From: an uncultured cyanobacterium
GTDB lineage: Bacteria; Cyanobacteriota; Cyanobacteriia; Pseudanabaenales; Pseudanabaenaceae
DNA length: 64,000 nucleotides
Assembly: GCA_963703315.1 (NCBI GenBank)
Contig: OY969811.1
Coordinates: 2,176,001-2,240,000 of the forward strand
Direction of reading: 5' to 3'
The notes under the pieces were generated by a model that ran no database searches, had not been told where the DNA came from, and saw only the letters and a program-made list of their open reading frames with translations. The position numbers were made by a program, and so were the translations under genes. The first letter of the stretch is position 1. Every line of letters starts with the position of its first letter. Positions 1-64,000 of the stretch are shown piece after piece.

Positions 1-588
1 GCAATTAATGATTTATCAAAAGCTGCAAGTCTTTACCATCAATGTAATGCAATTAATGATTGTGAAAGAATAGTAGCAGTTATTAAATCTATCAATGAAG
101 TTAAGTTATTGTCTAATAAGTTGGCTTCTGAGGGATTTTATAATGAAGCTAACGAAGAAATATCTAGAGAAAGAGCAACTACTTCTATTTTAAGGAGGAG
201 GGGACAGCCTAAATTTCGACAAGATTTGTTAGAAGCTTATGATTATTGTTGTGCAATTACAGGCTGTAGTTCTGTGGATGCTCTAGAAGCTGCTCACATC
301 ATATTTTATAACGAAACCCAAAACAATAAGCCCACAAATGGATTGCTTTTGAGGGCTGATATACATACACTCTTTGATTGTGATCTAATAGCAATCGATC
401 CAGACACAATGACGGTATGTGTTGCTCCCAATTTGTTGAAAGACTATGGAGAATTTAATAATAAATCTCTACGACTACCTAAAAATAAAAAGTTGGCTCC
501 TAATATAGAAGCTTTAAAAAGTAGATATGAAAAATATCAAAATCAGACTAGATTTCTAAAGTCAGCATGGATAAAGATAACAACTTAA
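1..588 (+). CDS. HNH endonuclease domain protein (5'-partial; preceded by a TPR-like helix)
   Basis: Frame is open from base 1 ([14 protein letters not shown]...). Motifs [40 protein letters not shown] match the HNH_2 type. Confidence 0.8.
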   Translation, partial: [195 protein letters not shown]

Positions 589-590
589 CT

Positions 591-926
591 ATGAATACAA
601 AATTAGTAGAATCATTAGCTCAAGTCATCGAATCACTTGCACCAGATGAATATGCCCTATTGCAAGAAAAACTAAAATCTCGCGCAATCCAGAAAACCAT
701 CGGCGTATGTGGAGGTCATGCAAGAATCCGCAATACCCGCATTCCCGTTTGGACAATCATCTCATTCCAACAACAAGGAGCCGATACCCCAGAACTTTTA
801 CGCAACTTCCCATTATTAACCATAGACGACTTGAGTAACGCCCGATTTTATTACACTGCACATCAAGAGGAAATTGATCGCGCGATCGCCTCTCACCAAT
901 ACGAACAAGAGGAAGCGATCGCCTAA
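591..926 (+). CDS. DUF433 domain protein, copy 1
   Basis: GVCGGHARIRNTRIPVWTI signature; ATG at 591. Confidence 0.85.
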   Translation: MNTKLVESLAQVIESLAPDEYALLQEKLKSRAIQKTIGVCGGHARIRNTRIPVWTIISFQQQGADTPELLRNFPLLTIDDLSNARFYYTAHQEEIDRAIASHQYEQEEAIA

Positions 927-1082
927 TTCGTATCCAAAAGCAAAATCAACCCAAGTCAAACACACCAGCATTTGTAATTCGTGAATACTAAGGGATATTA
1001 TGCGATCGCACTTGATGATGACAAAAGGCGATCGGCTAAAATTAATCATGACATATCAATCTGAGAGCATAGATTCAAAACT

Positions 1083-1418
1083 ATGAATATAAAACTAGTA
1101 GAATCCTTAGCCCAAGTCATCGAATCCCTTGCACCAGATGAATATGCTCTATTGCAAGAAAAACTAAAATCTCGCACAATCCAGAAAACCATCGGCGTAT
1201 GTGGAGGTCATGCAAGAATTCGCAATACCCGCATTCCCGTTTGGACAATCATCTCATTCCAACAACAAGGAGCCGATACCCCAGAACTTTTACGCAACTT
1301 CCCATCATTAACCATAGACAACTTGAGTAACGCCCGATTTTATTACACTGCACATCAAGAGGAAATTGATCGCGCGATCGCCTCTCACCAATACGAACAA
1401 GAGGAAGCGATCGCCTAA
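1083..1418 (+). CDS. DUF433 domain protein, copy 2
   Basis: Near-identical to copy 1 (4 aa differences), 492 bp downstream. Confidence 0.85.
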   Translation: MNIKLVESLAQVIESLAPDEYALLQEKLKSRTIQKTIGVCGGHARIRNTRIPVWTIISFQQQGADTPELLRNFPSLTIDNLSNARFYYTAHQEEIDRAIASHQYEQEEAIA

Positions 1419-1518
1419 TTCGTATCCAAAAGCAAAATCAACCCAAGTCAAACACACCAGGGCACTGGTCATTGAATTAGTGGTATGAGAAAATAGAGGC
1501 AGAGGAAAGGAGAAAGCT

Positions 1519-1923
1519 ATGGAATGCCCCCACTGCCAGAGCCAAAAGATCATCAAAAATGGCAAACATCACCACCAAGATGGCAAAGCTATCCAGAACT
1601 ATTTGTGTAAAGGATGCGGCAAGAGATTTAGTGAAAGGACAGGAACGCCAATGTCAAGGCTGAGAACACCAGCGAGTGTCGTATCCTTAGCGCTAAAGAT
1701 GAGGAGTGAAGGGATGGGAATCAGAGCCAGTGGGAGAGTCCTCGAAAAATCCCATGTCAGCATCATGAGATGGGAGCAAAAATTGGCAACCCAGTCACAG
1801 CAATGGAGTCCAGATGCCCCAGCAGGAGGAGATATAACAGTCGAGGGAGATGAGGTTTACACTCGCGTAGGCGAGAACCTTCCCCCCCTCAAAGTCAAAA
1901 GGATGGACAGTGACATTCATTGA
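1519..1923 (+). CDS. IS1-family transposase N-terminal ORF (InsA-like Zn ribbon + HTH)
   Basis: CPHC...CKGC zinc ribbon, EGMGIRASGRVL HTH, start of the DDE core (GDEVYT). Confidence 0.85.
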   Translation: MECPHCQSQKIIKNGKHHHQDGKAIQNYLCKGCGKRFSERTGTPMSRLRTPASVVSLALKMRSEGMGIRASGRVLEKSHVSIMRWEQKLATQSQQWSPDAPAGGDITVEGDEVYTRVGENLPPLKVKRMDSDIH

Positions 1924-2515
1924 GCGTAAGAGTCGCTATTGGATTGAGGCAAGGGTAGGACTCAAAACCACTGAATTATTTACTAAAGCAACCAAAACAG
2001 CATGGCAATGGGCAAAGGCAAGTCAATACATCCGATGGTTTACCGATGGCGAAAGACGCTATGCCCAACAACTATGGCAAATGGCAAGTGTGCGCCTCAA
2101 ATCCACTGAAGTAAGTCGTGAGTATGGACATCGCAAGGTATGGCGACATGGCTTAGAAGTTGCGATCAAAATTAAAAGTTCACAGGGAAATCGTCGGGTC
2201 GAATGGCTCAAACCTGAGCATCCCTATACGGCTATTAGCAACAAGTGTGACATTCATGCCAATCACAATGAAGCTAACAACACTGCTTTGAGAAGGAGAT
2301 GTAGTGCCTATCGTCGCAGACAAAACCTATATGCGAAGAATACCGAAGGATTACAACGAGCAGTCACTGTGCAAAGATTAGTTCACAACTGGGTGAGACC
2401 TCATGTGGGCTTAGGGAAGAATAAGACTCCAGTTATGGCGATCGGGCTATATCATCGACCGCTTTCCATGCTGGAGTTGCTTTCACTACGAGGCTTTCAC
2501 TCCCTCACGATTTAA
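1910..2515 (+). CDS. IS1-family transposase C-terminal ORF (DDE core, +1 frame)
   Basis: FTDGERRY, HANHNEANNTALRRR and VHNWVRPH motifs; joins ORF1 across the C7 run at 1882-1888. Confidence 0.85.
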   Translation: MTFIERKSRYWIEARVGLKTTELFTKATKTAWQWAKASQYIRWFTDGERRYAQQLWQMASVRLKSTEVSREYGHRKVWRHGLEVAIKIKSSQGNRRVEWLKPEHPYTAISNKCDIHANHNEANNTALRRRCSAYRRRQNLYAKNTEGLQRAVTVQRLVHNWVRPHVGLGKNKTPVMAIGLYHRPLSMLELLSLRGFHSLTI

Positions 2516-2722
2516 CTGACCAGTGCCCACACCAGCATTTGTAATTCGTGAATACTAAGGGATATTATGCGATCGCACTTGATGATGACAAAAGGCGATC
2601 GCTTTGCTCTCAGGGCTAAACTTTACCTCAACGCCATGAGAGCTAGGTTTTCTCTTTTTCAGAAAATGGCTGTCCCTTCCACGTAACAACAGTAATAAAA
2701 TGGATAAAAATCTGATAATCCT

Positions 2723-3340
2723 ATGAAACAGACAAAATTACCAAAATCTAAAAAGAAAAGCTTCTCTAGCTTCGATCTTGCCTCTGCTTATAAACAGCTA
2801 GGTATCAAAACCTTAACGCATTGGAACTTACCAGACATAGCGATCGCCCCTAGTGAATTTTTTATCGAAAGATTAGACCGCTTGCATCGCAACTTCGATC
2901 TACGGAGTTATGAAGAATCCAAAAAGCTTCTAATCGATGCCTTTTGTGAAGAAGCAATGGATAGCAGCGACAAGCTGAAAATATGGAAAGGAGGAAAAAT
3001 AGAAAGTGATATTTTAGTTGGCAATGCCGATTATCTAATTGCTCCTAGACAGGACTATTTAGATACCCCATTCCTCTGTATTGTTGAAGCCAAACGTGAT
3101 GACTTTGAGCAAGGTCTAGCACAGTGTCTAGTAGAAATGCAAGCCTGTCAATGGGAAAATCGGCAAGCGGAAAAAGAGATTGACGTGTTAGGAATTGTTA
3201 CCAACGGACAGGGATGGATATTTTATAAACTAGCGATCGCAGGAGAAGTCTATGAAACAGGAATGTATACTGCCGATGATACGGCTAAGACATTAGGGGC
3301 TTTGCATTCAGTCTTTCAAGAGTGTGAAAGCAATTTGTAA
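2723..3340 (+). CDS. Putative PD-(D/E)xK nuclease-fold protein (HsdR N-terminal-like, cyanobacterial family)
   Basis: GNADYL...IVEAKRDDFEQGLAQCL...GIVTNGQGWIF motifs. Confidence 0.6.
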   Translation: MKQTKLPKSKKKSFSSFDLASAYKQLGIKTLTHWNLPDIAIAPSEFFIERLDRLHRNFDLRSYEESKKLLIDAFCEEAMDSSDKLKIWKGGKIESDILVGNADYLIAPRQDYLDTPFLCIVEAKRDDFEQGLAQCLVEMQACQWENRQAEKEIDVLGIVTNGQGWIFYKLAIAGEVYETGMYTADDTAKTLGALHSVFQECESNL

Positions 3341-3404
3341 ATCATGGGCGATCGCCTTTTATAGAGATGATTAGTGCGATCACTTTTTGAGATATTGATT
3401 CAGC

Positions 3405-3761
3405 CTACAGTTCTAAATACCTAACTAAAATCTGTTGTATTTCTTCCAATTGATTCGATTCTATTTGCCCAAGACATTGAATCAATCTACGTTTATCAAA
3501 AGTCATAGGATCGACACAGACAACAAAACTATCACTGCTAAGTCCATTCGCAACAGAAGGAACCAAAGGCACAATTACTGGCAGTAGACGATCGCTAGGA
3601 TTAGCAGAAGTAATTGGTAACACAGTTACCTTACTACGCTGATTAAAAGCAGTTCCAGAAACAATCACCGCAGGACGAGTTTTACGAATTTCTGTCCCAA
3701 TGGAAGGATCGAAACTAACTAACCAGATACTTCCCAATCGATAATTGCTGCTTGCTGCCAT
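3405..3761 (-). CDS. PemK/MazF family toxin
   Basis: WLVSFDPSIGTEIRKTRPAVIVS motif. Confidence 0.9.
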   Translation of the reverse strand: MAASSNYRLGSIWLVSFDPSIGTEIRKTRPAVIVSGTAFNQRSKVTVLPITSANPSDRLLPVIVPLVPSVANGLSSDSFVVCVDPMTFDKRRLIQCLGQIESNQLEEIQQILVRYLEL

Positions 3762-3937
3762 GCTGCATCCTCATCATTTGTCAATTCATCCAACAACAAA
3801 CAAGCCTCAACCATTGCCTGCTTTTCCTGTTGTTTCCGCCATGTTTGCAGTAACCCCTCAATGAGCCGACTGCGATTTTCTACGCGATCATCAACGTAGT
3901 GGACTAACTCATCTGGAAGAGAAATAGATACTTTCAT
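3719..3937 (-). CDS. CopG/RHH antitoxin
   Basis: MKVSISLPDELV...NRSRLIE RHH pattern; overlaps the toxin gene. Confidence 0.8.
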   Translation of the reverse strand: MKVSISLPDELVHYVDDRVENRSRLIEGLLQTWRKQQEKQAMVEACLLLDELTNDEDAAWQQAAIIDWEVSG

Positions 3938-4144
3938 AGCTATTTTATACTACTCATAATACTACCTACGGTAGCATGAATATCGAATAGCGATCACCTG
4001 TTGTAGAGATTATTGGTGCGATCGCCTATCCCTCTCTAACTCAACTTCTGACTTTTGAGGCAGTTATTTTTATATACATAGCTCTGTTAGCGATCGCGCT
4101 TAATGATGACAAAAGGCGAGCGCTTCCAGAGGAGTAAAGCTTAT

Positions 4145-4230
4145 ATGCGATCTCCACAAACCTATAAAATCATGAAGGAATTGCGCGATCGCCTGATTAA
4201 GACATATAGAGATCGGTTAATAGCGATCCA
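4145..4230 (+). pseudogene. Possible N-terminal remnant of a nucleotidyltransferase (MNT) gene
   Basis: MRSPQTYKIMKELRDRLIKTYRDRLIAI resembles MNT N-termini, but the following GS motif is absent and the resemblance ends at a HIP1-like site. Confidence 0.35.
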
Positions 4231-4336
4231 CGTAACATCAGTTATCAATTACAGATGTGTGTATATGATAAGTTTTAGGATGTTGTAAACATACTTATCC
4301 AAGTCACATTTCTCCACTTCACTACCCATCAAAACT

Positions 4337-4546
4337 ATGGCAAAAGAACAAGTTGCCCGCCTCTATCGAGCCGCCCAAGCCGATTCTTTTCTTAAAGCTA
4401 GACTAAATCAAGCACCTGATCTAGAAACTTTTGTGAAGCTAGCTCAGGCTGAGGGATATGACTTCACCCTCGAAGAATGGAAGCAAATCACCAATTTTGA
4501 GGTCGAAGAATTAAAGTGTCATCTTTCAGAAATTCCAGGTATTTAA
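4337..4546 (+). CDS. Nif11-like leader peptide family protein
   Basis: MAKEQV..L....ADSFLKARL....DLETFVKLAQAEGYDFTLEE pattern. Confidence 0.8.
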   Translation: MAKEQVARLYRAAQADSFLKARLNQAPDLETFVKLAQAEGYDFTLEEWKQITNFEVEELKCHLSEIPGI

Positions 4547-4578
4547 CTAAGAGGGGCGCAAAGCGCCCCTCTTAGTTA
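4544..4578. repeat. Perfect palindrome with 3-nt loop (REP-like / bidirectional terminator)
   Basis: TAACTAAGAGGGGCGC-AAA-GCGCCCCTCTTAGTTA between convergent genes. Confidence 0.8.
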
Positions 4579-4581
4579 TGG

Positions 4582-6312
4582 TTATGGCTTAACTGGCTTT
4601 GGTTTCAAGCGCTCGATCGCGATCGCCTTATTAATAACAGCCTGAGTTTGACTCGGATTCAGCTTGAGGGCTTGATCAAAGGCAACTAGCGCATCGGCAT
4701 TACTATTGAGTGCCAATAATGCTAGTCCGCGCCCTGTCCAATAGTCGGCATTTTTGACATCGATCGCGATCGCTCGGCTATAGGCGACTGCCGCTTCAGC
4801 ATTGCGTTCAATGGACATCAGCGCCAAGCCAAGATTAAACCACGCCGTGTCTGACTTAGGATTAATCCCGATCGCCTGTTGACTAGCGGCGATCGACTCA
4901 TTAAACCGATTGAGTCGCCATAGCAAAGCCGATTTATTCGTCCAAATGTCAGCAAGAAAGATTTGACTACCAATGTTCGCATCACCTTGAATTGCCTTGT
5001 CATAAGCTTTGAGAGCTTCCTCGGTACGTCCCAATGAGGCAAGAATGCGCCCATGATTGAACCATGCGCTTGATGAATTTTGATTGAGGGCGATCGCTTG
5101 ATTTGTCGATGACAGTGCTAAATCAAACCGCCCCAACGCCCAAAGGGTGGCAGCGCGATTGCCCCAAAAACTTGCTTGATTTGGCTTGAGGGTGATCGCC
5201 CGATTTGCCGAGGCAAGAGCTTCTTCGTACTTACCCAAACCAGTGAGCGCATTTGCCCTCTGATCCCAAGCCCAAGCCGCCCCAAGATAGTCCCATTGCT
5301 GATCCCCTTCTTGAAGAGCCGAGTTACAGGCGGTTAAAGCTTCTTTATACTGACGCAATTGATTTAGAGCCGCACAGGAATTAGCCAGCGCAAGGGAATA
5401 TTTCTCCTTTGCCTTCAGCGCCCATTCCTGTGAAGACAAAGCTTCGGCATAGCGCCCTAATCGCCATAAAATCATCCCCTGCTCCGCCCAAGCCTGAGCA
5501 TTAGTCGGTTCGATCGCCACCGCTTTATCGTAGGCAAATAGGGCTTCATCAAAGCGTTGTAACTGGTTCTGGACTTTGCCCTTAGTTTTCCAAGCGATCG
5601 CTGGAGTCGCATTGCCCCAGTTAGCATTGACCTTGATCGCGCGATCGCAGTCTTGGATCGCATCGGCAGCACGGTCAAGAGCGACAAAAATATCACAGCG
5701 TTCGGTCAGGGCAAGGGAATAATTGGGATTGGAGCGAATTGCTAAACCTAGAGATTCCAATGCCTCAGCAAGTTTACCTTCCCGCTTTAGCAAGGCTCCT
5801 TGGATATACCACACCATCGCAGGAGAAGCATCAGCCCAATTTTTATCAAGGCGTAGGGCTAATTCACAGGATGCGATCGCATCTTCATAACGGGCTAACT
5901 CCATTAACGCACCACAACGTTTTGCCAAAGCGCCTGAATTTTCTGGTTGCAATTTAATAAAGCGATCATAGGACACGACTGCTTCGGTATACATCGCTAA
6001 ACCGACCATCGCATCCCCCCGTTCGAGCCAAGCGATCGGCTCATTAGTATTGAGCGTAATCGCCTGATTGCAAGCCTCAACTGCTTCTTTGTATTTGCGC
6101 GATTTCACCAGCGAACTACAAAGCGATGCCCAATAGTCAAAATCCTGTAACTTGTCCTGCGCGATCGCCACTGGTGTGACCCATAGAGCGATAAATATAG
6201 AGGCGATCGGCAAATTTAGCAGCACGATCATTACTAACCAAAATCGCTTACCTTGTTTGACTGACTGACTGAAAGAACGCAAAATTGTTAACACTCCCAA
6301 TTTCTCAACCAC
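4582..6312 (-). CDS. Tetratricopeptide repeat protein with N-terminal hydrophobic segment
   Basis: Numerous AW..RG.AL..LGRY.EAL.AYDKAI repeats. Confidence 0.9.
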   Translation of the reverse strand: MVEKLGVLTILRSFSQSVKQGKRFWLVMIVLLNLPIASIFIALWVTPVAIAQDKLQDFDYWASLCSSLVKSRKYKEAVEACNQAITLNTNEPIAWLERGDAMVGLAMYTEAVVSYDRFIKLQPENSGALAKRCGALMELARYEDAIASCELALRLDKNWADASPAMVWYIQGALLKREGKLAEALESLGLAIRSNPNYSLALTERCDIFVALDRAADAIQDCDRAIKVNANWGNATPAIAWKTKGKVQNQLQRFDEALFAYDKAVAIEPTNAQAWAEQGMILWRLGRYAEALSSQEWALKAKEKYSLALANSCAALNQLRQYKEALTACNSALQEGDQQWDYLGAAWAWDQRANALTGLGKYEEALASANRAITLKPNQASFWGNRAATLWALGRFDLALSSTNQAIALNQNSSSAWFNHGRILASLGRTEEALKAYDKAIQGDANIGSQIFLADIWTNKSALLWRLNRFNESIAASQQAIGINPKSDTAWFNLGLALMSIERNAEAAVAYSRAIAIDVKNADYWTGRGLALLALNSNADALVAFDQALKLNPSQTQAVINKAIAIERLKPKPVKP

Positions 6313-6429
6313 AGGTTTTGATCTATCCTGTCAAACTCGATAAATTTAATCTGACTAACCTGACATTAAATTTATCATCTTATTTTCGATAGATGTCACT
6401 AGGCAATTTGACTTTATAACAGGTATGCC

Positions 6430-7089
6430 ATGTCCAGACTACTATTTGCTAGCTTTTTTGCAACTATGGCGATCGCTTTGCCTGCTTGGGCTGATCCGAG
6501 TAGCGATCGACTCCAAGCTCTTAATCGTCAACGACTGATCGAAACTAATCGCTGTCAAGGCTGTAACTTACAAAATACAGACCTGAATGGACTAAAACTG
6601 ATTGGGGCAGACTTAACTAAAGCCAATTTGCAAGGGGCAAACCTGCGAAGTACCGATCTCAGGGGCGCAAATTTACAAGAGGCAAATCTCCTCTATGCCG
6701 ATCTTAGTTATGCTGATTTAAGACTTACCAATTTTGGTAAGGCAAATCTGCAAGGTGCAAATCTAAGCAATACCCATTTACTAGAGGCATCCTTTCGCCA
6801 GAGCAACCTCCAAGAAGCTAACCTGACTGATACCTACGCTGATGGCAATGTCGATGTGTTTACCTCCGTCCGTCAATTTGTCGATCTAGAAGGGGCGAAT
6901 CTACTCAAAGCCAATCTCACCAATGCCAAGTTAGGTTTTGCCAATCTCGCAAGTGCCAATCTCAGCGAAGTAAATTTAGTTGATGCCTATCTCGAAAATG
7001 CTTCATTAATCGACGCAAATTTAACAAATGTAAGGTTATGTAACACGACTCTGCAAGATGGCTCCGTAAATAATCAAAATTGCCGTTAG
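6430..7089 (+). CDS. Pentapeptide repeat protein, secreted
   Basis: Signal peptide ending PAWA, CQGCNL, A(N/D)Lxx repeats. Confidence 0.9.
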   Translation: MSRLLFASFFATMAIALPAWADPSSDRLQALNRQRLIETNRCQGCNLQNTDLNGLKLIGADLTKANLQGANLRSTDLRGANLQEANLLYADLSYADLRLTNFGKANLQGANLSNTHLLEASFRQSNLQEANLTDTYADGNVDVFTSVRQFVDLEGANLLKANLTNAKLGFANLASANLSEVNLVDAYLENASLIDANLTNVRLCNTTLQDGSVNNQNCR

Positions 7090-7137
7090 GAAAGCAATGA
7101 ACTAGGATTGCTGTAGAAGTTAAATAAGATCAAATTA

Positions 7138-8331
7138 ATGGCGAAGCTGCGCGAAATTACTGTTTCCACTCAATTGAAAGAACGTTTAGCTCAGGGTCAT
7201 CCTTGGATTTATCGCGATCGCCTACCAAGAGAAGCACGTTTTGAGACGGGGGAATGGGTGCGCGTGAAGTGTGGCGGCTGGACGGGGTTTGGTTTATGGG
7301 ATAACAAAGGACCGATCGCCATTCGCATATTTTCGCAGCGACAGTTACCCGATCCGCGTTGGTTAAAAGCGCGAGTACAGGCTGCGTGGGAACTGAGATC
7401 GCCTTTACGTGAACAGAACTGCACCGCCTATCGTTGGCTCTTTGGTGAAGGTGATGGCTTAGCAGGGATTACCGTTGATCTGTATGGGGAATATGCGGTG
7501 GTGCAGACCTATATGGAAGGCGCAAGTGTTCTCCTTGATTGGTTAGTGAATGCTTTGCTAGCTGTTGCGCCTTTACAGGGGATTTTATGGCGGACAAAGC
7601 ATCTAGAAGGTGCAGAAAATGAGAATCCTTCAGAAAGTAAAACTCAGTTGCTATGGGGTAAAGATCCGAAGGGGGACATTACGGTAAAGGAACATGGACT
7701 ATTGTTTCAGGTCAATTTGCAAACGGGACAAAAAACTGGCTTATTTCTCGACCATCGCGAAAACCGTCGCTTTGTGGGTGAACTTAGCCAAGATAAAACC
7801 GTCCTGAATTGTTTTTCCTACACGGGCGCATTTTCTCTCTATGCCCTGCGGGGCGGCGCGAGTCACGTTACCAATGTCGATATTAGCAAACATTTAGCGG
7901 CAGTGGCAGATGCAAATGTGCGTTTGAATGATTTTGACAGCGATCGCCATACCTTTGTAACTGCTGATTGCTTTGATGTGCTACATCGCTACGCACAGGA
8001 GCAACAAACCTTTGATATGGTGATCCTCGATCCGCCCACTTTTGCCAAGAGCAAGCAAAACCGCTTTGCCGCGATCCGTGCTTACACCAAGCTAAATGCG
8101 ATCGCCCTCAAATGTGTCGCGCCCAATGGTCTGTTAGTTTCCGCCAGTTGCACCAGCCAAGTCAGTCCTGAAGCCTTTAAAGAAATGCTTGCCACTGCTG
8201 CCGAATCTAGCGATCGCCGTATCCAAATTCTCCATGAAGCAGGACAACCCCTCGATCATCCTGTCCCTGCGGCTTTTGCTGAAGGTCGCTATTTAAAGTT
8301 TGTAGTCGGTAAAGTTAATCAGATTTTTTAA
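7138..8331 (+). CDS. RlmI-like class I SAM-dependent rRNA methyltransferase
   Basis: GHPWIY PUA domain, GQKTGLFLDHRENR, LNCFSYTGAFS, ILDPPTF, SASC. Confidence 0.85.
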   Translation: MAKLREITVSTQLKERLAQGHPWIYRDRLPREARFETGEWVRVKCGGWTGFGLWDNKGPIAIRIFSQRQLPDPRWLKARVQAAWELRSPLREQNCTAYRWLFGEGDGLAGITVDLYGEYAVVQTYMEGASVLLDWLVNALLAVAPLQGILWRTKHLEGAENENPSESKTQLLWGKDPKGDITVKEHGLLFQVNLQTGQKTGLFLDHRENRRFVGELSQDKTVLNCFSYTGAFSLYALRGGASHVTNVDISKHLAAVADANVRLNDFDSDRHTFVTADCFDVLHRYAQEQQTFDMVILDPPTFAKSKQNRFAAIRAYTKLNAIALKCVAPNGLLVSASCTSQVSPEAFKEMLATAAESSDRRIQILHEAGQPLDHPVPAAFAEGRYLKFVVGKVNQIF

Positions 8332-8334
8332 TAG

Positions 8335-8406
8335 AGAATGGCGGCGCAAAGCGCCGCCATTCTAACAGTCAAATAAAGCGCTTTGCGCTTTATTTGACTG
8401 TTAGAA
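8335..8406. repeat. Two overlapping palindromes with 3-nt loops
   Basis: AGAATGGCGGCGC-AAA-GCGCCGCCATTCT (8335-8363) and TTCTAACAGTCAAATAAAGCGC-TTT-GCGCTTTATTTGACTGTTAGAA (8360-8406). Confidence 0.8.
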
Positions 8407-9073
8407 GCGCTTGATCGATAGTTTGATAACAAGCTTCGATGGAAGCTCCATTTTGCATTTGTTCGGCAAGAGCAATTAAAACGGAACGGCGATCGCTGAG
8501 TAAATTTTTGGCGTTTAACAATGCCCAACGCTCTTGGGTCATGGGATTAGGTAAATTTGCGATCGCTTGACGTAAGCGCTGAATATCATCTAGACCACCT
8601 TCCGTTGCTCCTGCACACATCATTTGCTCAGCAGCGATACCTGCCATATACACTGTGCAGAAGCGATCCAAGAGATTTACCGAACTAACATCTTCGCTCA
8701 CCTCAATTTCCACGCCGCCTTCGATGCCGTTAAAACTCTCACTAGCTAATACTTCTCCTAAGGACTGACCGACAATTCCCGCGATCGCATAGTTGATTAC
8801 CTTGAATCCTAAGATATGAGCAGCGAGAAAATGTCCTGCTTCGTGATAGGAGACACGCTCACGGTATTGCGGATCTCTTGCCCTCAGCCATGCTTGGAAA
8901 TATGCCCCAAATTTGCCTTGATACACGCCTACATCAATGCCCCATACACTGAGTAAGCTAACTGTGATCGCCACAGGCACAATCGGTGATAAACCCACCA
9001 TTGTGCCAACCAGAGACATCATTGTGATTGTAAAAATAGCGATCGCGAGGAAATCAGTAGCAGTAACATTCAT
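8390..9073 (-). CDS. Membrane-anchored Zn metalloprotease-like protein (FtsH/M41 protease domain without AAA)
   Basis: Two TM segments, HEAGH, MAGIAAE and GGLDD motifs. Confidence 0.75.
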   Translation of the reverse strand: MNVTATDFLAIAIFTITMMSLVGTMVGLSPIVPVAITVSLLSVWGIDVGVYQGKFGAYFQAWLRARDPQYRERVSYHEAGHFLAAHILGFKVINYAIAGIVGQSLGEVLASESFNGIEGGVEIEVSEDVSSVNLLDRFCTVYMAGIAAEQMMCAGATEGGLDDIQRLRQAIANLPNPMTQERWALLNAKNLLSDRRSVLIALAEQMQNGASIEACYQTIDQALLTVK

Positions 9074-9126
9074 GGCAAGATTTCAATCTATGACTCAGCA
9101 TTCCCGTGAAACGAGGTTACTTACTA

Positions 9127-10044
9127 TTATGGCTTTTTGATAAAAGAACTACTACTATTCTGAGCTTTGTAGAAAGTGGTAAGGCTTTCTTCATCACCAA
9201 CAAAGCGCCAATGCCAAGGCTCATACATTACACCTTGAGGATTATTTGGCGGAAATGACATTTCAAATCCATACTTAGCCGCATTATTTTGTAACCATTG
9301 AAAGGCAGCAGTTTGCTCAAAACTAGTCGAAAGATTAGCACTAGGTACAGATGCGTCACCGATGTCCATCGCATAGCCTGTGTGATGCTCGCTATGTCCA
9401 GGAGGCGCACTCACCTTAGCGCGTTGGGCTGGCGTTTGATTGCGTTGCTTGCTGATTTCAAAGAAAAGTTGTTGTTGCTCAGAGATCGTCCGAAATCCTG
9501 AAATCACCACAAAATCAACACCATCAGCTTTGGCGGCGGCTTCCATACTCAGGTAACTTTTCGCGGCTGTATCCCGTAGCTTAATTTCATAGCCATCACT
9601 AGCCCTACCAATCGTAGTTAATTGATTAGTAGCCGCCTCTTTATAGGGATAATGACCAAAGAGCGCAGGAGGACTATCGGTTGCTGCCTTAGGAAGGACT
9701 GCGGGATTCTTGCTTGGGACTTTATTGGTAGGTGATGGAGTTGTGCTTATAAAGGGTGCAACGGTAGGACTAGCGGAAGGTTTTACTTGGGGTTCTGGTG
9801 CAGATTGAGGGCTTTCGGCAGTGGTCATACTTGCCTGTGGTTGATTTGTCGCATTAGCATTAAGAGAAAACCAAATGCGAGTACTGACGATGGGAGACAA
9901 AAAGGCTAGGACAGCTAAACCATATCCCCACCAAGGAACTGCTTGTAGCGATCGCGCAATTGGATTGGATTGGACTTGCTTTTGGGGCGATCGCTGGGGA
10001 TCGCTGACCCTCTGGGCGATGGGGATATCGTTTTGGGTAGTCAT
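9127..10044 (-). CDS. D-alanyl-D-alanine carboxypeptidase (M15B/VanY family)
   Basis: SGFR, SAPPGHSEHHTGYAMDI, YEPWHWRFVG. Confidence 0.9.
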   Translation of the reverse strand: MTTQNDIPIAQRVSDPQRSPQKQVQSNPIARSLQAVPWWGYGLAVLAFLSPIVSTRIWFSLNANATNQPQASMTTAESPQSAPEPQVKPSASPTVAPFISTTPSPTNKVPSKNPAVLPKAATDSPPALFGHYPYKEAATNQLTTIGRASDGYEIKLRDTAAKSYLSMEAAAKADGVDFVVISGFRTISEQQQLFFEISKQRNQTPAQRAKVSAPPGHSEHHTGYAMDIGDASVPSANLSTSFEQTAAFQWLQNNAAKYGFEMSFPPNNPQGVMYEPWHWRFVGDEESLTTFYKAQNSSSSFIKKP

Positions 10045-10163
10045 AGGTGTATAAACCTTTGAAGTTTTAAGCACGATTAATAAGCACAGTTAAATATATA
10101 GCAATAAATCTGGAAATTAGAATTCGCACAAAGTGGGAATTTTTGATTGACTGAATTAAAACC

Positions 10164-10214
10164 CAGAGAAATTTTTGAAAGCGCCGCTTCGCGGCGCTTT
10201 CAAAAATTTCTCTG
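10164..10214. repeat. Perfect 24-bp-arm palindrome, TTC/GAA loop
   Basis: CAGAGAAATTTTTGAAAGCGCCGC-TTC-GCGGCGCTTTCAAAAATTTCTCTG. Confidence 0.85.
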
Positions 10215-10589
10215 TACTACTTCTAAAAGATTGCCATCGGGATCGTTTAAAAATAAGATTTTTTGTCCCCAAGGCATCACATTAGGTGGTGAAATTATAT
10301 CTACGGAAATATTAGCTTGTCGATCGCATATTTCTTGATAAACCTGATCCAGATTATTCACAGTCATCGAGAGTAAGAAAGGATGACCACTGATAGTCTG
10401 CTCACCGCGATCGCCAAATAATTTAGGTAACCAACTGCGATCGTATAGCCCAATTTTCAGCTTGCCGCTATAGCCCTCCGCACTATCAGGTTTGGCTGGT
10501 TTGTCAAACTGAAAGCCTAACACCTCACGATAAAAAATAAGCGATCGCGCTACATCAGCAACAAATAGAGCAATATAATCAATTTCCAT
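10200..10589 (-). CDS. VOC/glyoxalase family protein
   Basis: IALFVADVARSLIFYREVLGF...PWGQKILFLNDPDGNLLEV. Confidence 0.9.
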   Translation of the reverse strand: MEIDYIALFVADVARSLIFYREVLGFQFDKPAKPDSAEGYSGKLKIGLYDRSWLPKLFGDRGEQTISGHPFLLSMTVNNLDQVYQEICDRQANISVDIISPPNVMPWGQKILFLNDPDGNLLEVVQRNF

Positions 10590-10605
10590 CTCATCTAGCT
10601 CCTAT

Positions 10606-10703
10606 AAAAACTAAAAATGGCGTTGCCATTTTTAGTTTTGAAAACCCTTACTGGATTTGGTTTTTAATTCACAAAAGTGTGCCACCACTTTTGTGAATTG
10701 GTA
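10606..10703 (-). repeat. Two-hairpin ~98-bp dispersed element, copy A
   Basis: Its reverse complement aligns with 38439-38536. Confidence 0.75.
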
Positions 10704-10706
10704 CAG

Positions 10707-12200
10707 TTATGGATTTTCCTGCAAAATTGCTTCAGGGCGATCGCTTGTTAATTCATTTTTCAATCCATTTATCTCAACAGATGATGACTCCGCTAAAACT
10801 GCTGTTTGAGGAGGATTAAACTTGCCATTTTTCTCGTCAGGTAGCCATTTTAGAAATGGTAATGGTAATAGACTGCTGAGGTTCGCAATGACGATCAAAA
10901 TCCAGAGATTATCAAAATTAGATTCAGTCACACCGAGAAAATGGGTGAGTACAGCCCCTAATTGGAATGAACATAGGGCGGAGATATTAATCACTGACAT
11001 CAAAAGTGCAAATAAAGTTGCTTCGATACCTTCAGGACAGAGCCTTGCTGCCAAAACTAAAATAGGCATAAACGCAATTCTGCCAGCAACGGTCAAAATC
11101 AAGCTATCGCCAAGACTAAACCAGCGATCGTCAATGCCTAACGTTCTATTAGCATGAGTGACTAACAATAAACTAGTTAGTCCCAAAACAGTGGAAATAA
11201 TCGTTGTCCAAAAGAAAATTGTGCGGGTTGGCACACCTTTAAAAAAGCGTTGGAATAGCCACACTCCCAGAAGTCCTGCCCAACTCGCAAAAAATTTAAT
11301 TGTTCCTAAAAATTCTGGATTAAATTTCAGTTCATTGGTAGTGAAATAGAAAAAAGCGGTATCCGAACTGGGTGTTGCTTGCCAAATAAACAAGAAAAGT
11401 GTCGGTAGCCAAATTGCTTTATTGGTAAAGGCTTGACGCAACTGCCCAAAGTTGAACTTCAGCGACATCCATAGTTGCGAATTTCTCGATAAAGGTTTAG
11501 AAGTTACCGACTCTTGATTAGTTGTGGCATTAGTTGCTGCTGTGTCAGGAGCCACAATATGTACGTTAGACATTGGTGGATCAGCGATCGCAAAGGCAGC
11601 AATCCCCACTAGTAATGGTAGAAAGGCTGTAATCTCAAATACGAACTTCGCGCCAAAATGCTCCAATAAATAGCCACTCAAATATGCCGAGATAATTGCG
11701 CCAATTGATGAGGCAATCCAGCTAAAGGACTGCAAAGATCCTGCATCTCCCTCTGGTTCTAGTCTTGCGCGTTGGACAATTAGGGCATCCGTAATCGCAT
11801 CAGAAAAAGCTAGAGATAGTCCACCCAACGCAATCATCGCGATCGCCCAAAAGGGAGTAGTAACCCATATTCCCAAGCTCAACCAAGCAAAAATCCCTAA
11901 AACACTGGACAGCAACAGGTAAGGGCGACGACGATAGCCAAATATCGGCAATCCATCCGAAATCAGACCATAAAGGGGTTTAATCGTCCAAGGTAGCATG
12001 GTAATACCGACCATTGAAGCCACTTCCGCAGGACTTAATCCCAAATCATCTTTGAGGAAAAAACTCACGGCAAGCTGCGAGATCGCCATTGCCCCTTGTA
12101 CGAAATAAATAGTAGCGATCGCTGCCAACTCAAGGTCAAACGAGCGCCCCCGTAAACTTTTGAGCCAGTCTGATTGGATTAGCACTATAGGATTGCCCAA
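10707..12200 (-). CDS. Folate/biopterin (BT1) MFS transporter
   Basis: PWTIKPLYGLISDGLPIFGYRRRPY, LAARLCPEGIEATLFALLMS. Confidence 0.9.
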   Translation of the reverse strand: MGNPIVLIQSDWLKSLRGRSFDLELAAIATIYFVQGAMAISQLAVSFFLKDDLGLSPAEVASMVGITMLPWTIKPLYGLISDGLPIFGYRRRPYLLLSSVLGIFAWLSLGIWVTTPFWAIAMIALGGLSLAFSDAITDALIVQRARLEPEGDAGSLQSFSWIASSIGAIISAYLSGYLLEHFGAKFVFEITAFLPLLVGIAAFAIADPPMSNVHIVAPDTAATNATTNQESVTSKPLSRNSQLWMSLKFNFGQLRQAFTNKAIWLPTLFLFIWQATPSSDTAFFYFTTNELKFNPEFLGTIKFFASWAGLLGVWLFQRFFKGVPTRTIFFWTTIISTVLGLTSLLLVTHANRTLGIDDRWFSLGDSLILTVAGRIAFMPILVLAARLCPEGIEATLFALLMSVINISALCSFQLGAVLTHFLGVTESNFDNLWILIVIANLSSLLPLPFLKWLPDEKNGKFNPPQTAVLAESSSVEINGLKNELTSDRPEAILQENP

Positions 12201-12296
12201 ATATTAAGAAATTTTAATCTCAGTATATTTTAGCCTTTATCGAAAAAATCATCAGAGCCACAATAAAGTTTTTAGGGCTTACACAAGAGTTAGTAT

Positions 12297-12330
12297 CTAA
12301 TCGCCTATTCCATCAAATCAAACAGCGATA
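12297..12330 (+). repeat. Degenerate HIP1-bracketed repeat unit (left edge of island)
   Basis: ctaatcgcc-tattccatcaaatcaaacag-cgata. Confidence 0.6.
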
Positions 12331-12381
12331 ATTAAACACTATTTCTGATTATAATCAATATAAAAATTGTGGGCAAAATGT

Positions 12382-12969
12382 ATGATTGCTACTATTGCAT
12401 CGCCTAGCCTATCACCTACAGAATATCTAGAGTGGGAAGTAACACAAGAAGATAGATATGAGTATGAATATGGAGAGGTTATCGAGGTAATAGGGGGGAA
12501 GCTTGAAAACAATGAAATTGCTCTTAATTTAATTGTACTGATCCGAAGTCATTTACGTGATAAAGGTTGTCGTATCCTTGGTGGTGATGCGAAACTCATG
12601 ACCATTCCGAGCAATGTTTATTACTTTCCTGATGTGGTTGTTAGTTGCGATTCTCGCGATCGCTATGCTAGAGAGTTTTTACAATATCCTTGTTTAATTG
12701 CGGAAGTCTTGTCCCCTGCTACAGAAAGTCGCGATCGCGGGATTAAGTTACGCAACTATCTCAAGATCGCTTCATTACAAGAATATATGCTCATCAATTC
12801 AGATTCTCCAAGTATTGAGTTCTATCGTCGTAGCGATCGTACAGAGGTTTGGGAATATCTAACAATCAATAGTTCAGATTTAACCGTTAACGATCCTGAA
12901 GTTCAACTAACTAGCATAGATTTTAATCTTCCGCTATCACTCATCTATGAAAATGTTGATTTTGAGTAG
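12382..12969 (+). CDS. Uma2 family endonuclease
   Basis: EYLEWE...RYEY, YFPDVVV, IAEVLSPATESRDRGIK, LQEY. Confidence 0.9.
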   Translation: MIATIASPSLSPTEYLEWEVTQEDRYEYEYGEVIEVIGGKLENNEIALNLIVLIRSHLRDKGCRILGGDAKLMTIPSNVYYFPDVVVSCDSRDRYAREFLQYPCLIAEVLSPATESRDRGIKLRNYLKIASLQEYMLINSDSPSIEFYRRSDRTEVWEYLTINSSDLTVNDPEVQLTSIDFNLPLSLIYENVDFE

Positions 12970-12970
12970 T

Positions 12971-13009
12971 CCTAATCGCCTATTTATCCACATCAAACAG
13001 CGATCACCC
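12971..13009 (+). repeat. HIP1-bracketed repeat unit
   Basis: cctaatcgcc-tatttatccacatcaaacag-cgatcaccc. Confidence 0.7.
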
Positions 13010-13053
13010 TAGAGTTAGATATACTGAAGTTAATTTACTATTTACTCCTGCCT

Positions 13054-13398
13054 ATGAAATTACCAAATGGCGATCGCCCAGAAATTTCTATGCAAAAGAT
13101 CTTAGGGTATTGCTTAAACATCAATCATGATAAGGGTAAAGACAAGGCGAGAGTATTTCAATCTAGGCTGGGTATTACATTCAAAATACCGATCGCTTGG
13201 TTGAATTAATTCAAGTTGCGGCAGTTGAAGGTGAAGTTGTACAGGAAAGTAATACGAAATTTGGTAAGGAATATAAAGTGGATTGGGAAATCCCTAATAC
13301 TGGAGGTGTTGAGCTTCGGACTATTTGGGAAGTTAGTATAGAGTCTGGTTATCCACGATTGATTATTGATTAGTGCTTTTTTGAAGAGAGAGAAATAA
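13054..13398 (+). pseudogene. DUF6883-like putative toxin pseudogene (two frameshifts)
   Basis: MKLPNGDR...YCLNINHDKGKDKARVF; 1-bp loss near 13180; 7-bp duplication TTGATTA at 13359-13372. The repaired frame ends PRLISAFLKREK* with a TAATG overlap into the next gene. Confidence 0.75.
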
Positions 13399-13658
13399 TG
13401 AAAACTCCACAGTTACTTGATACGATCGCTATTCTAAAACCAATTTCCGTAGATAGACTTTCGCTAATGGAATCAGAGTATGATTTTAATTCGGCTTTGC
13501 CAGTGGGATTGGTTGGTACGATTGTGGATATTCATCAGGATAATCAAGGGGTTGATTATTTGGTGGAGTTTGCGGATTCTGATGGGTGTGAGTTTGCGAT
13601 CGCCTATTTGAAGGCTAATGAATTTCTTACTTTGCAGTATGAGCTTGCTGCGGCTTAG
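13398..13658 (+). CDS. DUF4926 domain protein
   Basis: LLDTIAIL...GLVGTIVDI...YLVEFADSDG. Confidence 0.8.
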   Translation: MKTPQLLDTIAILKPISVDRLSLMESEYDFNSALPVGLVGTIVDIHQDNQGVDYLVEFADSDGCEFAIAYLKANEFLTLQYELAAA

Positions 13659-13663
13659 AGTTG

Positions 13664-13771
13664 TCGCACCTCAACACCACAGACCCGATCGCCTATTTCC
13701 CACATCAAACAGCGATCTCCCCCTCACACCCCAAAAAACAGATCGCCTTTCCCTCACACCAAACAGCGATT
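13664..13771 (+). repeat. HIP1-bracketed repeat block
   Basis: Alternating cgatcgcc-tatttcccacatcaaacag / cgatc..-ccctcacaccccaaaaaaca units. Confidence 0.85.
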
Positions 13772-13772
13772 T

Positions 13773-14030
13773 CTAGTAGTGAAAGCGGCAGGCGAGAATT
13801 CTGATTTTATCGTCTAGAACTTCATAAACTAGACGATGTTCTTGATCGATACGGCGTGACCAGCAGCCAGATAGATCGTGTTTTAGAGCTTCGGGTTGTC
13901 CTGTTCCTTCAAATGGATTACGTTGGACTTCACGAATTAGTTTGATAATTTTTAAAGCTTTTTTACGATCGCTTTCAATCCACCAAGCTAAGTCTTCAAA
14001 AGCATCTGGATCAAATTCCAAGTTTTTCAC
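13773..14030 (-). CDS. Txe/YoeB family toxin
   Basis: AFEDLAWW...NPFEGTGQPEALKHDLSGCWSRRIDQEHRLVY...CRFHY; likely GTG start at 14030. Confidence 0.95.
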   Translation of the reverse strand: MKNLEFDPDAFEDLAWWIESDRKKALKIIKLIREVQRNPFEGTGQPEALKHDLSGCWSRRIDQEHRLVYEVLDDKIRILACRFHY

Positions 14031-14226
14031 AGGCTGCTTCCAAAGAGATTCCATCTTGACGTTTTCTAGCTTTAAGCAGTCTGTTTTTCATGGCTGGACT
14101 ACTAAGCAAATAGGCGGTTTCTCTTTCTGCCATTAGTTCTTGCCAAAAGGCAACGGGGACAACTACAGAAATTGTTTGCCCTTCTGAATCACAGATGTAT
14201 TGTAATGCGTTAGTCATAGCAGCCAA
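14011..14226 (-). CDS. Antitoxin (YefM-like C-terminus)
   Basis: ERETAYLLSSPAMKNRL; overlaps the toxin start. Confidence 0.8.
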   Translation of the reverse strand: MAAMTNALQYICDSEGQTISVVVPVAFWQELMAERETAYLLSSPAMKNRLLKARKRQDGISLEAACEKLGI

Positions 14227-14258
14227 TATAACTTACTAGATTAACCATAATTATAACT

Positions 14259-14375
14259 GATCGCCCCTTAACCACCCATCAACGCGATCGCCTATTTCTC
14301 CACATCAAACAGCGATCGCCCCCTCACACCCCAAAAAACAGATCGCCTTTCCCTCACACCAAACAGCGATCGCCC
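14259..14375 (+). repeat. HIP1-bracketed repeat block
   Basis: About 85 bp nearly identical to 13686-13770. Confidence 0.85.
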
Positions 14376-14385
14376 ATATTGGTGA

Positions 14386-14601
14386 TTAACTAGAAACTGC
14401 TGCTAATTGAGCAAATAATGGCTTGTCTTTGGGAAGTGTGCTGACTTGAAAGATAGAAAAGCCAATTACTTGACCATTAGTGTTTACTCGCTCCATTAGG
14501 TCGTCGTTTTCAGTTTCTCGCATATAGCCCAATTCATCTGAGAAGCGAACTTCTAGAAAGTCAGCTTCTGGATCGAACCAAATCTTTACAAATTGCGCCA
14601 T
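14386..14601 (-). CDS. DUF2283 domain protein (putative antitoxin)
   Basis: KIWFDPEADFLEVRF...GQVIGFSI. Confidence 0.8.
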   Translation of the reverse strand: MAQFVKIWFDPEADFLEVRFSDELGYMRETENDDLMERVNTNGQVIGFSIFQVSTLPKDKPLFAQLAAVSS

Positions 14602-14897
14602 AGTTCTAATCCTTGTTTTAGTTTGTCTGTAAAATAAGCTGTAATTATAAAGGCATCGTCAGAGTTATCTTTTATTACAACACATAACCATTTTGCCCCA
14701 ACTATTGTTTGTTCGTAAAAACGATAGTACAAGTACACTTGACTATCTGATCTTGATTGTCTTACAACTTCAGGGGTTTGCAGCACTATTTCTAGTTGAA
14801 ATCTCATATCTACCATTTCTGGATGATCAAGAATGTGTTGTAAGCGTTCTTCTGTTAGCCTAATTTGGCGATTTTGGTAGTCGGTAAGTATTTCCAT
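14586..14897 (-). CDS. Putative toxin partner of DUF2283
   Basis: IRLTEERLQHILDHPEM...FIITAYFT; overlaps the DUF2283 gene. Confidence 0.6.
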   Translation of the reverse strand: MEILTDYQNRQIRLTEERLQHILDHPEMVDMRFQLEIVLQTPEVVRQSRSDSQVYLYYRFYEQTIVGAKWLCVVIKDNSDDAFIITAYFTDKLKQGLELWRNL

Positions 14898-14943
14898 TAT
14901 CTAAGTTAAAAATTAGGCTGCTTCGGTAAATTTAGCGTCTTTA

Positions 14944-15097
14944 GCGATCGCAAAATCATCAAATTTCACAAAAATATAGCGATCGCCCTTCACCCCCACA
15001 AACCCGATCGCCTATTTCTCCATATCAAACAGCGATCGCCCCTCATCACCCACAAAACCCGATCGCATAAATCTCCACACCAAAAAGCGATCGCCCC
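14944..15097 (+). repeat. HIP1-bracketed repeat block
   Basis: Six CGATCGC sites, most 26-29 bp apart, with C/A-rich spacers. Confidence 0.85.
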
Positions 15098-15194
15098 AAA
15101 AAACTAAAAGTGGTTGTAAAATTTGGATATCTGACAACGATTGTGAATTGCCGATTAAAATGCTTATGGTTTATAGTGTGTATGGTGTGTTGAG

Positions 15195-15473
15195 ATGAGT
15201 ACCACTTTCGAGTGGGATGAGCAAAAAGAGGCTGATAATAAGGCAAAGCATGGCTTAGATTTTGAAACTGCTCAATATGCTTTTTTCGATCCAGACCGTT
15301 TGATTGTCCATGATTCGGAACATAGTGAAGTGGAGGAACGTTGGTTTTGTATCGGTAAAGTAGATGATCTTGTATTGACAGTGCGTTTTACTTATCGAGA
15401 TGGAGTGATTCGGATATTTGGGGCTGCTCAATGGCGTAAATGGAGGAAATTTTATGAACAACACAATTCCTGA
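15195..15473 (+). CDS. BrnT family toxin
   Basis: FEWDEQK...NKAKHGLDFETAQYAFFDP...EERWFCIG...VRFTYR. Confidence 0.9.
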   Translation: MSTTFEWDEQKEADNKAKHGLDFETAQYAFFDPDRLIVHDSEHSEVEERWFCIGKVDDLVLTVRFTYRDGVIRIFGAAQWRKWRKFYEQHNS

Positions 15474-15687
15474 TCCTGCTGAACCAATTGGAAATGTCAC
15501 TATTGTTAAAGATTTTTTGCCACCAGTGAATCAGTTAATTCCGAGGCAAAAGACGGTAACGATTACGATGGAATTCACTCAAGAAAGTATTGAGTTCTTT
15601 AAGCGTGAGGCTAAACGCCGTAATTCTTCATATCAAGAAATGATTTCCAATCTTGTGGATGCTTATGCAAAACAGAGTAAGGTATGA
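15454..15687 (+). CDS. BrnA/CopG-like antitoxin
   Basis: DFLPP...KTVTITMEF...FFKREAKRRNSSYQEMI; ATG at 15454 after GGAGG. Confidence 0.8.
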   Translation: MNNTIPDPAEPIGNVTIVKDFLPPVNQLIPRQKTVTITMEFTQESIEFFKREAKRRNSSYQEMISNLVDAYAKQSKV

Positions 15688-15698
15688 ATAATTGATTC

Positions 15699-15868
15699 TG
15701 ATCGCCCCCACAACACCCAACACCCGATCGCCCATTCCCTCAAATCAAACAGCGATCACCCCACACCACCCACAAACCCGATCGCCTATTCTCCCAAATC
15801 AAACAGCGATCGCACCCTCATCACCCACAAACCCCGATCGCCCATTTCCACATCAAACAGGGATCGCA
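15699..15868 (+). repeat. HIP1-bracketed repeat block
   Basis: Seven GATCGC-like sites with alternating spacers. Confidence 0.85.
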
Positions 15869-15932
15869 TTGCTAATTTATATTGACGATTACGTTAGAAT
15901 TAATGCAAAACAAGTAGTAGAGCCGTAATGTT

Positions 15933-16142
15933 ATGCAAATAAAAGAACTCACTACCGAACAGTTTCGTTTACTAGTTCGTGAAGTTGTAATTGAAGTGCT
16001 AGAAGAATATATCGATCTAGATGAAGGTAAGAAGTTAAAAGCATCGGTTGTGGAACGCTTATTACGACAACAACATCAACCAACTATTATTCCTGCGGCT
16101 CAAGCTATGCAATCATTGGGGCTTAATTGGGATGAGTTATAG
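15933..16142 (+). CDS. Putative antitoxin
   Basis: MQIKELTTEQFRLLVREVV; overlaps the RelE-like gene. Confidence 0.7.
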   Translation: MQIKELTTEQFRLLVREVVIEVLEEYIDLDEGKKLKASVVERLLRQQHQPTIIPAAQAMQSLGLNWDEL

Positions 16143-16392
16143 TATTGACTTTACTTCTGAGGCGATCGCTGATCTTGCAAAAATCGACCGCACTAATCAA
16201 ATACGGATAGCTCGTAAAATCAAGTGGTTGGGCGAAAATTTTGAACAAATTACGCCTCTATCACTTTCTGGCAATTTATCAAGCTTTTTTAAGCTGCGTG
16301 TTGGAGATTATCGAGTTCTTTACGAGATCGCGCAATCACAAAAAAGTCTCACTATTCATCAGATCGGACATCGCAGAGAAATTTATGATTAG
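16132..16392 (+). CDS. RelE/ParE family toxin
   Basis: YSIDFTSEAIADL...KLRVGDYRVLY...IGHRREIY. Confidence 0.9.
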   Translation: MSYSIDFTSEAIADLAKIDRTNQIRIARKIKWLGENFEQITPLSLSGNLSSFFKLRVGDYRVLYEIAQSQKSLTIHQIGHRREIYD

Positions 16393-16397
16393 ATGAA

Positions 16398-16515
16398 TGA
16401 TCGCCTATTTCCTCAACATCAAACAGCGATCGCCCCTCACTACCCACAAACCCGATCGCCTATCTCCACATAAAACAGCGATCGCCCATTTCCTCAACCA
16501 AAACAGCGATCGCCA
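16398..16515 (+). repeat. HIP1-bracketed repeat block
   Basis: Five GATCGCC sites with the same spacer family. Confidence 0.85.
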
Positions 16516-16517
16516 TA

Positions 16518-16853
16518 TCAGTATTCGTCATCTTCTAAATCGATTTCTAGATCTGAAATCAAATCTTGTGTAACAGCATAGACATCTCGCTTATCACCTT
16601 CCTTACGCCTTCCTACACCCACGATAACTACCACTACTCGATCTTGTTCGATTCGATAAATAATCCGATAACGCTGTCCGACAGACCGAATACTACGATA
16701 ACCCAATAGTTCTTCAGATAAAGCCTTACCTTGTTTTTCTGGTTCATCCTTGAGCTTCTCAATCCTTTTCAAGATCACGCTTTGTTCGCGCCGATCCTTG
16801 ATTGCAGTAAACAGTTTCTGCGCTTGAACAGAAAAAATAATTCTATATTCCAT
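16518..16853 (-). CDS. RelE/ParE family toxin
   Basis: GKALSEELLGYRSIR..QRYRIIYRI...VGRRKEGDKRDVY. Confidence 0.9.
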   Translation of the reverse strand: MEYRIIFSVQAQKLFTAIKDRREQSVILKRIEKLKDEPEKQGKALSEELLGYRSIRSVGQRYRIIYRIEQDRVVVVIVGVGRRKEGDKRDVYAVTQDLISDLEIDLEDDEY

Positions 16854-16860
16854 AGCAGTA

Positions 16861-17121
16861 TTAGAAACCCAACTCTAATTTCAAGGCTTCTAAACTAATT
16901 GTTTGTCCTAAATCTGCTTGTCGAATACCTTCTCTCAAATCTGCCATAAACTCGCGATCACTTAAAATCTCCATTGTTTCAACCAAGGAAGCAAACTGTT
17001 GCATACTCAAAGCAACAATTACAGGTTTACCGTCTTGCGTGATAATCGCTGGATCTTTGAGGTTCTTAGATAGCGCTGGTAATTGTTGCTGAGCTTCAGC
17101 AACAGTCAAATAATTAAGCAT
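16861..17121 (-). CDS. Phd/YefM family antitoxin
   Basis: VAEAQQQLPAL...IITQDGKPV...SLVETMEILSD. Confidence 0.9.
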   Translation of the reverse strand: MLNYLTVAEAQQQLPALSKNLKDPAIITQDGKPVIVALSMQQFASLVETMEILSDREFMADLREGIRQADLGQTISLEALKLELGF

Positions 17122-17192
17122 AATGTTTTTTGAGTGACTATTGTTATTTTAGTCAATTTCAAGTTATTTAAGATTGTACGATATCCAGTCAA

Positions 17193-17425
17193 GCGATCGC
17201 CCCTCATCACCCAAACCCCGATCGCCTAAATCTCAACATCAAACTGCGATCGCCCCTCATCACCCAAAACGCCCGATCGCCTATTCCCCAACAAACAGCG
17301 ATCGCTCCTCAACACCCAAAACCCGATCGCCTATTCTCTGCAAATCAACCAGCGATCGCACCCTCATCACCCATAAAACCCGATCGCCTATTCCCCACAT
17401 CAAACAGCGATCGCCCCTCACCAAA
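17193..17425 (+). repeat. Largest HIP1-bracketed repeat block
   Basis: Nine CGATCGC sites at 26-29 bp spacing with two alternating spacer types. Confidence 0.85.
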
Positions 17426-17479
17426 CCTAAAAATTATTTGATAAAATCAGGTGTTAGTGTCAAAGAGGAAATATTTGCT

Positions 17480-17857
17480 ATGAAAAGGGATATGAATCTA
17501 ATTCGTAAACTTCTTTTGCAGTTGGAAGAAGCGCCAGCAGAAGTATATGTATCAAATTTAGAAGTGGCTGGATATTCGGATGAAGAAATTGCTTACAATG
17601 CTTACCTGATGATTGATGGCGGATTGGCAGAAGGCAGACAGTCTAAACAAACTAATCAAATGGGAGATAGTTGCCCTGTAGCTGTGACCTTGACTAATTT
17701 AACTTGGGAAGGGCATGAGTTTTTTGACTCAATTAGAAATGATTCTATCTGGAAGAATACACTAGGCTATATCAAGGAAAAAGGTGGGAATGTTCCATTT
17801 AACTTAATACCGCCAATCGCAGCGCTTTTTGTCAAGCAACATTTTGGGTTGTCATAA
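17480..17857 (+). CDS. DUF2513 domain protein
   Basis: MKRDMNLIRKLLL...LTWEGHEFFDSIRNDSIW; ATG at 17480. Confidence 0.85.
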   Translation: MKRDMNLIRKLLLQLEEAPAEVYVSNLEVAGYSDEEIAYNAYLMIDGGLAEGRQSKQTNQMGDSCPVAVTLTNLTWEGHEFFDSIRNDSIWKNTLGYIKEKGGNVPFNLIPPIAALFVKQHFGLS

Positions 17858-17924
17858 GCTTAGAACAGGGAGTTATTGTTTGTAATTGTTGTTAGTGAGT
17901 TATCTGATTTAAAGGGGGTATCAA

Positions 17925-20900
17925 GTGGGGAAATCTAACTGGCGATCGTTTGAAGAGGCTCGTGCTTTTGTACATCAACTTCAACTAAAAAATGTAGCAG
18001 AGTGGAAGGCTTGGGCGAAAACTGAAGCAAAACCATCAGATATCCCTTGTAATCCCTATGGAGTCTATAAAGACAACGGCTGGATTAGTTATGGTGACTG
18101 GCTTGGCACTGGTGTAGTTGCATCTCAAAATTATACGTATTTATCATTTGCAGAAGCTCGTGATCTTGTCCATAAATTGCAGTTAAGAAATCAACAAGAA
18201 TGGAGAGATTGGGTCAAGACTGATGCTAAACCTGAATGTATGCCTGCCAATCCTTATGGTACTTATAAAGACAAAGGATGGCAAGGTTGGGGGGATTGGC
18301 TCGGCACTGGTAGACTTGCAAATCGGAATCGCACTTATCTTCCTTTTACAGAAGCTCGTATTTTTGCTCATCAACTTAGGTTAAATACTACTGAAGAATG
18401 GAAATTGTGGACAAAGACTGATGCTAAACCTGATAATGTACCTGCTGATCCTGCACGTGTATACAAAAGCAAGGGGTGGCAAGGTTGGGGGGATTGGCTC
18501 GGCACTGGTAGGCTTGCTAACCAGAATCGCATTTATCTTCCTTTTGTGGAGGCTCGTGCATTTGCTCATCAACTTAAGTTAAAGACTGCTGAGGAATGGA
18601 AAGTCTGGGCAAAAACTGACACTAAGCCTAATAACATACCTGCTAACCCTGCACTTGTATACAAAGACAATGGATGGATAGGTTGGGGGGATTGGCTTAA
18701 TACTGGAAGAATTGCCAACCAAAATCGCATTCTTCTCCCTTTCCAAGAAGCTCGTGCATATGTTCACAAATTAAACTTAAAAAGTAGGGAAGAATGGAAA
18801 TCTTGGGCAAGGAGTAAAGATAGACCTAGCAATATTCCTGCTGATCCATATAAAGCCTATGAAAAGGAAGGATGGTTAGGGTGGGGGGATTGGTCTGGCA
18901 TTATAAGCCGATGGAAGCCCAATGCTATCTTGAGTTTTCTATATAGTCTCAAGCCTATTTTATTTGGTTTGGAATCTGCTGAACTTTACGCCATCATGAG
19001 GCAAAACGGTATGATTGCTTCTATTGGCAATAAAAGAAATAATCCCGAAATCTTCAAAAGCATTAAAGATTTATGCTCTACCAAAGATCTCGAATCTGAA
19101 TGCAATAAATTAATTTCTCAGATTGAAGATTTAAGAAATAACGGAAGTGGTGAATCTGATGATGCGGAGTTTGAAGATTTTTTCAAAGATGACGACTTAA
19201 ATAGTAGCGAAGAAATAGATACTAATTTAGTCCCTGCTGAAATTGAAAATACTGATACTGAACTACCTCAACTAAAATCCTTTGACTCATTAAAAGCAGT
19301 TGACTTACTTGTAGAAGCAGGAATCACCTCAGATCATGAAACTATCGAATTTTTAATCTGCAATCGCGTTAGCGCCCTATGGCAAGCCTGCCTAAACAAC
19401 GACCCTACCTTTGACCTAGACCGACTTCGCAACGAAACAGGCGGCACATACTTTCAGACGATCCGCGATCGCTTCCTCAGTCAACACGATGGCGCAGCAA
19501 ACCTCACCATACCCAACGGCTATAACTTCCCATATCCACCCAACCTGATGCAACGCCTCACCGCCTATCGCATCCTCACAGAAAGAAGGATCGGTAACTG
19601 GTCAGGAGTTGGCGCAGGGAAAACCATATCCGCCATCTTTGCCAGTCGCGTCATTAACGCCAAATTCACAATCATCATCGCCTTTAACAGCACCATCGAA
19701 GGATGGGCAAAAGCGATCGCCCAAGTCTATCCCGACAGCATCATTTACCAAAAAGAACGCGGTGAAATCAGCGTAGATCGCAACCACCATAACTATCTCA
19801 TTCTCAACTTCGAGAAATTCCAACAACCCTACTCCGCCGAACTTGTCGGCAACATCCTCACCAATCACCAGATCGATTTTGTCGTCATCGATGAAATCCA
19901 AAACGTCAAACAACGCGATCCCAATCCCAACAAAGAAAGCAAACGCCGCAAAACCCTTAACTCCCTACTCTCCGAAGCATCCCGCCAAAACCCTGAACTC
20001 TGCGTCTTAGGCATGAGCGCCACACCCGTCATCAACAACCTCTACGAAGCCAAAGCACTGCTCGAAATGACAAGGGGCGAAAAATTTGACGAATTGAAAA
20101 CCTTCAGCACGATCGCCAATGCCCTCGCCATGCATGAAAAACTGATGCTTCATGGCATCCGCTATCGTCCCAATTACAAGATTGCGATCGCCGAAAGCTT
20201 TCCCGAAATCTCAGGCGAACATCTGCGACCTCAACTCATCGCCGCCATCAAAACTAGCCCCCTCGCTGTCGAGCAAATCCTCCTCTCAGCCAAAATCGAC
20301 ACCATCATCGCCCATCTCAAAACAGGAACCCTCATATATACCCACTATCGCGAAGGCATGGTCGAACCACTCCACAAAGCGATCGCCGCCGCAGGTTACA
20401 AGGTGGGCTTATTCACAGGCGTAGAAGACACCAAGGAACGGGATTCCGCCAAACAGGAATTTATCGCCAGAAAAATCGACATTCTCATCGGCACGGCTCC
20501 CATTGGTACAGGCGTTGATGGACTGCAATATGTTTGCGATCGCCTGATTATCGCCAGCCTTCCTTGGACTCATGCCGAATACGAGCAACTAGTCGGGCGC
20601 ATCTATCGCCAAAAATCATCATTTGCCAAAGTAGAAGTAATTATTCCCCAAGTCATCCTCGATCATCAGGGCGATATCTGGTCATGGGATCGTCAATACC
20701 GATGGAGTCGCATTCAATGGAAAAAATCCCTCGCTGACACGGCGATCGATGGCGTAATTCCTAAAGGCGAACTCGCCTCGGAAAAAGTCGTCCTCCAAAA
20801 AGCAGGAGAAGCGCTGCAAACATGGATCGATCGCGTCGAAAGTGGCGATATCTATGAAATCAACCGTGAAGAATTGCGCGTCCCCTTACCCGAAGCGATC

Positions 20901-21494
20901 GCTAAAATCCTGCAACGCCGCTTTGGTGACTTCTCGGCGATGAACAACCGCTTCAATAATTCCTACAGCCATACCACAGGCGATCGCCTCAAAGCAAACC
21001 CCGAAGAATGGTATCAATACCACCACCTCTATCGCGCCGCCCGTGAATCATGGAAAGAAATCCCCTACGAAAAAATTGCCGAAAAGCTCCAAAACTACAC
21101 CAATCTCCAGATCGGGGACTTCGGTTGCGGAGAAGCCAAACTAGCCGAATTACTTCCCAATCATCAAGTCCATTCCTTCGACCACATCGCCATCAACGCA
21201 AAAGTACAAGCCTGTGATATCGCCCATACACCTCTCCCAGATGCCACCCTCGATGTCGCCATCTTTTCCCTATCCCTCATGGGCTTAAACTATGCCGAAT
21301 ATCTCCAAGAAGCCCATCGCACCCTCAAAGGTGGCGGCAGTCTCCTCATCGCCGAAACCATCAGCCGATGGACAGACAAAAAGCAAGAACTTCTAGATTT
21401 ACTAACGAGTTTAGGATTCACTGTTGTTAAAGTGCAAACAGGCGATCGCTTCCTTTACATCAATGCCACTAAGCCACTGATCACCTTACTTTGA
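17925..21494 (+). CDS. Fusion: 5x66-aa Trp-rich repeats + SF2 (SNF2-like) helicase/ATPase + Rrp8/Methyltransf_8-like SAM methyltransferase
   Basis: Repeats F.EAR.F...L.LK...EW..W....KP..IP.NP..VYK..GW.GWGDWLG. Helicase motifs GVGAGKT, DEIQ, SATP, GTGVDG, QLVGRIYR. MTase motifs GDFGCGEAKLA, HSFDH, ACDIAHTPL, VAIFSLSLMG. Confidence 0.85.
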   Translation: MGKSNWRSFEEARAFVHQLQLKNVAEWKAWAKTEAKPSDIPCNPYGVYKDNGWISYGDWLGTGVVASQNYTYLSFAEARDLVHKLQLRNQQEWRDWVKTDAKPECMPANPYGTYKDKGWQGWGDWLGTGRLANRNRTYLPFTEARIFAHQLRLNTTEEWKLWTKTDAKPDNVPADPARVYKSKGWQGWGDWLGTGRLANQNRIYLPFVEARAFAHQLKLKTAEEWKVWAKTDTKPNNIPANPALVYKDNGWIGWGDWLNTGRIANQNRILLPFQEARAYVHKLNLKSREEWKSWARSKDRPSNIPADPYKAYEKEGWLGWGDWSGIISRWKPNAILSFLYSLKPILFGLESAELYAIMRQNGMIASIGNKRNNPEIFKSIKDLCSTKDLESECNKLISQIEDLRNNGSGESDDAEFEDFFKDDDLNSSEEIDTNLVPAEIENTDTELPQLKSFDSLKAVDLLVEAGITSDHETIEFLICNRVSALWQACLNNDPTFDLDRLRNETGGTYFQTIRDRFLSQHDGAANLTIPNGYNFPYPPNLMQRLTAYRILTERRIGNWSGVGAGKTISAIFASRVINAKFTIIIAFNSTIEGWAKAIAQVYPDSIIYQKERGEISVDRNHHNYLILNFEKFQQPYSAELVGNILTNHQIDFVVIDEIQNVKQRDPNPNKESKRRKTLNSLLSEASRQNPELCVLGMSATPVINNLYEAKALLEMTRGEKFDELKTFSTIANALAMHEKLMLHGIRYRPNYKIAIAESFPEISGEHLRPQLIAAIKTSPLAVEQILLSAKIDTIIAHLKTGTLIYTHYREGMVEPLHKAIAAAGYKVGLFTGVEDTKERDSAKQEFIARKIDILIGTAPIGTGVDGLQYVCDRLIIASLPWTHAEYEQLVGRIYRQKSSFAKVEVIIPQVILDHQGDIWSWDRQYRWSRIQWKKSLADTAIDGVIPKGELASEKVVLQKAGEALQTWIDRVESGDIYEINREELRVPLPEAIAKILQRRFGDFSAMNNRFNNSYSHTTGDRLKANPEEWYQYHHLYRAARESWKEIPYEKIAEKLQNYTNLQIGDFGCGEAKLAELLPNHQVHSFDHIAINAKVQACDIAHTPLPDATLDVAIFSLSLMGLNYAEYLQEAHRTLKGGGSLLIAETISRWTDKKQELLDLLTSLGFTVVKVQTGDRFLYINATKPLITLL

Positions 21495-21535
21495 TTATGC
21501 TAGGCTAAAAATAATTTGCATTCAGGAATGAAGAG

Positions 21536-21796
21536 ATGTCAACCAATAGCCCAACTGTATTTGCAGAAGAATTAGCCAATGAGCTAGACAAAATCCCTGA
21601 GCAGTATTGGTCAAACCTTTTGCAGATTATTCGTTTATTTCGTGAAAGCGTTACGCCAGAATCAGAAAACCATTCTCAAGATCCTGCAATTGTCGAGGCG
21701 ATCGAAGATTTAGGGCTTGTCCATGCCATGCTAGAAGTCAAAGACGAAAAGCCTCTTAGTCTCCAAGAAGCACTTGCCGAAATGGAAAGAGCATGA
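21536..21796 (+). CDS. Putative antitoxin
   Basis: EAIEDLGLVHAMLEVKDEKPLSLQEAL; ATGA overlap with the RelE-like gene. Confidence 0.7.
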   Translation: MSTNSPTVFAEELANELDKIPEQYWSNLLQIIRLFRESVTPESENHSQDPAIVEAIEDLGLVHAMLEVKDEKPLSLQEALAEMERA

Positions 21797-22062
21797 ATGT
21801 TAATTATCTTCCCAGCTTTCTTAAAGAACTTAAAGATCTCAGAAGTACACCTTACTTCAAACCCATAAACACACTTGTATTTGAGGAGATTCCTAAACTT
21901 GCTGGGTTGGCAGATATCAAAAATGTCAAAAAGCTACAGGGGTATGAAAATGCGTATCGAATCAAAGTAGGAGATTATCGAATTGGAGTGATCTTTGAAG
22001 ACGAAACCGTTACATTTTGTAGAGTATTGCATCGCAAAGAAATTTATCGCTATTTCCCATAA
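21793..22062 (+). CDS. RelE/ParE family toxin
   Basis: KKLQGYENAYRIKVGDYRIG...VLHRKEIYRYFP. Confidence 0.9.
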   Translation: MNVNYLPSFLKELKDLRSTPYFKPINTLVFEEIPKLAGLADIKNVKKLQGYENAYRIKVGDYRIGVIFEDETVTFCRVLHRKEIYRYFP

Positions 22063-22140
22063 ACTAACTCTCCCACCACAGATTCCCAAGAAATTGGCTG
22101 CTCCCCTAATCTTTCTGACTCAGCGATCATCTCTAGAGCA

Positions 22141-22608
22141 TTAGAGAACTAAGCTTGCCATTTTTAGTAGAAGTTCTGCATCCAATAAAAAGACTGTTTG
22201 TAGATCTGCAAATTTTTTGATCGATACCTGCATGATATGACTGGCAATACCCAAGGTGTCGCGATCGCGGTATTCGGCTGGTATTGGCTGGAGACTCTGT
22301 ACAGGTACATCTTCTACATTAGGTAAATTGGCGATCGTAATTCCGTATAAACTATTTTTCCCTGCGAAAATAACTAGGAAACCTTTGGCTAGATTTGTCT
22401 CTTGACCATAAATTTTTTTATATAGGTCAATGACTAAAACTTCGCGATCTTCATAGGTGGTTATTCCCAATAACTTATCGCCACTACGATGAATTTGCGG
22501 TAAAGGAATAATCCGTACGACACTATCGATTCCCATTGCCAAATTTAGATCTCCCATTGAGAAGATTAAAAATTTGAGAGTTTCTTGTTTTTTCTTATTG
22601 CTGAGCAT
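22141..22608 (-). CDS. cheW: CheW-like protein
   Basis: FLIFSMGDLNLAMGIDSVVRII...LGITTYEDREVLVIDL; last gene of the taxis operon. Confidence 0.8.
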   Translation of the reverse strand: MLSNKKKQETLKFLIFSMGDLNLAMGIDSVVRIIPLPQIHRSGDKLLGITTYEDREVLVIDLYKKIYGQETNLAKGFLVIFAGKNSLYGITIANLPNVEDVPVQSLQPIPAEYRDRDTLGIASHIMQVSIKKFADLQTVFLLDAELLLKMASLVL

Positions 22609-22650
22609 GGTAATTAATTATATGTTCGTATAAGCGTTGCGAAGCAACGC

Positions 22651-25600
22651 TTATACGAGTAAATCTTGAATTGTTTTGATTAAATCTTGCTCCAGATAAG
22701 GCTTGGTAATATATCCTGAAGCGCCAAGCACTTGAGCAACACCGCGATGCTTTTGTCCACCGCGTGACGTGACCATCACAATCGGAAGAGCCTTGTGACG
22801 CAGATCTTTGCGACAGGCTGCTAAAAATTCAAATCCATTCATATTGGGCATTTCCACATCGCATAACACAGCTTGAATTTCAGGCGATCGCGCAAGTTTA
22901 TCGATCGCCTCTCGTCCGTCGGAGGCTTGGACTATTTGATAGCCAAATTTTTCTAAGGTGAGATAGAGGGCTTGACGGGTGGTGAGCGAATCATCAACGA
23001 TCAGAATAGTTGGTCTCTGAAGAGATTTGACTTCTAATACTGTTGGCTTAGAGGGGACATGAGCTTTATCCGTAACTGGTGATTTAATCGAAGACTGAGG
23101 CATAGAGATCAAGGCGGCGCTATCAATCACGGGAACAAGTGTGCCATCGCCCAAAATAGTACAACCATATAAATAGGGTGGTGGAGCGATCGCTTTCCCA
23201 AAGGGTTTCACAGCTAACTCTTGTTCATTGAGAACGCGATCAATAGGTAGGGCGACTATTTCACTACCATCAGAGAATAACAACATCGTGGTTTGATTTT
23301 CTTCAGTAAAGGATTCTGTACTAAATATATCTAACGATTGTTTGGGTAATGGATAGCCATCAGCAAATATGGATATGGGATATAGCGGAATTAACCGATC
23401 TTCAAAACGATAAAATTCTTTGCCTTGAATAATTTGAATTTCACTAGAATCAACGGTGACAATGCCAAGTAAGGTATCGATCGCGATCGCTAATAATCGC
23501 TCTTGAATGCTGAAAATCATCAGCTTGGCAATACTGAGAGTAAGCGGTAATTTAATCGTAAATACCGTACCCTGACCTAGTACTGATTTAATGTCGATGG
23601 AACCCTTAAGACTGCGAACTTGCTCTTGGACAGTGGACAGCCCCATGCCTCTTCCTGATAGCTCAGAGACAGTTTCGGCTGTCGAGAAACTAGGTGCAAA
23701 TAGAAATTGATAAACCTCCTCATTAGTAATTTGATCGGCTTGTTCAGGTTCCAATAAACCAACGGCGATCGCCTTTTCTTTGACCTTCTCAACGTTAATC
23801 CCATGACCATCATCTTTGATTTCGATATAGGTTTGGTTACCACGATAGTAAGCTCGAATCTCAATGGAAGCAATTACAGGCTTACCGCGCTCCAGACGAT
23901 CCTGTGTTGAATCCGTACCATGATCGAAGGCATTTCGCACCAGATGCACAAAGGGATCGTAGAGCTTTTCTAGTACCGATTTGTCAACTAAGGTGCTTGT
24001 ACCTAATAGTTTGAGATTGACCTGTTTATTGTATTTATTGGATAGTTCGCGCACCATGCGGGGCAAACTGCTAAGAATGTCACTTAGAGGTAACATCCGC
24101 GACCACAAGAGGTCATACCTGACTTGTTTGAGAATTTGATGTTTGCGGCGTTGAGTTTGTTGGGTTTGCTGCATCAGCACGGTCATATCCCGCATTCCTT
24201 CATCGATTTGAGCGATTTCTTCGAGAGATTCTTGGATGACGTTATACAGATGGTTATAGGAATCCATTTGTAATGGATCGAAATCTGCAAGTAGATTTGC
24301 TGAGGTCGATAGGTTAGTAGATAGATTAGATAGAAATGAGCTAATCTCTGGCGCTCTAACTTGCGATCGCTGCGCTTTGTCCAGCCAAGTTTGCAGACTC
24401 TTGGAGAGTTTTTCAAAACCTTTGAATTGTTTTTGGAGGCGTTCTATCTTAGCTTGAAGCTGCTGATTTTGGAGAATTGAAGCATTTTCTTGAGTTACCA
24501 GTTCACTAGAAAAATTATTCAATCTTTCTAATCTAGGTAAATCAACTTTTACGGTTTCAGAAATATAGGGAGCTATATTTTCTGCGGTTTTGGTTGGTGT
24601 TTTAGTTACAGATTTACTGGTGGGATTTAATAAATTCTGATTGGTCTTTTGATCAGGACTTAATAATTGCTTTGGCTGAATTTGGCTAGGCTGAATTTGG
24701 CTAGGCTGAATTTCGCTAGGCTCGACCGATGATATCTCCGCTACAGTATGTTCTAAAGTATTATCCACATCAAAATCAACTGAACCAAATATTGAATCTA
24801 AACTATGAAAATCTTCAAAGACATTAGATTTTAGATGATCATTCTCATTGCCTGAATGGTCGGCAAAAATCTCAAATTCTTGATCGATTTGATCGTCTAA
24901 GGTATCAAGATTTAAAGAACCAGTAACTTTGTTTTCTGGAGTATCTAATGTTAGTTCTGAATTACTTACTGAAGAAGTATGATCAAAATCGGCAAAATTA
25001 TCTGGTGAAGATTTTGTCAATACATCTAAATCTTTATAGTCACTATCAAGATTTTCTAAAGTTGAATCTGTGAATGCTTTATCTGTACTTAATTCTGATT
25101 CTAGATTTGATTCTAGATTGGAGAAATTTAGATCACCTATTTCTAATTCTAAAGACTGAAACCAATCATCAGGTTCTTCAAAATCTAACTGGAAAGGCTC
25201 TTCAGTCAAAGTTGTCGCGATCGCCTCACTTTGAAATTGATTAGCTTGAGCGAGGTTAAGTAACTCTGGACTAGGTTGACCACCTTGAGCGCGATCGCCT
25301 GCTAACACTTGCTCACGAGCCGCTTCAAAATTTGCTACGGCAACCTTGCCTACTAAAATTGGATTGTCGGGACAATTCTCAAGGGCTTGCAAAGTTGCTT
25401 GGGCGATCGCCTTGAAGCCTGACAAATTTAATAATTCACCAATACCGCTAAATACTTCTATTTGCGCTCTGATTTCTCCCGTTACAGGTACGCCTTCAGG
25501 ATGAGCAAGGACATTTTGTAAGCGCGAAATTCCTTGCTGGACATCGCCTTCAAATACGACTTGGACAATATCGACCCCCAACTCCGCCGCCGTTGGTAAT

Positions 25601-26025
25601 TCCACATCTTCATCAGTATCACCCAAATATAGCTTTAAGACTTCAAAGACTGGTTCTGCTTCGGCGATCGCTGATGCTGCTTCGTAATGTCCTGATTGCA
25701 GTTGATCCATTAAGGGCAATCGCAAACAGTCGTAAGCCTGAAACAGCAAGCCTTCCACATCAGAGTCAATCTCTCCTTCAAAGCGATAGAGGGATCTAAA
25801 CACATCTTCTAATTGATGGGCGATCGTTTTGATACCATCGAGATTGAGACTAGCGGAACCACCCTTAATGGAATGGGCAGCTCGCATAATTGCGTGAATA
25901 TTCGCAGTGCTGCGATCTTCTCGCAACGACAGCAAGCCAGTTTCGATAATTTGCAAAAACTCAGGAGCTTCTTGCTTAAAAAACTGATATGCCTGATCTT
26001 GAATTTCGGTTTCGGTACTGTACAT
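22651..26025 (-). CDS. cheA: Hybrid CheA (Hpt-HATPase-CheW-REC)
   Basis: RAAHSIKGG Hpt, HLVRNAFDHG, DDGHG, SGRGMGL, C-terminal REC (VDDS...CDVEMP...KP). Confidence 0.95.
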   Translation of the reverse strand: MYSTETEIQDQAYQFFKQEAPEFLQIIETGLLSLREDRSTANIHAIMRAAHSIKGGSASLNLDGIKTIAHQLEDVFRSLYRFEGEIDSDVEGLLFQAYDCLRLPLMDQLQSGHYEAASAIAEAEPVFEVLKLYLGDTDEDVELPTAAELGVDIVQVVFEGDVQQGISRLQNVLAHPEGVPVTGEIRAQIEVFSGIGELLNLSGFKAIAQATLQALENCPDNPILVGKVAVANFEAAREQVLAGDRAQGGQPSPELLNLAQANQFQSEAIATTLTEEPFQLDFEEPDDWFQSLELEIGDLNFSNLESNLESELSTDKAFTDSTLENLDSDYKDLDVLTKSSPDNFADFDHTSSVSNSELTLDTPENKVTGSLNLDTLDDQIDQEFEIFADHSGNENDHLKSNVFEDFHSLDSIFGSVDFDVDNTLEHTVAEISSVEPSEIQPSQIQPSQIQPKQLLSPDQKTNQNLLNPTSKSVTKTPTKTAENIAPYISETVKVDLPRLERLNNFSSELVTQENASILQNQQLQAKIERLQKQFKGFEKLSKSLQTWLDKAQRSQVRAPEISSFLSNLSTNLSTSANLLADFDPLQMDSYNHLYNVIQESLEEIAQIDEGMRDMTVLMQQTQQTQRRKHQILKQVRYDLLWSRMLPLSDILSSLPRMVRELSNKYNKQVNLKLLGTSTLVDKSVLEKLYDPFVHLVRNAFDHGTDSTQDRLERGKPVIASIEIRAYYRGNQTYIEIKDDGHGINVEKVKEKAIAVGLLEPEQADQITNEEVYQFLFAPSFSTAETVSELSGRGMGLSTVQEQVRSLKGSIDIKSVLGQGTVFTIKLPLTLSIAKLMIFSIQERLLAIAIDTLLGIVTVDSSEIQIIQGKEFYRFEDRLIPLYPISIFADGYPLPKQSLDIFSTESFTEENQTTMLLFSDGSEIVALPIDRVLNEQELAVKPFGKAIAPPPYLYGCTILGDGTLVPVIDSAALISMPQSSIKSPVTDKAHVPSKPTVLEVKSLQRPTILIVDDSLTTRQALYLTLEKFGYQIVQASDGREAIDKLARSPEIQAVLCDVEMPNMNGFEFLAACRKDLRHKALPIVMVTSRGGQKHRGVAQVLGASGYITKPYLEQDLIKTIQDLLV

Positions 26026-26040
26026 GGCGGCGCTCCTGTT

Positions 26041-28638
26041 CTAGTTGACTTTAAACTGAGATACGCTGACTTGCAACTCTTGGGCAACTTGAAGCAGTTC
26101 ATTAAAGGCGGCATTCAGACTTTCAGCATAGCTAGAGCTAGATGTGGCGATCGCGGCAACATTTTGGATTCTTTGGCTCACATCATTGGAAGTTTGGGAT
26201 TGCAGAACTGCCGCTTGGGAGATTTCGCGCACTAGTTGGTTAACTTGCTGACTGGATGCGGAAATATCCGTAAGTTTCTGACGAGTTTCTTCTACTAGTT
26301 GCGAACCACTGTTAACTTGTTTGGTTCCGACTGCCATTGCCTTTACTAAGTCATTAACCTGTGACTGAATCTCTTCGATCAACTGACGGATTTCCGTAGT
26401 CGCTTTTGCGGAACGCTGTGCCAAAGCGCGTACTTCGTTGGCAACTACCCCAAAGCCCTCACCTTCTTCCCCTGCTCTTGCCGCTTCAATCGAGGCATTC
26501 AGTGCCAACATATTCGTTTGGTTGGCAAAACCGCTAATTAATTTAACGACTTTAGAGATTTTTTGAGAAGCTTCTCCTAACTGTTGGACTTTCTCAGCAG
26601 TTTCCGACACTGTTTCTCGAATTGCGGTAAAACCTTCAACGGTAATATTCATCGCCGCATCACCTTCGAGCAGAGCTTTGTTCGCTGATTCTACTTGTGC
26701 TTCCGCCTGTACTGCCCGCAGTTCTACCCCCGCAATTAGTTCGGTTAAGTTATGAATGCGTTCGAGAGCTTCGGTGATCGCCTGTACCTGCTCAGTCGCT
26801 GCGCTTGATACATTTTGAATAGTTTGCTCGTTTTGAGAGACGGTTTGAGACACCGACTGAGAAGCAGTTTGGACTTCTAGTACCAATTTTCTGAGGTTTC
26901 TGATGGTCGAGTTATAGGAATCGGCGATCGTGCCAATCTCATCTTCAGTGACATTAGCGCGAATGGTTAAGTCGCCACGACTGATCGGGTCAACTTCAAT
27001 CAGCAGTTCGAGCGCCCGTTTTTGCAGAAATTCTTTCGCTTGACGTTGTTCTTGAATCCGCGACTCAGACTCAACTTGAATCACTTCCTGTCTGGCTTCA
27101 GCAATGCGCTCAGCCTCTAATTGCTTTTCTGCAATTAGCACTTCTAACTGCTCAGCCATGTTATTTAGCTCTTGCGATAAAGTGCCAATTTCATCGCCGC
27201 GATCGCTATCAGTTAGTCGCTCACTGATTTCCCCACGCCCCACCTTTTGGGTAAACCCCGACAAACGGCGTAATGGACTGGCAAAGGAACCTGCAATAAT
27301 TATGCCGATCGCGCTAGCAATCACAATCGAGATTCCTGCGATCGCATAACCAATATTTGATAGTCCTGACAATAGCTCTTGGATTTCAGAAAGTGGACGA
27401 CCCACATAGGCAATTCCCACAGGCTTTGTATTCAGATCGATGAGTTTCCGATGATCGTAGAGAGGCGCGTAGAAGGCGAGGTAGTTTACACCTGTGATGT
27501 TAGCATCGCCAACATATTCTTGTCCTTGCTGAAGTACGGCATTCGATACTTCACTGGAAGCGCGAGTCCCGATCGCCCGAGTATTATCGATACTTTTCGT
27601 GTTCGGATTAACGTAAGGAACATTGGTGGTAACTCGCCAATCCTGAGCAAAAATCGTTGCGGTGGGCATATTGTATCGTTTAGAAAATTTATCAACGATG
27701 CCATAGTTGCGATTGAGTAAAGCACCTACTATCGCCGTACCCACAACCCGTCCTTTAATTTTGATCGGATATACTGCCATACTGACCAGTCCCGATTTGC
27801 CCTGATCGATTTCATAGGTTCCCGATGGTGCTGGTTGCTTAGCCGCACTCAGTCCCTGAGTTGCTTGAGGACGGATACCAATATCTGCGGTTTTTTCTAG
27901 TCCTAAGGTTTGCAAATCTGAGGATTTTAGTAACTCGATGCCATACATTGGCTTACCTGTGGCGATCGCATTTTTGATAATCGGTAAATTCGCCAAGTCT
28001 GCCCCCGCAGGCAAAACACTCGGTTTATAGTTTTGAGGAACTAATTCTGCTTGATTTTTAGGCGCAAGCAGAGGAAACTTCGTCAAATCATCGTCCAGCA
28101 GCAGAATATTACCTTCAATGTTGCGTCCAAGATTATCGGTGACTAACTTCACATTCTTAATTGATTCTGGATCGCGACCTTCGCTACTAACTTGCAACAA
28201 TGGCTGTAGTATGGAGCGTTTTGCGGCTAGTTCTGTCGGATCACTTAAATTTAAGTTAGCATCTTCAATGGCTTTCGCGATCGCCTCAGCATCTTGCTTA
28301 CTTTCAGAATTTGTCCACATCACATATTCCGACACAAAGAAGGAGCCTTTTTCCTGTACCGAAGTTCGTAACTCTTTGAGAGCAGCTTGTTCTGAAGATC
28401 TAACTAGAGTCTGGGTGACGATGATCACTGGCAATCCTGAAGCCAATAACAGCACAATCGACAACTTCCAGCGTACACCCAAGTTATTCCAAGCTTGGAC
28501 TGGCAATTTCCAAAATGGAACTTTAGGATGCTCTTGAGCTATGGCTACGTCTCGTGATCTAATTTGGGTAACCGATCTTACTAGATTTGGTTCTGCACTA
28601 TCAGATGGTGGAATCTCTGGCTTATCTTTCAGTAACAT
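26041..28638 (-). CDS. Methyl-accepting chemotaxis protein (periplasmic Cache-like, HAMP)
   Basis: TM-periplasmic-TM-HAMP layout; [31 protein letters not shown]. Confidence 0.95.
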   Translation of the reverse strand: MLLKDKPEIPPSDSAEPNLVRSVTQIRSRDVAIAQEHPKVPFWKLPVQAWNNLGVRWKLSIVLLLASGLPVIIVTQTLVRSSEQAALKELRTSVQEKGSFFVSEYVMWTNSESKQDAEAIAKAIEDANLNLSDPTELAAKRSILQPLLQVSSEGRDPESIKNVKLVTDNLGRNIEGNILLLDDDLTKFPLLAPKNQAELVPQNYKPSVLPAGADLANLPIIKNAIATGKPMYGIELLKSSDLQTLGLEKTADIGIRPQATQGLSAAKQPAPSGTYEIDQGKSGLVSMAVYPIKIKGRVVGTAIVGALLNRNYGIVDKFSKRYNMPTATIFAQDWRVTTNVPYVNPNTKSIDNTRAIGTRASSEVSNAVLQQGQEYVGDANITGVNYLAFYAPLYDHRKLIDLNTKPVGIAYVGRPLSEIQELLSGLSNIGYAIAGISIVIASAIGIIIAGSFASPLRRLSGFTQKVGRGEISERLTDSDRGDEIGTLSQELNNMAEQLEVLIAEKQLEAERIAEARQEVIQVESESRIQEQRQAKEFLQKRALELLIEVDPISRGDLTIRANVTEDEIGTIADSYNSTIRNLRKLVLEVQTASQSVSQTVSQNEQTIQNVSSAATEQVQAITEALERIHNLTELIAGVELRAVQAEAQVESANKALLEGDAAMNITVEGFTAIRETVSETAEKVQQLGEASQKISKVVKLISGFANQTNMLALNASIEAARAGEEGEGFGVVANEVRALAQRSAKATTEIRQLIEEIQSQVNDLVKAMAVGTKQVNSGSQLVEETRQKLTDISASSQQVNQLVREISQAAVLQSQTSNDVSQRIQNVAAIATSSSSYAESLNAAFNELLQVAQELQVSVSQFKVN

Positions 28639-28667
28639 AATGCTTTCTCAATGGCGATGTGTTAAGT

Positions 28668-28704
28668 TCCCCTCTTCTGAGGGAGAGGGGCTAGGGGTGA
28701 GGGC
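28668..28704. repeat. Short cyanobacterial REP-like element
   Basis: TCCCCTCTTCTGAGGGAGAGGGGCTAGGGGTGAGGG hairpin plus G-rich tail between the two MCP genes. Confidence 0.6.
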
Positions 28705-31083
28705 TTAAGCAACTTTAAACTGAGCTACGCTTACTTGTAAGTCTTGAGCAACTTGCAACAGTTCAGAGAACGATCGCGCCACATCTTCAGACTGTTTAGA
28801 AGTGTCTTCAGCGATCGCCGCAATATCTTGCATTGCCTCACCGACGCGATCAGAGGTTTGAGTTTGCAGATCGGCAGCGATCGCAATTTCTTGCACAATC
28901 GTGTTAACTTGCTTACTAACCATCGCAATCTGAGTTAACTTTTCGCGAGCATTCTGCACCAGCTTTGTCCCTGTGACCACCTGCTCTGTCCCAGTTTCCA
29001 TCGCAGCAACTACTTCATTAGTTTGGGTCTGAATCTCTTCCACAAGCTGTTCAATTTCTGCGGTTGAGGTGGCGGACTGTTCCGCAAGGTCACGGACTTC
29101 TTCGGCAACCACACTAAAACCACGTCCTTCTTCACCCGCACGGGCGGCTTCAATGGCGGCATTGAGAGCGAGCAAGTTAGTTTGAGCAGCGAAGTTACTA
29201 ATCAAGTTGACGATCCGCGAAATCTTTTGCGAAGTCTCGCCCAGACGCTTGACCTTCTTGGCTGTTTCCGACACAGTTTCCCGAATCTCCGAAATCCCCA
29301 AAACTGTGCGGTTCATTGCCTCATCTCCTTCTTGGAGAACAGACACCGCTACTTGCATTCCATTTTCTGCTTGTTTCGCTTTGGTTCCTACACCTCGACT
29401 CGACTCAGCCATGCCTTTAATTTCCTGTAGCGCCGAGTTGATTGATTCTGATTGTTTGAGTGCTTCATTAGATACCGATCGCACCGAGAGTTCGTTACTG
29501 GTTGCCGTAGTCGTAACTGACTGTGAAGCTCCTTGTACTTCTAATACCAGCTTCCGTAAGTTGCGAATAATCGCATTATAGGAGTCGGCGATCGTCCCAA
29601 CTTCATCGGCAGTGACGTTAGCGCGAATCGTCAAATCACCGCGACTTACAGGATCAACTTCGATTAATAGCTCCAAAGCTCGACGTTGCAAAAATTCTTT
29701 TTCTTGTCTTTGTTGATCGGCACTAGCATCGGCATCAGCACGGGCTTCTTGACGGGCTAGCTCCAATCTTTCTGCTTCTAGTTGTTGTTCCGCAATCAGA
29801 GCTTCGAGTTGAGCAGCCATTTGATTAATGTTTTCTCCCAAAACCGCAAACTCATCTTCACCATCAACAACTAAGCGAGTTTGCAGTTCTCCCTGACCGA
29901 TTTTGCTAACCGCCGTCGCTGCGTCTTTAATCGGTTTGGTAGCTCGACTAGCCACAGTCGCCGCCAAGAAACCCACAATTAAAGCGGTAATTCCCGTTCC
30001 TGTGGCGAGGGTAAATAGCAAATCCCGTTGAGGCTTAAAAGCAAATTCGGTATCGATCGCAATGATTAGTCCCAAGTTCAGATTAGGCATATTGCGATAG
30101 GTGGGCAATGGCACATAGTTCAATAGCTGCTCTTTCTTATTGAAACGATCGACATCAACTACGACACCTGCTGTTTTATTGGCGATCGCTGATGCTAGTT
30201 GGGGGAAATCCTCTTTAGATTGCCGATCTACTTGCAAATTTTCCTTAGCCAGAAACATCTTTCCTGTCGCATCGATTAAATGATATTCATCCTCCTCATT
30301 AACGCTTCCTTGAATAATATCGACAAGGTTCTCAATGGGCATTCTTGTACGCACAACCCCAATCAACTTATTTGAGCCAGCTTCTTTAACGGGTGCAGAG
30401 ATAAAGAAGTTAACGGTTTTATTGACAGTTGATCGTCCAGGTTGACTGATAAAGGGTTTTCCTGTGGCTAGAGGGGTTTTGAAAAAATCACGTTCTTTGA
30501 TGCTAGAGGCGGGATCTTGGGTAATTGTGGAACGGATTGGCGTAGTCCCATCCAACTCGGCAAAAGCAATTAGGGTATATACTCCATAGGTTCTAGCATA
30601 TTCATTCAATACAGTTTCTCGCTCAGTTTGCGTCATTACCGTCTGTACTTTGCGATTAGCTAAAATTGGATGTCCTGCTAATACCTGAATATCACCATAG
30701 CGCTCATACATAAAGCGGTTGATCTTATCGGCGATCGCACTCGTTTTTTGCTGTTGCGTGTCGCGAATCCGTTCATCAAGCGATCGGCTGGCGAAGTAAT
30801 AGGCAGCACCACCGATCGCCACAACGGGAACTGTACTGAGTAACACTGCCAAAAAGATGGCTTTAGTACCAAGACTGAGCGATCGCCACCTTTGGCTTTT
30901 CGGTTTATTGGCAGTAATCGATGAATTGATATCATCTGGGGATAGATCATCAAGACCAAGCAATTTACGCTCTAATTCTTGTTCTATTTGCTCTTGTTCT
31001 ACCTGCTGACTAGTAAATGCCTCAACTGCTTTCCCATTTGCGGCTTTAGCATCGCCTTGGGATTCATTTTTTTGCGTTAGCAT
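28705..31083 (-). CDS. Methyl-accepting chemotaxis protein (dCache-like, HAMP)
   Basis: [13 protein letters not shown]ache start; [31 protein letters not shown]. Confidence 0.95.
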
Positions 31084-31158
31084 TGTCTTTTTTACTCCCA
31101 GTTATTAAAAAACATCAAATATCAAATATTAAAGATAGAAAATAAAACTCATTAAAAT

Positions 31159-31683
31159 CTATTGAACATTTTGGACGAGCGCATTACCATCAAGCACTAA
31201 AAGCGCTTCGTTTCTAGCATTTAGCCAGTAGCCAGCACAAACCTCAGCCAAGATAGCATTCCTAAAAGCAAGTGCAGAAGATTGGATTTGGGTAGCATCA
31301 CATCTCACCATCTGTCCCAGATGATGCACAGCAAAGCCAACAATCATTTCCTGACTGCGTAGAAATAGAATGTGATAACTATCTTGAAATTTACTAAAAC
31401 TATGGTCTTGAGCATAGAGGGGGGTATAGCCTAAAAGATTTGCCAGATCAACGATCCAAACGACATCACCCCGCCAGTTATAAATGCCCATAACACTAGG
31501 AGCCAAACCCGCGATCGCCGTTATTTGTGACAACCGCACTTTGACGATTTCCAGTAACTGATGTGTTGGCAATAGAGCTTTTTGCTGCGATTCAAGCGAA
31601 AAGGTGAGGAACAGATCATTAGTTGACTGGTTGGCATCTAACCGAGACAATTTTTGCTGATTACCAACCGTCTGATTTGTCAT
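31159..31683 (-). CDS. cheW: CheW-like protein
   Basis: VMGIYNWRGDVVWIVDL. Confidence 0.9.
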   Translation of the reverse strand: MTNQTVGNQQKLSRLDANQSTNDLFLTFSLESQQKALLPTHQLLEIVKVRLSQITAIAGLAPSVMGIYNWRGDVVWIVDLANLLGYTPLYAQDHSFSKFQDSYHILFLRSQEMIVGFAVHHLGQMVRCDATQIQSSALAFRNAILAEVCAGYWLNARNEALLVLDGNALVQNVQ

Positions 31684-31717
31684 AGTGATTATCCTCCCAA
31701 ATCCCTTGTTTTGATCT

Positions 31718-32083
31718 TTAATCTTTCACGAGCAGTTTCAATGTCCGCACCAGTTCAGCCGTATCCACAGGTTTAGTAAGATAAGCTGAGGCTCCTTGTT
31801 TCAAACCCCAGAATTTATCCATTTCACCACTCTTTGTCGAACAAAGCACAATCGGAATATCCTTAGTTTCAGGCTTATCTTTCAGATCTCGACACAACTC
31901 AAAACCACTTTCATTAGGCAAAACTACATCCAAGACAATGGCGTTAGGTTTCTGCTGTTTGATTTTGGCTCTCGCCTCCTCACCATTAGTGGCTAAAACC
32001 GTGGTAAAGCCAGCATTTCTAAGAGTTCCCGTTAGAATTTCTGCCTGAGTTAATGTGTCTTCAACTATTAAAATTGTACTCAT
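31718..32083 (-). CDS. CheY-like response regulator (PilH-type)
   Basis: Single REC domain: IVED...LDVVLP...STK...DKFWGLKQGA..Y.TKP. Confidence 0.9.
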   Translation of the reverse strand: MSTILIVEDTLTQAEILTGTLRNAGFTTVLATNGEEARAKIKQQKPNAIVLDVVLPNESGFELCRDLKDKPETKDIPIVLCSTKSGEMDKFWGLKQGASAYLTKPVDTAELVRTLKLLVKD

Positions 32084-32117
32084 ATTCTAAAAATTTTCCT
32101 TGATTTTGTTCAGCGAA

Positions 32118-33332
32118 TTAATTAGTATCGGATATCTGCAAAAACTTACGCAGGATTTGCAAGACTTTGATAGGGTCAGGAGGTTTGCTCAAAAAGTCTG
32201 ATGAGCCAGCCATTTTTGCCCTCACTCGATCAATGACCCCATCTCGTCCCGTCAAAATTACAATCGGGATTTCTTGAAATGTAGTAGTTTTGCGTAAAAA
32301 GGTACATAGTTCATAGCCATTAGTATTTGGCATGATTAAATCCAGAAAGATCAAGTCTGGTTTGCGTTGCAATAAAGTACTGACACTCTGGAGAGGTTCT
32401 GTAATTCCCAATACCTCATATCCTAAAGGTTCTAAAATACGGCGCATTTCGATCTCAACTTGAGGGCTATCATCAATGCAAGCAATTAAACCTCGATGTT
32501 TAGTTTCATTAGGCTTGTCGGGAATCTTCCATTTAGGTGATGTCCAATCCGAAATTTCCTGAAAAGCAACAATTCCATCTACTACTAGGGGTAAGAGCGA
32601 TCGCATCACGGCAATCATCGAACAATGCATAATCGCCGATAAATCCCAGAGAGTATTTTTACCATTCAGAATTTTCTTTAAAGTGTTATAGGTTTTACTA
32701 CTGATTGCCTCCGCATTGAGCATCACATCTAACTGATCGGGATTAGCAATATAGGCTACTAAATCAAAGGAAAAACCCTGAATCATGTTCTGTACATGGG
32801 AAAGCCCTGCCTGTTGCCACTTTTGCTGCGCGGCGACAATACTATCTAAGGTCTGTATCGCTGAGAGCGCCACAATAGGCTTAAACGAGAGGGCATCTAA
32901 AGGATTCCACGATGACTTGGGTTGTTTCTGCTCACTGAGACTATAGAAAACCTCATGAATACTGGACTGAATAATCGCTCGCGCCTGTTCTGTCGTCAGT
33001 TGGTGCGCCTGAATCGCTTTCTCAATAACCCTGATCTCCCAAGCTTCAGTCGTTGGGTCAGCACTTTCCAGAAGTTCGTTAATATTTATGTTTTGAGAAT
33101 TTTGACGAATTGCTCTTGCCAATCGCCGCACGCGATGCTTACCACCTGTAGCATATACCAATCGCCCCAGATAGAAATATATATGCCAAATCGGATCTGA
33201 TGGATTGTCTCCAGTTACTACTAATTCACCAGTAGCTTGCTGAAACAAAACGTGTAAATGCTTCAAATCTTGAATAAACTTAGGAAGTGACTGCGTTGAT
33301 GTGTCCACTGGGCAAGGTCTGGTAAGTAGCAT
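32118..33332 (-). CDS. PatA-family response regulator (PATAN + REC)
   Basis: WHIYFYLGRLVYATGGKHRVRR N-domain; IACIDDSP...LDLIMP...RAKMAGSSDFLSKP. Confidence 0.9.
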   Translation of the reverse strand: MLLTRPCPVDTSTQSLPKFIQDLKHLHVLFQQATGELVVTGDNPSDPIWHIYFYLGRLVYATGGKHRVRRLARAIRQNSQNININELLESADPTTEAWEIRVIEKAIQAHQLTTEQARAIIQSSIHEVFYSLSEQKQPKSSWNPLDALSFKPIVALSAIQTLDSIVAAQQKWQQAGLSHVQNMIQGFSFDLVAYIANPDQLDVMLNAEAISSKTYNTLKKILNGKNTLWDLSAIMHCSMIAVMRSLLPLVVDGIVAFQEISDWTSPKWKIPDKPNETKHRGLIACIDDSPQVEIEMRRILEPLGYEVLGITEPLQSVSTLLQRKPDLIFLDLIMPNTNGYELCTFLRKTTTFQEIPIVILTGRDGVIDRVRAKMAGSSDFLSKPPDPIKVLQILRKFLQISDTN

Positions 33333-33465
33333 TTATAATCAATATCGAGAATCACATACTAAAGGCATATTGATTGCCTTTACTCATTATCTATAGTTCC
33401 CTGTTTTCTGCTAATTGTTTACTGTATTTAAATATATTTTTGAATATATATTTAAATATATATTT

Positions 33466-33620
33466 TAGGACTTACAGGGCTTTGCACAGCATTAAAAATT
33501 TCTCTGTACCACTTAAAGTCTCAATAAACGATATGCAAGAAAACCTCGAAACCCGCATTTCATTGTCGTAGGGACAATTCATGAATTGTCCCTACATTTC
33601 GTCATTTTGCGTAAGCCCTA
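33466..33620. mobile_element. MITE-like element with TAGGACTTAC/GTAAGCCCTA termini containing a GTAG-type REP hairpin
   Basis: Imperfect terminal IR; internal GTAGGGACAATTCATGAATTGTCCCTAC palindrome at about 33567-33594. Confidence 0.55.
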
Positions 33621-33795
33621 AATTTATCAAGAGAATACAAAAAGAAATTACCAAAAGAATAATAAGATAATTATTGGATAGTTGTTGTTTAAGCAACATT
33701 ACAAGTCATTTTAGAAGCATAACTATAGCATGAACATTAATTTTTGCTATGAATTATTCCCTTTCCCCCAATAAATAGACACTACAAAGTCAAGA

Positions 33796-33868
33796 ATTGG
33801 TGATGCGGGGCAAAGCCCCGCATCACCAATAAATCTGTAGCGCAGGAGCAGTGTGCGCTACAGATTTA
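33796..33868. repeat. Two adjacent palindromes
   Basis: ATTGGTGATGCGGGGC-AAA-GCCCCGCATCACCAAT and TAAATCTGTAGCGCA...TGCGCTACAGATTTA. Confidence 0.75.
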
Positions 33869-33953
33869 AATCTAATTTTTAATTGTGCCGAGGTGCTTAA
33901 CTTAAAGTTGAATTTACTTTAAAGATATTTAGATAGAAACTTTATAATTTTTT

Positions 33954-35585
33954 GTGGTTGAGCCTATGTATGCTAGTAGTCGAGAAGTACCAATCGAACA
34001 GGCGATCATCCGCAATCCTCTCATAATTTCCGCAGATGCAACCATTGCCGATGCGATCGCCCTCATGAGTGCCAGCAGTCAAACCTGTCACTTATCTTGT
34101 GATATCGACTCAGAAGCAAGTTTGCAATTAGCTCATGCTCAAAACAGTTGCATTTTAGTAACGGAGGGAAAAAAATTAATTGGCATTTTGACTGAGCGTG
34201 ACTTAATTAAATTTTGTGGTCAGCATAATGACACTGAAAATACAACTAAAAGTTTAGGGCAGAATCTCATCGAAACAGCGATCATCGAAGTGATGGTTTA
34301 TCCAGTCTATGCCCTATTGGAGTGGGAATTTACCGACATACTTGTACCAATCAATCGGTTTCATCGCTATAAAATTCGCCATTTACCCCTAGTGAATGAT
34401 CAAGGGGAAGTTGTCGGTTTACTCACCCATGAGAGTTTACGACAATTGCTCCGTCCCGTTGATATGTTGCGGTTGCGCCGTGTCAGTGAGGTATTAGTGA
34501 CACAGGTAGTCCATGCACAACCGACAGATTCAGTTACTAAGATTGCGAGCTTGATGGCAGAACAAGTTGTGAGTTCTGTAATCATCACAGAAACAAGAGA
34601 TGGAAGTTTGTTCCCTTTAGGAATTATTACTGAAGGAGATATCGTTCAATACCTTGCTCTAGAGATAGATCTCACGACAACACCAGCGCAAATAGTCATG
34701 AGTTACCCAGTTGCCTCTGTGGGAGCAGATGAAACCCTGTGGGCAGTACGAGAGATTATGCAGGAACGGATGATTAATCACTTAGTCGTCATTGGTACAA
34801 ATGGACAAATGGAAGGAATTGTGAGCCAGAGCGATCTGCTCAAGACCTTGCAACCTAATGAGATTTACAAATTAGTCTCGAGTCTAGAAAATAAGATGTC
34901 GAGGCTAGAGCAGGAGAAACTAGAGCTGTTGCAGAGTCGAAATAAATTATTGGAGAGTCAAGTACAGGAGAGTAATGCAGCGCTCATTGATGGCAACAAT
35001 ATATTTCAGCAATTTGCGGAAAACAATCGCGGGGCGATCGTGATTCGTGATGTTAGTTCTGGCAAGTTCTTGTATGTGAGTCCTGCATACGCCGAAATAT
35101 GGGGTAAGTCCTGTGAAAGCTTATATGAAGATCCTCAGTCTTGGATGATGTCTATTCATCCTGAAGATAGCGATCGCATTATTCAAGGCTACACATCAAA
35201 AGCAAATACTGGTTTTTTTAGTGAAGAATATCGAGTTGTTCGTCCGAATGGACAAATATGTTGGGTATGGGGAAGATATTTTCCGATTAAGAATGCCTAT
35301 GGAGAAACCTATCGGATTGCCGCAATTATTGAAGATATTAGCGATCGCAAATATGCCGAAATAGCCTTAATGCAGCGTAAACAATCCGATGAGTTTATTG
35401 CCAATATGAGCCGTGAACTACAGACACCGCTCAATGATATTTTGGGGATGTCTGAAGGTTTACTAGATGGTGTATTTGGGGAGCTTAATGAACAACAGCA
35501 GCGATCGCTATCTCTAATCCAAACTAGTGGTCAGCGTTTATTAGAGTTAATTAATAATGTTTTAAATGTCAGCGACTTATCATAG
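33954..35585 (+). CDS. CBS(x4)-PAS protein with degenerate HisKA (His replaced by Arg) and no HATPase
   Basis: GILTERD, IRHLPLV, GIITEGD CBS motifs; PAS (YVSPAY..IHPED..EYRVVRPNG..EDISDRK); ANMSRELQTPLN, then stop. Confidence 0.8.
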   Translation: MVEPMYASSREVPIEQAIIRNPLIISADATIADAIALMSASSQTCHLSCDIDSEASLQLAHAQNSCILVTEGKKLIGILTERDLIKFCGQHNDTENTTKSLGQNLIETAIIEVMVYPVYALLEWEFTDILVPINRFHRYKIRHLPLVNDQGEVVGLLTHESLRQLLRPVDMLRLRRVSEVLVTQVVHAQPTDSVTKIASLMAEQVVSSVIITETRDGSLFPLGIITEGDIVQYLALEIDLTTTPAQIVMSYPVASVGADETLWAVREIMQERMINHLVVIGTNGQMEGIVSQSDLLKTLQPNEIYKLVSSLENKMSRLEQEKLELLQSRNKLLESQVQESNAALIDGNNIFQQFAENNRGAIVIRDVSSGKFLYVSPAYAEIWGKSCESLYEDPQSWMMSIHPEDSDRIIQGYTSKANTGFFSEEYRVVRPNGQICWVWGRYFPIKNAYGETYRIAAIIEDISDRKYAEIALMQRKQSDEFIANMSRELQTPLNDILGMSEGLLDGVFGELNEQQQRSLSLIQTSGQRLLELINNVLNVSDLS

Positions 35586-35613
35586 AGGGGCGGCGCTTCG
35601 CGCCGCCCCTCTA
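35583..35613. repeat. Palindrome with TTC/GAA loop between convergent genes
   Basis: TAGAGGGGCGGCGC-TTC-GCGCCGCCCCTCTA. Confidence 0.8.
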
Positions 35614-35615
35614 AA

Positions 35616-37001
35616 TTATTGCCAAGTCTGACGAAATGCTTTGACCACTTGATCCATACCGACAGAACGAGAAGCTTTAAATAGAATCCGATCGCCTTTT
35701 TCCACTTTTTGTAAGAGGGTCTGCGTGATGTCGTCATAGGAATTACAGGCGATCGCATATTGGAGTGAGCCATTTGCACCCGCTAGAATTGCATCAGCCT
35801 CACCATCTGCCAAAATAATCGCTCCTTCTATTTTCAAATTACCAAGCTCTTTGCCTACTTGCTGATGTAAATGAGTAGACATTTCTCCTAGTTCTTTCAT
35901 CGTGCCGAGTACAGCCCAATGACGTTTAGCAGGCATATCCGCTAACTGTCGCAAAGCCGCTAACATTCCTTCAGGTGAGGCATTATAGGTTTCATCAAGA
36001 ATGACCACATCTTGAGGCAATTCGTATAACTGCGCTCGACCAAAGGGAAGATCTAATTTGTCAATTCCTTGCGTGGTTTTATGCCAATCAAGATTTAGGG
36101 CTTTGAGAACTGCTAAACCTGCCAAAAAGTTCAAAGCATTATGAATGCCGGGTAAAGGTAAATCCCAAGATAAATCACCGACATGAAGCCGATCATTAAT
36201 CAGTTCTCCATTAACATCACCAATACCCAATCCATAAGTAATCGTTTTACCTTGCCAAACCTTACTGGCGGTTTCTAATAATAGGGGATTGCTCGCATTG
36301 AGAACTGCTGTGCCATTTGCGGGAGTCTCGGCAAGTAGCTCACATTTGGCTTGGGCGATCGCCTCACGCGAACCCAATCTACCAATATGTGCAGTCCCCA
36401 CATTTGTGATCACACTTACCGTCGGTAAAGCTGTTCTGGCAAGGCGGGCGATTTCCCCTAAGCCGCGCATTCCCATTTCAACTACTACAAAATCATCGCG
36501 CTCTGGGGCGATCGCTAATAAAGTTTGGGCAACGCCAATGTCATTATTATGATTGGCTTGGCTTTTGTGAACTTGTTTATTGGTTGAGACATAGCCAGCC
36601 AACATACTCGCAATAATTTCTTTAGTTGTGGTTTTGCCCACCGAGCCTGTTATTGAGACTACGGGTCGAGAAAACTGCGATCGCCACCATCTTGCCAAAT
36701 CCTGATACGCCGTGAGGGGATCACTGACTGCAAGCAGGGGTAGTCCTTGCGCTGCTTCAGAATTTGCCCACTCATGAGTCACGATCGCCGCCACCGCACC
36801 CTGAGCAATCACCTGTGCCACAAATCCATGACCATCAAAATTTTCGCCAGTTAATGCCACAAATAACTCGCCAGCTTTGAGCTTGCGGCTATCGGAAACA
36901 ACACCCCTAATTTCTATATTGTCCTGTGCGTTTTCATCAATATTAGATACTGTTGCCGATGTAATGGCGATCGCTTGGCTGATCGTACAAATAAAGGTCA
37001 T
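35616..37001 (-). CDS. murF: UDP-N-acetylmuramoyl-tripeptide--D-Ala-D-Ala ligase
   Basis: DSRK..GELFVAL.GENFDGH, ITGSVGKTTTKE, NNDIG, EMGM, YNASP, KASR. Confidence 0.95.
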   Translation of the reverse strand: MTFICTISQAIAITSATVSNIDENAQDNIEIRGVVSDSRKLKAGELFVALTGENFDGHGFVAQVIAQGAVAAIVTHEWANSEAAQGLPLLAVSDPLTAYQDLARWWRSQFSRPVVSITGSVGKTTTKEIIASMLAGYVSTNKQVHKSQANHNNDIGVAQTLLAIAPERDDFVVVEMGMRGLGEIARLARTALPTVSVITNVGTAHIGRLGSREAIAQAKCELLAETPANGTAVLNASNPLLLETASKVWQGKTITYGLGIGDVNGELINDRLHVGDLSWDLPLPGIHNALNFLAGLAVLKALNLDWHKTTQGIDKLDLPFGRAQLYELPQDVVILDETYNASPEGMLAALRQLADMPAKRHWAVLGTMKELGEMSTHLHQQVGKELGNLKIEGAIILADGEADAILAGANGSLQYAIACNSYDDITQTLLQKVEKGDRILFKASRSVGMDQVVKAFRQTWQ

Positions 37002-37156
37002 GCTGGATTTTTTCTGTTCTGATCTGATCTGTTCTATTCTGAGCTTAAGATACATTGCTTCACATAGCAATCTGAAATGATTGATAACCAAAAAGAGTTG
37101 TGAAAGGCGTACCCGTAGGATGTGCCTTTCACAACTCTTTTTGGATTGCGATATTA

Positions 37157-38257
37157 TCAGGCTTCAGGTAGCACATCAGCACTAAACATTTCACTCAAAG
37201 CCGTGAGATAGGGGAGAAATGCTTGAATATGTTGCTCATCAAGATAAATATGCATTGCTTGATTAAGTAGTCTCAATAGAGTCCGCACCAGTTCCCAACT
37301 AACTTTTAGCGGTGGATAGAGCATGATGCAAAGGGGAAAAAGTTCTTGCTGAATTGCCGAGACACTTTTTTCTAGTACACATAGGCAGAGATACACTTGA
37401 AACATCTCAATATCACGCAGGCTGGAAATCCGCACCTGTGGTGAACTCAATACGCCGCTATGGCATTGATAGTCAGAATACATAATTAGGGTTTTCTGAG
37501 CAACCTGACGCGCAATCTCACTAGTTAGGGGTAGCAGATGGCGCACAGACTCTAGAGCAATGTCGTTGTAATCTAGATTGGCTGCCGCCTCATAGGAGCG
37601 CTGCAAGGGCATATAGAGATGATCATCGATAACTTTGAAGTACGAGTTCACCATTAAGCGCTCAAGGGATGGCAATGAATCAAGGAGCATTTGTCCACTG
37701 TAATGGAACTGCATACTCACAAAGCCAATCACGCGCGGATCAACTGATGTATATTTTTGGCGAATTTGACCGACCCCTTGGGCGATCGCTACAGATAATT
37801 GTCCAACAGTCGGTAATTGGGTATAGCTTTCGAGTTGCAGATTCCCCTCACTATTAGTCAAATTGATATTGATCAGGCGCGTTTCTGCATTCTCTGTATA
37901 AACCTTGAGAGCTTGCTCCAATAAAAAGCGTGAATCCGTCGCAATTTGCCAAGGATCGATGAGATCTGTAGAAATACCATGAGATTTTAACTGTCCCATC
38001 AGCAAATTCTCCGTCTTAGCCCATGCTTGAGCGCTAGAAAACCGTAAAGCTTGCAATAAACTTGCGGCGGTTGCAGCACGGCGTTCTGGACAGAGAATCT
38101 CTTCCAAATTATTAGATTTAACATCTTGTTTAGAAGAATCTGCTTGCAGATTTTGAATATATTTCTTTGCCCAAATATTTGCTAAAGAAGGCACAGAAGC
38201 AGTTGCCGCACTATTAAAATCATGAGTTAGATTATCTACAAGCGTGGGTCTGATCAT
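37157..38257 (-). CDS. Hypothetical protein with phycobiliprotein/globin-like C-terminal region
   Basis: 366-aa ORF; the C-terminal pattern SSLRDIEMF...ELFPLCIMLY..LKV..ELV recalls the Apc/Cpc CLRD..Y...E..L......MY..L pattern (by eye). Confidence 0.6.
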   Translation of the reverse strand: MIRPTLVDNLTHDFNSAATASVPSLANIWAKKYIQNLQADSSKQDVKSNNLEEILCPERRAATAASLLQALRFSSAQAWAKTENLLMGQLKSHGISTDLIDPWQIATDSRFLLEQALKVYTENAETRLININLTNSEGNLQLESYTQLPTVGQLSVAIAQGVGQIRQKYTSVDPRVIGFVSMQFHYSGQMLLDSLPSLERLMVNSYFKVIDDHLYMPLQRSYEAAANLDYNDIALESVRHLLPLTSEIARQVAQKTLIMYSDYQCHSGVLSSPQVRISSLRDIEMFQVYLCLCVLEKSVSAIQQELFPLCIMLYPPLKVSWELVRTLLRLLNQAMHIYLDEQHIQAFLPYLTALSEMFSADVLPEA

Positions 38258-38438
38258 TTAGTTGCGATGGTTTCTAATATGTAAAAAATTTTATTAAATT
38301 ATTCCCATTATATTTGTTCAGCCTTAGATAATTGGGGTTTAATTAAAAATATTTATCAAGATTAGATAATTGTTCAAGATTTCGGGCAGTGCGCCATCAA
38401 TTCTGGAGTGAAATCAGGATTAACTAGAATAGGACTTC

Positions 38439-38536
38439 TACCAACTCGCAAAAGTGTGACCACACTTTTGTGGGTTAAAAATCAAGCCTTACAAGAGTTT
38501 TCAGAGCTAAAAATGGCATAGCTATTTTTAGCTCTG
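38439..38536 (+). repeat. Two-hairpin ~98-bp dispersed element, copy B
   Basis: Homologous to the reverse complement of 10606-10703. Confidence 0.75.
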
Positions 38537-38624
38537 GGTATTACGCAACATGGCGATCGCTAAATTTAAGCTTTTTAAATTATTTTGGTATTTAACAACG
38601 AAATGTAAATACTGACAGTAAAAT

Positions 38625-38660
38625 CTAATCATCGCCCTAATCATCGCCCTAATCATCGCC
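38625..38660 (+). repeat. 12-bp tandem repeat x3 (CTAATCATCGCC)
   Basis: Three exact copies ending 25 bp before the baseplate ATG. Confidence 0.9.
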
Positions 38661-38685
38661 AAATTCACTTAAAAGGCATTGTGTA

Positions 38686-40896
38686 ATGACGAAAGAGTTT
38701 GATTTTCTGCCAAATTTACCAAAATCAGATCTAGACGATCGCACCTTTGAGGAATTGGTGAACGAATGTTTATTGAGGATTCCGCGATATTGTCCAGAAT
38801 GGACAAATTATAATCCCAGTGATCCTGGTGTGACGCTGATTGAGTTATTTGCATGGCTGACCGATCAGATGTTAATGCGGTTTAATCAATTACCGCGCCG
38901 TAACTATGTTGCTTTTTTGGAATTGTTAGGGATTCGCTTACAACCACCTGCCCCTGCCCAAACAGAAGTTACTTTTTATCTGAGTGCTTCTTTACCAGAA
39001 GCCTATACTATTCCTGTAGGGAGTGAAGTGGCAACCCTAAGAACAGAAACAGAAGAGGCGATCGTCTTTAGTACCGATCAACCATTAGTGATTGCGAAAC
39101 CTCGGATTTTGCATCTATTAGCCGCCCCCAGAGCCGAAGAGAGTCCTGAATTCTTACGGGATTTGCTTTTAGATGTATGGACAGAAGATCGTGAAGAAGG
39201 CTGGTCGGGACAGGAAATAGCACTATTTAGTGATCCCCCGCAACCAAATAATTGTTTTTATGTAGTTTTTGATGGAGCGCAGCCGACCGATGGGAATGTC
39301 ATTGCACTCAAGTTTAAAGGTGAATCAGCAACAACTACAGGGATTAATCCGAATAATCCCCCAAGATTTTGGGAAGCGTGGGATGGCAATGCATGGAAAC
39401 CCATACTTCAAAAAGAGAGTGACGATCGCACTAAAGGATTTAGCTTTAGTGAAATAGCCAATGAAGGAGTAAATCCTTTACAGGGAGCCGAAGTCATCTT
39501 TCATTTGCCCCTAACATGGAATGTGGCACAGTTTTCTACCTATCGCGGGCGCTGGTTGCGTTGTAGTTATGTCGAACCGACTCCTAATCAATCTGGCTAC
39601 AGCCGATCGCCTCATATTATTGGCATGAATGCAAGGGCGATCGGCGGAACTGTCAAAGCTACTCAATGCCATGCGATCGCTAACGAAGTTTTAGGTGAGA
39701 GTACAGGCAAGGCAGGGCAGGTTTTTCAATTATTAAATAGTCCCGTTTTACCGAGGCAAGCTGATGAATACTTGCTAGTTACGCCCCCTGTCGGGTTACC
39801 GCAAATCTGGCAAGAAGTGGCGGACTTTTCGGAATCTACGGCTAACGATTTACATTACATTATTGATTCCATCTCTGGAAGTATTCAATTTGGTCCTTTT
39901 GTGCAAACGCCGAATTACCAGAGTCAGCACACCTTACAACGCTTCCGAATTCAAGGCGAACCGATGAAGAGGGTTTCTGCTGAGGGCATCAACGCGATCG
40001 CCACCAATGCCAAAGTTAGTGGTACTCAATACGGAGCCGTTCCACCGAAAGGCGCAATTATCCAAATGGTAAAATATCGCACGGGTGGCGGATTTCGCGG
40101 TAATGTTCAGCGCGGCAGCATTCGCATTAGTAAAAATGCGATTCCTTACGTGGCAAGTCTGACCAATCATATTTCGGCTACTAATGGTGTGGATGCCGAA
40201 TCCCTTGATGACGTGGCAGTGCGTGTACCCAAAATGCTCAGAACTCGCGATCGCGCGATCACCCAAACTGATTTTGAATATTTGACATTGGTGGCAGGGG
40301 ATGGTGCTGTCGCAAGGGTGAAGTGTTTACCCTCTAGACGCAAAGAAGAGGCAGGAATTGTGAGATTAATGGTTGTGCCTAAAGTGAGAACTGAAAGCAT
40401 CGATCAAGGTCAAGGTATTGCCCCTGATCAATTTATATTGACTCCCAGACTGAGCGAGACAGTATTAGCGTATCTCGATGAACGGAAGATGCTCGGTGTC
40501 CAGATTCAACTAGAACAACCTGAATATGTGGGGGTTTGTGTGCAGACGGAAATAGCATTAGAAGCAGCTTACAGTAATCCTCAAGTTCAGCAAGATATAA
40601 TTAAACAACTCAAAATACTTCTCTATCGCTTTCTCAATCCAATTACAGGTGGAGTTAATGGTCAAGGTTGGGAATTTGGTCGTCCTGTCTATCCATCTGA
40701 TATTGTCAAACTATTACAAAATTTTCAAGGTGTGCGCTTTTTAGGTACAGTGCAGTTATTCGAGTTGCGGTATGAAAGTGGTGAATGGGTGCGAAGACTT
40801 GCACCACAAACAATCATCGATCCCAGTCCATTTGGTTTGATCTGTTCTTGGCGTAGCCCACGCTTGCGCTCTAGCCATGTCATCAATATTGTCTAA
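38686..40896 (+). CDS. Putative baseplate assembly protein (contractile injection system, baseplate J/gp6-like)
   Basis: LDDRTFEELV..CLLRIPRYCPEWTNYNPSDPGVTLIELFAWL; YRTGGG..GNV; ATNGVDAESL; RDRAIT..DFE; GWEFGR. Confidence 0.92.
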   Translation: MTKEFDFLPNLPKSDLDDRTFEELVNECLLRIPRYCPEWTNYNPSDPGVTLIELFAWLTDQMLMRFNQLPRRNYVAFLELLGIRLQPPAPAQTEVTFYLSASLPEAYTIPVGSEVATLRTETEEAIVFSTDQPLVIAKPRILHLLAAPRAEESPEFLRDLLLDVWTEDREEGWSGQEIALFSDPPQPNNCFYVVFDGAQPTDGNVIALKFKGESATTTGINPNNPPRFWEAWDGNAWKPILQKESDDRTKGFSFSEIANEGVNPLQGAEVIFHLPLTWNVAQFSTYRGRWLRCSYVEPTPNQSGYSRSPHIIGMNARAIGGTVKATQCHAIANEVLGESTGKAGQVFQLLNSPVLPRQADEYLLVTPPVGLPQIWQEVADFSESTANDLHYIIDSISGSIQFGPFVQTPNYQSQHTLQRFRIQGEPMKRVSAEGINAIATNAKVSGTQYGAVPPKGAIIQMVKYRTGGGFRGNVQRGSIRISKNAIPYVASLTNHISATNGVDAESLDDVAVRVPKMLRTRDRAITQTDFEYLTLVAGDGAVARVKCLPSRRKEEAGIVRLMVVPKVRTESIDQGQGIAPDQFILTPRLSETVLAYLDERKMLGVQIQLEQPEYVGVCVQTEIALEAAYSNPQVQQDIIKQLKILLYRFLNPITGGVNGQGWEFGRPVYPSDIVKLLQNFQGVRFLGTVQLFELRYESGEWVRRLAPQTIIDPSPFGLICSWRSPRLRSSHVINIV

Positions 40897-40907
40897 AGCT
40901 TAAAACT

Positions 40908-41960
40908 ATGGCTCAAAAAAGTAAGCTCCAAGCGCTAAGTGTTCGTTTGATTTCGATGAAGGCTCCTGAGGCAAATGAAGACACCCTTGCCAGTGCTGAT
41001 CGCGCTGACCTGAATCAAAATAATCAGCGATCACCTATTATAAATTGCAAATTAGTAGTCAACCCCAGTGAACCTAGCGAAATTGTCGTTAAGCTTAAAA
41101 ATGCGAGTAATCGATCGCTTTTAACGAGCCTACAAGTCGATGGTGACTTCCCTAGTCAATGGCTCCAAATCGGGATGGAAGGGAATGAGTTGCCACCATA
41201 TTCAGAAATGGAAGCAGTCCTCTATTTTCAAGTGCCTGTGGACTTTTTTGAAAATCAAGAGGCGATCGCTCACAGTCAGCCCCTCACAATTAACTATCAG
41301 GGTCAGCTACAGGTTTATGGTGGTTATGCTGGTTCCCCATCAGATATCAGTGGAACTTCGAGATTAGAACTATTTGACATTGAACCATTTCAACTATATG
41401 TCCGTCCCCATAGTTTATATCTAGACTTCCTGCCCGATGCTTATCGCGAAGTTGACTTTGTGGGCAGGATGCTAAAAATATTTGAAGAAACCCTCGAACC
41501 CGATGTGCAGATTCTTGATTCACTCTGGGCTTATCTTGACCCGATGTTAGCACCTGAAAGTATGTTACCGTTTCTATCGCATTGGGTAGGCTGGGATCTT
41601 GCGCCGACTTTTAGTGTGGAACGTCAGCGCTATTTAATTAAACAGGCGATGCAAATCTATCGTTGGCGCGGCACACGTAGAGGATTGCGCTTTTACATCC
41701 ATTTATTTACAGGTTTACCTCTTGACGAACATTTGCCTGAATCAGAAAAACATATCAGTATTTTTGAAATTACAGGGCGAGGCTTTGTTTTAGGTGAAGC
41801 CGAACTTGGTAACAATGCCTCAACGGGTGGTGGTAGACCGTTTCATTTTGTGGTGAGGATTCGTAACGATTTACAAAATAGCCTCGATTTACCGCTAATT
41901 CATCAGATTATTGAACGTGAGAAACCTGTTTTTTGTACTTACGATCTAGAAATCAGTTAA
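40908..41960 (+). CDS. Phage tail protein I-like baseplate wedge subunit with N-terminal beta-rich domain
   Basis: YLDFLP..YR..DFVGRMLKIFE...LDP..APESMLPFLSHWVGW...YRWRGTRRGL. Confidence 0.88.
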   Translation: MAQKSKLQALSVRLISMKAPEANEDTLASADRADLNQNNQRSPIINCKLVVNPSEPSEIVVKLKNASNRSLLTSLQVDGDFPSQWLQIGMEGNELPPYSEMEAVLYFQVPVDFFENQEAIAHSQPLTINYQGQLQVYGGYAGSPSDISGTSRLELFDIEPFQLYVRPHSLYLDFLPDAYREVDFVGRMLKIFEETLEPDVQILDSLWAYLDPMLAPESMLPFLSHWVGWDLAPTFSVERQRYLIKQAMQIYRWRGTRRGLRFYIHLFTGLPLDEHLPESEKHISIFEITGRGFVLGEAELGNNASTGGGRPFHFVVRIRNDLQNSLDLPLIHQIIEREKPVFCTYDLEIS

Positions 41961-41992
41961 TTTGTGTGGTGCTTTGCACCACACAAATTAAC
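41956..41992. repeat. Palindrome with TTT/AAA loop inside the CIS gene run
   Basis: GTTAATTTGTGTGGTGC-TTT-GCACCACACAAATTAAC. Confidence 0.75.
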
Positions 41993-42020
41993 CTTCTCAC
42001 CCTCTATTGATAAAAGTTAT

Positions 42021-43460
42021 ATGAACGATTTTCCCTATCCCGAAATTCAGTCCTTTGAACGGCTACAGGTATCTGATGGCTTGATGATTAATAGCGAACG
42101 CTGGCGACTCGCCCACGAATATCATCAGCAACGTCAAAATGTCCAGTATCAGTCTCTATTTTTACCAGGGATTATTTGCGGTTTAGGAGTTGCCCCGATC
42201 TCTGCACCTGCGGACTTACCAGCCAAATACCGAGATGGGCGTTGGGTACAAATCCAACCTGGTATGGCGATCGACCTGCAAGGCAATTTTATTGTCGTGC
42301 CACAGCCTCTAGATTTTCGGATCTCGACATCAGCCTACGATCGCCAAATTGAAACAGTTTATCTCGTTCTTAGTTATGTCGATCCCGCTAAACTCAAGCG
42401 TTCTAATAGTAATGAAATCTTAGTAGAAACCTTTCGGGTCAATGAGAAAACTGATCTGCCCCTTGATACAGATATTGAAATTTGTCGGATCGCGATCGCG
42501 GAAGGGAAATTAGAAATTCAAAAACCTGTGGATGTGTTTGCGCCCAAAATTTCTCAGTTAGATCTGCGCTATCGGCTCCAAGCTCAACTTCGTCCTCAAA
42601 ATGCGGTAAGGATTGCGTGTTTTATCAACCAACAAGATCAACAGAGACTAATTCAGCAAAACTTTCATTTCCTTGGACAGTCATTACCCAGTCTCGCCCC
42701 TAGTCTTAGTTTGGTTCAACCCATTGGCAACCTCGATCTGGATACAGAACTAACCCTCGATCATCTCAAGTCTTATCATCTAATTTATCTAACCTATACT
42801 CAAGCCTTAGCTCTCAATGATTCTACCCAATTAGCTTTACGGGAATATATAGAGACTGGAGGCATGATTTTAGTGGAAGTATCAATTCGGAATAGTCGGT
42901 TAGAAAAGCTGTTAGAAATTCAGAATGAGTTACAAGATGCTCAAAACAGATTGAGCAAAACCATGCACAATAGTCAGATCAATAATACTTCTGATCAAAC
43001 TAGCGTTCAAGCAGAATTGCAATCTGAACTAGAGGCGATCGCGATCGAAATCACTTCCTCTACCCAAGATTTTTTAACTACTCTTAGCGATCGCCTTCCT
43101 ATAGAAGCATCAATGCCAACTTTTGCCGATTTAGAGCGTACCCATCCTCTGCGTAGTCAACCATTTCTCTTTCCTGAGCTATCGGCAACCATTGAGCAAC
43201 CACTTCAAATCATGAGCAGTGATGGCATCATGATCATCTTCGGTGAACTATCATCAATTTGGGGTGGACAGTCTCAACAACTCCTAACCAGAGAAACAAT
43301 CAGGAATAGTCAAGAATTAGGTATTAATATTCTCAACTATGCAACTCAACGCTATGTAATGCATAATGCAATGTGCGTGAATCCTGCATATCACAGTCTT
43401 GAACTTAAACCTGAAGACGACAAGCGGCGCATTACGAATATGGTAGATCAACTTCCATAA
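42021..43460 (+). CDS. CIS tail-fibre-base-like N-domain + DUF4159-like C-domain protein
   Basis: RLQVSDGL...HEYHQQR...GIICGLGV...IQPGMAIDLQG N-terminus; LREYIETGGMILVE...HPL..QPFLF...ELGINILNYA C-terminus. Confidence 0.7.
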   Translation: MNDFPYPEIQSFERLQVSDGLMINSERWRLAHEYHQQRQNVQYQSLFLPGIICGLGVAPISAPADLPAKYRDGRWVQIQPGMAIDLQGNFIVVPQPLDFRISTSAYDRQIETVYLVLSYVDPAKLKRSNSNEILVETFRVNEKTDLPLDTDIEICRIAIAEGKLEIQKPVDVFAPKISQLDLRYRLQAQLRPQNAVRIACFINQQDQQRLIQQNFHFLGQSLPSLAPSLSLVQPIGNLDLDTELTLDHLKSYHLIYLTYTQALALNDSTQLALREYIETGGMILVEVSIRNSRLEKLLEIQNELQDAQNRLSKTMHNSQINNTSDQTSVQAELQSELEAIAIEITSSTQDFLTTLSDRLPIEASMPTFADLERTHPLRSQPFLFPELSATIEQPLQIMSSDGIMIIFGELSSIWGGQSQQLLTRETIRNSQELGINILNYATQRYVMHNAMCVNPAYHSLELKPEDDKRRITNMVDQLP

Positions 43461-43527
43461 AGTCTTTAGACATTGTTAATTACTCAAGTTCAATTAATCC
43501 AGTATCTATAGCTAAGGTTATCTATCT

Positions 43528-44898
43528 ATGTCTTCGATTCGCCAGATTTTTCCTCTTGTTTTAAGCATCCAAATTACGGTCGCAGTTGGCATCACGGGTT
43601 GGGTTTCTTTTAATAGTAGTGAGCGTGCTGTCAGTAAACTAACCCGTCAGCTTTGCGACAATTTGAATTATCGGGTTGAACATCAAATCCGTTCTTATCT
43701 AAAAGAATATATACAGGTTAATCAATCAATGACGATCGCTCTTAGTACTAGCAGTATCAATCTTAATGATATTAATCAAGTTCAGAAAGAGTTATTTAAT
43801 AAGTCCAAAGAACTGAATAAGCAAAATGTTTTATATTATGGCAATGAAAGTGGCACAATGGCTGGGCTTGAACGCTATAATGACGGCAGATTTCAACTAC
43901 GCATTAGAGAAGATGCAAATAGTCCTAATCGCCCCAGCTATGAACTAAGCAATAATGGGGAGAGGGGGAAATTGCTCATGACTGAAGTATATGATCATCG
44001 ACGTAGACCTTGGTATATTGCTGCTAAAGCATCAGGCAAGGCGATCTGGGGACCTATTTATGTAAGTGTTCCTGAGATTGAATTATCTAGCGCTAGAGCC
44101 ACACCAATTTACAAAGCCAATGGTGAGTTGCAGGGGGTATCAGGTATTAATGTTCCCCTGAAGCAAATCAAGCAGTTTATGCTGCAAATTCGTCCTTCTG
44201 AGCAATGGAATATATTTTTGGCTGAGGGAAATGGTGATTTAGTGGCAACCACTTCTGAAATCCCTATTTTTGAGAAGGATGGTAATGTATTTAAGCGTTT
44301 TGGTCTTGCTGAAAGTAAAGATCCGCGCCTACAGGCGGCTAGTCTAGCGATCCAAAAACAATTTAATGGACTACAGAATCTCCAAGATTCGCAGATAGTT
44401 GAATTTGAGTTTAATAGTGCAAAATATATCGTGATCACGCGCAAATTAGACAAAGAACTCCAACTAGATTGGTCGGTAGGGCTGATTGTACCAAAATCAA
44501 TTTTTATGCAAGAGATTGATACCAATAACCAAGTTACACTAATTATTATTGTGATTCTCCTCGGTATAAATATTGTGATTGGCTTAGTGATTGCGACATG
44601 GCTATTGCGTCCGATTAAAAATCTGATGACTGCGGCAAAGGAAATCGAAGAAGAATCTTTTGAACCTGAAAAATTAGCCGCAGTTGCTCAACGTAAAGAT
44701 GAACTGGGGCAGATGGCACGAGTATTTCAAGAAATGGGAAGTACGATCTCTGAACGTCAAAATGGTATGAAAAGCCAACTCACGAAACTACGTGCTGAAA
44801 AGGATGAAGCTAAAAAAGCGGCGATCGCTTCCCAAATGGGACAGACTAATTCATTGCAATCCATTTTGAATCGTTCTAGGGATGCTCGCAATAAATAG
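43528..44898 (+). CDS. Membrane sensor TM-dCache-TM-HAMP with no output domain
   Basis: YDHRRRPWYIAAK...WGPIY Cache motif; RPIKNL...RKDELGQMARVFQEM HAMP; short coiled tail, then stop. Confidence 0.85.
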   Translation: MSSIRQIFPLVLSIQITVAVGITGWVSFNSSERAVSKLTRQLCDNLNYRVEHQIRSYLKEYIQVNQSMTIALSTSSINLNDINQVQKELFNKSKELNKQNVLYYGNESGTMAGLERYNDGRFQLRIREDANSPNRPSYELSNNGERGKLLMTEVYDHRRRPWYIAAKASGKAIWGPIYVSVPEIELSSARATPIYKANGELQGVSGINVPLKQIKQFMLQIRPSEQWNIFLAEGNGDLVATTSEIPIFEKDGNVFKRFGLAESKDPRLQAASLAIQKQFNGLQNLQDSQIVEFEFNSAKYIVITRKLDKELQLDWSVGLIVPKSIFMQEIDTNNQVTLIIIVILLGINIVIGLVIATWLLRPIKNLMTAAKEIEEESFEPEKLAAVAQRKDELGQMARVFQEMGSTISERQNGMKSQLTKLRAEKDEAKKAAIASQMGQTNSLQSILNRSRDARNK

Positions 44899-44954
44899 GA
44901 TATACGTTGCAGATTCTGTTTTAGGAATACCCATCAACACTAAAAAATAAGGCG

Positions 44955-47126
44955 ATGTCAGTAAATCAAATTGGCTTAGAAATACCTCAAAAGGAATTAA
45001 ATTTTAAAATTGGGGCTGCAAAGAATTCTTTTCCTGTTGTTGTTATTAATGATAGCAATCAATTTGCTAGCTTTCAAATTGAACTGATTGCTGCGGGTGC
45101 AGATATTCAAGAAGTTGGTTATGAATGGTATACGATTTCTCCTGATGTGAGCGTGAAGATTCCTCCAGGAGATTTAGTGGAGTTTGTCGTCTCGATTATT
45201 GAAACGCCGATCTCAGGTTTTACGGGGATTATGAATATTACAGTGCGAGCTTTTTCCATCGAATTAAGGGAAGAGAATCGTGAAGTTTTACGCATTAATC
45301 TCCAAGAAGGCGCAGGGCGATCGATTCTCAAAGCAGAAATACCGACCCAAAAACTCCAAGCTCTTCCCCTTGATGATCTAGAAATCCCCATTTTAATTAG
45401 TAATCCTAGCCAACAGAATACTAATGTCACTTTAACTTGCCGAAATCTCCCAGATTCATGGTTTCTAAGAGGTAATACGCAGCAGTTGGCGATTAAGGCA
45501 GGGGCGCAGTCTCGGACTTCATTTATCTGCACTTTACCCTTTGACCAAGAGGCGATCGCGCAGTCCTATCCCTTTACGATTGATATTTCTCATACCAATG
45601 GTTTACCCTCACAATTGTCATCGAGCTTAGATGTACTTCCTAAAGGTGAGCTAGCTGTCCTCTGTGCATCGAAGTTACAGACTATACCTGCTAAGAGATC
45701 GTGGAAATTGTGGTGGAAATTTTGGCAATCATCGCCAGCGATATTTAACTTAACTGCCGATAATGCTAGTAATTTGCCACAAAAGATGAATTTTGACCTA
45801 GAGAATGTTAACTCTAGTGATTACGAAGACTTCTCATTTGAAGTATCACCTAATGATGTAGAAGTTGCGCCCTTCAGTAAAACTGATCTCCAACTCCAAA
45901 TTGATAAATCACGACCTTGGCTGGGTAAAGCTCAGAAGCTAAATCTCTTAGTCAAAGCCAACTGGCAAGACACAAGGGTGAACACCATTGATGAAGTACA
46001 GGCGATCGAGGTCGTTGTTAAACCTGTAGTTCCACCTTGGTTACTAATTCTCATTCTGGCGATCATTTTCTTTTTTACGGGCTTGCTATCTAGTTTTAAT
46101 CCTAATAATCCGTTCTCACCACATCAAGATGCTGTAACATCCGTGCATTACGATGGTACTGGTAATCAGGCAATTAGTAGTTCTAACGATCGCACCATCC
46201 GTAGGTGGAATGTTGCAGGATTTTATCAACCCTTTGTAGGACTTGATCTAGGCACTTTGACCGAAGCTAAAAAAGCAATTCGGACTGTGCGCTATCGTCC
46301 TGTCAGTAATGATTTAGTCGCGATGGGGCTAGAAAATGGCGAAATTCAGATTTTGGAACATCAATCTGAGAGTAAAAAGCCGATCGCGACATTTATCAAT
46401 CAAGCTGACGATCGCGTGTTTGATTTGGAATATACCCTTGATGCGAGAAATCTATTTAGTGGTCATGGTAGTGGCACAGTGTTGCGATGGGATCTCCAAA
46501 ATTTATTTACCAATCCTCCCACTCAGGCAAGTCAGGTTAAAAAATTTGACTTTGCGATCAATGCGATCGCCTTAGTTGGTCAAGATGACAGCACTTTAGC
46601 GATCGCTGGACGCTATAACCAACTTGTTCTCTGGAATTGGGTAAATAACACCGTCAAACTAATTACCTATCCTAATGCTGGTGGACAAGATAATTACATC
46701 CAGAGTATTGCCGTACCAGATCGCCAGCGTAATTTACTGGCTACGGCTGATACTCAAGGCTATATGTCTGTTTGGGATCTCAGTACTTGTTTGCAAAGCG
46801 ATCGCCCCTGTCAATTGATCGACATTTGGAAAGATGCTCATAACGGCAAACCTGTGCGATCGGTCGCCTTCAGTTCCCAAGGTTGCTATCTAGTAAGTGG
46901 TGGTGATGACGGACAGACAAAACTATGGGCGCTTACGCCTAAGGGTAAACGCACTGGTGATATGAATGGCAAGACTCTAGATACAAGCTCTTCTGCTGTC
47001 AATGCTGTCGATATCCACTTGACTACAAAAGATATTTTGACTATCAGTGGTACATCAGGGGGCAGGGTTCTTGGGCAGAAAACAGAACGCCTTTTTCAAT
47101 TAGGATGTGATTCGCAAAAGCAATAA
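44955..47126 (+). CDS. Bitopic membrane protein: repeated beta-rich (Ig-like) domains + TM + WD40 propeller
   Basis: TM PPWLLILILAIIFFFTGLL; HQDAVTSVHY...SSSNDRTIRRW; AHNGKPVRSVAFS...VSGGDDGQTKLW. Confidence 0.8.
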   Translation: MSVNQIGLEIPQKELNFKIGAAKNSFPVVVINDSNQFASFQIELIAAGADIQEVGYEWYTISPDVSVKIPPGDLVEFVVSIIETPISGFTGIMNITVRAFSIELREENREVLRINLQEGAGRSILKAEIPTQKLQALPLDDLEIPILISNPSQQNTNVTLTCRNLPDSWFLRGNTQQLAIKAGAQSRTSFICTLPFDQEAIAQSYPFTIDISHTNGLPSQLSSSLDVLPKGELAVLCASKLQTIPAKRSWKLWWKFWQSSPAIFNLTADNASNLPQKMNFDLENVNSSDYEDFSFEVSPNDVEVAPFSKTDLQLQIDKSRPWLGKAQKLNLLVKANWQDTRVNTIDEVQAIEVVVKPVVPPWLLILILAIIFFFTGLLSSFNPNNPFSPHQDAVTSVHYDGTGNQAISSSNDRTIRRWNVAGFYQPFVGLDLGTLTEAKKAIRTVRYRPVSNDLVAMGLENGEIQILEHQSESKKPIATFINQADDRVFDLEYTLDARNLFSGHGSGTVLRWDLQNLFTNPPTQASQVKKFDFAINAIALVGQDDSTLAIAGRYNQLVLWNWVNNTVKLITYPNAGGQDNYIQSIAVPDRQRNLLATADTQGYMSVWDLSTCLQSDRPCQLIDIWKDAHNGKPVRSVAFSSQGCYLVSGGDDGQTKLWALTPKGKRTGDMNGKTLDTSSSAVNAVDIHLTTKDILTISGTSGGRVLGQKTERLFQLGCDSQKQ

Positions 47127-47236
47127 TGTCCTGTGCAAAGCACAGGACATTATTGCAAAGCAAGAGTTAGCTAGTACAAATCAAAACCCAGAAGATGAGT
47201 GGCGGCGCGAAGCGCCGCCACTCATCTTCTGGGTTT
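47120..47236. repeat. Two perfect palindromes with 3-nt loops
   Basis: 47120-47156 (AAA loop) and 47184-47236 (25-bp arms, GAA loop). Confidence 0.85.
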
Positions 47237-47381
47237 GTGTCCATAGCAAAAAAAGTTTTGCTATGTCACTTGTGCGGAAAAGTCAAGAATGAAACAAGAA
47301 ATTTTTATATGATTGATACTTGCGGTGTTTTCAGTAGTAAACTTACGCATACAAAGCATATAAGGCACTATGTAAACCAAT

Positions 47382-47588
47382 ATGTATCCTTCAGATCCTA
47401 ATTCTAATTCTAATCCTCAAAAACCTTCTTTTCTTGAAGAGATTCGTAGAGGTTGGGAGTGGGCAATCTTCTCCATTAAAGTTTTGAGCCGTGTTGGTAG
47501 TCCCATTGAACTCGCACAGACTATTTTTAACTCTATTAAAATTTTAGTAGTTCGTACACTCAGGCAATGGGGATTTGGAGGTAAATAA
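47382..47588 (+). CDS. Small hypothetical protein
   Basis: 68-aa ORF ending 3 bp before the next ATG; its 3' end contains the GGAGG RBS of the hydroxylase gene. Confidence 0.55.
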   Translation: MYPSDPNSNSNPQKPSFLEEIRRGWEWAIFSIKVLSRVGSPIELAQTIFNSIKILVVRTLRQWGFGGK

Positions 47589-47591
47589 TCT

Positions 47592-48179
47592 ATGTTTAAG
47601 AATGCGACAGATTATGAATTTACACAGATGCTGGAGGCTAACTGGCAAGTAATTAGGCAAGAATTAGAGCAGATTAACCAGAAAAATTTTCTAGATTGGC
47701 CTGAAAAGTATCTCTATGGTCAAGGTTGGAAAACTTTTGGGCTATATGGTTTTGGCATGAAGCTTCATAAAAACTGCCAGATCTGTCCAGAAACAACTAA
47801 GTTGTTGGAACAAATTCCGAATATGGTAACGGCTGGGTTTTCTTCTCTTAACGCAGGAACACATATTGCGGCACATACTGGCTATCCTGATGGAGTTCTG
47901 CGCTGCCACTTGGGCTTAATTGGTTGTGATGGCTGTAGTTTGAGAGTTGGTGATGAAGTCAGAAATTGGCAAGAAGGTAAATGTCTTGTGTTTGACGATA
48001 CAACCGAGCATGAGGCTTGGAATCGGAGCGATCGCACAAGAGTTGTTTTACTAATTGATTTTAAGAGCGATGATTTGCTAGCTCAAGAGATAGAAGACAA
48101 GAAAAAACAATCTGGTAAAGGCTTATGGCAAAACTTCAAGTCCTTATTGTCTGGCTCAAAATCTGGAAATCCTGAATAG
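47592..48179 (+). CDS. Aspartyl/asparaginyl beta-hydroxylase family 2OG-Fe(II) oxygenase
   Basis: LEANWQVIRQEL, CPETTKLL, FSSL.AGTHIAAHTG, LRCHLGL, FDDTTEHEAWN, RVVLLID. Confidence 0.9.
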   Translation: MFKNATDYEFTQMLEANWQVIRQELEQINQKNFLDWPEKYLYGQGWKTFGLYGFGMKLHKNCQICPETTKLLEQIPNMVTAGFSSLNAGTHIAAHTGYPDGVLRCHLGLIGCDGCSLRVGDEVRNWQEGKCLVFDDTTEHEAWNRSDRTRVVLLIDFKSDDLLAQEIEDKKKQSGKGLWQNFKSLLSGSKSGNPE

Positions 48180-48202
48180 GCGATCGGGTATTTTAGCGAG
48201 TT

Positions 48203-48375
48203 TAGGGCATAGCATTCCCAAATTAAAATTATCTAAGTAGCTCAGCATAGTTAAAACCCAAAAACAAAGCTTGTGCCGCCCGCGTAGCGGGCGGCACAAG
48301 CTTCTAGGTTTTAAGTTTACTTATGCCTAGCTACTTAGAAATTTATAGATTTTTGTGGGAATGCTATGCCCCTAC
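48203..48375. mobile_element. Nested inverted-repeat element (outer REP arms, inner MITE-like element, central hairpin)
   Basis: Outer GGGCATAGCATTCCCA/TGGGAATGCTATGCCC; inner CTAAGTAGCT/AGCTACTTAG (48233-48338); core palindrome 48267-48303 with a GTA loop. Confidence 0.7.
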
Positions 48376-48438
48376 ATGAGGATTATTGTCTTATAACTAT
48401 AGGCTATTATACTTATATACTAGTTAAAAGCAGTCTGC

Positions 48439-51387
48439 ATGAGAATTTCCCGTAAGCGATCGTCGCCATTTTTCAATGTTCCCTTAAGCTGGGTATTAGT
48501 AGTTCCATTAATAGTGCAGATTGTTGGTGTGATTGGGCTAGTAGGATATTTCTCCTATCGTAGTGGACAAACAGCATTAGAAAATATGGCAAATCGGGTG
48601 AGGGATCAAGCAAATAGCCGTATTCGTGACCATCTCAATACTTCTTTAGCAATTCAACGTCAAGCTGTTGCCCTTAGCCAAATTGCCATCCAAAACGGTA
48701 ATCTTAATATCAATGACTTTGAGGAATTACAAAAATACTTTTGGAAACAAATCAATTTATCGCCATCTTTAGGTTCAATTTACTTCGCCAATGAAAAGGC
48801 AGAAATGATTGGTTATGGAAGATTACTAAGTCAAGAGGCGATCGATCAAACTAGACAGCTAACTGGTGAAAATTTAATGATGGGAGAAGTGGTTCTACTC
48901 AAGACCACACCTCAAGCCCGAAACAATCGCAAATACTATTTAGTCAATGCTCAAGGTAAAGCCAAAAAACTATATGGAAATTTGCCAATCGATAATCGTA
49001 CTACCAGATGGTATCTCGCTGGCAAAGCAGCTACGAAGCAAACTTGGTCGCCTATCTATGTATTTCAAGATGCACCAACTTTAGGACTGAATACGATCGC
49101 ACCTGTAAAAGATGCCACAGGAAAATTTCAAGGAGTATTGAGTAGTAGCATTCGTTTATCGGCAGTTAGTACTTTTTTAAATCAACTAAATTTTTCACCT
49201 TCAGGACAAACCTTTATCATTGAACGCTCTGGCGATCTTGTTGCCTCATCAACACTAGAAATTCCCTATGTGCAGAATTTAAAGGAAAAGCCAGCACGTC
49301 TATCTGCAAGCAGAAGTCAAGATTTTAGAACAAGGTTAGTCACTTCTCAATTACAACAAAAATATAGTGATCTTCGGCAAATCACAACTAGGCAGCGCTT
49401 AGAAATAGATTCCGAGAATAATAAGTTATTTGCACAAGTGGAGCCTTATCAAGATGGTTTTGGTCTTGATTGGTTATTGATAACAGTGATTCCTGAGTCT
49501 GACTTTATCTCAGAGATTCAGACAAATGCAAAACAGACAATTATGTTAGGTGGATTCATTCTATTGGTAATCACTGGAATTGGGATCTTCACTGCCCGTT
49601 GGATTTCCCGTCCAATTTTACAATTAAGTCAAGCTAGTGAATTGATTGCCCAAGGAAATTGGCAAGAGCCTTTACCAGAAAAAATGGCGATCGCTGAACT
49701 TCAGACTTTATCAAAATCATTTAATGTGATGGCGAGTCAGCTTTATCAATCTTTTGATCGAGTGGAAACAGAGCTACAGGAAAATAAACACTTTCTCCAA
49801 CAAGTTGCCGATCACTCTGCCCAAATTCTGTACATTTTAGATCCAGTGCATTGGGTGAATCTATATGTTAATCGTCAGTCTTTGAATATTTTAGGCTATG
49901 AACCTTCAGAATTTATGCAAGGCGGTTCTCAGTTCTTTAACGAAATCTTACATCCTGATGATATGCCGCTTTTATTACGGAATATGGATTATTGGAAGAT
50001 TGCCCAAGATGGAGAAGTCTTGACCTCTGAATATCGGATGCGACATAAAAATGGTAATTGGATCTGGCTGCGATCGCAAGAAGTGGTGTTTGCTAGAGAT
50101 GAGAATGATCATGTAATCAAAATTTTGGGGACTGCTCAAGATATTAGCGATCGCAAACAGATAGAACTAGCATTGGAGGAAGCTAAAGAAGCCGCAGAAG
50201 CCGCTACTCAAGCTAAAAGTGATTTTCTGGCTAACATGAGTCATGAACTGCGTACTCCCATGAATGGGGTGATTGGGATGACCCAAATTTTGGCAACTAC
50301 GCCTCTAACAGAACAGCAACAGAAATTTGTGAAAACCATTCGAGACAGTGGTGATGCGCTCTTGAGTGTGATTAACGATATTCTTGATTTTTCTAAAATT
50401 GAATCAGGAATGTTGGAGATAGAAGAAAGAGCTTTTGTTTTGGAAGATCTGGTGAGTACAGTTTGTAAGTTATTAGAAAGTCAAGCGATCACCAAACAAA
50501 TTCACATCCAATATGTGATCGCTCCTGATATTCCCACTACAGTAATTGCTGATCAAGCTCGTTTACGCCAAATCTTGCTCAATCTAGTGGGTAATGCGGT
50601 TAAATTTACGCAACATGGTCAGGTGGCGATCGCAGTCAATGGCGATCAGGTCGGAGAGCAGTATCACCTAAAGTTTGCGATCGCCGATACAGGGATTGGC
50701 ATTGAAGGCGATCGCATTGATAAATTATTCCAACCATTCACCCAAGCTGACGCTTCCATTAGTCGCAAGTATGGTGGTACGGGTTTAGGACTAGCCATTA
50801 GTAAACGTCTGGTTGAACTGATGGGCGGAACAATTTGGGTCGAGAGCTTCGGTCAAGTTGGTGGTAATCCGACCTTAAATTGGCGACCAGAAATAGTAAC
50901 TCAAGGTTCAATATTTTATTTCACGATCTCCGTATCAACTATTTCCACAATATCAACTATTTCCACAATCCAAACCAATCAAGATTCATCAGACAAGGTG
51001 GCAATTGATCGCCAAATGGCACAAAAGTTTCCTTTAAAAATTTTGCTAGTCGAAGACAACAAGGTTAATCAGATGGTCGCCTATTTAATGCTTGGACAGC
51101 TTGGATATCAAGTTGATACTGCTAGTAATGGTTTAGAAGCGATACAAGCAGTTCAAGAGCAAGCCTATGATTTAATTTTAATGGATTTACAAATGCCTGA
51201 AATGGATGGATTGACTGCCACAAAGGCGATTCGCACCCAGTTAATGAGTCAAGCTCGCATCGTGGCAATGACTGCCGATGCTCTCCCCGAAGATCGCCAA
51301 GCTTGTTTGGAAGTAGGCATGGATGACTTTATTGCGAAACCAATTGATATCCAAGCATTAATCAAGTTAGTAAGTACCTCACTATAG
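48439..51387 (+). CDS. Hybrid sensor histidine kinase (Cache-HAMP-PAS-HisKA-HATPase-REC)
   Basis: FLANMSHELRTPMN, NAVKFT, DTGIG, GGTGLGLAI, C-terminal REC MDLQMPEMDG. Confidence 0.95.
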   Translation: MRISRKRSSPFFNVPLSWVLVVPLIVQIVGVIGLVGYFSYRSGQTALENMANRVRDQANSRIRDHLNTSLAIQRQAVALSQIAIQNGNLNINDFEELQKYFWKQINLSPSLGSIYFANEKAEMIGYGRLLSQEAIDQTRQLTGENLMMGEVVLLKTTPQARNNRKYYLVNAQGKAKKLYGNLPIDNRTTRWYLAGKAATKQTWSPIYVFQDAPTLGLNTIAPVKDATGKFQGVLSSSIRLSAVSTFLNQLNFSPSGQTFIIERSGDLVASSTLEIPYVQNLKEKPARLSASRSQDFRTRLVTSQLQQKYSDLRQITTRQRLEIDSENNKLFAQVEPYQDGFGLDWLLITVIPESDFISEIQTNAKQTIMLGGFILLVITGIGIFTARWISRPILQLSQASELIAQGNWQEPLPEKMAIAELQTLSKSFNVMASQLYQSFDRVETELQENKHFLQQVADHSAQILYILDPVHWVNLYVNRQSLNILGYEPSEFMQGGSQFFNEILHPDDMPLLLRNMDYWKIAQDGEVLTSEYRMRHKNGNWIWLRSQEVVFARDENDHVIKILGTAQDISDRKQIELALEEAKEAAEAATQAKSDFLANMSHELRTPMNGVIGMTQILATTPLTEQQQKFVKTIRDSGDALLSVINDILDFSKIESGMLEIEERAFVLEDLVSTVCKLLESQAITKQIHIQYVIAPDIPTTVIADQARLRQILLNLVGNAVKFTQHGQVAIAVNGDQVGEQYHLKFAIADTGIGIEGDRIDKLFQPFTQADASISRKYGGTGLGLAISKRLVELMGGTIWVESFGQVGGNPTLNWRPEIVTQGSIFYFTISVSTISTISTISTIQTNQDSSDKVAIDRQMAQKFPLKILLVEDNKVNQMVAYLMLGQLGYQVDTASNGLEAIQAVQEQAYDLILMDLQMPEMDGLTATKAIRTQLMSQARIVAMTADALPEDRQACLEVGMDDFIAKPIDIQALIKLVSTSL

Positions 51388-51634
51388 CAATCAGAGGTTT
51401 GTTGCCCCACCTTCGGTGGGCAGCAAACCTCTGATTACTTGAAAATCACTAAGTAGCTGGGCATAATTAAAAAAACAAATCCAAAAACTGTGGCGCACGC
51501 TGCGCGTGCGCCACAGTTTTTTGGGTTTTATATTTAATTGCAGACAGCTACTTAAATATAAGTAGCTGTCTGCAATTAAATATAAAATGTGGGATGGGCA
51601 TCTTGCCCGTCAACAGACTAGAAGCCTGTTCCAC
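51388..51634. repeat. Cluster of palindromic/MITE-like elements
   Basis: CCTTCGG-loop hairpin (about 51388-51436); CTAAGTAGCT...AGCTACTTA element (51449-51554); an inverted copy of its end; GTGGGATGGGCATCTTGCCCGTC...CCTGTTCCAC element (51588-51634). Confidence 0.7.
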
Positions 51635-51665
51635 TTAACAATTAAGCAACTTTGCAATTTGCCCC

Positions 51666-52298
51666 ATGACAATGACCACTCCTAACGATGTCTATACCCT
51701 TGCTCAATGGCTAGCTGGTGACCATAGCAATTGGGAACAGGCGATCGAAAATCCACCATTTTTTGCCCATATCCGTGTCGGGATTCGCGCTTTGCCTAAT
51801 CCCATCAGCGAAGATGGCGTATGGCTATTTCTCGAACAAGCCTATGACTATGAGCTAAATCATCCCTACCGCACGGCTGTATTGCATCTCATCTATGCCA
51901 ACGATCGCATTGAAATGGTTAACTATAGCCTCAAAAATGCGGCAACCTTCTTTGGTGCTAGCCGAGATCTGGCACTCCTTGCTGGACTGAATGCTGCGGC
52001 GATCGACAAGCTTGAAGGCTGCACGCAATGGGTACAACGTGCTGATGAAAAAACTTTTAAGGGGAATGTCGAGCCTGGCAAAAAATGCTGCATCAATCGC
52101 AAAGGTGTAGATACCTATCTCACCATTGAGTTTGAAGTCACTGAAAATAGTTACAGCAGCCTTGATCGGGGCTATGACGTAGTAACCGATGAACGGGTAT
52201 GGGGTTCAGTGGCTGGGGCATTTGAATTCACTAAAAAAGCCAGCTTTAGCGATGAAATTTCTATAGGATCTACTCCTATAGGTATAATAAACTCCTGA
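51666..52298 (+). CDS. cpcT: CpcT/CpeT family phycobiliprotein lyase
   Basis: LAQWLAGDHSNWEQAIENPPFFAHI, EQAYDY...PYR, VEPGKKC, SLDRGYD, VWGS. Confidence 0.85.
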   Translation: MTMTTPNDVYTLAQWLAGDHSNWEQAIENPPFFAHIRVGIRALPNPISEDGVWLFLEQAYDYELNHPYRTAVLHLIYANDRIEMVNYSLKNAATFFGASRDLALLAGLNAAAIDKLEGCTQWVQRADEKTFKGNVEPGKKCCINRKGVDTYLTIEFEVTENSYSSLDRGYDVVTDERVWGSVAGAFEFTKKASFSDEISIGSTPIGIINS

Positions 52299-52417
52299 GA
52301 AATTAGATTTTTTGAATTTTTAACGCTGTTTCAACAGTGCCGAACTTTTAAAAAATCTAATCGCCCAGAGCTTTCTAAGTAAGAAAGCAAAACTAGTGTG
52401 AGCATTAAAGGTGTAAT

Positions 52418-53692
52418 TTGAAAGTCCTCGTAGTTGGCAGTGGCGGTAGAGAACACGCCCTCGCTTGGAAACTCCTACAATCTCCTAATATTGATCGAGT
52501 CTTTTGCATACCCGGCAATGGCGGTACGGCAACTATGTCCAATTGCCAAAATGTTTCCTTAAGCATCGATGATTTTGAAGGGATTTTACGGTTTGCCCAA
52601 GTCCAAGGTGTTGGGTTTACCATAGTTGGTCCCGAACTGCCGTTAGCACTTGGCATTGTTGATTATTTTCAAGCCGAAGAGTTACCGATTTTTGGTCCTA
52701 CCCAAGAGGGCGCAAAGATCGAAGCAAGCAAGTCTTGGGCAAAGACGCTGATGGAAGAGGCAAAGATCCCCACGGCTGCTAGTGCCACATTTCAAGATCT
52801 AGAAGCTGCCCAAGCATATATACAGTCACAGGGCGCACCAATCGTAATTAAGGCAGATGGTCTAGCTAGTGGTAAGGGTGTAACTGTCGCCATGACCCTC
52901 GAAGAAGCGATGGACGCACTCGATCGCATTTTTGCGGGACAATTTGGCTCCGCAGGGGAAACTGTGGTAATCGAGGAGTTCATGATCGGACAAGAGGTTT
53001 CTGTCCTCGCGATTACTGATGGCAAAACGATTCGTCCTTTAGTGCCTGCTCAAGATCATAAGCGGCTTGGTGATGGGGATACAGGTCCCAATACAGGCGG
53101 TATGGGAGCCTATGCCCCTGCGCCGATCGCTACACCTGAGTTGATGGCAAAAGTACAAACACAGATACTCGAACCTGCGATCGCGGCTTTGAATGCTAGA
53201 GGTATTGATTATCGCGGCTGTCTCTATGCAGGGTTAATGGTGACACCTGAAGGCGAACCCAAAGTTGTCGAGTTTAACTGTCGGCTTGGCGATCCTGAAA
53301 CTCAAGCTGTATTGCCATTACTAGATACAAATCTGGATGATTTACTGTTGGCTTGTGTGGAAGGTAGACTGGCTGAATTTCCACCACTGCAATGGAAAAA
53401 CCAGTCTTCAGTCTGTGTTGTCATGGCGGCAGGTGGATATCCTGACAAAGTAGAGACAGGGCAGTTTGTCACAGGTATCGGCAAAGCTGAAGATTCAGGG
53501 GCTTTTGTCTTTCAGTCTGGAACTAAACTCAAAAATAATGCCCTTGTGACCAATGGCGGTAGGGTGATTGGGGTTACGGCTCTGGGTGAGGACATTCGTA
53601 CAGCGATCGCTAATGTCTATAGCGCTGTCGATTTTATTGCCTACGACGGGATGTATTACCGCAAGGACATTGCTAGCAAAGCCATCACCTAA
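52418..53692 (+). CDS. purD: Phosphoribosylamine--glycine ligase
   Basis: GSGGREHALAW, PGNGG, IKADGLASGKGV, QDHKR..DGDTGPNTGGMGAY, EFNCRLGDPETQ. Confidence 0.98.
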   Translation: MKVLVVGSGGREHALAWKLLQSPNIDRVFCIPGNGGTATMSNCQNVSLSIDDFEGILRFAQVQGVGFTIVGPELPLALGIVDYFQAEELPIFGPTQEGAKIEASKSWAKTLMEEAKIPTAASATFQDLEAAQAYIQSQGAPIVIKADGLASGKGVTVAMTLEEAMDALDRIFAGQFGSAGETVVIEEFMIGQEVSVLAITDGKTIRPLVPAQDHKRLGDGDTGPNTGGMGAYAPAPIATPELMAKVQTQILEPAIAALNARGIDYRGCLYAGLMVTPEGEPKVVEFNCRLGDPETQAVLPLLDTNLDDLLLACVEGRLAEFPPLQWKNQSSVCVVMAAGGYPDKVETGQFVTGIGKAEDSGAFVFQSGTKLKNNALVTNGGRVIGVTALGEDIRTAIANVYSAVDFIAYDGMYYRKDIASKAIT

Positions 53693-53723
53693 AAAAAGAC
53701 CGCGCTAGGCGCGGTCTTTTTTT
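53691..53723. terminator. Bidirectional rho-independent terminator
   Basis: AAAAAAAGACCGCGC-TAG-GCGCGGTCTTTTTTT between convergent genes. Confidence 0.75.
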
Positions 53724-54241
53724 TAATCAGCCATGCTGAGATTTACCGTAATTGTCAACCTTAACGATGAATCAGTATTAGAATCATGAACTTGCTGTAA
53801 ATACCGCTCGCCAATTGGCTCAGTCAAAACCCGTGATAGCAACTGTAAAAGTTTCGATGCGCCATTACTAATTTCTTGACTAAATGACTCTGAAAAGGAT
53901 TCAGAGGCGATCGCTAAATTTGTGGGAGCAGCTTGATAATTTAGGTTCGTAGAGCTAGTGTTACTAACTTGAAGCGATCGATTGCTATAGCGCCGTAAAA
54001 CTACCTGCAAGTTATTTTTAGTCACGCGATCGCCAAAAGCTTCTGACAGTAATTGCCACAATTTATAACCAACATCACGAATATAAGCCGCATCATAGCC
54101 AGCCTTTTCCGCAATCTCAGAATAGGTTTTACCCTCCCAAGTCTGACGAAAGATTGCCTCTTGAATTGTACTAAGGCTCTTATTTCCCAAAACAGAATCT
54201 ACGATATTGAGTGCGTCATCAATATTCATCGTTTTCCTCAC
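53723..54241 (-). CDS. Stand-alone HTH protein (N-terminal HTH type found on cyanobacterial NB-ARC/AAA proteins)
   Basis: LSTIQEAIFRQTWEGKTYSEIAEKAGYDAAYIRDVGYKLWQLLSEAFGDRVTKNN. Confidence 0.75.
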   Translation of the reverse strand: MRKTMNIDDALNIVDSVLGNKSLSTIQEAIFRQTWEGKTYSEIAEKAGYDAAYIRDVGYKLWQLLSEAFGDRVTKNNLQVVLRRYSNRSLQVSNTSSTNLNYQAAPTNLAIASESFSESFSQEISNGASKLLQLLSRVLTEPIGERYLQQVHDSNTDSSLRLTITVNLSMAD

Positions 54242-54337
54242 AATCCACTAATGATTACTGGTTACTGATATCTATACATCTGTCCTTTTTTGATAAGAGC
54301 GAGTTGGAATATAGTGTTTCACGTTCTAGTGAAGTAC

Positions 54338-54403
54338 GGTATTGTTTCCCCGCCGAAGGTGGGGAAACAATACTCTGTAACTCGCTTACTTGAAAAGCAC
54401 TAT
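54338..54403. repeat. CCGAAGG-loop hairpin element with ACTTGAAAAGCACTA tail
   Basis: Related to the elements at about 51388-51450 and 61901-61960 (the latter reversed). Confidence 0.6.
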
Positions 54404-55010
54404 AAACTTAATTTTATTTAATTCTAATCTTGATTTTAGGTGGGAACTTTCTAACTAAATCTCCATCTAGTTAGGCAAACAAACTTATAGTTTGTCCTCA
54501 ACACATTTACACAATCTTGATCACATTATTTCCCAATCAAATAATTAGAATTATTTCTCAATCCACAATTACTCAACACCCTTCCGTTAAACTCGCTAGA
54601 TATTTTCAAAAGGCAGACTAGATAACAATTTGTTTTCTATGTTTTACAAGTTAACATAGTTTATTTAAACTGGTTATGCATAACAAGTGTATAGATGTAA
54701 CCCGCAAAAACATTTAATAGCAAGCTTCTCAGGGATTGTCATACTTTTTCATCTTAGTTCAAACTTGTTTTTAACGATAAATATGCCGATATTTCATGAC
54801 ATCAATCAAGGCATTAACAAGCAAGTTCTGGGAACAGAAAAAGTCTGATCTTTTTTTCTAGCATTTTCTGACAAAAACAAAATTGAGTGGCGGCGCTTCA
54901 AGGTATTTCCCTGATACAGCACTTTGCGCTGAATGAAAATCTCTCTGTATTACTTGAAACATCAATAGGTTGTAATCTGGATTTAGTGCAATATCTTTTC
55001 GCAAGTAGTT

Positions 55011-56405
55011 ATGGCAAGCAACAAAAAAGAAGTGTTGGTGTTGGGTTTAACTTTAGCCATCTGTGGTGGATTGGCTACTGGGGGCTTTTTTCTCTTTGGG
55101 AGAGGAAAAGCTACCGATAACAACCCTCTGTCCGTCAGCAATACTAATTTTGACTTGGCAGCACGCAAAAGCGAAGGCGAAAAGTTGTTAATTACGGCGG
55201 AATCCAATCCTGAGAAAGATGCCGCGATCGCCGCTTTTAACAAAAAAGATTACCCCACCACCATTGCAAAACTCGAAGCGTCCCTCAGCAAACAGCGTAG
55301 TGATCCTGAAGCGCTGATTTATTTGAATAATGCCAAAATCGGCGATCGCCCGTCCTTAGAAATTGCTGTGAGTGTGCCAATTGGCGGCAATCTGAATGTG
55401 GCTAAGGAAATATTGCGCGGTGTCGCTCAAGCCCAAAATGAAGTCAATAGTCAGGGCGGCATTAACAGTGTGCCACTGAAAATTGAGATCGTTAATGATG
55501 ACAATAAAATTGAAATTGGCACAAAGGTAGCTCAAGCCCTAGTACAGGATCAAAGTGTCCTTGCGGTGATTGGGCATAACTCCAGCGAAGTATCCATTGC
55601 CGCCATCCCCACCTATCAAGCGGGAGGATTAGTGATGATTTCCTCGACCAGCACTGCCAAAGAACTGTCAGGAGCAGGTAGCTATATTTTTCGGACAGTG
55701 CCAAGTGTGAGATTTCAGGCTGACTCACTATCTCAATATGCAGTCAAGAAGTTAAATAAGAAAAATATTGGTATTTGTTTTAATTCAGAAGCCAAGGCTA
55801 GTCAATCCCTCAAAGAGGAGTTTACTGCCGCCATATTTGCCGATGGCGCAAAAATTAGTCGGATCAGTTGTGATTTAGCTAATCCTAATTTCAATGCGGA
55901 TAAGGTCATTGAGGATATGTTGAGCGATCGCGTTGATGCCCTGTTGTTATCCCCTGGTGTCGAAAAAATCGAAAAGGGCATCGAAATCGCCATTATTGCC
56001 AGAAATCGTCTGTTATTGCTGGGTGACTCAACTCTGTATACTTTCAAAACTTTACAACTAGGGCAAGGCGCGATCGACGAAATGGTGCTAAGCATACCTT
56101 GGCATCCAGACTTTTTGCCCAATAATCCATTTGCTGGTAACGCGGTCAAGCTATGGGGAGGCGATGTCAACTGGCGCACGGCAACTAGCTACGATGCGAC
56201 TCTCGCGATCATCGGTGGCTTACGCAAAAGTAATACCCGCGAAGGAATCCAACAAACCCTATCCAGCAATAGCTTCGAGCTTGATGGAGCAGCAGGAAAA
56301 ATTACCTTTCAACCATCAGGCGATCGCGCTAATGCTTCGATTTTGGTGAAAGTTAGTAAAGGTGGGCGATCGGGTGTTGGCTACGACTTCGTACCAATTC
56401 GCTAA
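55011..56405 (+). CDS. ABC transporter substrate-binding protein (LivJ/branched-chain amino acid type)
   Basis: PEALIYLNNA, EILRGVAQAQ.EVN..GGI, AVIGHNSS, YIFRTVPS, WRTATSYDA. Confidence 0.85.
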   Translation: MASNKKEVLVLGLTLAICGGLATGGFFLFGRGKATDNNPLSVSNTNFDLAARKSEGEKLLITAESNPEKDAAIAAFNKKDYPTTIAKLEASLSKQRSDPEALIYLNNAKIGDRPSLEIAVSVPIGGNLNVAKEILRGVAQAQNEVNSQGGINSVPLKIEIVNDDNKIEIGTKVAQALVQDQSVLAVIGHNSSEVSIAAIPTYQAGGLVMISSTSTAKELSGAGSYIFRTVPSVRFQADSLSQYAVKKLNKKNIGICFNSEAKASQSLKEEFTAAIFADGAKISRISCDLANPNFNADKVIEDMLSDRVDALLLSPGVEKIEKGIEIAIIARNRLLLLGDSTLYTFKTLQLGQGAIDEMVLSIPWHPDFLPNNPFAGNAVKLWGGDVNWRTATSYDATLAIIGGLRKSNTREGIQQTLSSNSFELDGAAGKITFQPSGDRANASILVKVSKGGRSGVGYDFVPIR

Positions 56406-56406
56406 G

Positions 56407-56459
56407 GGATTCTGCTTTTTTGTAGCGCGGCTTTGCCGCGCTACAAAAAAGCAGAATCC
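56407..56459. repeat. Perfect 25-bp-arm palindrome between convergent genes
   Basis: GGATTCTGCTTTTTTGTAGCGCGGC-TTT-GCCGCGCTACAAAAAAGCAGAATCC. Confidence 0.85.
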
Positions 56460-57136
56460 TAACTGTTGTCATTTTGGCTTTCAGTTAGCCATTTGCGAAC
56501 AGCACGCACAATCCTCGTACTATTTTCCGTTGATGACATCTGGAGAAAACTTCCAAGTACATCCCCAGAAATCATCGTGAAAATCGCACTAAATTCACAT
56601 TCAACGTAAGCACCATCTTGAAGTTGAAAAATTTTTACACTGTTATTTTTATAGCGCCATACTTCTGAGATGCCCAACTGCTGATATACCTTAAAGCTTC
56701 GAGTACTGGAATTAGTAATGTCAACTTCAATGATTAAATCTGGTGGTGGATCTACAGCAATATCTATTCTGTTACCTTGAATGCGATCGGCGTTTTGAAT
56801 GTAAAAGCTAGAGTCTGGCTCGGCTCCTTTCTTGGTGTCATTGCAATTTAGAGTAATCGAGCCAAATTCTTTTAATGGTAAATCTAGCTCCTCAGCTAAA
56901 ACCCCAACGATTCGAGCTAATAAACGATTAATTGCCTCATGAAGATCTGACGGCATCCGAATTTCTAAAACTCCTTGGTCATAAACTAACCGCACCGAAC
57001 TGCGATCGCCTATATCAGCCAGCATCGCTTGATAAGTTTGCCAACTAATATTTGACAGCACAACGTTGCCAGTAACTTTGTCAGTAATGTCTGGTGCAAT
57101 TTGTTCGTTTGGGTAAGCTTCAAGAGCGATCGGCAT
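56459..57136 (-). CDS. Uma2 family endonuclease
   Basis: ISWQTY, RLVYDQGVLEIRMP, GAEPDSSFYI, PPPDLIIEVD, GISEVW. Confidence 0.9.
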   Translation of the reverse strand: MPIALEAYPNEQIAPDITDKVTGNVVLSNISWQTYQAMLADIGDRSSVRLVYDQGVLEIRMPSDLHEAINRLLARIVGVLAEELDLPLKEFGSITLNCNDTKKGAEPDSSFYIQNADRIQGNRIDIAVDPPPDLIIEVDITNSSTRSFKVYQQLGISEVWRYKNNSVKIFQLQDGAYVECEFSAIFTMISGDVLGSFLQMSSTENSTRIVRAVRKWLTESQNDNS

Positions 57137-57221
57137 AAAAACAATTTGTCTGACACTCTAGATAGTTTACTGCAAATACAAAATAGAGGCGGCGCATTGC
57201 GCCACCTCTATTTTGCTGTGA

Positions 57222-58478
57222 TTATGCTTGGTATTTTTTGAAAACTAAAGTTACGTTATGACCACCAAAACCAAAGGAATTAGAAGTCGCCACGTTAATC
57301 GTCATCGGACGCGATTTATTAGGAACATAATCGAGATCGCACTCAGGATCAGGATTTTCCAAATTCATCGTCGGTGGGGCAATGTCATTATGCACTGCCA
57401 AAACTGTTGCTACTGCCTCAATACCACCTGAGCCACCGAGTAAATGACCTGTCATCGACTTAGTAGAGCTAACCGCAACCTTATAAGCATGATCGCCTAA
57501 AACTTTCTTGATTGCCTTTGTCTCGGTCTTATCATTGGCGGCGGTGCTTGTACCATGAGCATTGATATAGTCCACCATCTCAGGAGTGATGTCGGCATCT
57601 TTCAGGGCTAGCGACATCGCTCTGATTGCCCCTTCACCATCGGGTGAGGGCGAAGTCATGTGGTAAGCATCACAAGTACAGCCATAGCCAACGATCTCGG
57701 CATAGATTTTGGCTCCGCGTGCTAGAGCATGATCGAGATTTTCAATGATTAAGATTCCTGCGCCTTCACCCATCACAAAACCATCACGCTCTTTATCAAA
57801 GGGGCGTGATGCATGGGCAGGGTCATCATTACGTCGCGACATGGCACGGGCTGAGGCAAACCCAGCAAATCCTAGGGGAGTAATCGCGGCTTCAGTACCA
57901 CCACAAATCATTGCCTGAGCAAAACCACTTTGCACCAAACGAAATGCATCACCGATCGCATTAGATCCAGCCGCACAAGCAGTCACGGTGCAGGAGTTTG
58001 GTCCCTGTGCGCCCGTATGAATTGCTGTCAAACCTGCCGCCATATTACCGATCATCATCGGAATCATAAATGGACTGCAACGAGATGGACCTTTAGTACG
58101 AATAATTTCGTGCTGATCTTCAAGTACTTGTAAGCCGCCAATCCCTGTGCCTAGCAACACGCCAATTTGGGCAGCATTGATTGGTGTAATTTCCAGATTA
58201 GCGTTACGCAATGCTTGAATACTGGCACTTACGCCAAATTGAGCGAACCGATCCATGCGTCGCGCTTCTTTAGCGGCAATATAAGTAAGAGGATCAAAAT
58301 CTTTGACTTCGCCACCAACTCGACATTCATGGTCAGTGGTATCAAAGCGAGTAATTTCGGTAATCCCGTTTTTGCCATCGACTAGACCTTGCCAGTATTC
58401 TTCGACCGTGTTACCGATCGGTGTGATTGCACCTAGTCCAGTGACAACGACGCGAGAGAGGGGCTGAGGATTTTGCAT
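57222..58478 (-). CDS. fabF: 3-oxoacyl-ACP synthase II
   Basis: RVVVTGLG, TACAAG, NAHGTST, KSMTGHLLG, SNSFGFGGHN. Confidence 0.98.
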   Translation of the reverse strand: MQNPQPLSRVVVTGLGAITPIGNTVEEYWQGLVDGKNGITEITRFDTTDHECRVGGEVKDFDPLTYIAAKEARRMDRFAQFGVSASIQALRNANLEITPINAAQIGVLLGTGIGGLQVLEDQHEIIRTKGPSRCSPFMIPMMIGNMAAGLTAIHTGAQGPNSCTVTACAAGSNAIGDAFRLVQSGFAQAMICGGTEAAITPLGFAGFASARAMSRRNDDPAHASRPFDKERDGFVMGEGAGILIIENLDHALARGAKIYAEIVGYGCTCDAYHMTSPSPDGEGAIRAMSLALKDADITPEMVDYINAHGTSTAANDKTETKAIKKVLGDHAYKVAVSSTKSMTGHLLGGSGGIEAVATVLAVHNDIAPPTMNLENPDPECDLDYVPNKSRPMTINVATSNSFGFGGHNVTLVFKKYQA

Positions 58479-58650
58479 TTCGTTTGGAATCAGTAAGGTT
58501 CAATATCATCTCTGTAGTCATCAGAAATGATGTATACAGATTTTGTCTAGCTTTAAAGATGGGACTTTTGCCTTGTTTTTGACAAGACAAAAATTTTATA
58601 AAAGAAAAGCTTTGTCGCTAGGCAACAAAGCTTTGATCTTAAACAATTGC

Positions 58651-58890
58651 TTAAGCAGCTTGTTTGCTATCAATGTAATCAACAGCATTCTGAACAGTGG
58701 CAATCTTTTCTGCCTCTTCGTCAGGGATTTCAACGCCGAATTTTTCTTCCAGAGCCATAACTAATTCGACGGTATCGAGAGAGTCAGCGCCAAGGTCGTT
58801 CGCAAAGCTAGCTTCAGGCTTAACTTCGGCTTTATCAACGCCTAATTGGGATGCAACGATGTCTTGAACTTGCTCAAAGGTACTACTCAT
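58651..58890 (-). CDS. acpP: Acyl carrier protein
   Basis: [18 protein letters not shown]. Confidence 0.98.
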
Positions 58891-59048
58891 TTACTTATAC
58901 TCTGCTTACAACCGATAAAACTTTTTAGCGTTTTTAATTTTATCGGATAAAGGTAGCTGTATATACACGATCGCTAAGTATCCTGTATAAAAATCAATTT
59001 TTTGCCAATTTTTTAGATCTACGATTAAGTCACAAATTGCCTTATTTA

Positions 59049-59081
59049 TTTTGATGGCGCGGCGAAGCCGCGCCATCAAAA
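59049..59081. repeat. Palindrome with GAA loop
   Basis: TTTTGATGGCGCGGC-GAA-GCCGCGCCATCAAAA. Confidence 0.8.
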
Positions 59082-59090
59082 ATCGGTTTT

Positions 59091-59966
59091 TTATTTTATG
59101 GCAAAGTCCTTACTGGTTTTAATTTGCCTAATTAAAAATAGTCCTGCAACCGAATTGCCGATCGCATCAAGGGCAGGGCTGTAGCAGGCGATCGCTGCTT
59201 GATTGGGGATGATTGATAGTAATGCGCCACTGACGCTAGATTTTGAGGGTAAGCCAATATCGTGGGCAAATGCCGCAGAAGCACCATACATTCCACATTG
59301 GGTCATGATATCTAAAACAATTTGAATATGGGGTGATCGCACTGGCTCTAGTTTTGGATCAATTAACAAAGTGCCAAGTTTTGCCAAATCCTGCACATTA
59401 CCCCGCAAACAACAGATTTCTTCATAAACAGCAAGGGCTTGACGAGGATAAGCAATAATTCCTAAGGAATTTAGCTGCTCCGCGATCGCTAAATTCCGAC
59501 GATTAGGCACGGATCGCACAGAATTGAGCATTTCCAGATCGAGTGTCAAATTTGCGCCCGATCGCTGATTTAGCCAGTTTTGTAAAATTTCATAGGATGG
59601 CAATAATGAGCAAAGCGCGATCGCCCCACTATTAATCATTGGATTTTTCGGCTTACTATGCGGAATTTCGTTAAATGCGTCCGATGTTGGTTGGCGATCG
59701 ACAATTGCCAACACAGGAGCAAGACCCTGTGTTTCCAGTAAATACAACAGCAAAAATGGCTTAATCACGCTCATTAATGGAAAATTTTGGTTAATATCAC
59801 CTGCGGCTATTTGCTCACCCTGATCGTTATTGAAGTATCGGTGAATCGCGATCGCCATCAGATCTGGATTAGCTTCAGCCAATAGGGGAATATAAAGCGG
59901 TAATTCTCCTTTACGTGACTCTTTTTTCGCTAATTGTAGCCATCTTTGCAAATTGTTTTTGAACAT
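59091..59966 (-). CDS. glsA: Glutaminase
   Basis: YIPLLA, MSVIKPF (SxxK), NPMINSGAI, CGMY, GLPSKSSVSG, SPALDAIGNSVAG. Confidence 0.88.
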   Translation of the reverse strand: MFKNNLQRWLQLAKKESRKGELPLYIPLLAEANPDLMAIAIHRYFNNDQGEQIAAGDINQNFPLMSVIKPFLLLYLLETQGLAPVLAIVDRQPTSDAFNEIPHSKPKNPMINSGAIALCSLLPSYEILQNWLNQRSGANLTLDLEMLNSVRSVPNRRNLAIAEQLNSLGIIAYPRQALAVYEEICCLRGNVQDLAKLGTLLIDPKLEPVRSPHIQIVLDIMTQCGMYGASAAFAHDIGLPSKSSVSGALLSIIPNQAAIACYSPALDAIGNSVAGLFLIRQIKTSKDFAIK

Positions 59967-60234
59967 AAAAACTAGCGATTTGCGATCGCCTAAACAACAA
60001 TATTTTTGTTTTAGTGACAGGTATGACAAGTCAAATTAAATTAGACAAAATCTAGGCAAAATATCGCAATTACCAATAAGACGCAAGAATTTAGATTAGG
60101 TCAATTCCTTACTCACTATACTTTCTATCAACTTGTTGAAAATATCCACTAAATATCCTCTTGATATTCCCTTTGACATATCAGAGTAACAAGTTTAACC
60201 TTATACATAGGTGTAAAAGAGGTTCATTTGCAGA

Positions 60235-61857
60235 ATGTTTAAGAGTACAAAATCGGTTGTTTCTTTAGGCTGTCTATCTTTTATCGCAACTTTGTCTTTA
60301 GCTCCCCAGCTAGCTCATTCAGGAACAACAGTACCGATCCTCGATAACGATCAGTACAAAGAAGTAAAGTCAGATCCCCTGATTCAAGCGCAAAATGTCA
60401 CCTCTGTATCACAACTCAGTGACGTGAAGCCAACCGATTGGGCTTTCACCGCTTTGCAATCCCTCGTTGAACGCTACGGCTGTATTGCAGGATACCCAGA
60501 CCGTACCTATCGTGGTAAACAAGCCACTAGCCGCTACGAATTTGCCGCAGGTTTAAATGCTTGCCTCGACAAAATTAATGAAATTATCTCCGCAGGGTTG
60601 GCTGATAAAGTTAGCAAAGAAGATTTAGCCACTCTGCAAAAACTCCAAGAAGAATTTGCGGCTGAACTGGCTACCCTACGTGGTCGTGTTGATGCCCTCG
60701 ATGCCAAGACTGCCAAACTCGAAGCACAACAGTTCTCAACTACTACCAAACTCAGTGGAGAAGCGATCTTCTCAGTAATCGGTGGTACTGGGGGACCGTC
60801 AGATGGGCGATCAAATGTGATCTTTGGCGATCGCGTTAGACTTGTCCTCAACACCAGCTTCACAGGTAAAGACCTATTGAGAACTCGACTGGAAGCTGGC
60901 AACATATTTACTGGCACTTCTGGTGTTTCCACTGTGCTTGGAACCAATACCGCCAGAGTTGGTTACACTTCTGGAGCCGAGGCTACTCCAAATACTGCCT
61001 TGCTAAATCTTTTATTCTACAGATTTCCCGTCGGTGACAAGGCAAATATCTTTGTGGGACCTGTGGCTGCCCCCGACGATTTCTTCACACAAATTAGTCC
61101 CTTTGCATCAAGTGGACAGGGTTCTATTTCTAGATTTGGGCGCTTTGATCCCTTCTATCGTATTGGTAGTACAAGTTCTCTATTTGGGATTGATTACAAA
61201 TTTGATGACAAGGTAAATCTGCAAATTGGCTATAGTGGTGGCACTGGTAATGGTACTGCTAGTGCTGCCTCAACTACTACTGGACTGTTTGGTGGAACTA
61301 ATTCGATCGCCGCTCAATTGGTATTCAAGATTAGTAACAATCTCGATACATCGATCGCTTACGCCAGAAGCTACCTATCCAGTAACTCCCTGAACACTTC
61401 ACTAACAAGCACTGAGTCTATAAACAGCAGTTCCATTACAGGTATCACTACTGATTTGATATCTGGCAACCTCGTTTGGAGAATTACTCCTTCTGTAACT
61501 TTCAACACATCAGGAACATTTATTTTTGCTAATAGCGTTAACTCTAATGCAGGTACTACCTTTACGAGTTGGCTAGCAGGTTTAAGTTTTAATAATCTAT
61601 TTAGTGAAGGTAGCACTGGCGGAATCATCTTTGGACAACCACTCAAGAGAAATTCCGTGAGTGGAACTGCTACCGTTGGCACTAATACTGGTAGACCAAT
61701 TGACACAACTCCCTATCACTTGGAGCTTTTCTATCGCTATCAACTGACTAAGAATATCAGCATCACCCCTGGTGTTTTCTGGATCTTTAATCCTGAAGGT
61801 GCTAGTGCTAACCCCACTGCCACTGTTGGTCTAATTCGCACCACATTTTCTTTCTAG
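60235..61857 (+). CDS. Cyanobacterial outer-membrane porin (SLH + OprB-type barrel)
   Basis: VTSVSQLSDVKPTDWAF.ALQSLVERYGCIAGYPD, QFSTTTKL.GE, C-terminal RTTFSF. Confidence 0.95.
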   Translation: MFKSTKSVVSLGCLSFIATLSLAPQLAHSGTTVPILDNDQYKEVKSDPLIQAQNVTSVSQLSDVKPTDWAFTALQSLVERYGCIAGYPDRTYRGKQATSRYEFAAGLNACLDKINEIISAGLADKVSKEDLATLQKLQEEFAAELATLRGRVDALDAKTAKLEAQQFSTTTKLSGEAIFSVIGGTGGPSDGRSNVIFGDRVRLVLNTSFTGKDLLRTRLEAGNIFTGTSGVSTVLGTNTARVGYTSGAEATPNTALLNLLFYRFPVGDKANIFVGPVAAPDDFFTQISPFASSGQGSISRFGRFDPFYRIGSTSSLFGIDYKFDDKVNLQIGYSGGTGNGTASAASTTTGLFGGTNSIAAQLVFKISNNLDTSIAYARSYLSSNSLNTSLTSTESINSSSITGITTDLISGNLVWRITPSVTFNTSGTFIFANSVNSNAGTTFTSWLAGLSFNNLFSEGSTGGIIFGQPLKRNSVSGTATVGTNTGRPIDTTPYHLELFYRYQLTKNISITPGVFWIFNPEGASANPTATVGLIRTTFSF

Positions 61858-62023
61858 ATAAACTGCCCCTGAGAAAGTCATACTTCTATGACTTTCTTAC
61901 AGAGCTTTTCAAGCAAGTTACCAAGGATTGTTTTCCCGCCGAAGGCGGGAAAACAATCCTCTACTTCACTAGATGTTAGTATTTTTCTCAGTTCTTGTAC
62001 CCAATTCCTAAGCAGCGAATCTT

Positions 62024-63040
62024 ATGTTCACATTAGATAATCCTCTCGTCATGCTATACGCAAGATTAATTGGATGGACTCTATTAGGATATGTCTTAGG
62101 AAAACTGCTACCCAAGATTTTTACAACTTATCTTGGCAAAGCTTTACTATTTGTGGGGGTTCCTATCAGTATTGTTTCGTTTTTACGACAAGCTGATCTA
62201 TCAGGCTGGATTATTATTGCACCAACAACCGCATGGATTGCCATTATGGTTGGTGCGGGCTTGGCTTGGATCTGGATTGATTTAGGCTTAAGCGACGAAA
62301 AATTTAAATCTCTATCGAGAGGAATTTCCTACGGAGATAGACCTACTGATTCAAATTCAAGTGCTGTCATTCATGAAGAGAGTGCTTGGTCGGGACCAAC
62401 TCAAGGTAGTTTTTTGCTGGCTATGACTCTAGGCAACACTGCCTTTATGGGATACCCCGTTAGTTTGGCGTTAGTTGAACCTCAATATTTCGCTTGGTCA
62501 TTATTTTATGACCTAATTGGCTCAACGATCGCTTCTTATTCAGTGGGTATTGCCCTTGCAAGCCATTATGGCAGGACTTCCAATAATCAAAAGCGTCCCA
62601 ATCCATTTATATCTATGGCAAAGACTCCTGCCCTGTGGAGCTTGCCCATTGGTCTAATTATGAAATTTATTCCCCTGCCCACTTTCATTACCACTAGCAT
62701 GAGTAACCTTGCATGGACAACCGTTACCCTATCTTTGGTGATGATTGGAATGCAACTAAGCCAACTGCGATCGCTGGGAAATATCAAAAAGGCTTTGACT
62801 TGTCTTTCCATCAAGATGCTGCTGACACCGCTAGTTGTTGGTACAGGATTGATGTTTTTTGGGATTACTGGTGGGCCACGTATGGCTCTGGTGCTGCAAA
62901 TGGCAATGCCTCCAGCTTTCTCCACTCTCGTTATTGCTCAAGCTTACGATCTTGACCGTGATTTAACTGTTACAACCTTAGCTTTTGGTGTAGTTATTCT
63001 ATTGTTCACCATACCTATTTGGTTATGGTTATTCTCTTAA
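62024..63040 (+). CDS. AEC (auxin efflux carrier) family transporter
   Basis: GNTAFMGYPV, IKMLLTPL, QMAMPPAF; multiple TM segments. Confidence 0.9.
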   Translation: MFTLDNPLVMLYARLIGWTLLGYVLGKLLPKIFTTYLGKALLFVGVPISIVSFLRQADLSGWIIIAPTTAWIAIMVGAGLAWIWIDLGLSDEKFKSLSRGISYGDRPTDSNSSAVIHEESAWSGPTQGSFLLAMTLGNTAFMGYPVSLALVEPQYFAWSLFYDLIGSTIASYSVGIALASHYGRTSNNQKRPNPFISMAKTPALWSLPIGLIMKFIPLPTFITTSMSNLAWTTVTLSLVMIGMQLSQLRSLGNIKKALTCLSIKMLLTPLVVGTGLMFFGITGGPRMALVLQMAMPPAFSTLVIAQAYDLDRDLTVTTLAFGVVILLFTIPIWLWLFS

Positions 63041-63075
63041 TATTCCTATAGCAATGCAAGTTTTGCTTAAGGCAT

Positions 63076-63130
63076 AAAACCCAAGAAGTGAATTGCGGCG
63101 CTTCGCGCCGCAATTCACTTCTTGGGTTTT
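63076..63130. repeat. Perfect 26-bp-arm palindrome, TTC/GAA loop
   Basis: AAAACCCAAGAAGTGAATTGCGGCGC-TTC-GCGCCGCAATTCACTTCTTGGGTTTT. Confidence 0.85.
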
Positions 63131-63183
63131 GAATTATTAAGTAGGTGGACAAAAGAAGCCGTGCAATGCACGGCTTCTTTTGG

Positions 63184-63999
63184 TTAGATATAAAATTGTG
63201 AGACACTTTGAATTACATCAAAATACCTATTTACTGAATTCTCATTATCAAAATAAGCAAAAATATAAAGATTGTCTCCAACAAGCTTGATCCCCTCTTT
63301 AATAAATACAGAAGAAAATGTCGTGCAATTATGAACTTCTGGTCCAGTATCTTTTTCCTCTAGAGAATACAAGCCTTTCAAAACACCATTGCTGCAAGCA
63401 TACTCAAGTTTAGCGATGATGTCATCTTGGTTAGTAACATTTTGCAGCTTAAACCTAAAGTCAATAGTAGAGACTCCATCGTAGGGAATAATTGTGTAAT
63501 TGACAGCAAAATTCTGTTCGTTTAAAAATGAAAGCAATCTTAATCCTGCTTTTTCCAGAGTGCAAGTCTGCCGTTTTAAAGTGTTAAATTCTGGCAGTTT
63601 ATAGCTTTGGATATTATGTACTACATTTACATCACTATCTATAATTCCAAAAGTGTTGTGAATGAAATTTGCGAATGGCACATAGGCATTCACAGTACAG
63701 GAGCCATAGGAAATAATACTTAATTCCTTGCTAAATTCTTTCTCATTAAAGCCATAAACAATTGTCTTGTCTGCATTAACAGATGTGGCGGATATAACCA
63801 CTAGTTTTGTATTGCCAGTGATATAGGATTCACAGCAATCCCTTCTCTGGGCGTACTTTCCTGAACATTCTAAAATGATTTCAGGAACACCAAGCCAAGA
63901 CATCTGCATTGTGCTGCCAGATGTGTATTCTATTGTAATTTTCTTGCCATTAGGAGTCAGAAATAGCAAGTGATTCCCACTTAAGGAAACTTGATATTG
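63184..63999 (-). CDS. Divergent glyceraldehyde-3-phosphate dehydrogenase-like protein (5'-partial)
   Basis: ILECSGKY, VVISA, TIVYGFN, ISYGSCTVN, VVHN, YFDNE; frame stays open to the window edge. Confidence 0.7.
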   Translation of the reverse strand, partial: QYQVSLSGNHLLFLTPNGKKITIEYTSGSTMQMSWLGVPEIILECSGKYAQRRDCCESYITGNTKLVVISATSVNADKTIVYGFNEKEFSKELSIISYGSCTVNAYVPFANFIHNTFGIIDSDVNVVHNIQSYKLPEFNTLKRQTCTLEKAGLRLLSFLNEQNFAVNYTIIPYDGVSTIDFRFKLQNVTNQDDIIAKLEYACSNGVLKGLYSLEEKDTGPEVHNCTTFSSVFIKEGIKLVGDNLYIFAYFDNENSVNRYFDVIQSVSQFYI

Positions 64000-64000
64000 A

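Follow-up and report, generated by a model that had tools for sequence, protein, structure and literature searches.

Why do small toxin-antitoxin (TA) genes follow one another in this window (the whole stretch of 64,000 nucleotides that was analysed), each set off from the next by repeats built on the HIP1 palindrome, for which no function had been settled after three decades, according to two accounts (PMC5861425, PMC13756078)? We were able to show that eight co-oriented repeat blocks separate six toxin-antitoxin-type pairs and one Uma2 gene. The blocks likely serve as exchange points at which genes are shuffled in an integron-like manner, without an integrase. The array is part of a chromosomal cassette system common to the genus Pseudanabaena, in which modules, mostly TA pairs, lie in the HIP1 sites of a polar tandem repeat. 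Our search found no publications describing HIP1-jointed TA cassette arrays. The features of the locus are the following:

10707..12200, minus strand: BT1-family transporter gene (Pfam BT1), housekeeping flank on the old (5') side, outside the system
12297..12334, plus strand: block 1, a single degenerate A unit
12367..12969, plus strand: cassette 1, Uma2 putative endonuclease gene (PF05685, E 1e-30; PADLOC PDC-S03 match)
12972..13009, plus strand: block 2, a single degenerate A unit
13054..13658, plus strand: cassette 2, DUF6883 and DUF4926 (13398-13658)
13661..13773, plus strand: block 3, B-A-B-A
13773..14214, minus strand: cassette 3, small antitoxin-like ORF (14011-14214) and YoeB toxin (ORF 13773-14054)
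14257..14375, plus strand: block 4, B-A-B-A
14386..14897, minus strand: cassette 4, RelE/PBECR2-like ORF (14586-14897, below cut-off) and DUF2283 (14386-14601)
14944..15096, plus strand: block 5, with an atypical first unit (about 14944-14978)
15195..15687, plus strand: cassette 5, BrnT (PF04365, E 1e-23) and BrnA-like antitoxin
15698..15869, plus strand: block 6
15933..16392, plus strand: cassette 6, 69-aa antitoxin-like ORF and RelE/ParE toxin (16132-16392)
16397..16515, plus strand: block 7
16518..17121, minus strand: cassette 7, Phd/YefM antitoxin (16861-17121) and RelE/ParE toxin (16518-16853)
17193..17432, plus strand: block 8, longest of the window blocks, at the anchor-side (3') end
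17480..17857, plus strand: DUF2513 gene, occupant of the variable terminal slot; no further block follows
17925..21494, plus strand: 'Hel', a 1189-aa repeat-helicase-methyltransferase gene, putative long-homology anchor of the window array
21536..22062, plus strand: RelB-like/ParE pair without blocks

All eight blocks were found where the initial annotation had placed them, and its observation that the C/A-rich strand lies on the plus strand in every block, with cassettes in both directions, was borne out. The repeat unit comprises 26-28 bp, with A and B units alternating and a HIP1 core at each boundary; the core spacing, given earlier as 26-29 bp for the most part, is mostly 24-29 bp when measured in the blocks. 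In 228 blocks of the window's spacer dialect the proposed alternation of two spacers holds for 840 of 896 transitions, and the A/B core reads GCGATCGC in 266/382 and the B/A core CCGATCGC in 320/458. Genome-wide mapping with an HMM of the unit, a check that had been suggested at the outset, gave 108 and 153 strong matches in the real genome and 0 in the reversed one, so the repeat pattern is not due to chance. Outside long genes, HIP1 pairs 26-30 bp apart enclose a G-poor spacer in 88/104 cases, those 37-60 bp apart in 5/126. Most of the conservation in the units lies in the cores and 5-8 flanking bases, while the unit middles vary freely. Block length ranges from 1 to more than 30 units, and across arrays the terminal block is the longest (median 154 bp; internal 91, first 68). 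Blocks 3 and 4 contain near-duplicate segments (13700-13770 and 14300-14370, 99% identical). A consensus scan found 10 promoter-like and 1 terminator-like sites in the blocks versus 15.1 and 4.1 in shuffles, and Rfam gave no match within the window. The best-matching public sequencing run, which may be the window's own source and is therefore not independent, yielded contigs that agree with the window and span BT1-cassette 1-cassette 2 and cassettes 5-6-7 with 0 differences.

The seven modules that had been predicted between the blocks are six pairs and, in the case of Uma2, a single gene. Their labels stood in part. YoeB in cassette 3 was recovered (PF06769, E 1e-34; also TIGR02116), but its partner shows only a weak RelB-like match (E 0.0011) and the name YefM is unconfirmed; DUF2283 in cassette 4 was recovered, with only sub-threshold PBECR2/DUF4258 matches for the supposed toxin; RelE in cassette 6 was recovered, its 69-aa partner being without any match. 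Both families named for cassette 2 are present, with the correction that DUF6883 is broken across two frames (13054-13209 and 13197-13373). The DUF2513 gene does follow the last block. For each window cassette there are 2-12 other genomes with a copy, colinear between the bounding cores. Cassette 1 is about 90% identical at three relatives' loci and partial at a fourth, and cassette 4 has copies 96-97% identical in two other genomes, where the atypical first unit of block 5 moves together with it. Cassettes 2 (family F3; 8 copies in 8 genomes), 3 (F0; 14 copies in 13 genomes, every copy antisense to the block strand), 5 (F18; 4 genomes), 6 (F13; 6 genomes) and 7 (F19; 4 genomes) belong to wider families.

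The repeat was found in 41/41 good-quality genomes of the genus, with several array loci per genome. An even scatter of blocks, which would have spoken against the initial proposal, was not seen: a TA-like gene is found no more than 250 bp from 40 of 55 strong blocks (33/47 without the window array), compared with 128/1085 other non-genic HIP1 sites. The remaining 15 strong blocks have no TA neighbour, and some are single units between housekeeping genes. Arrays are polar, with short degenerate blocks at one end and the longest block at the other, followed by one to three larger defence genes and then a conserved anchor gene. The terminal slot, which holds anti-phage-type genes in relatives, gave matches to Gabija, PsyrTA, Lamassu, PDC-S39, PDC-S20 and restriction-modification, with many unannotated genes alongside; the 70 bases preceding it in the window are identical in one relative (G006). 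Upstream of BT1 an array is absent in 19/19 relatives' loci, two of which have one weak unit. The spacers fall into at least five dialects, and each dialect has a cassette pool largely of its own as well as a conserved anchor gene (chlH, icd, rbcLXS, acnB, a helicase). In four cyanobacterial families besides Pseudanabaenaceae, modules of this kind are likewise flanked by similar blocks.

The comparison of 213 block-bounded cassettes from 23 genomes, made between species and not between strains of one species, showed genes gained, lost and reordered, with the breakpoints located at the repeat. Homologous cassettes (median size 640 bp) are about 92% identical, and their orientation to the block is preserved in 487/487 homologous pairs. 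Cassette order is random, with 6 repeated adjacencies among 118 versus 6.1 +/- 2.3 in shuffles; the shared order in relatives that would have contradicted the initial proposal was thus not seen, and window cassettes recur beside other neighbours. Two relatives, G063 and G060, have ppsA and chlH in common (92% identical) and differ in array content: what the blocks enclose is Uma2 or YoeB, and the terminal slot is occupied by a UvrD-type gene or by Gabija. Cassette genes diverge from those of the window by 0.20 at 1629 four-fold sites, the median over 248 other genes being 0.51. The junctions fall inside HIP1: in a search that is itself biased towards part of each core, left junction cores keep GCGAT (0.92-0.99) and lose CGC (0.78, 0.66 and 0.80 versus 0.99, 0.93 and 0.97 in internal cores), and the first two HIP1 bases of right junction cores are matched in only 0.46 and 0.56. 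The initial suggestion that blocks serve as shared sites for gaining, shuffling and losing cassettes is supported as far as it could be tested.

How the exchange takes place is less certain. We lean, with modest confidence, towards host recombination with incoming DNA, with one crossover in the anchor gene and one at HIP1-centred microhomology. A module would first be captured where an A/B HIP1 site is cut or slips at its centre, so that the module would be bordered by GCGAT to the left and (G)ATCGC to the right. DNA of a relative would then be taken up and paired over kilobases of anchor (chlH, icd, rbcLXS, acnB or Hel), and a second crossover could occur at any block via the 13-25 bp of HIP1-centred identity common to blocks of the same dialect, so that the array tail would be replaced or extended. 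Crossovers between blocks of one array would delete or reorder cassettes, while the asymmetric A/B spacers would impose one orientation and hold dialects mostly apart. Finally, addictive TA pairs would persist because DNA between direct repeats is readily lost.

The preserved orientation, the random order, the junctions inside HIP1, the low divergence of cassette genes, the separate dialect pools and the G063/G060 pair argue for host recombination, as do the presence of comEC and dprA, the absence of IntI, resolvase and large serine recombinase from this genome, and the finding that units adjoining cassettes are hardly more alike within families (0.65-0.73) than between them (0.61-0.73). Moreover, four-fold divergence of chlH declines towards the array in 10 genomes (0.50, 0.47, 0.41, 0.39, 0.29; 0.245 in the last 134 codons), the largest 3' drop among 15 genes, with constant base make-up from codon 900 on. 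Full-length Hel copies are 91-96% identical across the genus and often 5'-truncated, with a four-fold divergence of 0.11-0.25 across the 3' two thirds versus the median of 0.51, and in at least 13 other genomes a block array contains Hel or a remnant of it, or has one about 10 kb or less away on its 3' side. A near-identical copy of the RelB-like/ParE pair behind Hel stands before chlH at this genome's next array. The low divergence in rbcL/rbcS and at the icd 5' end can be explained by codon bias. Several results count against host recombination. The chlH 3' end gives a star-like tree and does not reject the middle-part tree (AU p 0.53; when the middle was split as a control, the parts were themselves incongruent, p 0.023), amino-acid divergence declines there too, and 6/16 informative chlH loci have no block. 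Only 39 of this genome's 146 TA-like modules have a block nearby, arrays show a weak age gradient along their length (rho 0.19, p 0.037), and the bias of the junction search weighs on the same side. Exact bases common to blocks have a median of only 17-18, which is short for RecA by textbook figures. A search for a conspecific pair with arrays found none, and contigs of the best-matching run contain no excised-cassette joint, circle or event; three other runs show joints or back-jumps with sides of 34-41 bases, which may be repeat mis-mapping.

An enzyme encoded elsewhere, either a HIP1-directed nuclease or a site-specific recombinase, might instead cut the A/B core in its asymmetric context, so that cassettes are excised as circles and inserted in other blocks, the anchor-gene signal being a by-product of selection on neighbouring defence genes. 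We regard this as rather unlikely. Junctions at one place inside HIP1, like a staggered cut, would fit it, as would the conservation focused on cores and near flanks, the short exact identity between blocks and the completely randomised order. This genome has one intact XerC-like gene, and a long XerC-like protein (507 aa, with an extra N-terminal catalytic-like domain) occurs in 45/47 genus genomes and both genomes of the block-bearing sister genus g149, but in 0/5 block-bearing genomes of other families. No recombinase gene adjoins the arrays, a TetR-integrase beside one block appears, against the usual motif, to be without the first catalytic arginine and the HxxR histidine, and an enzyme loose enough for five dialects is not expected to keep pools separate. 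In favour of such an enzyme, HIP1 site-specific recombination has been reported in PCC 7002, as has insertion of SDR5 between bases 3 and 4 of HIP1 (PMC4390886).

Selfish or regulatory mini-repeats (SDR/BIME-like, or transcription insulators) that gather at TA hot spots and fill gaps, with modules moved otherwise, are an improbable explanation: the variable block length, the blocks without TA neighbour and the targeting of HIP1 by SDR5 in Nostocaceae (PMC5861425) are compatible with it, but independent insertion would not yield a single orientation in all homologous pairs, cassette ends stop at the same HIP1 core across genomes, promoter- and terminator-like sites are fewer than in shuffles, and the genome's only Y1 transposase gene (Y1_Tnp) is flanked by other palindromes. 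A CALIN, in this case an array of integron cassettes whose attC sites are aberrant and on which IntI acts in trans, is very improbable and largely refuted. Cassette size and TA content resemble chromosomal integrons (PMC13108822), CALINs often occur in genomes without IntI (Cury et al., 2016, PMC4889954), and IntI exceeds the family cut-off in 23/48 genomes of the genus. The present genome, a single contig, nevertheless has no IntI (TIGR02249 best 32 bits, cut-off 265), resolvase or large serine recombinase, which extends genome-wide the initial remark that no integrase was in view. IntI is also missing in 5/5 block-bearing genomes of other families, and no block array lies at relatives' IntI loci (0/19). 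A simple arm search (RYYYAAC...GTTRRRY, not IntegronFinder's own model) found 0 attC sites in the window array and canonical sites at 2/6 IntI loci; only 1/213 cassettes matches an IntI locus, at 68%, and folded block strands form only HIP1-HIP1 stems around open loops. The term integron-like therefore holds for the architecture and not beyond it.

Among known systems, integrons and CALINs likewise have 0.5-0.9-kb modules between co-oriented sites, a common pool with variable order, TA pairs with their own orientation (TA cassettes being reported in chromosomal integrons; PMC13108822) and arrays distant from any integrase. They differ in that the blocks lack an attC hairpin, attI and linked IntI, their joints are HIP1-built tandem repeats of variable length, and there are several loci per genome and one pool per dialect, with mostly TA cargo. 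The closest match to how the block system probably works is found in the PeSL cassettes of T4-type phages, described as shuffled, deleted and gained without integrase via repeated short elements (Arbiol et al., 2010, PMC2839356). Each PeSL combines a promoter and a terminator and belongs to a phage genome (PMC2839356), whereas the blocks lie in the chromosome, resemble neither promoters nor terminators, and are built on HIP1 and associated with anchor genes.

In REP/BIME mosaics, too, a palindrome alternates with two kinds of linker, but no RAYT-type gene is linked to the blocks. The dif site has inverted arms, and the block unit, in tandem with a palindromic centre and unlike arms, is the reverse of it. 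Acinetobacter dif modules (pdif/XerCD) resemble the array in that sites of about 28 bp bound TA-rich modules, which shuffle via a host enzyme in trans; they are described as plasmid-borne and inverting (PMC13141974), whereas block cassettes are never flipped (0/487 pairs). Homology-facilitated illegitimate recombination in transformable bacteria combines a long RecA anchor with a short-homology junction, as in the mechanism proposed here, but is described as rare and unprogrammed (PMC6382021), whereas the short junctions of the blocks would be pre-built, repeated and HIP1-centred. SDR5 of Nostocaceae, compared by description, also inserts inside HIP1; it is reported only from that family and not as a gene-cassette boundary (PMC4390886, PMC5861425).

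More tentatively, we suggest that cyanobacteria could have their own equivalent of the integron, without an integrase and with HIP1 as its crossover core, in which polar, locus-specific dialect blocks would be addressed docking sites, TA and anti-phage genes would be captured inside the palindrome and traded across species beside the most conserved genes, recurring in at least five families, and exchange would be started by a putative methylation-guided HIP1 cutter. Forming the joint of a natural gene-exchange system for which hundreds of outcomes are on record, HIP1 would have a recombination role that is testable on native substrates, with a marked cassette lost, gained or reordered as the read-out. 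The cassette-array architecture is invisible to integron finders, and the slot after the last block is a place to look for anti-phage systems. The arrays may also offer orientation-fixed, enzyme-free gene stacking in cyanobacteria.

In the genome containing the window (G000, a single contig of 4.57 Mb), the array at 12297-17432 consists of eight blocks, at about 12297, 12971, 13664, 14259, 14944, 15699, 16398 and 17193, and seven modules, at the positions proposed by the initial annotation; the modules are present, but some of their gene labels are weaker than was claimed. Blocks are tandem runs of G-poor spacers of two kinds, A and B, with a HIP1 core between each (spacer G content 3% on the C/A strand). 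The alternation of the two spacers noticed in the window extends to 228 blocks of the same dialect (a spacer variant with a largely separate pool of cassettes), where it holds at 840 of 896 transitions; the core following an A unit is mostly the full GCGATCGC (266/382) and that following a B unit mostly CCGATCGC (320/458). Because G000 has 8,231 HIP1 sites, a chance origin of the blocks needed to be excluded. The reversed G000 genome gave no strong matches to the unit HMM, and a G-poor spacer was found in 88 of 104 non-genic HIP1 pairs spaced 26-30 bp, compared with 5 of 126 at 37-60 bp. RNA-family search of the window and folding revealed neither an RNA family nor a hairpin function for the blocks, and no replichore bias of the block strand was evident in G000, where GC skew is uninformative. 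Between the glyoxalase-like gene and the transporter gene BT1, which lies 5' of the array, the window holds a short high-copy element (10607-10703). In each of the four runs contig depth there is very high and numerous loose ends recur at fixed positions, as would be expected of a miniature mobile element.

A dialect-free scan of G000 recovered 70 blocks at 38 loci, 16 of them with several blocks, which are co-oriented in 14. According to Pfam annotation of 143 neighbouring proteins, the genes between blocks are mostly two-gene toxin-antitoxin (TA)-type modules, with housekeeping genes outside. The blocks are not evenly scattered: a TA-like neighbour was present at 40 of 55 strong blocks versus 128 of the 1085 remaining HIP1 sites outside genes, TA-like genes having been called by BLAST with block-adjacent Pfam-labelled proteins as queries, which favours the positive set. 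The converse is weaker, since a block lies near only 39 of the 146 TA-like modules of G000. G000 also has a lone unit between convergent ylmH-like and uvrB genes (C1:149350-149383), possibly an empty site, and a block of 460 bp in which the period spans three units, a more complex dialect (C1:1371776-1372234). A 37-bp repeat starting with HIP1, located 1.2 Mb away, shares the design of the blocks and matches units at two other G000 loci, so it probably represents one more dialect.

The A-unit pattern is present in 44/48 genus genomes, including 41/41 of good quality, while its reverse had no match in the same 48 and the pattern itself was absent from all 299 genomes scanned outside the genus. 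A stricter pattern yielded 112 stretches; the 80 matches listed were titled Pseudanabaena or bore looser cyanobacterial labels, with one Tumidithrix. Same-site comparison at BT1 was abandoned: none of 19 relatives carried the array there, and loci were compared instead through their cassettes and through the anchor, the conserved gene beyond the long-block end. Cutting between blocks at 13 loci of G000 and at 49 loci of relatives, the latter picked for holding pattern matches, gave 213 cassettes with a median length of 640 bp; they come from 55 loci in 23 genomes. They form 70 families, 36 of them multi-member, with about 92% identity between homologues. Orientation relative to the block is kept in 487/487 homologous pairs (within-family pairs are not independent), and no family deviates. 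For most homologues of the window cassettes the alignment extends between the two bounding HIP1 cores and the neighbours differ; a few are shortened or lack the block on one side. Cassette order is random, with 6 of 118 repeated adjacencies against 6.1 +/- 2.3 expected from 2000 shuffles, and the longest arrays hold 19 cassettes. At one locus where both flanks are conserved, the relatives G063 and G060 have ppsA and chlH flanks 92% identical and different cassette and terminal genes. In this comparison between species, cassette content and order vary among relatives, and a role of the blocks as boundaries of mobile cassettes that are shuffled is very well supported. No direct cassette movement was seen in public sequencing-run data. 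Metagenome scanning for conspecific arrays with the BT1 junction returned no contigs, and scanning with chlH returned seven, three near-identical to one genome locus, without an array; viral contigs gave three single matches and no array.

Arrays are polar. Median block length is 68 bp for first, 91 bp for inside and 154 bp for last blocks (p 0.013 and 0.005). The last block is followed by one to three larger genes, which vary from genome to genome. Among 25 proteins from this terminal slot, 11 had no PADLOC match, and the matches included GajA/GajB, PsyrT/PsyrA, LmuB, PDC-S39, PDC-S20 and type II methyltransferases. Then follows a recurring anchor, which in the window dialect is chlH or Hel (a repeat-helicase-methyltransferase gene) and in four other dialects icd, rbcS-rbcX-rbcL (rbcS and rbcX are confirmed, and rbcL is presumed on account of its size and place), acnB and one further cluster. 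The opposite flank is different in nearly every genome. Cassette pools are mostly dialect-specific, with four families seen crossing dialects. Examination of chlH ends in 20 further genomes revealed blocks in 10 of 16 informative ones, three of these ten having had pattern matches listed on the same contig beforehand, and none in 6; four ends were too short. The large gene after many arrays, first taken as a mobility gene, is chlH. On the 110-kb Pseudanabaena plasmid record NZ_AP017566.1, icd, normally chromosomal, occurs with its block array (HigBA, MazF-type).

Hel (window 17925-21494) encodes N-terminal 66-aa repeats without Pfam match, then an SNF2-type helicase and Methyltransf_8; open-frame length varies over 1158-1454 aa among full-length relatives, and numerous copies have lost sequence from their 5' end. 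As catalyst it was rejected: it has no match in 11/48 genomes and is truncated in the majority of its copies, while blocks occur in 44/48, and Hel is retained as an anchor only. In G000, a block-less RelB/ParE pair, 93-99% identical between the two places, ends both the Hel tail (window 21536-22062) and the chlH tail (locus L111, 6630-7177), hinting that these arrays were once one locus.

Outside the genus, two dialect-free patterns gave 3 and 8 matches, in ten of 399 genomes, about half of each draw being from outside this class; the patterns are strict, and the first misses G000 itself. In 7 of 9 examined genomes, representing four families, G-poor HIP1 blocks directly adjoin TA pairs or Uma2 genes. 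Some show block-module-block runs, and in one GmrSD and then chlH stand behind blocks. Of the remaining two, one carries a lone unit close to a Panacea antitoxin gene, whereas the other lacks any such neighbour. The tenth genome, G241, from another family, carries a long tandem array (C1:955384-955722) in which CGATCGC delimits units of 33-34 bp and the spacers are G-rich and hairpin-like.

The integron-like architecture suggested initially holds, and the outcome resembles that of integrons (PMC4889954), but the system fails their defining tests, with no IntI in G000 and no canonical attC site in the window array. In likely mechanism the system resembles PeSL shuffling (PMC2839356), whose defining tests it fails, and homology-facilitated recombination (PMC6382021). 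It likewise fails the defining tests of dif modules (PMC13141974) and of REP/RAYT elements. Full-text searches, which for the most part did not extend to subscription journals, turned up no account of cassettes being bounded by HIP1 repeat blocks.

Junctions between block and cassette fall within HIP1. Left cores (141) retain GCGAT and often lose CGC, and right cores (158) retain (G)ATCGC and frequently lack the two initial bases, with 307 internal A|B cores as control; the search rule favoured retained core halves, and for left cores the control was searched by an identical rule. Insertion into mid-HIP1, at a staggered cut or a slip, would be expected to produce such a pattern. Flanking units, compared in order to map crossovers, are barely linked to the adjacent cassette and are not inherited with it. 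The exact bases common to blocks have a median of 17-18, and exact matches of at least 40 bases occur in 2/129 adjacent, 3/517 non-adjacent and 3/1458 cross-genome block pairs. CRISPR-like block duplication on insertion was discarded, as no regular target duplication was seen. An exception to this absence lies in the blocks either side of the YoeB cassette, where 71 bases (window 13700-13770 and 14300-14370) are 99% identical, a degree of similarity that is rare elsewhere and probably reflects a recent conversion or duplication event at this place.

Were incoming DNA to pair over a long stretch of homology with a conserved neighbour, silent divergence between species would be expected to drop towards the array. 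Along chlH it drops from 0.50 to 0.245 (10 genomes), the largest 3' drop among 15 genes, with constant base make-up from codon 900 on. Silent divergence is 0.11-0.25 for Hel and 0.20 for cassette genes, compared with 0.51 as the median over 248 genes. The prediction held, with limits: the tree of the chlH middle was not rejected by the end segment (AU p 0.53), a control split of the middle was itself incongruent, protein divergence along chlH drops as well, codon bias confounds the low divergence of rbcL/rbcS and the icd 5' end, and age shows a weak trend along arrays.

A dedicated enzyme moving the cassettes is a less probable alternative, one that would fit the mid-HIP1 junctions. The initial annotation saw no integrase, and indeed none lies beside the array; IntI, resolvases and large serine recombinases are absent from G000. 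All candidates, these and the RAYT and TetR-integrase proteins, are absent, unlinked or apparently inactive. The one Y1 transposase of G000, RAYT-like (C1:348969-349250), sits between repeated palindromes unrelated to blocks; palindromes of this general type also interrupt cassette ends at two other loci (L071 and L097). The TetR-integrase (locus L018, 3085-4332), in which a TetR domain is joined to a degenerate domain of the tyrosine-recombinase type, adjoins a block and a BrnT module, and is apparently inactive by the catalytic motifs of tyrosine recombinases. The only intact tyrosine recombinase of G000 is XerC-like (C1:1754114-1755637; locus L165, 9114-10637), and bears at its N-terminus an additional, apparently inactive copy of its catalytic domain (47% identity between the two); the fold predicted from the single sequence was too uncertain to be of use (mean pLDDT 37). 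This long form occurs in 45/47 genus genomes and the sister genus g149, only these two genera among those searched, and in 0/5 block-bearing genomes of other families; co-occurring inside the family and not outside, it was rejected as block enzyme.

IntI acting in trans seems very improbable. IntI is common in the genus (23/48 genomes), where classical integrons with IntI and attC occupy varied loci apart from HIP1 arrays; block arrays were found at 0/19 IntI loci, three of which have an isolated single unit, and canonical attC sites occur there and not in the window array, without cargo common to both. That the blocks are passive repeats is also improbable. On balance we favour, by a modest degree of belief, anchor-assisted host recombination at HIP1-centred joints. 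G000 possesses comEC and dprA. Incoming DNA would pair with the conserved anchor gene over long homology and be recombined by the host at these joints, and the arrays may in this way exchange their mostly toxin-antitoxin cassettes.
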